Part shown: one piece after another, positions 1 to 4,059 of the stretch
Layout of the letters: the number at the start of each line of letters is the position of its first letter
Position numbering within the stretch: the stretch's first letter is position 1
Source of the DNA: a virus
Lineage: Duplodnaviria > Heunggongvirae > Uroviricota > Caudoviricetes
IMG/VR virus record: IMGVR_UViG_2681813315_000026
Length of the DNA stretch: 4,059 nt
Direction: 5' to 3' (one strand)
Program-made: the position numbers and the translations under genes
The notes under the pieces: generated by a model
What the model was told of the DNA's origin: nothing
The model's database searches: none
What the model saw: only the letters and a program-made list of their open reading frames with translations

Positions 1-46
1 AGGTTGCTCCGGGCTATGAAATAGAAAAATGAATCCGTTGAAGCCT
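1..46. other. Host chromosomal flank, B arm of attL (bacterial side of the lambda attachment site)
   Basis: The bases immediately left of the core (GAAGCCTGC, ending at 46) match the E. coli attB left arm as I recall it (AGCCTGCTTTTTTATACTAA), not the phage P arm, which reads ...CGTTCAGCTTTTTTATACTAA. Recognition from memory, not searched. Confidence 0.6.
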
Positions 47-61
47 GCTTTTTTATACTAA
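47..61. other. attL common core (O) of the lambda site-specific recombination site
   Basis: Exact 15-bp core GCTTTTTTATACTAA read directly at 47-61, followed by GTTGGCATTATAAAAAAGC, which is characteristic of the phage P' side. Confidence 0.85.
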
Positions 62-140
62 GTTGGCATTATAAAAAAGCATTGCTTATCAATTTGTTGC
101 AACGAACAGGTCACTATCAGTCAAAATAAAATCATTATTT
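62..140. promoter_or_regulatory. attL P' arm with IHF site H' and Int arm-type binding sites
   Basis: TATCAATTTGTTG at 88-100 fits the IHF consensus WATCAANNNNTTR. Tandem arm-type Int sites AGGTCACTAT (108-117) and CAGTCAAAAT (118-127) are followed by a weaker third copy. The int stop codon (135-137) lies inside this arm, as in lambda. Confidence 0.7.
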
Positions 141-1205
141 GATTTCAATTTTGTCCCACTCCCTGCCTCTGTCATCACGATACTGTGATGCCATGGTGTC
201 CGACTTATGCCCGAGAAGATGTTGAGCAAACTTATCGCTTATCTGCTTCTCATAGAGTCTTGCAGACAAACTGCGCAACTCGTGAAAGGTAGGCGGATCC
301 CCTTCGAAGGAAAGACCTGATGCTTTTCGTGCGCGCATAAAATACCTTGATACTGTGCCGGATGAAAGCGGTTCACGACGAGTAGATGCAATTATGGTTT
401 CTCCGCCAAGAATCTCTTTGCATTTATCAAGTGTTTCCTTCATTGATATCCCGAGAGCATCAACATGCAATGTTGTAGGGATGGCAATTTTTACGCCTGT
501 TTTGCTTTGTTCGACATAAAGATATCCATCTACGATATCAGACCACTTCATTTCGCATAAATCACCAACTCGCTGCCCGGTAACAACAGCCAGTTCCATT
601 GCAAGTCTGAGCCAACATGGTGATGATTCTGCAGCTTGATAAATTTTCAGGTATTCGTCAGCCGTAAGTCTTGATCTCCTTACCTCTGATTTTGCTGCGC
701 GAGTGGCAGCGACCGGGTTTGTTGTTATATGGCCTTCAGCTATTGCCTCTCGGAATGCATCGCTCAGTGTTGATCTGATTAACTTGGCTGACGCCGCCTT
801 GCCCTCGTCTATGTATCCATTGAGCATTGCCGCAATTTCTTTTGTGGTGATGTCTTCAAGTGGAGCATCAGGCAGCCCCCTCCTTATTGCTTTAATTTTG
901 CTCATGTAATTTATGAGTGTCTTCTGCTTGATTCCTCTGCTGGCGAGGATTTTTTCGTAGCGATCAAGCCATGAATGTAACGTAACAGAATTATCACTGT
1001 TGATTCTCGCTGTCAGAGGCTTGTGTTTGTGTCCTGAAAATAACTCAATATTGGCCTGTATTGCTTCAGTGATTGCTATCCTCCTGTCTCGGCCTAAACC
1101 AAACTCTTTACCCGTCCTTGGGTCCCTGTAGCAGTAATATCCATTGTTTCTTATATAAAGGTTAGGGGGTAAATCCCGGCGCTCATGACTTCGCCTTCTT
1201 CCCAT
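135..1205 (-). CDS. int: Tyrosine site-specific integrase (lambda Int)
   Basis: 356-aa ORF whose translation I recognise as lambda Int along its whole length (N-terminal arm-binding MGRRRSHERRDLPPNLYIRNNGYYCYRDP, C-terminal catalytic region ending HELRSLSARLYEK...HLLGHKSDTMASQYRDDRGREWDKIEIK). It sits next to attL and its 5' end overlaps xis by 23 nt. Confidence 0.97.
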   Translation of the reverse strand: MGRRRSHERRDLPPNLYIRNNGYYCYRDPRTGKEFGLGRDRRIAITEAIQANIELFSGHKHKPLTARINSDNSVTLHSWLDRYEKILASRGIKQKTLINYMSKIKAIRRGLPDAPLEDITTKEIAAMLNGYIDEGKAASAKLIRSTLSDAFREAIAEGHITTNPVAATRAAKSEVRRSRLTADEYLKIYQAAESSPCWLRLAMELAVVTGQRVGDLCEMKWSDIVDGYLYVEQSKTGVKIAIPTTLHVDALGISMKETLDKCKEILGGETIIASTRREPLSSGTVSRYFMRARKASGLSFEGDPPTFHELRSLSARLYEKQISDKFAQHLLGHKSDTMASQYRDDRGREWDKIEIK

Positions 1206-1401
1206 TTCTGATCCTCTTCAAAAGGCTACCTGTTACTGGTCGATTTAAGTCAACCTTTACCGCTGATTCGTGGAACAGATACTCTCTTCCATCCTTAACC
1301 GGAGGAGGGAATATCCTGCATTCGCGCACCCATCGACGAACTGTTTCAAGGCTTCTTGGGCGTCGCTGGCGTGCGTTCCACTCCTGAAGTGTCAAGTACA
1401 T
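1183..1401 (-). CDS. xis: Excisionase (lambda Xis)
   Basis: 72-aa ORF MYLTLQEWNARQRRPRSLETVRRWVRECRIFPPPVKDGREYLFHESAVKV..., recognised as lambda Xis. Overlaps the int start by 23 nt as in lambda. Confidence 0.95.
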   Translation of the reverse strand: MYLTLQEWNARQRRPRSLETVRRWVRECRIFPPPVKDGREYLFHESAVKVDLNRPVTGSLLKRIRNGKKAKS

Positions 1402-1430
1402 CGCAAAGTCTCCGCAATTACACGCAAGAA
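1385..1430 (-). promoter_or_regulatory. pI promoter region with cII-binding TTGC-N6-TTGC repeat
   Basis: On the minus strand, TTGCGTGTAATTGCGGAGACTTTGCG ATG(xis): direct TTGC repeats spaced by 6 nt (plus coordinates 1414-1427) with a third TTGC at 1403-1406. This is the layout of cII-activated promoters, positioned so that transcripts start at or within the 5' end of xis and express int. Exact -10 and start site not determined. Confidence 0.65.
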
Positions 1431-1449
1431 AAAGCCGCCATCAGGCGGC
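1425..1449 (-). terminator. Candidate intrinsic terminator at the end of the 55-aa ORF
   Basis: Minus-strand GCCGCC-TGAT-GGCGGC (6-bp all-GC stem, 4-nt loop) immediately followed by TTTTTCTTG. The stop codon of the 55-aa ORF lies in the loop. The U-tract overlaps the cII site of pI. Confidence 0.5.
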
Positions 1450-1608
1450 TTGGTGTTCTTTCAGTTCTTCAATTCGAATATTGGTTATGTCTGCATGTGC
1501 TATCTGCGCCCATATCATCCAGTGGTCATAGCAGTCATTGATGTTCTCTGCTTCGATAACTCTGTTGAATGGTTCTCCATTCCATTCACCTGTGACTCGG
1601 AAGTGCAT
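1441..1608 (-). CDS. Hypothetical 55-aa protein (lambda orf55 equivalent)
   Basis: Not in the supplied ORF track (under 60 aa). ATG at 1608 to TGA at 1441 translates to MHFRVTGEWNGEPFNRVIEAENINDCYDHWMIWAQIAHADITNIRIEELKEHQAA. It starts 39 nt beyond xis, the spacing and size I recall for the annotated 55-codon ORF next to xis in lambda. Confidence 0.6.
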   Translation of the reverse strand: MHFRVTGEWNGEPFNRVIEAENINDCYDHWMIWAQIAHADITNIRIEELKEHQAA

Positions 1609-1646
1609 TTATCATCTCCATAAAACAAAACCCGCCGTAGCGAGTT

Positions 1647-1678
1647 CAGATAAAAGAAATCCTCGTCAGTGCGAGGAT
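1647..1678 (-). terminator. Weak candidate hairpin plus U-rich tract at the left edge of the AT-rich island
   Basis: Minus-strand ATCCTCG-CACTGA-CGAGGAT (7-bp stem, plus 1659-1678) followed by TTCTTTTATCTG. Could stop leftward transcription before it enters orf55/xis/int. Sequence-only call. Confidence 0.3.
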
Positions 1679-1825
1679 GCTGTTCATTGCTGCTATACAC
1701 TTTTTTGCTCTCAACGTAAGCGGTAGCTCATTCTGTTGGGTTGGTGCAGTTGCTTTTAGGAAATGCTATTTACCCCTTAAACGTCGGCTGAAAGAGCTAA
1801 AATCCATGCAAAAAATTTACGCAAT

Positions 1826-1838
1826 TTTGTGTATTATT
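1826..1838 (+). promoter_or_regulatory. Candidate extended -10 promoter element for the island ORF
   Basis: TGgTATTAT at 1829-1837 (TGn + TATTAT) in an AT-rich stretch upstream of the 200-aa ORF. A second TGcTATTTA lies at 1764-1772. No convincing -35 for either. Speculative. Confidence 0.25.
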
Positions 1839-1850
1839 GTGCAGTAAGTA

Positions 1851-2453
1851 ATGAGCTATTTTCTGCGCAAAAAATGGATGGTAAATTTGTCCGGGGCAGG
1901 AAAAATTTTATGGGCGCTAAACATGAAAAAAGATTCGTATCCTTATTTGATTTGCATGACAGTTTCAGGCCTGATCTTTATTTTCTTTTTCTTCTGGTGG
2001 CGGGCAGATATTTACAGGGTCACGTTTCTTAATCAGAGTATATCCCACTATTACATTCTGTTTAGCATGGGAATAGCTTTTCTGTTATCTCTGTTTTGGG
2101 TTAAGAAGGGGATAGTAAAACAAAGCGGCTGGAAGAGTCTGTCAGCATACCTTAAGGTTTATGCAGGGATGTGCATATTTGCTGGATTTTTTCTGATTAT
2201 ACCCCTTACAACACTAACTTATTTTTTGCCTGGAGAGACATCGTCTTATGTTGCACCGTATCGGTATACTTCCGGTAGTTCAAAAAGTTGTTCTGGAGCT
2301 GAGGTGGATGACCCCGATCTACATGAGAATATTCGCATTTGCTATCCGTATGGCAATTATGAGTACGATAATATTATCTATGTTGAAAAGAAAATTAATA
2401 CATTAGGTGCGGTAGTAACATATGCACAGACCGCGCGTGATGATACTGAATGA
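1851..2453 (+). CDS. Predicted integral membrane protein of unknown function (moron-type accessory gene), three TM helices plus a roughly 75-aa C-terminal domain
   Basis: 200-aa ORF on the strand opposite to every other gene here. Three long hydrophobic segments (YPYLICMTVSGLIFIFFFFWW; ISHYYILFSMGIAFLLSLFWV; VYAGMCIFAGFFLIIPLTTLTYFL) with basic residues in the presumed cytoplasmic loops (MKKDS, KKGIVKQSGWK). The C-terminal domain is acidic and Tyr-rich with two Cys. Local base composition is visibly AT-rich compared with int and exo. The start is uncertain: in-frame ATGs at 1851, 1878 and 1923, none with a strong SD; M at 1923 (MKKDSYPYL...) would give 176 aa. Confidence 0.6.
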   Translation: MSYFLRKKWMVNLSGAGKILWALNMKKDSYPYLICMTVSGLIFIFFFFWWRADIYRVTFLNQSISHYYILFSMGIAFLLSLFWVKKGIVKQSGWKSLSAYLKVYAGMCIFAGFFLIIPLTTLTYFLPGETSSYVAPYRYTSGSSKSCSGAEVDDPDLHENIRICYPYGNYEYDNIIYVEKKINTLGAVVTYAQTARDDTE

Positions 2454-2487
2454 GATAGTATATAGCGGGCAAGTTTTAGTTAATTTA

Positions 2488-2511
2488 TCGAGGTAATATA
2501 ATTTACCTCGA
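2488..2511. terminator. Perfect 9-bp inverted repeat between the convergent gene ends, possible terminator
   Basis: TCGAGGTAA (2488-2496), loop TATAAT, TTACCTCGA (2503-2511), 35 nt past the stop of the 200-aa ORF. Flanks are A/T-rich on both strands (plus side CTCGTTTATT), but there is no clean U-run. Confidence 0.4.
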
Positions 2512-2663
2512 CTCGTTTATTCTGGTATTAATATTTCGCTTTACGATCGATTTTTATCTGATGATATTATGCGGTTTTCATATACTGACTTACTGTCTTT
2601 TCTCCGTTAGCGATTTTCTCCTGCTCAGCGATGATTTTATCTTTGGCTTCTAGTTAATTTCGC

Positions 2664-2885
2664 TCACTTCGAACCTCTCTGTTTACTGATAAGTTCCAGA
2701 TCCTCCTGGCAACTTGCACAAGTCCGACAACCCTGAACGGCCAGGCGTCTTCGCTCATCTATGGGATCGCCACACTCACAACAATGAGTGGCAGATATAG
2801 CCTGGTGGTTCAGGCGGCGTATTTTTATTGCTGTGTTGCGCTGTAATTCTTCAATTTCTGATGCTGAATCAATGATGTCTGCCAT
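2664..2885 (-). CDS. TraR/DksA-family C4 zinc-finger protein (phage TraR-like, orf73-type)
   Basis: 73-aa ORF with the C-x2-C-x17-C-x2-C motif (CCECGDPIDERRRLAVQGCRTCASC). It aligns by eye with plasmid F TraR (CEACGNPIPEARRKIFPGVTLCVEC). Size and position match the TraR-like small protein reported for the exo-xis region of lambdoid phages. Confidence 0.85.
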   Translation of the reverse strand: MADIIDSASEIEELQRNTAIKIRRLNHQAISATHCCECGDPIDERRRLAVQGCRTCASCQEDLELISKQRGSK

Positions 2886-2937
2886 CTTCCATTAATCCCT
2901 GAATTGTTGGTTAATACGCTTGAGGGTGAATGCGAAC

Positions 2938-2962
2938 AATAAAAAAGGAGCCTGTAGCTCCC
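2938..2962 (-). terminator. Weak candidate intrinsic terminator between the 71-93 aa ORF and the TraR-like gene
   Basis: Minus-strand GGAGC-TACAG-GCTCC followed by TTTTTTATT. The stem is only 5 bp, so it is marginal. Confidence 0.3.
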
Positions 2963-2983
2963 TGATGATTTTGCTTTTCATGC

Positions 2984-3265
2984 TCACCGTTCCTTAAAGA
3001 CGCCGTTTAACATGCCGATCGCCAGGCTTAAATGAGTCGGTGTGAATCCCATCAGCGTTACCGTTTCGCGGTGCTTCTTCAGTACGCTACGGCAAATGTC
3101 ATCGACGTTTTTATCCGGAAACTGCTGTCTGGCTTTTTTGATTTCAGAATTAGCCTGACGGGCAATACTGCGAAGGGCGTTTTCTTGCTGAGGTGTCATT
3201 GAACAAGTCCCATGTCGGCAAGCATAAGCACACAGAATATGAAGCCCGCTGCCAGAAAAATGCAT
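2984..3265 (-). CDS. Hypothetical small protein in the exo-xis region (orf61 position), 93 aa from the first ATG or 71 aa from ATG at 3199
   Basis: ORF in the supplied track. The first ATG (3265) is 10 nt downstream of the orf63 stop and has no SD. The internal ATG at 3199 (MTPQQENALRSIARQ...) has GGGA 8 nt upstream. No motif recognised. It does not fit the lambda orf61 geometry as I recall it (61 aa overlapping orf63 by 20 nt): that frame gives only 9 codons here. Confidence 0.5.
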   Translation of the reverse strand: MHFSGSGLHILCAYACRHGTCSMTPQQENALRSIARQANSEIKKARQQFPDKNVDDICRSVLKKHRETVTLMGFTPTHLSLAIGMLNGVFKER

Positions 3266-3275
3266 TCAGTGGTTG

Positions 3276-3467
3276 TCATACCAGGTCTCTCTCATCTGCT
3301 TCTGCTTTCGCCACCATCATTTCCAGCTTTTGCGAAAGGGATGTGGCTAACGTATGAAATTCTTCGTCTGTTTCTACTGGTATTGGCACAAACCTGACTC
3401 CAATTTGAGCAAGGCTATGTGCCATCTCAATACTCGTTCTTAACTCAACAGGAGATGCTTTGTGCAT
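3276..3467 (-). CDS. orf63: Lambda Orf63-like small protein
   Basis: 63-aa ORF with a strong SD (GGGAGG 4-5 nt before the ATG). It overlaps the next gene by 28 nt. Size, overlap and position next to orf60a/exo match lambda orf63. Sequence identity not verified. Confidence 0.75.
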   Translation of the reverse strand: MHKASPVELRTSIEMAHSLAQIGVRFVPIPVETDEEFHTLATSLSQKLEMMVAKAEADERDLV

Positions 3468-3618
3468 ATCGCCTCCCGTTTATTATTTATCTCCTCAGCC
3501 AGCCGCTGGGCTTTCAGTGGATTTTGGATAACAGAAAGGCCGGGAAATACCCAGCCTCGCTTTGTAACGGAGTAGACGAAAGTGATCGCACCTACCCGGA
3601 TATTATCGTGAGGATGCG

Positions 3619-3622
<4 letters not shown>
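3440..3622 (-). CDS. orf60a: Lambda Orf60a-like small protein
   Basis: The ORF track starts at 3628 (MAMTHPHD..., 62 aa). Starting at the second Met (3622) gives 60 aa, with the ATG overlapping the exo stop as ATGA, which is the lambda arrangement. Confidence 0.7.

Positions 3623-4059
<437 letters not shown>

What the first reader, a model, noticed from the sequence alone, without database searches (positions are those of the whole stretch)
1609..2663. AT-rich opposite-strand island with a 3-TM membrane protein where lambda has ea8.5 and ea22
The conserved lambda-like blocks (int-xis-orf55 on the left, TraR-like to exo on the right) are all leftward. Between them sits about 1 kb of visibly AT-rich DNA carrying a single 200-aa gene on the opposite strand, with its own candidate promoter elements and a downstream perfect 9-bp hairpin. 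That is the standard architecture of a phage moron expressed from the prophage independently of pL. The product looks like an inner-membrane protein with three TM helices and a C-terminal domain of about 75 aa (acidic, Tyr-rich, two Cys, plausibly periplasmic by the positive-inside rule). That topology recurs in superinfection-exclusion and abortive-infection proteins, but I recognise no known family, so function is unassigned.
Basis: partly seen in the sequence, partly recalled or inferred. Interest (0 to 1): 0.8.

Follow-up and report, generated by a model that had tools for sequence, protein, structure and literature searches.

The report
Prophage cargo gene for membrane protein
A self-contained, AT-rich gene cassette in a lambda-like prophage encodes a conserved but uncharacterised inner-membrane protein; it is also common cargo in the anti-phage hotspot of P2-like prophages, so it is a good untested candidate for a protein that keeps other phages out.

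Summary
Window 1679-2651 (37.8% GC; flanks 45-48%) replaces the lambda segment that carries ea8.5 and ea22. It holds one rightward gene among leftward genes. The island is 99.7% identical to phage 434, where the gene is annotated 'putative membrane protein', and at least 80% of it is present in 905 of 5426 complete E. coli genomes.

The real product is almost certainly 176 aa, starting at Met25 (nt 1923), not 200 aa. It has three transmembrane helices, predicted N-in/C-out, and a conserved five-stranded beta domain with two near-invariant cysteines. It is under purifying selection (dN/dS about 0.1).

It belongs to a small gammaproteobacterial family with no Pfam, NCBIfam or PADLOC match and no informative fold match. 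Homologues at 50-78% identity sit in the gpQ-gpA anti-phage hotspot of P2-like prophages. One is listed, described only as '3 TM', in Rousset et al. 2022 but is absent from their table of tested systems. More distant homologues are solitary chromosomal genes.

A 775-bp cassette (conserved extended -10 promoter, gene, hairpin) is shared by the two phage types.

Function is untested. My best guess (about 0.4) is a prophage-expressed exclusion protein acting at the periplasmic face of the inner membrane. It is unrelated in sequence to P22 SieA or HK97 gp15.

The parts
1679..2651 (.). AT-rich island (37.8% GC) that replaces the lambda segment carrying ea8.5 and ea22
   Evidence: BLAST breakpoints against lambda NC_001416 with lambda annotation; GC content
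1786..2560 (+). Mobile cassette (upstream control region, gene, hairpin) shared at 76% DNA identity with the gpQ-gpA hotspot of E. coli P2-like prophages
   Evidence: blastn of L045 against the window; alignments A5 and A6
1816..1844 (+). Three direct repeats of a TTGTGCA-like motif with a period of about 10 bp. They are perfect in a Salmonella P2-type locus and degenerate here. The phage 434 record annotates part of this (1827-1840) as a CII-site consensus. The binding factor is unknown.
   Evidence: Alignments A4 and A5; OL657226 annotation; coordinates
1859..1864 (+). -35-like hexamer TTTTCT, invariant in the lambdoid and P2-type loci, 17 nt upstream of the -10
   Evidence: Alignment A5; coordinates
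1879..1887 (+). Extended -10-like element TGGTAAATT (TGnTAAATT), invariant in the lambdoid and P2-type loci and recognisable in Cedecea and Klebsiella chromosomal copies. It implies a transcription start near 1894-1896.
   Evidence: Alignments A4 and A5; coordinates. The tool's promoter scan did not list it because the -35 is weak.
1851..1922 (+). 24-codon N-terminal extension of the 200-aa ORF call; probably not translated
   Evidence: Distant homologues begin at Met25. Salmonella loci read ATG-TAG here. The extension is broken in 3 lambdoid copies whose 176-aa ORF is intact. It lies upstream of the inferred transcription start.
1923..2453 (+). Gene for the 176-aa membrane protein (stop codon included)
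   Evidence: ORF list; homologue alignment; dN/dS 0.08-0.14; 63 of 64 lambdoid-borne copies full length
1938..2225 (+). Three transmembrane helices (aa 6-26, 43-61, 80-101). The short loop between TM1 and TM2 (conserved IYRxTFL) is predicted periplasmic. The loop between TM2 and TM3 is lysine-rich and predicted cytoplasmic.
   Evidence: Hydropathy; AlphaFold2 helices 5-29, 38-61, 70-101; loop net charge +2 to +5 in all 22 homologues
2226..2429 (+). C-terminal five-stranded beta domain (aa 102-169), predicted periplasmic and the best conserved part of the protein. Two cysteines (aa 123 and 140; nt 2289-2291 and 2340-2342) are invariant in alignment A1 and at least 90% conserved in A2. Motif: CSGAxVxDPxL...IRICYPxGxY...YVEKRSNxLGxVV.
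   Evidence: Alignments; domain model pLDDT 89.9; mean pairwise identity 0.62 against 0.32-0.35 for TM2 and TM3
2488..2511 (+). Perfect 9-bp hairpin 35 nt after the stop codon; a possible but weak terminator (U-tract CUCGUUUAUU)
   Evidence: Terminator scan; fold -12.9 kcal/mol, z = -3.1. In the E. coli P2 copies it has one compensatory change, one wobble and one mismatch, and z is only -0.9.
1628..1678 (-). Two tandem leftward terminator hairpins in the lambda-like flank, with the island's left breakpoint at their edge. This is context, not part of the cassette.
   Evidence: Terminator scan; fold -21.6 kcal/mol, z = -3.6; M60848 annotates 't-L4' at the position corresponding to about window 1652-1682

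Best explanation
Window 1786-2560 is a self-contained accessory cassette (a 'moron'). In this lambda-like prophage it lies within a 973-bp replacement of the ea8.5-ea22 segment.

It encodes a 176-aa inner-membrane protein. The N-terminus is in the cytoplasm, there are three transmembrane helices, and the conserved first loop plus a roughly 70-aa beta domain, probably disulfide-bonded, face the periplasm.

The gene points against the leftward early (pL) transcription unit and has its own weak -35 / extended -10 sigma-70-type promoter. I infer that it is made in the repressed lysogen and is opposed by convergent pL transcription during lytic growth.

The most likely role is to protect the lysogen against incoming phages, as a single protein acting at the periplasmic face of the inner membrane to stop genome entry. 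That is the working mode of P22 SieA and HK97 gp15, although this protein is related to neither. Because the periplasmic domain is the most conserved part, I favour binding to a conserved host entry component or a conserved part of the phage ejection apparatus, not to a fast-evolving phage protein.

Shown: the anatomy, the conservation, the mobility between phage types and the hotspot location of homologues. Inferred: expression in lysogens, topology, the disulfide and the exclusion function.
For: Anatomy:
- Clean replacement relative to lambda, low GC, opposite strand.
- TTTTCT-17 nt-TGnTAAATT is invariant in the lambdoid and P2-type loci, and a hairpin follows the gene.

A real, maintained gene:
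- dN/dS 0.08-0.14.
- 63 of 64 lambdoid-borne copies in IMG/VR are full length.
- At least 80% of the island is present in 905 of 5426 complete E. coli genomes.

Topology:
- Hydropathy and positive-inside bias hold in all 22 homologues.
- The model is confident.
- Two cysteines, invariant in A1 and at least 90% conserved in A2, lie in the domain predicted to be outside.

Defence context:
- Every sampled homologue at 50-78% identity (E. coli, Salmonella, Klebsiella, Enterobacter, one metagenome contig) sits between the portal gene and gpA of a P2-like prophage.
- In IMG/VR, 14 loci are P2-like and one (L122) is another integrase-bearing prophage type.
- The backbones are very divergent (portals 33-45% identical to the reference portal).
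- That interval is the P2 anti-phage hotspot, where P2 itself carries old and tin (PMC9122126 section 10).
- A family member (51% identical) is listed in that paper's Table S5 as entry 4, with the number 470 beside it.
- It travels alone, with no conserved partner gene.

Precedents:
- P22 SieA is a 162-164-aa inner-membrane protein with three predicted TM helices that is sufficient to block DNA injection (PMC10883804).
- HK97 gp15 is a moron-encoded inner-membrane exclusion protein whose relatives are mostly chromosomal genes of Enterobacteriaceae (PMC3594210). That is the same evolutionary pattern seen here.
Against: - There is no experimental evidence of any kind. I found no paper on this protein, and it is absent from the table of systems tested in PMC9122126.
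- PADLOC has no match.
- The P2 hotspot also carries non-defence cargo such as partition systems and cytolethal distending toxin, so location alone is not proof.
- The more distant chromosomal homologues sit among ordinary metabolic and regulatory genes, not in defence islands.
- A strongly conserved periplasmic domain is not what an arms race with phage proteins would predict.
- The promoter is a conserved consensus match, not a mapped start site, and the terminator is weak.
Confidence: 0.4

Rival explanations
1. Lysogenic-conversion or envelope factor that is not anti-phage. The protein alters or protects the cell envelope, for example as an orphan immunity protein against a membrane- or periplasm-acting bacteriocin or contact-dependent toxin, or as a modulator of a host envelope process. 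Phages carry it because it raises host fitness.
For: The family has many solitary chromosomal members at fixed positions among housekeeping genes, for example the same locus in six Enterobacter species, and separate loci in Klebsiella, Cedecea/Pseudescherichia and Phytobacter/Kosakonia. The periplasmic domain is strongly conserved, as expected for a conserved host or toxin target. The P2 hotspot also holds non-defence cargo. Small inner-membrane proteins with three or four TM helices are the usual form of pore-forming colicin immunity proteins (my own knowledge, not tested here).
Against: No toxin, bacteriocin or secretion-system gene lies next to the gene in any of the contexts examined. There is no Pfam match to any immunity family. 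The phage-borne copies occupy a slot known for anti-phage genes.
Confidence: 0.3
2. Anti-phage defence by a different mechanism. The protein is a membrane effector that depolarises or permeabilises the cell on infection (abortive infection) and does not block entry.
For: It has the same hotspot context as above. Transmembrane proteins in known systems are often suicide effectors, as PMC9122126 notes.
Against: Such effectors normally come with a sensor partner, whereas this gene travels alone. The conserved part is a folded periplasmic domain, not the helices. It persists intact in many genomes, and chromosomal copies are stably inherited, which argues against a hair-trigger toxin.
Confidence: 0.12
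3. A phage-development function. Like the lambda exo-xis genes it replaces, it tunes the lysis-lysogeny decision, lysis timing or prophage induction.
For: It occupies the exo-xis region, whose lambda genes (ea8.5, ea22, orf61, orf63, orf60a) affect lysogenisation and induction (abstracts of PMC7093339 and PMC3824215).
Against: It lies on the opposite strand to the early operon and is unrelated to ea8.5 or ea22. Its homologues sit in the P2 accessory hotspot and in chromosomes without any phage, which does not fit a role tied to lambdoid development.
Confidence: 0.07
4. A spurious or decaying ORF in junk DNA left by recombination.
For: Some copies are frameshifted or called as truncated 112-aa products.
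Against: dN/dS is about 0.1 with saturated synonymous sites. Homologues are conserved down to 36% identity across Enterobacterales, and related proteins occur in Pseudomonas. The fold prediction is confident. 63 of 64 lambdoid copies are intact.
Confidence: 0.01

Closest known systems
P22 SieA (superinfection exclusion A)
   Same: A single prophage gene with its own promoter. The product is an inner-membrane protein of similar size (162-164 aa against 176 aa) with three predicted transmembrane helices, and SieA alone is sufficient to block DNA injection (PMC10883804; P22 annotation). This is the best model for how the protein here might work.
   Different: No detectable sequence relationship (hhalign probability 0.1%). 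SieA's conserved motif FxRYPxEAxxFNK is C-terminal and predicted cytoplasmic, whereas here the conserved C-terminal domain is a beta fold predicted to be periplasmic. SieA occurs only in P22-like prophages between genes 16 and 9, while this family occurs in lambdoid and P2-like prophages and in chromosomes.
HK97 gp15 (the first described moron; YebO family)
   Same: A moron with its own promoter and terminator and a GC content different from its neighbours. It is expressed from the prophage, inserts in the inner membrane and excludes phages at genome entry. Most of its homologues are non-prophage chromosomal genes of Enterobacteriaceae (PMC3594210), the same phage-plus-chromosome distribution found here.
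   Different: gp15 is 62 aa and unrelated in sequence (hhalign probability 0.7%). It sits in the tail operon, not in the exo-xis region.
Cargo of the P2 gpQ-gpA anti-phage hotspot (old, tin and the systems of Rousset et al. 2022)
   Same: Homologues at 50-78% identity occupy exactly this slot. One is listed in Table S5 of PMC9122126 as entry 4, described only as '3 TM', with the number 470 beside it.
   Different: The window's copy is in a lambdoid prophage, not in P2. The family is absent from that paper's table of tested systems and from PADLOC. The validated systems described there for this hotspot are of other kinds: a DUF4238 protein, a three-gene system without predicted domains, DprA with a phosphoribosyltransferase, and a TIR protein with transmembrane partners.
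Lambda ea8.5 and ea22 (the genes at this position in lambda)
   Same: They occupy the same interval between the 55-codon ORF and the TraR-like orf73.
   Different: They are leftward genes of the early pL operon and are unrelated in sequence. The island replaces them.
PHROG 1416
   Same: Residues 113-200 of the 200-aa call match this phage protein family at E = 2e-50.
   Different: The profile is only 90 positions long and covers TM3 plus the C-terminal domain. That probably reflects truncated gene calls such as the 112-aa form. Its function is unknown, so it adds no information.

Membership tests
Moron (Hendrix/Juhala sense: autonomous accessory unit in a phage genome) | Present as extra or replaced DNA relative to closely related phages | tested here: met
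   Window 1679-2651 replaces lambda 29356-30379, between flanks that are 97-98% identical
Moron | Base composition differs from the surrounding genes | tested here: met
   GC 0.378 against 0.448 and 0.480
Moron | Own promoter | tested here: inconclusive
   TTTTCT-17-TGnTAAATT is invariant in the lambdoid and P2 loci, but it is a consensus match. It falls below the scan's 9-of-12 threshold, and no start site has been mapped.
Moron | Own terminator | tested here: inconclusive
   Hairpin at 2488-2511, z = -3.1, but with a weak U-tract and poor conservation (z = -0.9) in the P2 copies
Moron | Expressed from the repressed prophage | not testable with these tools
   Needs RNA-seq or a reporter fusion in a lysogen
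P22 SieA family | Sequence homology to SieA types A-C, including the motif FxRYPxEAxxFNK | tested here: not met
   hhalign probability 0.1%. The motif is absent from the family consensus.
P22 SieA family | Inner-membrane protein of about 160 aa with three transmembrane helices | tested here: met
   Prediction only: hydropathy and AlphaFold2. The SieA description is from PMC10883804.
P22 SieA family | Located between the homologues of genes 16 and 9 in a P22-like prophage | tested here: not met
   Located in lambdoid exo-xis regions, P2 hotspots or chromosomes
P22 SieA family | Blocks DNA injection by superinfecting phages | not testable with these tools
   Needs plating and potassium-efflux or DNA-entry assays
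HK97 gp15 / YebO family | Sequence homology; small protein of about 60 aa | tested here: not met
   hhalign probability 0.7%. gp15 is 62 aa, whereas this protein is 176 aa with three helices.
P2 gpQ-gpA hotspot anti-phage systems (Rousset et al. 2022) | Encoded between gpA and gpQ of a P2-like prophage | tested here: not met
   Not met for the window's own copy, which is in a lambdoid prophage. Met for its homologues at 50-78% identity and for the catalogued Table S5 entry.
P2 gpQ-gpA hotspot anti-phage systems | Demonstrated protection against phages | not tested
   Absent from the table of cloned systems in PMC9122126, which is held uncut; a motif search anywhere in the files gave 0 hits there. 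No other report found.
Known defence-system proteins (PADLOC-DB 2.0) | Profile match to a catalogued defence protein | tested here: not met
   No family at E <= 1
Bacteriocin immunity proteins | Profile match to an immunity family, and a neighbouring toxin gene | tested here: not met
   No Pfam family passes its threshold. No toxin gene neighbours the gene in the contexts sampled.

The most novel reading that the evidence does not exclude
The family is a new, sequence- and fold-distinct class of single-protein exclusion factor. Its conserved periplasmic beta domain would occupy or disable a conserved inner-membrane entry step, giving cross-family protection, since it is carried by both lambdoid siphoviruses and P2-like myoviruses. 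It would have been recruited by phages from a chromosomal envelope-protein family, and it would act in about one in six sequenced E. coli strains, including O157:H7, O55:H7 and Shigella sonnei, and in the classical phage 434.
Probability: 0.3. Interest if true: 0.65.

Novelty: new member of a known kind. Interest (0 to 1): 0.45.

Why it matters
If the exclusion reading is right, a long-studied model phage (434) and roughly 17% of complete E. coli genomes carry an uncharacterised single-gene barrier to phage infection. That would matter for phage therapy, phage typing and the spread of Stx-type prophages. It would also assign a function to one of the catalogued unknowns of the P2 defence hotspot.

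The gene is small, autonomous and present in culturable phages (434, 2B8, mEp332), so the question can be tested directly with deletion and cloning experiments.

Even if it is not anti-phage, it is a clean case of one promoter-gene cassette moving between two unrelated temperate-phage backbones and having chromosomal relatives.

Tried and rejected
- 200-aa reading. Rejected in favour of 176 aa. Distant homologues start at Met25, Salmonella loci have ATG-TAG at the upstream ATG, and the extension is broken in three otherwise intact copies.
- CII-dependent promoter, as annotated in OL657226 at window 1827-1840. Doubtful: the same repeats occur in P2-type prophage loci, which as far as I know have no CII homologue (my own knowledge, not tested here), and the spacing to any -10-like hexamer does not fit a pRE-type layout. 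I found no convincing match to a known host regulator's site, so the repeats remain unexplained.
- The 56-aa upstream ORF (1677-1847, 'putative membrane protein' in the 434 record). No PHROG, Pfam or NCBIfam match, and it lies largely outside the conserved cassette.
- 'ORF-22+' of M60848 (ATG at 1910, a different frame). The ATG is not conserved in Salmonella.
- BFVD. Nothing at E <= 0.001.
- AlphaFold-database fold library. Not available.
- Ea22-like pseudogene beside the E. coli P2 copy as evidence for lambdoid-to-P2 transfer. Dropped, because the same fragment is in P2-family phage P88-4B11 without the cassette.
- Lipoprotein signal. The LIC motif is not a lipobox, and the cysteine is not conserved.
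- Rfam. No RNA family in the island.
- Literature searches by accession, for '434 lysogen' exclusion, and for recent exclusion work. No report on this protein.
Full report
**What the window is.** The window opens with bacterial DNA (1-46) joined to the lambda att core. It then carries int, xis and a 55-codon ORF, all leftward. It is a lambdoid prophage end at the lambda attachment site. In E. coli O55:H7 CB9615 the same arrangement lies next to ybhC. Across 47-3999 the window is 99.85% identical to phage 2B8. Outside a 420-bp segment (ORF114) that 434 has and the window lacks, it is 98.7-99.1% identical to phage 434.

**Checking the observation.** BLAST against lambda gives two blocks. Window 47-1678 matches lambda 27724-29355 at 97.8%, and window 2652-3999 matches lambda 30380-31728 at 97.0%. 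The island has 37.8% GC against 44.8% and 48.0% in the flanks. Its only long ORF is rightward (1851-2453), while every neighbouring gene is leftward. The perfect 9-bp hairpin is at 2488-2511. The left breakpoint sits at the edge of two strong leftward terminator hairpins (1628-1678; -21.6 kcal/mol, z = -3.6). The 1991 GenBank entry for phage 434 annotates a terminator 't-L4' at the position corresponding to about window 1652-1682.

**The island is not new sequence.** It is 99.7-99.8% identical in phages 434 and 2B8 and 98.7% in mEp332. At least 80% of it is present in 905 of 5426 complete E. coli genomes. The 2022 phage 434 record calls the product a 'putative membrane protein' (PMC9119081). 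RefSeq calls it a hypothetical protein, WP_000120060.1.

**The gene and its true start.** A search of 5.8 billion proteins found 73 relatives. The close ones are 200 aa. Every relative below about 80% identity is 169-180 aa and begins at the residue aligned with Met25. In Salmonella loci the upstream ATG is followed at once by a stop codon. In three lambdoid copies the 24-codon extension is broken while the 176-aa frame is intact. The conserved -10 element lies downstream of the upstream ATG. The product is therefore almost certainly 176 aa, from nt 1923. Nei-Gojobori estimates give dN/dS of 0.08-0.14 wherever synonymous sites are not saturated. 63 of 64 lambdoid-borne copies in IMG/VR are full length. 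This is a maintained protein-coding gene.

**The protein.**
- Hydropathy gives three transmembrane segments (aa 6-26, 43-61, 80-101).
- The N-terminus and the TM2-TM3 loop are lysine-rich. The loop's net charge is +2 to +5 in all 22 aligned homologues, and the C-terminal domain is on average slightly negative. This predicts the N-terminus inside and the C-terminus outside.
- AlphaFold2 with the family alignment gives a confident model (pLDDT 86.6, pTM 0.71): three helices, a short strand in the first loop, and a five-stranded beta domain.
- The C-terminal domain is the best conserved region (mean pairwise identity 0.62, against 0.32-0.35 for TM2 and TM3).
- It carries two cysteines on neighbouring strands that are invariant in alignment A1 and at least 90% conserved in A2. 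That fits a periplasmic disulfide, which is an inference.
- Pfam, NCBIfam and PADLOC give nothing. PHROG 1416 (unknown function) covers only the last 88 residues.

**The family and where it lives.** A profile search of 1.84 billion representative proteins found only 57 members. The full-length ones have the same architecture. They come from Enterobacterales (Escherichia, Shigella, Salmonella, Klebsiella, Enterobacter, Citrobacter, Cedecea, Phytobacter, Kosakonia, Pantoea, Erwinia, Serratia, Proteus, Providencia) and some Pseudomonas. Nearly all are named hypothetical or simply transmembrane protein. The genomic contexts are of three kinds:
1. The lambdoid exo-xis position, as in the window. 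In IMG/VR this accounts for 64 of 79 loci, all at least 97% identical.
2. The interval between the portal gene gpQ and the replication gene gpA of P2-like prophages. Every sampled homologue at 50-78% identity is here: E. coli, two Salmonella lineages, K. michiganensis, E. hormaechei and a metagenome contig. In IMG/VR, 14 loci are P2-like and one (L122) is another integrase-bearing prophage type. The backbones are very divergent, with portals 33-45% identical to the reference portal.
3. Solitary chromosomal genes among ordinary metabolic and regulatory genes, with no phage markers within 7 kb. One position is shared by six Enterobacter species, and there are other positions in Klebsiella, Cedecea/Pseudescherichia and Phytobacter/Kosakonia/Pantoea/Erwinia.

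In a neighbour-joining tree the lambdoid copy is sister to one E. coli P2 lineage. It is nested in a clade made mostly of P2-hotspot copies, with chromosomal lineages outside. Together with the near-clonality of the lambdoid copies, this suggests a recent move from a P2 hotspot into a lambdoid genome. That is an inference.

**Link to the P2 defence hotspot.** Rousset et al. 2022 showed that the gpA-gpQ interval of E. coli P2-like phages is a hotspot of anti-phage systems. P2 itself carries old and tin there. Three of eight newly cloned systems, plus the AC1 system, protected against phages, but the slot also holds partition systems and a cytolethal distending toxin (PMC9122126 section 10). Their Table S5 lists as entry 4, with the number 470 beside it, a single protein described only as '3 TM'. 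It is 51% identical to the window's protein over 168 residues. Motif searches anywhere in the supplementary files find it only in that catalogue and not in the table of cloned systems, which is held uncut. It is therefore catalogued but, as far as I can see, untested. A 2026 follow-up reports that many unknown genes in P2 and P4 hotspots are predicted to be defensive and that six of eight tested unknown P4 loci were (PMC13586616). Its supplementary files are not held.

**The mobile unit.** The E. coli P2-type locus matches window 1786-2560 at 76% DNA identity. That covers 137 bp upstream of the start codon, the gene, and 107 bp downstream including the hairpin. Salmonella P2-type loci share about 95-130 bp upstream.
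- Within the shared upstream region, TTTTCT (1859-1864), a 17-nt spacer and TGGTAAATT (1879-1887) are invariant in the lambdoid and P2 loci. A similar TGnTAAgTT is present in the Cedecea chromosomal copy. This looks like a weak -35 / extended -10 promoter that would start transcription near 1895.
- Further upstream are three TTGTGCA-like direct repeats with a period of about 10 bp (1816-1844), perfect in one Salmonella locus. The 434 annotators flagged part of this as a CII-site consensus. Its presence in P2-type prophage loci, which as far as I know lack CII (not tested here), argues for another factor, which I could not identify.
- The hairpin is significant in the window (z = -3.1) but has a poor U-tract. 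In the P2 copies it is only partly kept: one compensatory pair, one wobble, one mismatch, z = -0.9. Its terminator role is uncertain.

**How it most likely works.** Shown: an autonomous, horizontally mobile cassette, under purifying selection, encoding a membrane protein whose conserved surface is predicted to face the periplasm; and homologues that are single-gene cargo of a validated anti-phage hotspot. Inferred: the gene is expressed in the lysogen from its own promoter, is opposed by convergent pL transcription during lytic growth, and protects the lysogen from superinfection by acting at the periplasmic face of the inner membrane, where incoming genomes cross.

The best mechanistic models are P22 SieA and HK97 gp15. 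SieA is a 162-164-aa protein with three predicted TM helices that is sufficient to block injection (PMC10883804). gp15 is a moron-encoded inner-membrane protein with chromosomal relatives (PMC3594210). Membership of either family is excluded by profile comparison (probabilities 0.1% and 0.7%). Because the periplasmic domain is conserved and not diversifying, I favour a conserved target, either a host entry factor or a conserved part of the ejection machinery. I put this explanation at about 0.4.

The main rival (about 0.3) is an envelope or immunity function unrelated to phages. It is supported by the stably inherited chromosomal homologues outside defence islands. Against it, no toxin gene neighbours the gene in any context. 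A membrane abortive-infection effector (about 0.12), a role in phage development (about 0.07) and a spurious ORF (about 0.01) are less likely, for the reasons given under the rivals.

**Novelty and verdict.** The gene is already annotated in phage 434 and catalogued as an anonymous P2-hotspot entry, so the sequence is not new. The additions here are:
- the corrected gene model;
- the definition of a small, architecturally uniform family with no known relatives;
- the observation that the same promoter-gene cassette links the lambdoid exo-xis region, the P2 defence hotspot and chromosomal loci;
- a testable exclusion hypothesis.

This is a new member of a known kind: a moron-encoded inner-membrane protein and candidate exclusion factor. 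It is a solid experimental lead in a classical phage and in about one in six complete E. coli genomes, not a surprise to specialists. Interest 0.45.

Noticed in passing
window 1816-1844; L005 about 5890-5925: Three direct repeats of a TTGTGCA-like motif with a period of about 10 bp lie upstream of the promoter-like element. They are conserved between lambdoid and P2-type loci and perfect in one Salmonella locus (AAATTGTGCAAAATTGTGCAGTATTGTGCAG). The 434 record annotates part of this as a CII site, but P2-type prophages carry it too. The binding factor is unknown.
   Followed up: partly
window 1628-1678 (- strand): Two tandem leftward intrinsic terminators (-21.6 kcal/mol, z = -3.6) lie just before the 55-codon ORF, and the island's left recombination breakpoint falls at their edge. 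M60848 annotates 't-L4' at the position corresponding to about window 1652-1682.
   Followed up: partly
window 1899-2032: A short out-of-frame ORF starts at ATG 1910 with a good Shine-Dalgarno sequence (AGGA at 1899-1902). By contrast the Shine-Dalgarno sequence for the Met25 start at 1923 is poor. This is the 'ORF-22+' of the 1991 phage 434 entry. Its ATG is kept in the E. coli P2 copies but not in Salmonella. It might affect translation of the main gene.
   Followed up: partly
P0181, P0183 (112 aa); L044 3657-4232: A 112-aa form (TM3 plus the C-terminal domain, starting MKQSGWKG) is recorded on at least 1000 contigs in E. coli P2-type loci, far more than the full-length 176-aa form. At least one complete genome (RSHH22) has the gene annotated as frameshifted. 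Either many P2-borne E. coli copies are decaying, or a short form is in use.
   Followed up: partly
L044 and L045 4335-4706: A truncated ead/Ea22-like pseudogene lies directly after the cassette in E. coli P2-type hotspots, followed by parM/stbB partition genes. The same fragment is in P2-family phage P88-4B11 without the cassette, so it is resident hotspot DNA and was not carried in with the cassette.
   Followed up: yes
L007, L024-L027, L034 (Enterobacter): In Enterobacter the chromosomal homologue starts 16 nt after a LysR-type regulator gene on the same strand, so it is probably co-transcribed. It keeps this position in six species, next to a GGDEF-domain gene.
   Followed up: partly
L037 and L038 3281-6623: In Klebsiella P2-like prophages the gene shares the hotspot with an oppositely oriented pair of genes (790 aa with a weak AAA_16 match, and 279 aa) that looks like a separate candidate defence system.
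   Followed up: no
L019 (JARKOR010000073.1): A 3.5-kb contig assigned to a 'Candidatus Nanosynbacter' metagenome bin carries the cassette at 98% identity, together with the TraR-like gene. This is almost certainly an E. coli prophage fragment binned in error.
   Followed up: no
window 1401-1450, compared with L001 2400-2821: The window and phage 2B8 lack the 420-bp segment with ORF114 that phage 434 carries between xis and the 55-codon ORF. The window is therefore 2B8-type, not 434 itself. Its last 60 bases (4000-4059, inside exo) also depart from lambda, 434 and 2B8.
   Followed up: partly
window 2664-2885 (- strand): The 73-aa TraR/DksA-type zinc-finger gene just right of the island corresponds to lambda orf73. 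A paper found in the searches reports that lambda Orf73 reprograms host transcription (PMC9239242 title and abstract). The island's right breakpoint (2651/2652) lies 12 nt beyond this gene's stop codon.
   Followed up: no

Follow-up and report, generated by a model that had tools for sequence, protein, structure and literature searches.

A 434-type cassette in the place of ea8.5 and ea22 in the exo–xis region of a lambdoid prophage arm

Does the stretch between xis and exo of this lambdoid phage hold a foreign module, and if so, where are its limits and what does it bring? The original prediction held that lambda-like ends enclose a divergent exo–xis segment in the window, the whole 4,059-nt stretch of DNA analysed. 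The explanation that best accounts for the data as a whole, to which we assign a probability of roughly 0.88, is that the window represents an arm of a 2B8/434-type prophage in which a 973-bp moron-like cassette stands in place of ea8.5 and ea22, and that a difference from lambda at orf61 is unrelated to it.

Alignment places the window in a lambdoid prophage of the 2B8/434 type, integrated at the lambda attachment site of E. coli, of which it is the attL-proximal arm. Positions 1–46 form the bacterial attL flank on the ybhC side: E. coli chromosomes align from position 1, with ybhC adjoining, and phage records align only from 46/47 onward. The att core, and hence the prophage junction, lies at 47–61, and the records of lambda and 434 annotate it at the matching place. 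Phage 2B8 (NC_049952) is collinear with 47–3999 at 99.85% identity over 3,953 bp, and phage 434 is 99.1–99.6% identical once its ORF114 insert is excepted. Identity to lambda is 97.8% on the left (47–1678) and 97.0% on the right (from 2652 to about 3996–3999, with one 1-nt gap). At the far end, exo is represented by its 3′ part (3619–3996, minus strand; C-terminal ~125 codons) and is interrupted by an IS100-like element of the IS21 family, whose outer end (3997–4059) is 100% identical to the IS100 end adjoining istB in L004. Unlike 434, 2B8 and mEp332, the window is integrated as a prophage, and its exo has taken up an IS100-like element. A search of Rfam returned a single match (E = 0.96), far under its gathering score.

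The left flank is read entirely from the minus strand. It comprises int (135–1205), an ORF for a lambda-type tyrosine integrase of 356 aa that carries an integrase annotation in related records and is 96–100% identical to lambda at the nucleotide level in 200-bp bins; the excisionase ORF xis (1183–1401; 72 aa), which overlaps int by 23 nt; a motif match to the CII-site/pI region, TTGCGTGTAATTGC (1414–1427), where OL657226 and M60848 annotate the pI/CII site; the t'I hairpin (1432–1451), annotated as a terminator in the same two records; and orf55 (1441–1608), a conserved small ORF of 55 codons (phrog_676) annotated in lambda, 434 and 2B8. The 23-nt overlap and the 39-nt gap from xis to orf55 match the lambda annotation, as predicted. 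Between xis and orf55, where the t'I hairpin lies, phage 434 holds a further module of ~420 bp (ORF114) with related hairpins at its two ends; the window is lambda-like there, and the module is absent from it as from 2B8. The flank ends in tL4, found by a terminator scan at 1628–1678 as a tandem double hairpin with a U-run after each hairpin on the leftward transcript. A consensus fold of six phages retained all 16 pairs in at least four of the six sequences, and the tL4 annotation of M60848 (2292–2322) corresponds to 1652–1682.

Immediately beyond tL4, identity to lambda falls abruptly from ~97% to random level, and a drop of the same kind marks the other end of a 973-bp segment (1679–2651, plus strand); both lie far beyond chance. 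Alignment with lambda defines this segment, the 434-type cassette, as a replacement of lambda 29356–30379, that is, of 1,024 bp comprising ea8.5 and the whole of ea22 except five codons. The cassette is AT-rich and distinct in composition from its neighbours, with a GC content of 35–40% vs 44–50% in the flanks. The predicted lack of any counterpart to ea8.5 or ea22 was borne out, a tblastn search of the window with the two lambda proteins giving nothing significant (best E = 0.15) and only five codons of ea22 being left. A window collinear with and near-identical to lambda throughout, named beforehand as the contrary outcome, was not found, 1679–2651 being non-homologous. The divergent span had, however, been drawn too wide at 1609/1610–3275. 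Only 1679–2651 diverges, ~58% of that length, and 1609–1678 and 2652–3275 are to be classed as lambda-like because they lie within the flanking stretches of 97.8% and 97.0% identity to lambda; the identity drop-offs expected from alignment exist, but at 1678/1679 and 2651/2652, inside the claimed limits.

The two junctions differ in character. The left one, at 1678/1679 in comparison with lambda, falls at the conserved double terminator tL4, and the breakpoint depends on the phage compared: 1655 with Chlobot, 1678 with lambda, 1689 with ev099 and 1704 with 933W. The right one, at 2651/2652, falls five codons into ea22, leaving a remnant (2650–2667, minus strand) that begins with GTG at 2667, where it overlaps the stop codon of orf73, and runs through five codons (VSEIN) to a TAG at the junction. 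Of short conserved boundary sequences, which the prediction had suggested looking for, the double hairpin at the left junction is present. A recurrent right-hand hot spot at 2651/2652 was considered and rejected; because ea22-bearing phages share further sequence among themselves, the shared position comes down to a single junction that belongs to the 434-type cassette alone.

The gene carried by the cassette (1923–2453, plus strand) was delimited from the ORF and family alignments and encodes an inner-membrane protein of 176 aa with three transmembrane helices; the open frame extends back to 1851 (200 aa), and the family start corresponds to Met-25. Topology was predicted from hydropathy and the positive-inside rule, and an AlphaFold2 model (pLDDT 86.8) combines the three helices with a β domain. 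This C-terminal domain is all-β with two invariant cysteines, and it is predicted to be periplasmic and disulfide-capable. With dN/dS values of 0.08–0.15, the gene is under purifying selection. Searches of Pfam, NCBIfam, PADLOC and PDB profiles returned nothing for the protein, and phrog_1416, a family of unknown function, matches its C-terminal half only. A profile search of 1.84 billion representatives recovered 61 proteins, a small family of shared architecture; the sole outlier, a repetitive surface protein of 3,074 aa with a short cysteine motif in common, was judged uninformative. The accession numbers of the protein were mentioned in no paper found by a literature search. Upstream, a 56-aa ORF (1677–1847, plus strand), which the 434 record lists as a ‘putative membrane protein’, was rejected as a gene because it has no family match and lies mostly outside the DNA conserved with the copies in P2-like contexts.

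Homologues of the 176-aa protein (55–78% identity) occupy the gpQ–gpA locus of P2-like prophages of E. coli, Salmonella and Klebsiella, and it is there that most of the gene family is found. Four P2-like lineages carry one there, in E. coli, Salmonella (two lineages) and K. michiganensis, so that all four of the closest homologue lineages sampled outside the cassette itself reside in this hotspot; one of these P2-context homologues adjoins a large AAA_16 protein. Three further lineages are chromosomal orphans in Klebsiella, Enterobacter and Cedecea, between metabolic or regulatory genes. The gpQ–gpA locus of P2-like phages is an anti-phage hotspot (Rousset et al. 2022, PMC9122126), with old and tin as its cargo in P2 and diverse anti-phage systems elsewhere (PMC9122126), and previously untested loci from such hotspots, once cloned, gave anti-phage phenotypes in about a third to most cases (PMC9122126; PMC13586616). 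Residence in a defence hotspot is true of the homologues, not of the window copy, which resembles gpQ–gpA cargo in its homologous protein and in upstream DNA co-conserved in the Salmonella copies compared, but sits in a lambdoid phage and encodes a protein with no known anti-phage phenotype. Neither the sequence nor the fold of this protein matched any characterised defence or superinfection-exclusion system, and it matched no PADLOC model.

Two readings of its function are set against each other by these contexts. The gene may serve the cell envelope or the stress response in the manner of a housekeeping gene, or act in host interaction, and be carried as cargo that is neutral or of use in a particular niche, without any part in phage–phage conflict. 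We give this reading a little less than an even chance: the orphan copies amid metabolic and regulatory genes and the lack of a matching defence model are consistent with it, whereas the residence of all four closest sampled lineages in the P2 hotspot, the AAA_16 neighbour and the frequency of anti-phage phenotypes among cloned hotspot loci argue against it. On the reading preferred here, the protein would be an accessory product of the lysogen and would most plausibly act at the envelope against incoming phages, through superinfection exclusion or defence. A more far-reaching proposal, possible but doubtful, is that it would be a lysogen-expressed single-gene exclusion or defence factor that shuttles with its regulatory DNA between P2-like gpQ–gpA and lambdoid exo–xis slots, and its spread would have displaced the pro-lysogenic ea22 in about one-sixth of E. 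coli genomes.

The non-coding region upstream of the gene (1827–1887, plus strand) is a candidate promoter that travels with it, as judged from alignment with the P2-context copies. DNA homology with the Salmonella copies begins at 1790/1827, ~100–130 nt 5′ of the ATG, and the region holds a TTGT-N6-TTGT / TTGTGCAG repeat (1827–1846, plus strand) and an extended −10-like element, TGgTAAATT (1879–1887, plus strand). The conserved TGnTAAATT and the repeats accompany the gene from one phage family to another; a scan with the sigma-70 consensus found no strong upstream promoter. On the 3′ side, an intrinsic-terminator-like hairpin with a 9-bp stem and T-tract is predicted at 2488–2521 (plus strand; z = −2.05 vs shuffles). 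The CII site annotated at 1827–1840 in OL657226 was rejected as evidence for CII control: the window holds two TTGY-N6-TTGY motifs vs 0.98 expected, one of them the genuine pI site, and the 1827–1846 repeat is also conserved in the P2-context copies. A lambda CII is not known from the P2-like phage family.

The concept of the moron in lambdoid phages stems from comparisons of HK97 and HK022. Judged by its layout, the cassette behaves like one, being AT-rich, with a single gene set against the pL early-left operon, its own upstream DNA and a predicted terminator. With lambdoid-phage morons it shares a distinct composition, a single gene and a predicted terminator within an operon not its own, and its candidate promoter may be a further point in common; unlike them, it replaces ea8.5 and ea22 and is no pure insertion between genes that are adjacent in relatives.

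The arrangement recurs in phages 434 (OL657226 / OL657227; partial M60848), 2B8 (NC_049952) and mEp332, which have the same cassette (98.6–99.8% identity), junctions and flanking genes; in 434 and 2B8, as here, it lies between orf55/tL4 and orf73. The ea8.5–ea22 segment of lambda (NC_001416, 29356–30379) fills the same slot, from the tL4 hairpins to the orf73 stop, with 1,024 bp vs 973 bp, but it has no sequence or protein similarity to the cassette, and its genes run leftward in the pL operon whereas the window gene runs rightward and encodes a membrane protein. Other cassettes occupy the slot in ev099 (LprI-family and Ea22-like genes), Chlobot (UmuD-like, a regulator and others), and Stx2a_WGPS6 and 933W (antirepressors, EaA-like and Ea22-like genes). 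In all four phages conserved flanks enclose variable content between orf55/tL4 and orf73, as in the window, and slot content agrees with the conserved block followed by variable genes described in PMC8614690. They nevertheless keep an ea22-like gene next to orf73, to which the 434-type cassette, with ea22 removed, is the exception. Ea22 is reported as pro-lysogenic (PMC7093339). The replacement removes exo–xis genes implicated in the lysis–lysogeny decision and supplies an oppositely oriented membrane-protein gene; these are not alternative alleles.

Among complete E. coli genomes, 906 of 5,426 carry the cassette and 156 the lambda version, which makes the 434-type about six times commoner than that of lambda; partial ea22 matches occur in 2,625 E. 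coli genomes. In the phage collection it was found only in 434, 434B, 2B8, mEp332 and the M60848 fragment. The stub of five ea22 codons, and junctions that are abrupt and lack terminal repeats, lead us to infer that illegitimate recombination first brought the cassette into a lambdoid ancestor that had ea22. Homologous recombination in the strongly conserved flanks, xis–orf55–tL4 on the left and orf73–orf61–orf63–orf60a–exo on the right, would then have carried it to other lambdoid prophages.

The reverse polarity, in which the 434-type is ancestral, lambda-type phages gained ea8.5 and ea22 later and the ‘stub’ is just conserved DNA downstream of orf73, is unlikely. It would accord with the greater frequency of the cassette relative to the exact lambda one and with the orf73 stop codon constraining the stub over its first 4 nt. 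Against it, ea22-like genes at the same position in lambda, ev099, Chlobot, Stx2a_WGPS6 and 933W have another ~25 nt at the 5′ end in common, 2,625 genomes hold partial ea22 matches, and a GTG and five ea22 codons are followed by a stop exactly at the junction. Moreover, the relatives of the cassette gene live in unrelated P2-like phages, which argues for import into a lambdoid background. Delivery of the cassette by a transposable element or site-specific recombination is very improbable: the IS100-like element at 3997–4059 does attest to insertion-sequence activity in the prophage, but no terminal inverted repeats or target duplications were found at 1679/2651, only short chance repeats, and no recombinase gene is present among the cassette ORFs.

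To the right of the cassette, the minus-strand genes follow lambda. They are orf73 (2664–2885), 73 codons for a TraR/DksA-type zinc-finger protein (Pfam PF01258, phrog_54) that is 97.5% lambda-homologous and present in lambda DNA though unannotated in NC_001416; a full-length orf61 homologue (2984–3265), an ORF of 93 aa, or 71 aa from the annotated start at 3199; orf63 (3276–3467; DUF1382); and orf60a (3440–3622; DUF1317), with the start annotated in related E. coli chromosome records. As on the left, the predicted geometry agrees with lambda, with a 28-nt orf63/orf60a overlap and a 4-nt ATGA overlap of orf60a and exo (3619–3622). The ORF at the orf61 position does differ from lambda in frame and length, as had been noted, but this is no module swap: the different frame and length arise because of a one-base difference in a homopolymer run, T6 in the window (3134–3139) vs T7 in lambda, alongside one substitution, TGA vs GGA, at 3266–3268. 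T6 and an intact 93-aa ORF were present in all ten other loci examined, the 71-aa protein matches in two pieces in lambda-derived records and in one piece in nearly all other sampled records, and the window protein falls in phrog_303 whereas phrog_26061 is lambda-only. By these comparisons lambda is the outlier at orf61, with a lambda-specific +1 frameshift, and the gene is intact in the window; PMC8614690 states that lambda Orf61 ‘appears to be truncated’. The difference is unconnected with the cassette replacement. That the whole of 1609–3275 is a foreign module swapped as one block, a distinct orf61 allele included, has next to no chance of being correct, for although the orf55–orf63 gene content is unlike the NC_001416 annotation (no orf73; orf61 listed as 61-codon), 1609–1678 and 2652–3275 are 96–99% identical to lambda and orf61 differs by a single-base run-length change and one point substitution.

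Recombinational module exchange in the exo–xis region, as originally predicted, holds in so far as a segment has been replaced between conserved flanks; its extent and orf61 as a module swap do not. The window is a real mosaic, of the ordinary phage kind and in an arrangement already known. The difference between lambda and 434 could be seen in GenBank from the time of the M60848 fragment, the 2022 phage 434 genome documents it in full (PMC9119081), and exo–xis mosaicism is an established theme (PMC8614690); a literature search on the 434/lambda heteroduplex found nothing usable. Lambda, then, is not a typical representative of the exo–xis region: statements that place ea22 in a conserved five-gene block meet a frequent exception in the 434-type cassette, and work on orf61 done in lambda is work on a frameshifted allele. 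A point of some value is the role of the membrane protein, given its homologues in the P2 anti-phage hotspot.

The six-frame ORF list and comparison with annotated phages show, at the level of sequence, that the window is the left arm of a lambda-family genome. An att core (47–61) is followed on the − strand by int (135–1205), xis (1183–1401) and the 55-codon ORF orf55 (1441–1608), then by a stretch holding a single ORF on the + strand and, again on the − strand, by the TraR/DksA-type gene orf73 (2664–2885), the ORF at the orf61 position (2984–3265), orf63 (3276–3467), orf60a (3440–3622) and the 3′ part of exo (from 3619). Alignments to phage records begin only at position 46/47. Those to E. 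coli chromosomes begin at position 1, and ybhC adjoins in these, so the window belongs to a prophage integrated at the lambda attachment site. Positions 1–46 are bacterial DNA from the ybhC side of attB-lambda, so that 1–61 covers the attL junction and the sequence comes from an integrated copy rather than a free phage genome. The best match was phage 2B8 (99.85% over 47–3999, collinear), followed by phage 434 (99.1%). Phage 434 carries an additional ORF114 module of ~420 bp at the t'I terminator hairpin in the xis–orf55 interval, which the window lacks; both 2B8 and the window are lambda-like at this site, unlike 434, indicating that the window combines lambda-like and 434-like arrangements. 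The module (434 positions 1882–2343; window-equivalent 1429–1451) sits exactly at t'I, bounded by two related hairpins.

Against the lambda reference NC_001416, blastn recovered a left arm at 47–1678 (97.8% identity) and a right arm at 2652–3999 (97.0%, one 1-nt gap), and per-bin identity stayed at 95–100% up to the junctions before falling to random level. The non-homologous segment is thus 1679–2651 (973 bp), narrower than the 1609–3275 of the original prediction. It stands in for lambda 29356–30379 (1,024 bp), comprising ea8.5 and ea22 minus its first five codons. As predicted, these two genes lack a counterpart: tblastn with lambda Ea8.5 and Ea22 returned no match in the window, and only five ea22 codons are left, the − strand reading VSEIN and a stop from the ea22 start. 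Region 2652–3275, also held to be divergent, is instead lambda sequence containing the orf61-position gene and orf73, the latter without annotation in NC_001416. All the gene geometry originally quoted was correct when the window ORF list was compared with lambda annotation. The predicted mosaicism is therefore real in substance, with identity drop-offs at 1678/1679 and 2651/2652 and no collinearity with lambda over the whole window, but its limits were imprecise and its inclusion of orf61 was wrong.

The left junction lies in a linker (1612–1704) conserved in lambda, ev099, 933W, Stx2a_WGPS6 and many Stx and Salmonella phages. The leftward transcript of this linker forms two hairpins (1659–1678 and 1628–1647), each followed by a U-run and labelled terminator tL4 in the record of the partial 434 fragment M60848; breakpoints relative to different phages (1655, 1678, 1689 and 1704) fall in or around them. 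The t'I site is a second instance of a junction at a terminator hairpin. On the right, all comparison phages recover homology at 2651/2652 and have ~25 more nt of the ea22 5′ end in common among themselves; this shared sequence rules out a recurrent hot spot and makes the junction a single one, specific to the 434-type cassette and five codons into ea22. Conserved boundary sequence was thus present on the left, as the linker with its tL4 hairpins. Terminal repeats or target duplications were sought in the cassette flanks and none was found. PhiR70_1 (locus L018, 1390–1774) is another variant of the exo–xis slot region: orf55, the entire cassette slot and the 3′ end of orf73 are missing, and the interval from window-equivalent 1449 to 2690 holds 385 bp of unrelated sequence.

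GC content is 35–40% within 1700–2650 against 44–50% outside. The only substantial cassette ORF (1851–2453, + strand, 200 aa) runs opposite to the pL operon, and homologues from other genera all start at its Met-25, placing the gene at 1923–2453 (176 aa). A hairpin with a 9-bp stem and a T-tract (2488–2521) lies 3′ of this membrane-protein gene. dN/dS against homologues in P2-like prophages was 0.08–0.15, identifying the 176-aa ORF as a genuine gene under purifying selection. Its product has three hydrophobic helices (about 8–27, 42–60 and 77–102) and a C-terminal domain of ~70 residues built of five beta strands, in which two cysteines, C123 and C140, are invariant; the AlphaFold2 model has a mean pLDDT of 86.8. 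By the positive-inside rule, both the N-terminus and loop 2 are predicted to be cytoplasmic, and the C-terminal domain, which is acidic, periplasmic. Nothing similar was found among curated families, defence models, solved structures or viral predicted structures, and an exhaustive profile search yielded only 61 representatives of essentially uniform architecture.

In the phage collection, 434, 434B, 2B8, mEp332 and M60848 are the only records with the cassette. More distant homologues of its protein, at 78% identity in E. coli, 70% and 57% in Salmonella and 55% in K. michiganensis, are all in P2-like prophages, between portal gene Q and replication gene A; copies of 42–54% identity in Klebsiella, Enterobacter and Cedecea are lone genes amid chromosomal housekeeping genes. 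Between the window and the P2-context copies of Salmonella, homology at the DNA level starts 100–130 nt 5′ of the ATG, and the conserved stretch holds TTGTGCAG repeats and an extended −10-like TGnTAAATT element; the gene thus travels with its own upstream DNA. A consensus promoter scan upstream of the 176-aa gene found none, and the stretch with TGnTAAATT is a candidate promoter. The 434 record labels the TTGT-N6-TTGT repeat at 1827–1846 a CII binding site; this repeat is kept upstream of the Salmonella P2-like homologue (about 4905–4935 in loci L007 and L008, the latter with a triple ATTGTGCA(G) direct repeat). The P2-like family is not known to encode lambda CII, and the repeat may be an operator for some other regulator.

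The 176-aa protein would be made in lysogens and act at the envelope. Exclusion or defence is its most plausible role because its main home is the P2 Q–A locus, a hotspot of anti-phage systems and the site of P2 old and tin (Rousset et al., PMC9122126); the chromosomal orphans and the lack of a family link keep this assignment tentative, at a probability of roughly 0.3. In K. michiganensis P2-like prophages (loci L026/L027, 2281–5623), this hotspot holds, besides the homologue, an AAA_16 protein of 790 aa and a 279-aa protein without a Pfam match, which together look like a putative defence-type pair.

Collectively, these comparisons show a single-gene unit of foreign composition, terminator included, filling the slot that holds ea8.5/ea22 or other cargo in related phages, between highly conserved flanks. 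Illegitimate recombination may first have brought the unit into a lambdoid genome that carried ea22, with deletion of ea8.5 and ea22; homologous recombination through the flanks would then have spread it among lambdoid prophages, and the window would be one such recombinant, lambda-like at xis–orf55 and 434-like in the cassette. Of 5,426 complete E. coli genomes, 906 have the cassette at ≥80% coverage, in every case on the chromosome and almost always as one copy, and 156 have the full lambda ea8.5–ea22 segment. The arrangement has been public since M60848, probably the fragment of Baker, Limberger, Schneider and Campbell (1991), a work cited as reference 80 in PMC13586616. The 2022 phage 434 genome documents it in full, its authors noting that the morons differ from those of lambda (PMC9119081), and the exo–xis region has been described as ‘highly mosaic’, with variable genes after a conserved block (PMC8614690); the mosaic finding was thus already known.

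At the right end, exo is interrupted by an IS100-like (IS21-family) element whose outer end occupies 3997–4059 (junction 3996/3997), and only the C-terminal ~125 codons of exo are left in the window. These 63 nt are identical to the IS100 end adjoining istB in E. coli SCEC020001 (locus L004, 7779–7841), and the hexamer GGATTC directly precedes both insertions. The exact exo/IS junction was found in no complete E. coli genome of the collection.

The right arm has one gap, where a T6 run (3134–3139) faces T7 in lambda (about 30862–30868; A6 versus A7 on the coding strand). The extra A puts lambda out of frame after ...SEIKK, and its protein stops at 61 residues, whereas the window ORF reads through to 93 aa, or 71 aa from the annotated start; TGA at 3266–3268 (GGA in lambda) removes lambda's upstream start. 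T6 and an intact ORF were present in all ten non-lambda loci examined (434, 2B8, two E. coli prophages, ev099, Chlobot, PhiR70_1, Stx2a_WGPS6, 933W and the window). The 71-aa protein was at least 80% covered in 201 of 202 matching records of the phage collection; among those sampled, lambda-derived records aligned to it as two segments, nearly all others as a single one. PHROGs likewise separates the two forms (phrog_303 and the lambda-only phrog_26061), and it has been remarked before that, compared with its Stx-phage homologues, lambda Orf61 ‘appears to be truncated’ (PMC8614690). Judged from these alignments, the orf61 difference is a frameshift specific to lambda, not a mosaic junction. 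Lambda orf61 being a +1 frameshift of an ORF intact in all other loci examined, functional work on ‘orf61’ in lambda uses a truncated allele.

Follow-up and report, generated by a model that had tools for sequence, protein, structure and literature searches.

Where does translation of the island gene begin? The window analysed here, a stretch of 4,059 nucleotides from the virus record IMGVR_UViG_2681813315_000026, carries a 200-aa open reading frame for a membrane protein, and four public records place the start of this gene at four different codons. RefSeq (PGAP) begins it at ATG 1851 (WP_000120054.1, 200 aa), the phage 2B8 record at ATG 1874, with a fragment in addition, the curated CPT record of the phage 434 genome at TTG 1887, and the 1990 phage 434 entry M60848 at ATG 1910, under the name 'ORF-22+'. 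The initial annotation of this DNA had also found the start ambiguous and offered four explanations, namely a homopolymer sequencing or assembly error, slippage-based phase variation, a leaderless or weak Shine-Dalgarno (SD) start, and a genuine small overlapping ORF. The comparative analysis presented here resolves the ambiguity in favor of ATG 1923, because diverged homologues share its methionine, the frame upstream of it is closed, and the segment 1851-1922 behaves like non-coding DNA. It is thus the weak-SD option that the conserved methionine and the closed upstream frame support, and we consider it very probable that the real start is ATG 1923, used with a weak SD within a prophage cargo cassette that would hold its own promoter and leader.

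The island gene and its candidate starts

The window is the left arm of a lambdoid prophage, comprising attP, int (135-1205), xis (1183-1401), orf55 (1441-1608), a TraR/DksA-type zinc-finger gene (the TraR-like orf73, 2664-2885), orf61/63/60a-like genes and the 3′ part of exo, with int, xis, orf55 and the TraR-like gene all on the minus strand. Between them lies a plus-strand island (about 1620-2660) that is 99.7% identical to phage 434 and 99.8% identical to phage 2B8, and is carried by about 905-914 of 5426 complete E. coli genomes. In the prophage of the window, this cassette sits between orf55 and orf73 and replaces ea22/ea8.5 of lambda, which we take to hold the corresponding exo-xis position there. 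Full-length matches were found in five of 214 matching phage records (434, 2B8, mEp332), and in the remaining records the match is confined to the initial 85-89 bases of the query. In lambda, ea22 and ea8.5 occupy the corresponding position in the exo-xis region (PMC8614690).

It had been claimed that none of the in-frame ATGs of the 200-aa ORF (1851, 1878 and 1923) has a good SD, and both the coordinates and the anti-SD duplex energies agree with this. ATG 1851 and ATG 1878 have about 0 kcal/mol, and ATG 1923 reaches -2.4 kcal/mol through a weak SD-like element, TGGGC (1911-1915, plus strand), that lies 7-8 nt before it; as a reference, the accepted genes in the window range from -4.9 to -10.3 kcal/mol. 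The AGGA at 1898-1901, followed after 8 nt by ATG 1910 in the frame of the overlapping 1829-2032 ORF, and the A6 run at 1926-1931 are likewise present as claimed. A fifth candidate, absent from the earlier list, is the in-frame TTG 1887, which has GGAUGG upstream and -6.8 kcal/mol, but a spacing of only 3 nt. ATG 1910, by its side, has -7.1 kcal/mol (GGGGCAGGA) at a spacing of 8 nt. This codon lies 13 nt upstream of ATG 1923, and with -7.1 against -2.4 kcal/mol it would, from thermodynamics alone, be expected to initiate more often than 1923.

How unusual such an arrangement is can be judged within the window itself. A value of -7.1 kcal/mol is reached by 6 of its 169 ATGs (3.6%) and one of -5 by 15%, and A6 or T6 runs occur 11 times in the window and six times in the 841-nt island. 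The pattern of a SD plus an A6 run is therefore mildly unusual and exceeds chance only weakly.

Conservation of the start and evolution of the segment upstream

The protein search yielded 73 relatives, with a core alignment of 16 sequences, and the DNA comparison covered about 90 loci from one-genome-per-species and viral collections. Homologues at 78, 70, 62-53 and 49-42% identity are 169-180 aa long, and the diverged ones come from six enterobacterial genera (represented by E. coli, Salmonella, Citrobacter, Enterobacter, Klebsiella and Cedecea). For relatives below about 80% identity, alignments begin exactly at the methionine encoded by ATG 1923 (MKKDSYPYL), which is invariant in the 16-sequence core alignment, down to 42% identity. 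A few relatives are annotated with longer N-termini, and these are unrelated to each other and to the 24 residues of the window. Upstream of the methionine, the frame is closed by in-frame stops in many lineages, with TAA TGA at -15/-12 in the 78% E. coli group, a stop at -21 in the 70% Salmonella group and another at -6 in Klebsiella sp. R390, and of 22 distinct upstream haplotypes, 13 lack any in-frame start codon ahead of the methionine. Furthermore, ordinary SDs precede the equivalent methionine at normal spacing in distant homologues, CAAGGAGGC (AAGGAGG type, -11.4 kcal/mol) in Klebsiella and CAAGGAA (-5.4 kcal/mol) in Enterobacter. The true coding sequence would accordingly span 1923-2453 on the plus strand and encode 176 aa, and PGAP itself calls ATG 1923 (WP_000711110.1, 176 aa) in the SFE8 haplotype, where the upstream frame is broken.

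The 24 codons that RefSeq adds in front (1851-1922, plus strand) show a different mode of evolution from the gene. Among 71 loci of at least 94% identity, this segment has 11.1 variable sites per 100 nt, distributed 5/2/1 over codon positions 1/2/3, which resembles the upstream non-coding DNA (11.3 per 100 nt; 6/5/6), whereas the coding sequence from 1923 has 5.5 per 100 nt, distributed 6/7/16. No third-position bias was seen in 1851-1922 across these close loci. Two SNPs, G1876A (creating TAG) and G1899T (creating TGA), introduce stops into the 1851 frame, and both belong to the SFE8 haplotype, whose marker G1937A is present in 83 complete genomes. Frame-breaking deletions that leave the coding sequence intact have also been found, one shortening G4 to G3 at 1893-1896 (L031; protein clusters P0026/P0027, 73 contigs) and the other shortening A6 to A5 at 1869-1874 (clusters P0022/P0023, and L095). 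Judged by this pattern of variation, 1851-1922 is not coding, and it would instead hold the predicted promoter and the 5′ leader.

These data bear directly on the view that RefSeq is right and that the gene starts at ATG 1851 (200 aa), or else at ATG 1878 or TTG 1887, with a lineage-specific N-terminal extension. In the window, as in most close relatives, the frame does run open from 1851, and two annotations begin within it, that of PGAP at 1851 and that of the CPT 434 record at TTG 1887. However, neither 1851 nor 1878 has an SD, the supposed extension contains stops and frame-breaking indels in relatives, evolves like non-coding DNA and encloses a conserved promoter-like site, and no diverged homologue possesses it, leaving this view very unlikely. 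The starts given in RefSeq (ATG 1851), in the CPT 434 record (TTG 1887) and in the old 434 entry for 'ORF-22+' (ATG 1910) are thus probably wrong, as probably is that of the phage 2B8 record (ATG 1874), and WP_000120054.1 probably carries 24 surplus residues at its N-terminus. Many of the roughly 900 complete E. coli genomes with the gene are annotated with close variants of this 200-aa model, and the value of the present result lies mainly in correcting this annotation, the feature itself being ordinary and indicating no new mechanism. Expression or deletion work on the gene should use ATG 1923.

The A6 tract

The initial annotation had pointed to the A6 run (1926-1931, plus strand) next to the SD-preceded ATG 1910 and suspected either an error in the window or a tract for phase variation. 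Relative to ATG 1923, the run is simply codons 2-3, Lys-Lys (AAA AAA). Tract length was compared, as the initial annotation had proposed, across the 914 complete E. coli genomes carrying the gene with synthetic A5 and A7 queries and a 51-nt A6 query. Exact A5 was found in none of these 914 genomes and exact A7 in none either, while exact A6 was found in 828 with the 51-nt query and in a further 83 with the G1937A SNP. Hence at least 911 of 914 carry A6, with at most three unaccounted for. The four non-exact records listed span 51 nt and therefore carry substitutions. A6 is also present in all 65 close IMG/VR loci of the haplotype table and in 70 of the 71 close loci fetched. One genome, NZ_CP027550.1, differs in length by 1 nt and was considered as a variant of the tract, but the extra base is really a T, inserted into the T6 run at 2222-2227.

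An A5 sequence was met in a single 1197-nt Logan contig (locus L095), whose fused protein forms the cluster P0032 (MGAKHEKDSYPY). This contig has two indels relative to the window and no others, both of them A6 to A5, at 1869-1874 and at 1926-1931. That both indels fall in A6 runs suggests homopolymer miscalling, that is, a read error, and A5 was rejected as a real allele on this ground. The contig nevertheless illustrates what had been claimed, that a one-base change in the run would fuse ATG 1910 to the membrane-protein frame. A5 does produce such a fusion, giving the P0032 protein; on the other hand the peptide quoted for it, MGAKHEKKDSY, needs A8, a gain of two bases.

In diverged homologues the run itself is broken, reading AAG AAA in the 78% group, AAG AAT in the 70% group, and AGA AAA, AAA ACG or AAA AAT in others, though Lys-Lys (or Lys-Asn) is retained. 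The conserved thing is therefore the protein sequence and not the homopolymer. On this comparative evidence we regard the A6 run as two lysine codons, and as neither a phase-variation tract nor an error in the window: a sequencing or assembly error finds no support, A6 being the universal allele, nor does slippage, given the lack of length polymorphism together with the failure of the tract to be conserved as a homopolymer. Homologues keep the 1923 frame with an invariant start and the tract does not vary in length among the genomes compared, which is in essence the outcome that the initial annotation itself had named as speaking against its reading.

The likeness to the contingency loci of Haemophilus, Neisseria and Campylobacter is confined to position, in that a homopolymer stands right after the start codon and a 1-nt deletion alters which start feeds the ORF. 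Six bases are short for a contingency tract. Unlike such loci, the tract here is only 6 nt long, shows no length polymorphism in over 900 genomes and is broken by synonymous changes in relatives, and the ORF has its own ATG in the normal state.

A related proposal invokes slippage at the A tract to link ATG 1910 with the membrane-protein frame, whether of the DNA (A6 to A5) or of the ribosome (+1 at AAA-AGA of the 1910 frame, with AGA in the A site), giving in both cases MGAKHEKDSYPY. A5 gives exactly such a fusion and one public contig encodes it, and the codons in the 1910 frame, GAA AAA AGA, are such that tRNA-Lys can re-pair perfectly one base forward. AGA is a rare arginine codon in E. 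coli. The genome survey, with no exact A5 or A7 and at least 911 A6, nevertheless leaves this proposal scarcely credible, as does the fact that the A5 contig is also shortened at the other A6 run. In addition, neither the 78% group (GAA GAA AGA in the 1910 frame) nor the 70% group has an unbroken tract, and a fusion is unneeded because a conserved ATG already opens the downstream frame. Programmed frameshifting fits no better, for the invariant Met 1923 of the downstream frame forms the N-terminus in every diverged homologue, and the slippery AAA-AGA is not conserved, being GAA-AGA in the 78% group, with the upstream ATG lost in the 70% group.

Initiation, the ATG 1910 frame and the cargo cassette

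The AGGA-ATG 1910 pair opens an out-of-frame ORF of 40 codons (1910-2032, plus strand), the SD-preceded part of the 67-aa ORF at 1829-2032. Could it be a genuine small gene, read as 67 aa from GTG 1829 or as 40 aa from ATG 1910? The ORF is open, ATG 1910 has its SD, the stop position is the same in the 78% group, and parts of the ORF are annotated in two database records. Comparison shows, however, that the alternative frame evolves without coding selection: against the 78% group its pN/pS is about 1.1, compared with 0.18 in the main frame, and synonymous divergence in the main frame is hardly lower inside the overlap (pS 0.54) than outside it (0.61), so that the main-frame synonymous rate is not depressed. 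Moreover, in the 70% group the ATG at the 1910 position is TTG and the alternative frame has an internal stop, the 1829-1909 part is broken by indels in relatives, and no family match was found for the ATG 1910 ORF. We regard a small gene here as extremely improbable, and this option of the initial annotation found no support.

More subtle is the reading as a regulatory upstream ORF, which is compatible with a start at 1923. Ribosomes led by the AGGA would start at 1910, cross ATG 1923 out of frame and stop at 2032, thereby throttling or modulating the membrane protein, with the peptide itself being irrelevant. ATG 1910 has the best SD of the region, and both the 98% and the 78% group retain an ATG at -13 and an ORF of 40 codons. 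In addition, each of the three phage-borne groups (98%, 78% and 70%) shows a purine-rich block with ATG or TTG about 8 nt further on, at -13, so an upstream start could have some role. The AGGA (1898-1901, plus strand), which gives -7.1 kcal/mol in the window allele, is nonetheless weakened to -4.3 kcal/mol in the commonest E. coli allele (T1896), replaced by AGGG in the 78% group and destroyed (ATGA) in the SFE8 haplotype with its 83 genomes. The ATG, besides being TTG in the 70% group, is absent from all chromosomal homologues, and two natural IS10 insertions remove everything upstream of 1915 and leave the gene intact. Also, the conserved TGGG at -12 to -9, the best-conserved leader element across groups, can be read either as part of the -13 start codon or as the weak SD of ATG 1923. 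Overall a regulatory role of this kind appears unlikely. A more elaborate version, in which the -13 SD-led start (an ATG in the phages of E. coli and a TTG in the P2-like Salmonella copy) is kept as a decoy or upstream ORF for low, tunable translation of a potentially toxic membrane protein, with AAA-AGA perhaps adding a +1 shift, is a little more doubtful still. The SD-preceded, out-of-frame ATG 13 nt upstream, overlapping the true start, does recall overlapping upstream ORFs and leader peptides; unlike these, it has a start and SD that are conserved only among close relatives, a peptide without conservation, and no attenuator or arrest motif that could be recognised. The AGGA-ATG 1910 pair is best viewed as a lineage-specific, unselected upstream ORF that would at most divert some ribosomes.

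Initiation at ATG 1923 would then proceed with the weak SD TGGG, an A/U-rich unstructured leader and AAA AAA as codons 2-3. A canonical SD 5-10 nt before the codon is missing, with -2.4 kcal/mol in the window and -1.9 to -4.7 kcal/mol in the other phage-borne groups; among the homologues, those of Klebsiella and Enterobacter alone have one. Compared with its shuffles, the predicted leader has less structure (fold z-score +1.4; 191 of 200 shuffles fold at least as well), which would suit weak-SD initiation, and Rfam gave nothing in the leader. The arrangement resembles non-canonical initiation in E. coli, where unstructured A/U-rich leaders work with a weak SD or independently of one, in its weak SD of -2.4 kcal/mol, low-structure leader, A/U-rich tract upstream and AAA after the ATG; it differs in that distant homologues of the gene use ordinary strong SDs, and the mechanism is proposed here from sequence only.

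The cassette most likely has its own promoter inside 1851-1922. The predicted elements are a -35 hexamer TTTTCT (1859-1864, plus strand), invariant in 8 of 8 aligned sequences, and, after 17 nt, an extended -10 TGgTAAATT (1879-1887, plus strand), which occupies the same alignment column in three groups. TTTTCT-17 nt-TGnTAAATT is the sole promoter-like site found at one column in the 98%, 78% and 70% groups (8 sequences), and in the 5′ alignment of these groups the TG and TAAATTT are invariant, with variable bases adjacent to them. The site came from a relaxed, alignment-anchored scan and is predicted from consensus and conservation; a standard promoter scan listed no site upstream of the gene, because the -35 of the conserved site matches consensus at only three of six positions. 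A promoter built on TATTAT at 1832-1837 was also considered and rejected, if not strictly, since it lacks a -35 and a scoring site is not conserved there in every group. From the extended -10, transcription would be predicted to start near 1894, and an mRNA of this kind would lack ATG 1851, ATG 1874, ATG 1878 and TTG 1887, with only ATG 1910 and ATG 1923 remaining on it. Further upstream, homology of the lambdoid (98%, 78%) and P2-like (70%) copies starts at about 1795, defining a conserved non-coding module (1795-1858, plus strand) with TTGTGCA-like direct repeats (TTGT-N6-TTGT) at about 1815-1845. The CPT 434 record marks TTGY-N6-TTGY in this module as a CII consensus match, and the module is possibly an operator.

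An intrinsic terminator with a 9-bp stem, a 6-nt loop and a T-rich tail was found by a terminator scan at 2488-2521 on the plus strand, its extent also being given as 2488-2511, closing a unit of promoter-like site, gene and own terminator. The GC content of the island is 38%, against 44-48% in the flanks (int 0.45; 2664-4059 0.48), and low GC and an own terminator give the cassette the anatomy of a moron, as far as sequence features tell. The region under discussion would thus comprise the predicted promoter, 5′ leader and true start of a self-contained cargo cassette. Like morons recognised in HK97/lambda comparisons, the cassette is opposite in orientation to the surrounding early-left operon, differs from it in GC content, and is predicted to have a terminator of its own along with a conserved promoter-like site. 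The module is patchy among related phages and present in different phage backbones (434, 2B8, many prophages and a P2-like site), the 70% Salmonella homologue residing with the same upstream module in a P2-like prophage, in the cargo site between the portal gene and replication gene A (gpA). Unlike in those cases, the class is assigned here by sequence anatomy, and the product has no known family. The Enterobacter homologue at 42% identity is chromosomal, downstream of a LysR-type regulator gene.

What the gene product does can be approached through its predicted structure. Searches of Pfam, NCBIfam and PADLOC returned no family, PHROG 1416 matches and is annotated without function, a Foldseek search against the PDB gave nothing significant (best E 0.07), and a literature search on the protein accessions and on phage 434 ORF55/xis found no paper treating the gene. 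A confident AlphaFold2 model built from the 16-sequence alignment (pLDDT 85, pTM 0.70) places helices at residues 5-29, 38-61 and 70-101, followed by a beta domain that forms the C-terminal part (105-171). The sequence begins with MKK, is rich in lysine in loop 2 and ends in an acidic domain in which two cysteines are invariant. From hydropathy and the charge distribution we infer a topology in which the N-terminus would lie in the cytoplasm, three transmembrane helices would cross the membrane, and the acidic two-cysteine beta domain would face the periplasm. Given the homologue in the P2-like cargo site, the protein could by analogy be a candidate for superinfection exclusion or defence.

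Insertions and frame-disrupting changes at the 176-aa gene

In two prophage contigs from IMG/VR (L015 and L018), an IS10-type end lies 8 nt upstream of ATG 1923, the favoured start of the 176-aa membrane protein. Both junctions correspond to window 1914/1915, with L015:212-235 reading ...GGGGATCTCTCAG up to the junction and CGCTAAACATG beyond it, and L018:84-107 reading ...GGGGATTCATCAG followed by the same CGCTAAACATG, and the two IS10-type ends are in opposite orientations. Through insertion both contigs have lost the predicted native promoter, the AGGA motif (1898-1901) and the out-of-frame ATG 1910, and the 176-aa ORF stays intact. The insertion end of L018 is 100% identical to sequence of plasmids R100, R27 and pHCM1, which are carriers of Tn10, and the insertion target CGCTAAACA is similar to the IS10 hotspot GCTNAGC.

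Within the coding sequence, the homologous locus L096 (NZ_CP027550.1) carries a T insertion in a T6 run (window 2222-2227) and is labelled "frameshifted" by PGAP, the RefSeq annotation pipeline, and a second homologous locus, L076, has a 5-nt deletion (CTGAT) at window 1971-1975. Such inactivating changes stem from pseudogenisation or else from errors of assembly. They demonstrate that the 176-aa gene does acquire homopolymer indels, but at sites other than the A6 run (1926-1931).

Repeats and a short ORF upstream of the gene

Upstream of the predicted promoter, window 1815-1845 holds TTGTGCA-like direct repeats spaced by 10-11 nt (TTGT-N6-TTGT), which are kept in three to four copies in both the E. 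coli (78%) and the Salmonella (70%) groups of homologues. The curated CPT record of phage 434 marks this region as a match to the CII-binding consensus, and the repeats may serve as an operator for some regulator. A 26-nt imperfect direct repeat, its copies 73% identical and 59 nt apart, is found at window 1791-1816 (AAAGAGCTAAAATCCATGCAAAAAAT) and 1850-1875 (AATGAGCTATTTTCTGCGCAAAAAAT), of which the second copy covers ATG 1851 and the predicted -35 element (1859-1864). The same CPT record lists a plus-strand 56-aa ORF (window 1677-1847), overlapping the t-L4 terminator region, as a "putative membrane protein". Close relatives carry frame-breaking single-base deletions in it, at 1728 in one locus (L061) and at 1746 in three others (L031, L073 and L074), and it is probably not a gene.

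Relation to phage 434 and homologues elsewhere

Phage 434 has ORF114 between xis and ORF55, and the window is without it (window 1401-1441 versus L001:1342-1822); by this difference, the window is a prophage related to phage 434 rather than that phage. For strain PA20, the annotation marks the neighbouring int as frameshifted.

In P2-like prophages of Salmonella, the 70% homologue lies at a cargo site of variable content that is flanked by the portal gene and gpA (L100:4284-5531 and L101:4495-5703), and a gene of the YafO toxin family adjoins it in one of these prophages. Because this position is known as one that harbours anti-phage systems, the 176-aa protein family is a candidate for exclusion or defence. 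A copy of the gene from the E. coli prophage, encoding a protein 98% identical, was also found on a 3.5-kb contig (L005, JARKOR010000073.1) binned as "MAG: Candidatus Nanosynbacter sp.", and this contig is almost certainly a binning contaminant of that metagenome-assembled genome.

Follow-up and report, generated by a model that had tools for sequence, protein, structure and literature searches.

The window analysed here, a stretch of 4,059 nucleotides, covers the left end of a prophage of lambda type that occupies attB beside ybhC in an E. coli-like chromosome; the features identified in it are collected in Table 1. E. coli chromosomes match the window from its position 1, with ybhC ending immediately to the left in the best chromosomal match. 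The phage records match from position 47 to about 4003, at 99.8% for phage 2B8, 99.1% for phage 434 and 97.4% over 74% of the window for lambda. Since ybhC adjoins and the phage homology begins with the att core at 47, the window contains the attL of a prophage at attB; the first-pass annotation was thus right in calling this DNA a prophage, as positions 1-46 are E. coli chromosome. The gene order exo-orf60a-orf63-orf61-orf73 is common to lambda, 434, 2B8, E. coli prophages, and Stx phage 1717. As in lambda, orf73 follows the other four genes, and the prophage has the same attB site and the same int/xis. Compared to lambda, the window carries residues I22 and A49 in Orf73, a 200-aa ORF on the opposite strand in place of ea22/ea8.5, a long orf61, and an exo interrupted by IS100.

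Table 1. Features of the 4,059-nt window, with positions counted from its first nucleotide
Feature	Position	Strand	Evidence or remark
att core GCTTTTTTATACTAA of attL; host DNA (1-46) to the left, phage P' arm to the right	47..61	+	core annotated in lambda and 434
int, lambda-type tyrosine integrase	135..1205	-	PF00589, PF09003
xis (excisionase)	1183..1401	-	PF07825, E 3.9e-41
orf55 homologue	1441..1608	-	PHROG 676, E 1.7e-39
200-aa predicted membrane-protein ORF	1851..2453	+	shared with phages 434 and 2B8 and with E. coli prophages
orf73 homologue, TraR-family small zinc-finger protein	2664..2885	-	ORF, 71/73 vs lambda Orf73, PF01258, PHROG 54
C4 zinc-finger core C35-x2-C38-x17-C56-x2-C59, with extra C36 and C53	2709..2783	-	alignment of relatives
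R46-R47, aligned with TraR R48/R49	2745..2750	-	alignment; kept in 88/90
N-terminal DxxDxA (D3-I-I-D6-S-A8)	2862..2879	-	read from sequence; motif of the TraR branch
Shine-Dalgarno-like AGGGA, 10 nt 5' of the orf73 ATG	2896..2900	-	upstream sequence
Terminator-like hairpin (2945-2963) and T-run, just 5' of orf73 on the coding strand	2935..2963	-	8-bp stem, 4 GC pairs, TTTTATTGTT tail
orf61-type gene, long form, intact (93-aa ORF), immediately preceding orf73 in the pL operon	2984..3265	-	
orf63 (DUF1382)	3276..3467	-	E 7.8e-31
orf60a (DUF1317)	3440..3628	-	E 2e-38
exo, lambda-type, 3' part, cut by IS100	3619..3997	-	alignment A2: identity to lambda exo ends after 3997
IS100 (IS21 family), terminal 62 bp, istB-side end	3998..4059		plasmid search and alignment

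Several neighbours of orf73 deserve comment. The 200-aa ORF, which has three hydrophobic segments, lies between orf73 and orf55 on the strand opposite to the pL operon and occupies the place of lambda ea22/ea8.5, as it does in phages 434 and 2B8. It coincides with a low-GC island (36-39% versus 44-50% in the flanks). Searches of this ORF against Pfam, NCBIfam, and PADLOC gave no match, and PHROG 1416 is matched by its C-terminal half only. The ORF resembles a moron, that is, an independently transcribed accessory gene, possibly expressed in the lysogen. By analogy with lambda Orf55, which has been modelled as resembling the RNA polymerase (RNAP) inhibitor Gp2 of T7 (PMC8614690), the Orf55 homologue may be a second small RNAP-directed protein carried by the prophage. 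Between orf55 and xis, at 1432-1451, we noticed a hairpin with a perfect, GC-rich stem of 8 bp and T-runs on both strands, and the phage 434 record has a terminator annotated at the equivalent position; another terminator-like hairpin (2488-2511) comes after the 200-aa ORF.

Upstream of orf73, the orf61-type gene is called by RefSeq as 71 aa, from an internal ATG at 3199. In reference lambda (L001, 3489-3801), a frameshift splits the corresponding sequence into orf61 and a 60-aa ORF, which agrees with the published statement that, compared with its Stx-phage versions, Orf61 of lambda is truncated (PMC8614690). A 31-aa ORF (2892-2987, minus strand) lies between orf61 and orf73, and its counterpart in 434 and SfI is a 29-aa hypothetical protein. 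As it contains the terminator-like hairpin 2945-2963, this ORF may be an RNA structure and not a coding sequence. An Rfam search of the window at gathering thresholds found nothing.

The orf73 gene and its alleles

The orf73 frame translates from ATG to TGA as 73 codons plus the stop, giving the product MADIIDSASEIEELQRNTAIKIRRLNHQAISATHCCECGDPIDERRRLAVQGCRTCASCQEDLELISKQRGSK, without any frameshift or internal stop. Against five informative relatives (lambda, an E. coli prophage, Stx phage 1717, SfI, and Stx2a_WGPS9), dN/dS was 0.07-0.26, and the ORF is under purifying selection. These ratios and the Shine-Dalgarno-like AGGGA upstream, at whose equivalent position a ribosome-binding site is annotated in the phage 434 record OL657226, establish orf73 as a real gene.

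The window protein is identical to lambda Orf73 at 71 of 73 residues (97%), the changes being M22I and V49A, and M22I is the sole change relative to the commonest E. coli prophage/434 allele (WP_000763363.1, for which the RefSeq name is 'TraR/DksA family transcriptional regulator'). A49 is the majority state, found in 73 of 90 homologues, and is the usual residue among E. coli prophages, in phage 434, and in Stx phages. At position 22, the 90 homologues vary freely (A in 39, M in 32, K in 10, and H in 6), and in the HMMER alignment this position pairs with an Ile of TraR; I22, encoded by an ATA codon at 2820-2822 on the minus strand, is a minority allele. The exact I22 protein was found neither in 50,697 phage records, where the best match was 98.6%, nor among the 71 IMG/VR close copies examined. 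The IMG/VR scan with the family alignment returned near-identical copies only (96-99%), and distant phage homologues were taken individually. At least 29 blocks of a public assembly collection carry a gene for the identical protein, and every place shown that reaches the flank has the attB/ybhC context. In all five of the places shown that extend far enough, exo beside the I22 orf73 is of full length, which is indicative that the I22 allele predates the IS100 insertion.

Variation of another kind was seen in the Stx2a_WGPS9 homologue (L006, 1246-1467). It matches the window protein over residues 1-16 except at two positions and is identical to it throughout from residue 31 onward, and the intervening residues 17-30, the end of the N-terminal helix, have strongly diverged. 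This pattern suggests an intragenic mosaic or a fast-evolving linker.

Family placement, fold, and conserved residues

Profile searches place the protein in the TraR/DksA family, to which it had been assigned in the first-pass annotation. Pfam PF01258 (zf-dskA_traR) matched residues 33-64 with 35.8 bits against a gathering score of 24.9 (E = 7.8e-9), PHROG 54 'DksA-like zinc-finger protein' matched with E = 5e-25, and a PDB sequence search returned YbiI (2kgo) and F TraR in RNAP complexes (5w1s, 6n57, and others), the TraR alignment being near full-length. The two alignments recommended along with that assignment agree with it, since BLASTP gave 37% identity to F TraR (E 6e-10) and the lambda exo-xis protein is the nearly identical Orf73. 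For NCBIfam TIGR02419 (C4_traR_proteo, the TraR subfamily), the alignment is full-length (protein 3-64 on profile 1-64), and the score of 55.9 bits lies below the cut-off of 59.7. The corresponding scores are 54.7 for lambda Orf73 and 55.7 for the common E. coli allele, compared with 80.5 for F TraR and 78.6 for a P2-type homologue; the shortfall is therefore shared by the Orf73 clade as a whole and does not speak against the window copy. The equivalog profile NF010268 (conjugal transfer protein TraR) gave 27.1 bits against a cut-off of 108, so the protein is a family relative of F-plasmid TraR and not its orthologue. A PADLOC scan gave a chance-level match for the orf73 protein only (mREase_II, E 0.0022) and none for its neighbours, and no evidence of a defence role for orf73 was found.

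The AlphaFold2 model (78 homologues; mean pLDDT 86) consists of a helix at residues 5-27, a short zinc ribbon with the cysteines, and a helix at residues 57-70. In Foldseek against the PDB, the top two matches were TraR on E. coli RNAP (6n57_M and 5w1s_M; probability 1.00, TM 0.55-0.57), followed by YbiI, DksA-RNAP, and DksA2. The TraR matches had weak E-values (1.9e-3) and an rmsd of 4.5 A, as expected for an extended 73-aa protein in which the helix angles differ between the free and bound states; free models are reported to differ from bound TraR in just these angles (PMC8614690). The model has the architecture of the TraR branch, with 73 aa, a single N-terminal helix, a zinc-ribbon globular domain, and a C-terminal helix. 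The window protein is thus a TraR-branch member of the DksA/TraR family and belongs to the lambda Orf73 orthologue group, as determined by its 71/73 identity and its position after exo-orf60a-orf63-orf61 on the pL-operon strand.

Lambda Orf73 shares with the window protein its 73 aa, six cysteines, DxxDxA, RRR stretch, and C-terminal helix. F TraR, the best match among solved structures (PDB 5W1S, 6N57, and others), is likewise of 73 aa with a helix/C4 zinc ribbon/helix arrangement, a DxxDxA tip, the CxxC-x17-CxxC spacing, and the RR pair, but it is only ~34-37% identical, has four cysteines rather than six, and is encoded in the conjugative tra operon, whereas orf73 lies in the phage pL operon. 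DksA and YbiI share PF01258 with the window protein. DksA uses the same secondary-channel site on RNAP as Orf73, but it has about 150 aa, carries its acidic tip on a coiled coil, and depends on ppGpp for its full effect, whereas Orf73 and TraR, each with a single N-terminal helix, act on their own. The chromosomal YbiI has 88 aa natively, the solved 2kgo construct having 108 residues.

In an alignment of relatives down to 34% identity, F TraR included (alignment A3, from which the Serratia phage PS2 homologue was omitted because the tblastn frame and the annotated CDS disagreed), the invariant residues were D6, A8, C35, C38, E44, R46, R47, G52, C56, C59, and E64, the last being a conserved acidic residue of the C-terminal helix. 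In the larger set, DxxDxA is kept in 86 of 90 homologues (D3 in 88, D6 in 87, and A8 in 89). [quoted passage not shown] TraR R48/R49, the counterparts of R46-R47, make contacts with the secondary-channel rim helices and beta' Si3 (PMC9239242). All the TraR hallmarks defined by the Gourse laboratory are present, namely DxxDxA, the C4 finger, the Arg pair, and a C-terminal helix with an acidic residue. M22I and V49A touch none of the A3-invariant residues, and both positions vary among relatives. Given the 97% identity and the tolerance of these two positions, the I22/A49 variant would be expected to behave like lambda Orf73.

The cysteines require a more careful description. A C-x2-C-x17-C-x2-C motif had been read in the sequence as unambiguous. 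It is indeed present exactly, with a single occurrence in the six-frame translation of the window, and it arose in 9 of 2000 mononucleotide shuffles; the word is slightly too strong, as the protein has six cysteines (residues 35, 36, 38, 53, 56, and 59) and not four. Alternative registers can be read (C35-x2-C38-x14-C53-x2-C56, and a CxxCxxC run at 53/56/59), and C36 and C53 leave alternative sets of zinc ligands formally possible. C35, C38, C56, and C59 are the family-defining four, since they are invariant with the same spacing in alignment A3, and the CxxC-x17-CxxC spacing, on whose conservation in homologues the family reading had been staked, is kept in 81 of 90 full-length homologues from a large protein collection.

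The two additional cysteines differ in their conservation. C53 is kept in 82 of 90 close homologues, near the conservation of the canonical four, and C36 in just 35 of 90. C53 recurs in Klebsiella, Erwinia, and Pseudomonas phage relatives and is not present in the TraR, P2-type, and yarpen homologues. In the published view, both extra cysteines possibly disturb folding; contrary to this, C53 looks selected from its distribution among homologues. Conceivably, C53 may be a functional redox residue or an alternative metal ligand that makes the Orf73 clade inhibit-only.

Probable action on host RNA polymerase and expression of the IS100-carrying copy

Lambda Orf73 has been studied experimentally in some depth (PMC9239242). 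It competes with DksA for RNAP, inhibits rrnB P1 with an IC50 of about 50 nM, the same as TraR, without ppGpp, and also inhibits rpsT P2; the substitutions D3N/D6N and D3A/D6A lower its activity. In vivo, induced Orf73 complements a dksA deletion, activity of rRNA and r-protein promoters is reduced, and host growth is slower when Orf73 is supplied from pL or a plasmid. In lysogens induced with mitomycin C, the phage yield and burst size are 3-4 fold higher with Orf73, and Orf73 left the tested lytic promoters of lambda unaffected. The host promoters thrABC, argI, and rpoH P3 were activated weakly or not at all (PMC9239242), whereas TraR activates amino-acid and tra promoters. The suggestion in the first-pass annotation that the prophage probably encodes a modulator of host transcription gains support from the 71/73 identity to lambda Orf73, an RNAP-binding inhibitor (PMC9239242). 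Its description of the protein as an RNAP-binding mimic of DksA/ppGpp holds for inhibition only, since lambda Orf73 inhibits rRNA promoters like TraR and activated the tested host promoters weakly if at all.

We are confident, short of certainty, that the window protein is the Orf73 of a lambda-type prophage, an inhibitor that acts on host rRNA promoters through the RNAP secondary channel and raises the phage yield. Since orf73 sits in the exo-xis block of the pL operon, the protein would be a delayed-early product, dependent on N antitermination and appearing soon after infection or induction of the prophage. Its homology with lambda Orf73 and F TraR predicts that it binds RNA polymerase directly and not DNA. 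The N-terminal helix with its DxxDxA tip would extend through the secondary channel in the direction of the active site, the globular domain, formed by the C4 zinc ribbon and bearing R46/R47, would rest on the channel rim in contact with beta' Si3, and the C-terminal helix would contact beta Si1. The predicted action would not need ppGpp, and it would divert host transcription from ribosome synthesis, with slower host growth and a higher phage yield as the result.

The copy examined here has an additional feature that bears on its expression. The last 62 bp of the window are 100% identical to positions 1892-1954 of a Y. pestis CO92 plasmid and correspond to one end of the IS100 that is annotated in E. 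coli SCEC020001. The junction in exo is at 3997/3998. The element separates orf73 from pL and has the same orientation as the pL operon; the window, which is probably a contig, breaks off within it. A mosaic exo allele at the break in phage similarity near 4003, which was considered because an E. coli match with a RecT neighbour covered 4004-4059, was rejected, as the alignment and plasmid search show an IS100 end. The native hexamer GGATTC (window 3992-3997; L004, 7273-7278; L003, 10773-10778) immediately precedes IS100 here and likewise an independent IS100 in bet of E. coli SCEC020001; this could be coincidence or reflect a preferred target site. For transcripts from pL to pass the hairpin upstream of orf73, N antitermination would be required. 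A promoter scan found 6 sigma-70-like sites against 8.1 expected from shuffles, no excess, and we therefore claim no private promoter for orf73. Expression of orf73 in the IS100-carrying prophage is not assured.

Orf73 could accordingly be pictured as intact but effectively silent or decaying cargo, cut off from pL by a polar IS100 in a prophage that is becoming defective, with no modulation of host transcription; such a view concerns the expression of this copy only and not the function of the protein. The IS100 end starting at 3998 within exo, the terminator-like hairpin just 5' of orf73, and the fact that the window, probably a contig, stops within IS100 are all in its favour, but we consider it unlikely, because the gene has neither frameshift nor stop and is one residue from the commonest allele, because the identical protein occurs in at least 29 public blocks, with exo of full length in all five shown places that extend far enough, so that the allele predates the IS, and because IS100 is co-oriented with the operon. 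Moreover, N-modified RNA polymerase is classically said to read through polar IS insertions and terminators, as Adhya, Gottesman and de Crombrugghe reportedly found in 1974.

The phage might instead use orf73 for other ends. Its main role would then be a bias between lysis and lysogeny, or a block of host replication initiation ('bin'), and not the lytic yield, acting through the RNAP contact or another target. Passages in two papers (PMC9239242 and PMC8614690) implicate orf73 together with ea22, ea8.5, and orf55 in inhibiting the initiation of host replication, report that orf73 deletion lowered host survival and lysogenisation efficiency, and describe one earlier study with the opposite sign, in which the deletion raised the yield, and with a pro-lysogenic phenotype. 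Against this, non-polar point mutations and an in-frame deletion show that orf73 raises the yield 3-4 fold, and dnaA mRNA was reduced weakly if at all (PMC9239242). In the prophage examined, ea22 and ea8.5 are absent, which leaves the four-gene set incomplete, and nothing in the sequence points to a second target; a role of this kind as the main one therefore seems quite improbable. A zinc-finger regulator that binds DNA, or a zinc ribbon unrelated to TraR that has only the CxxC...CxxC spacing in common with it, is hardly credible. In favour of such a reading, short C4 motifs do recur across many unrelated folds, the Foldseek list includes ribosomal zinc ribbons and E6 domains (E above 0.3), and PADLOC weakly matched a methyl-directed restriction enzyme (E 0.0022); against it, the similarity to TraR extends beyond the finger over residues 1-64, including the DxxDxA helix, the top folds are TraR, YbiI, and DksA only, and TraR-family proteins act without binding DNA (PMC9239242).

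With the protein read as a secondary-channel inhibitor of the lambda Orf73 type, its gene, family, mechanism, and position are all published, and the finding is in this sense already known; a small phage regulator of host RNA polymerase was correctly recognised from its sequence alone, and little biology is added, with orf73 occurring in hundreds of E. coli prophages and in lambdoid and Stx phages. The conservation of C53, the minority allele I22, and the IS100 in exo were not found in PMC9239242 and PMC8614690. One further speculation, which we hold to be very unlikely, is that read-through or outward transcription from IS100 uncouples orf73 from pL and N and gives low constitutive Orf73 in the lysogen; if true, a factor of the phage lytic phase would have been turned into a standing, ppGpp-independent brake on host rRNA synthesis. 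For annotation, the name 'Orf73/TraR-family RNAP-binding regulator' and the marking of exo as disrupted by IS100 would be of value; the disruption of exo by IS100 bears on the inducibility of the prophage and on the expression of its exo-xis block.
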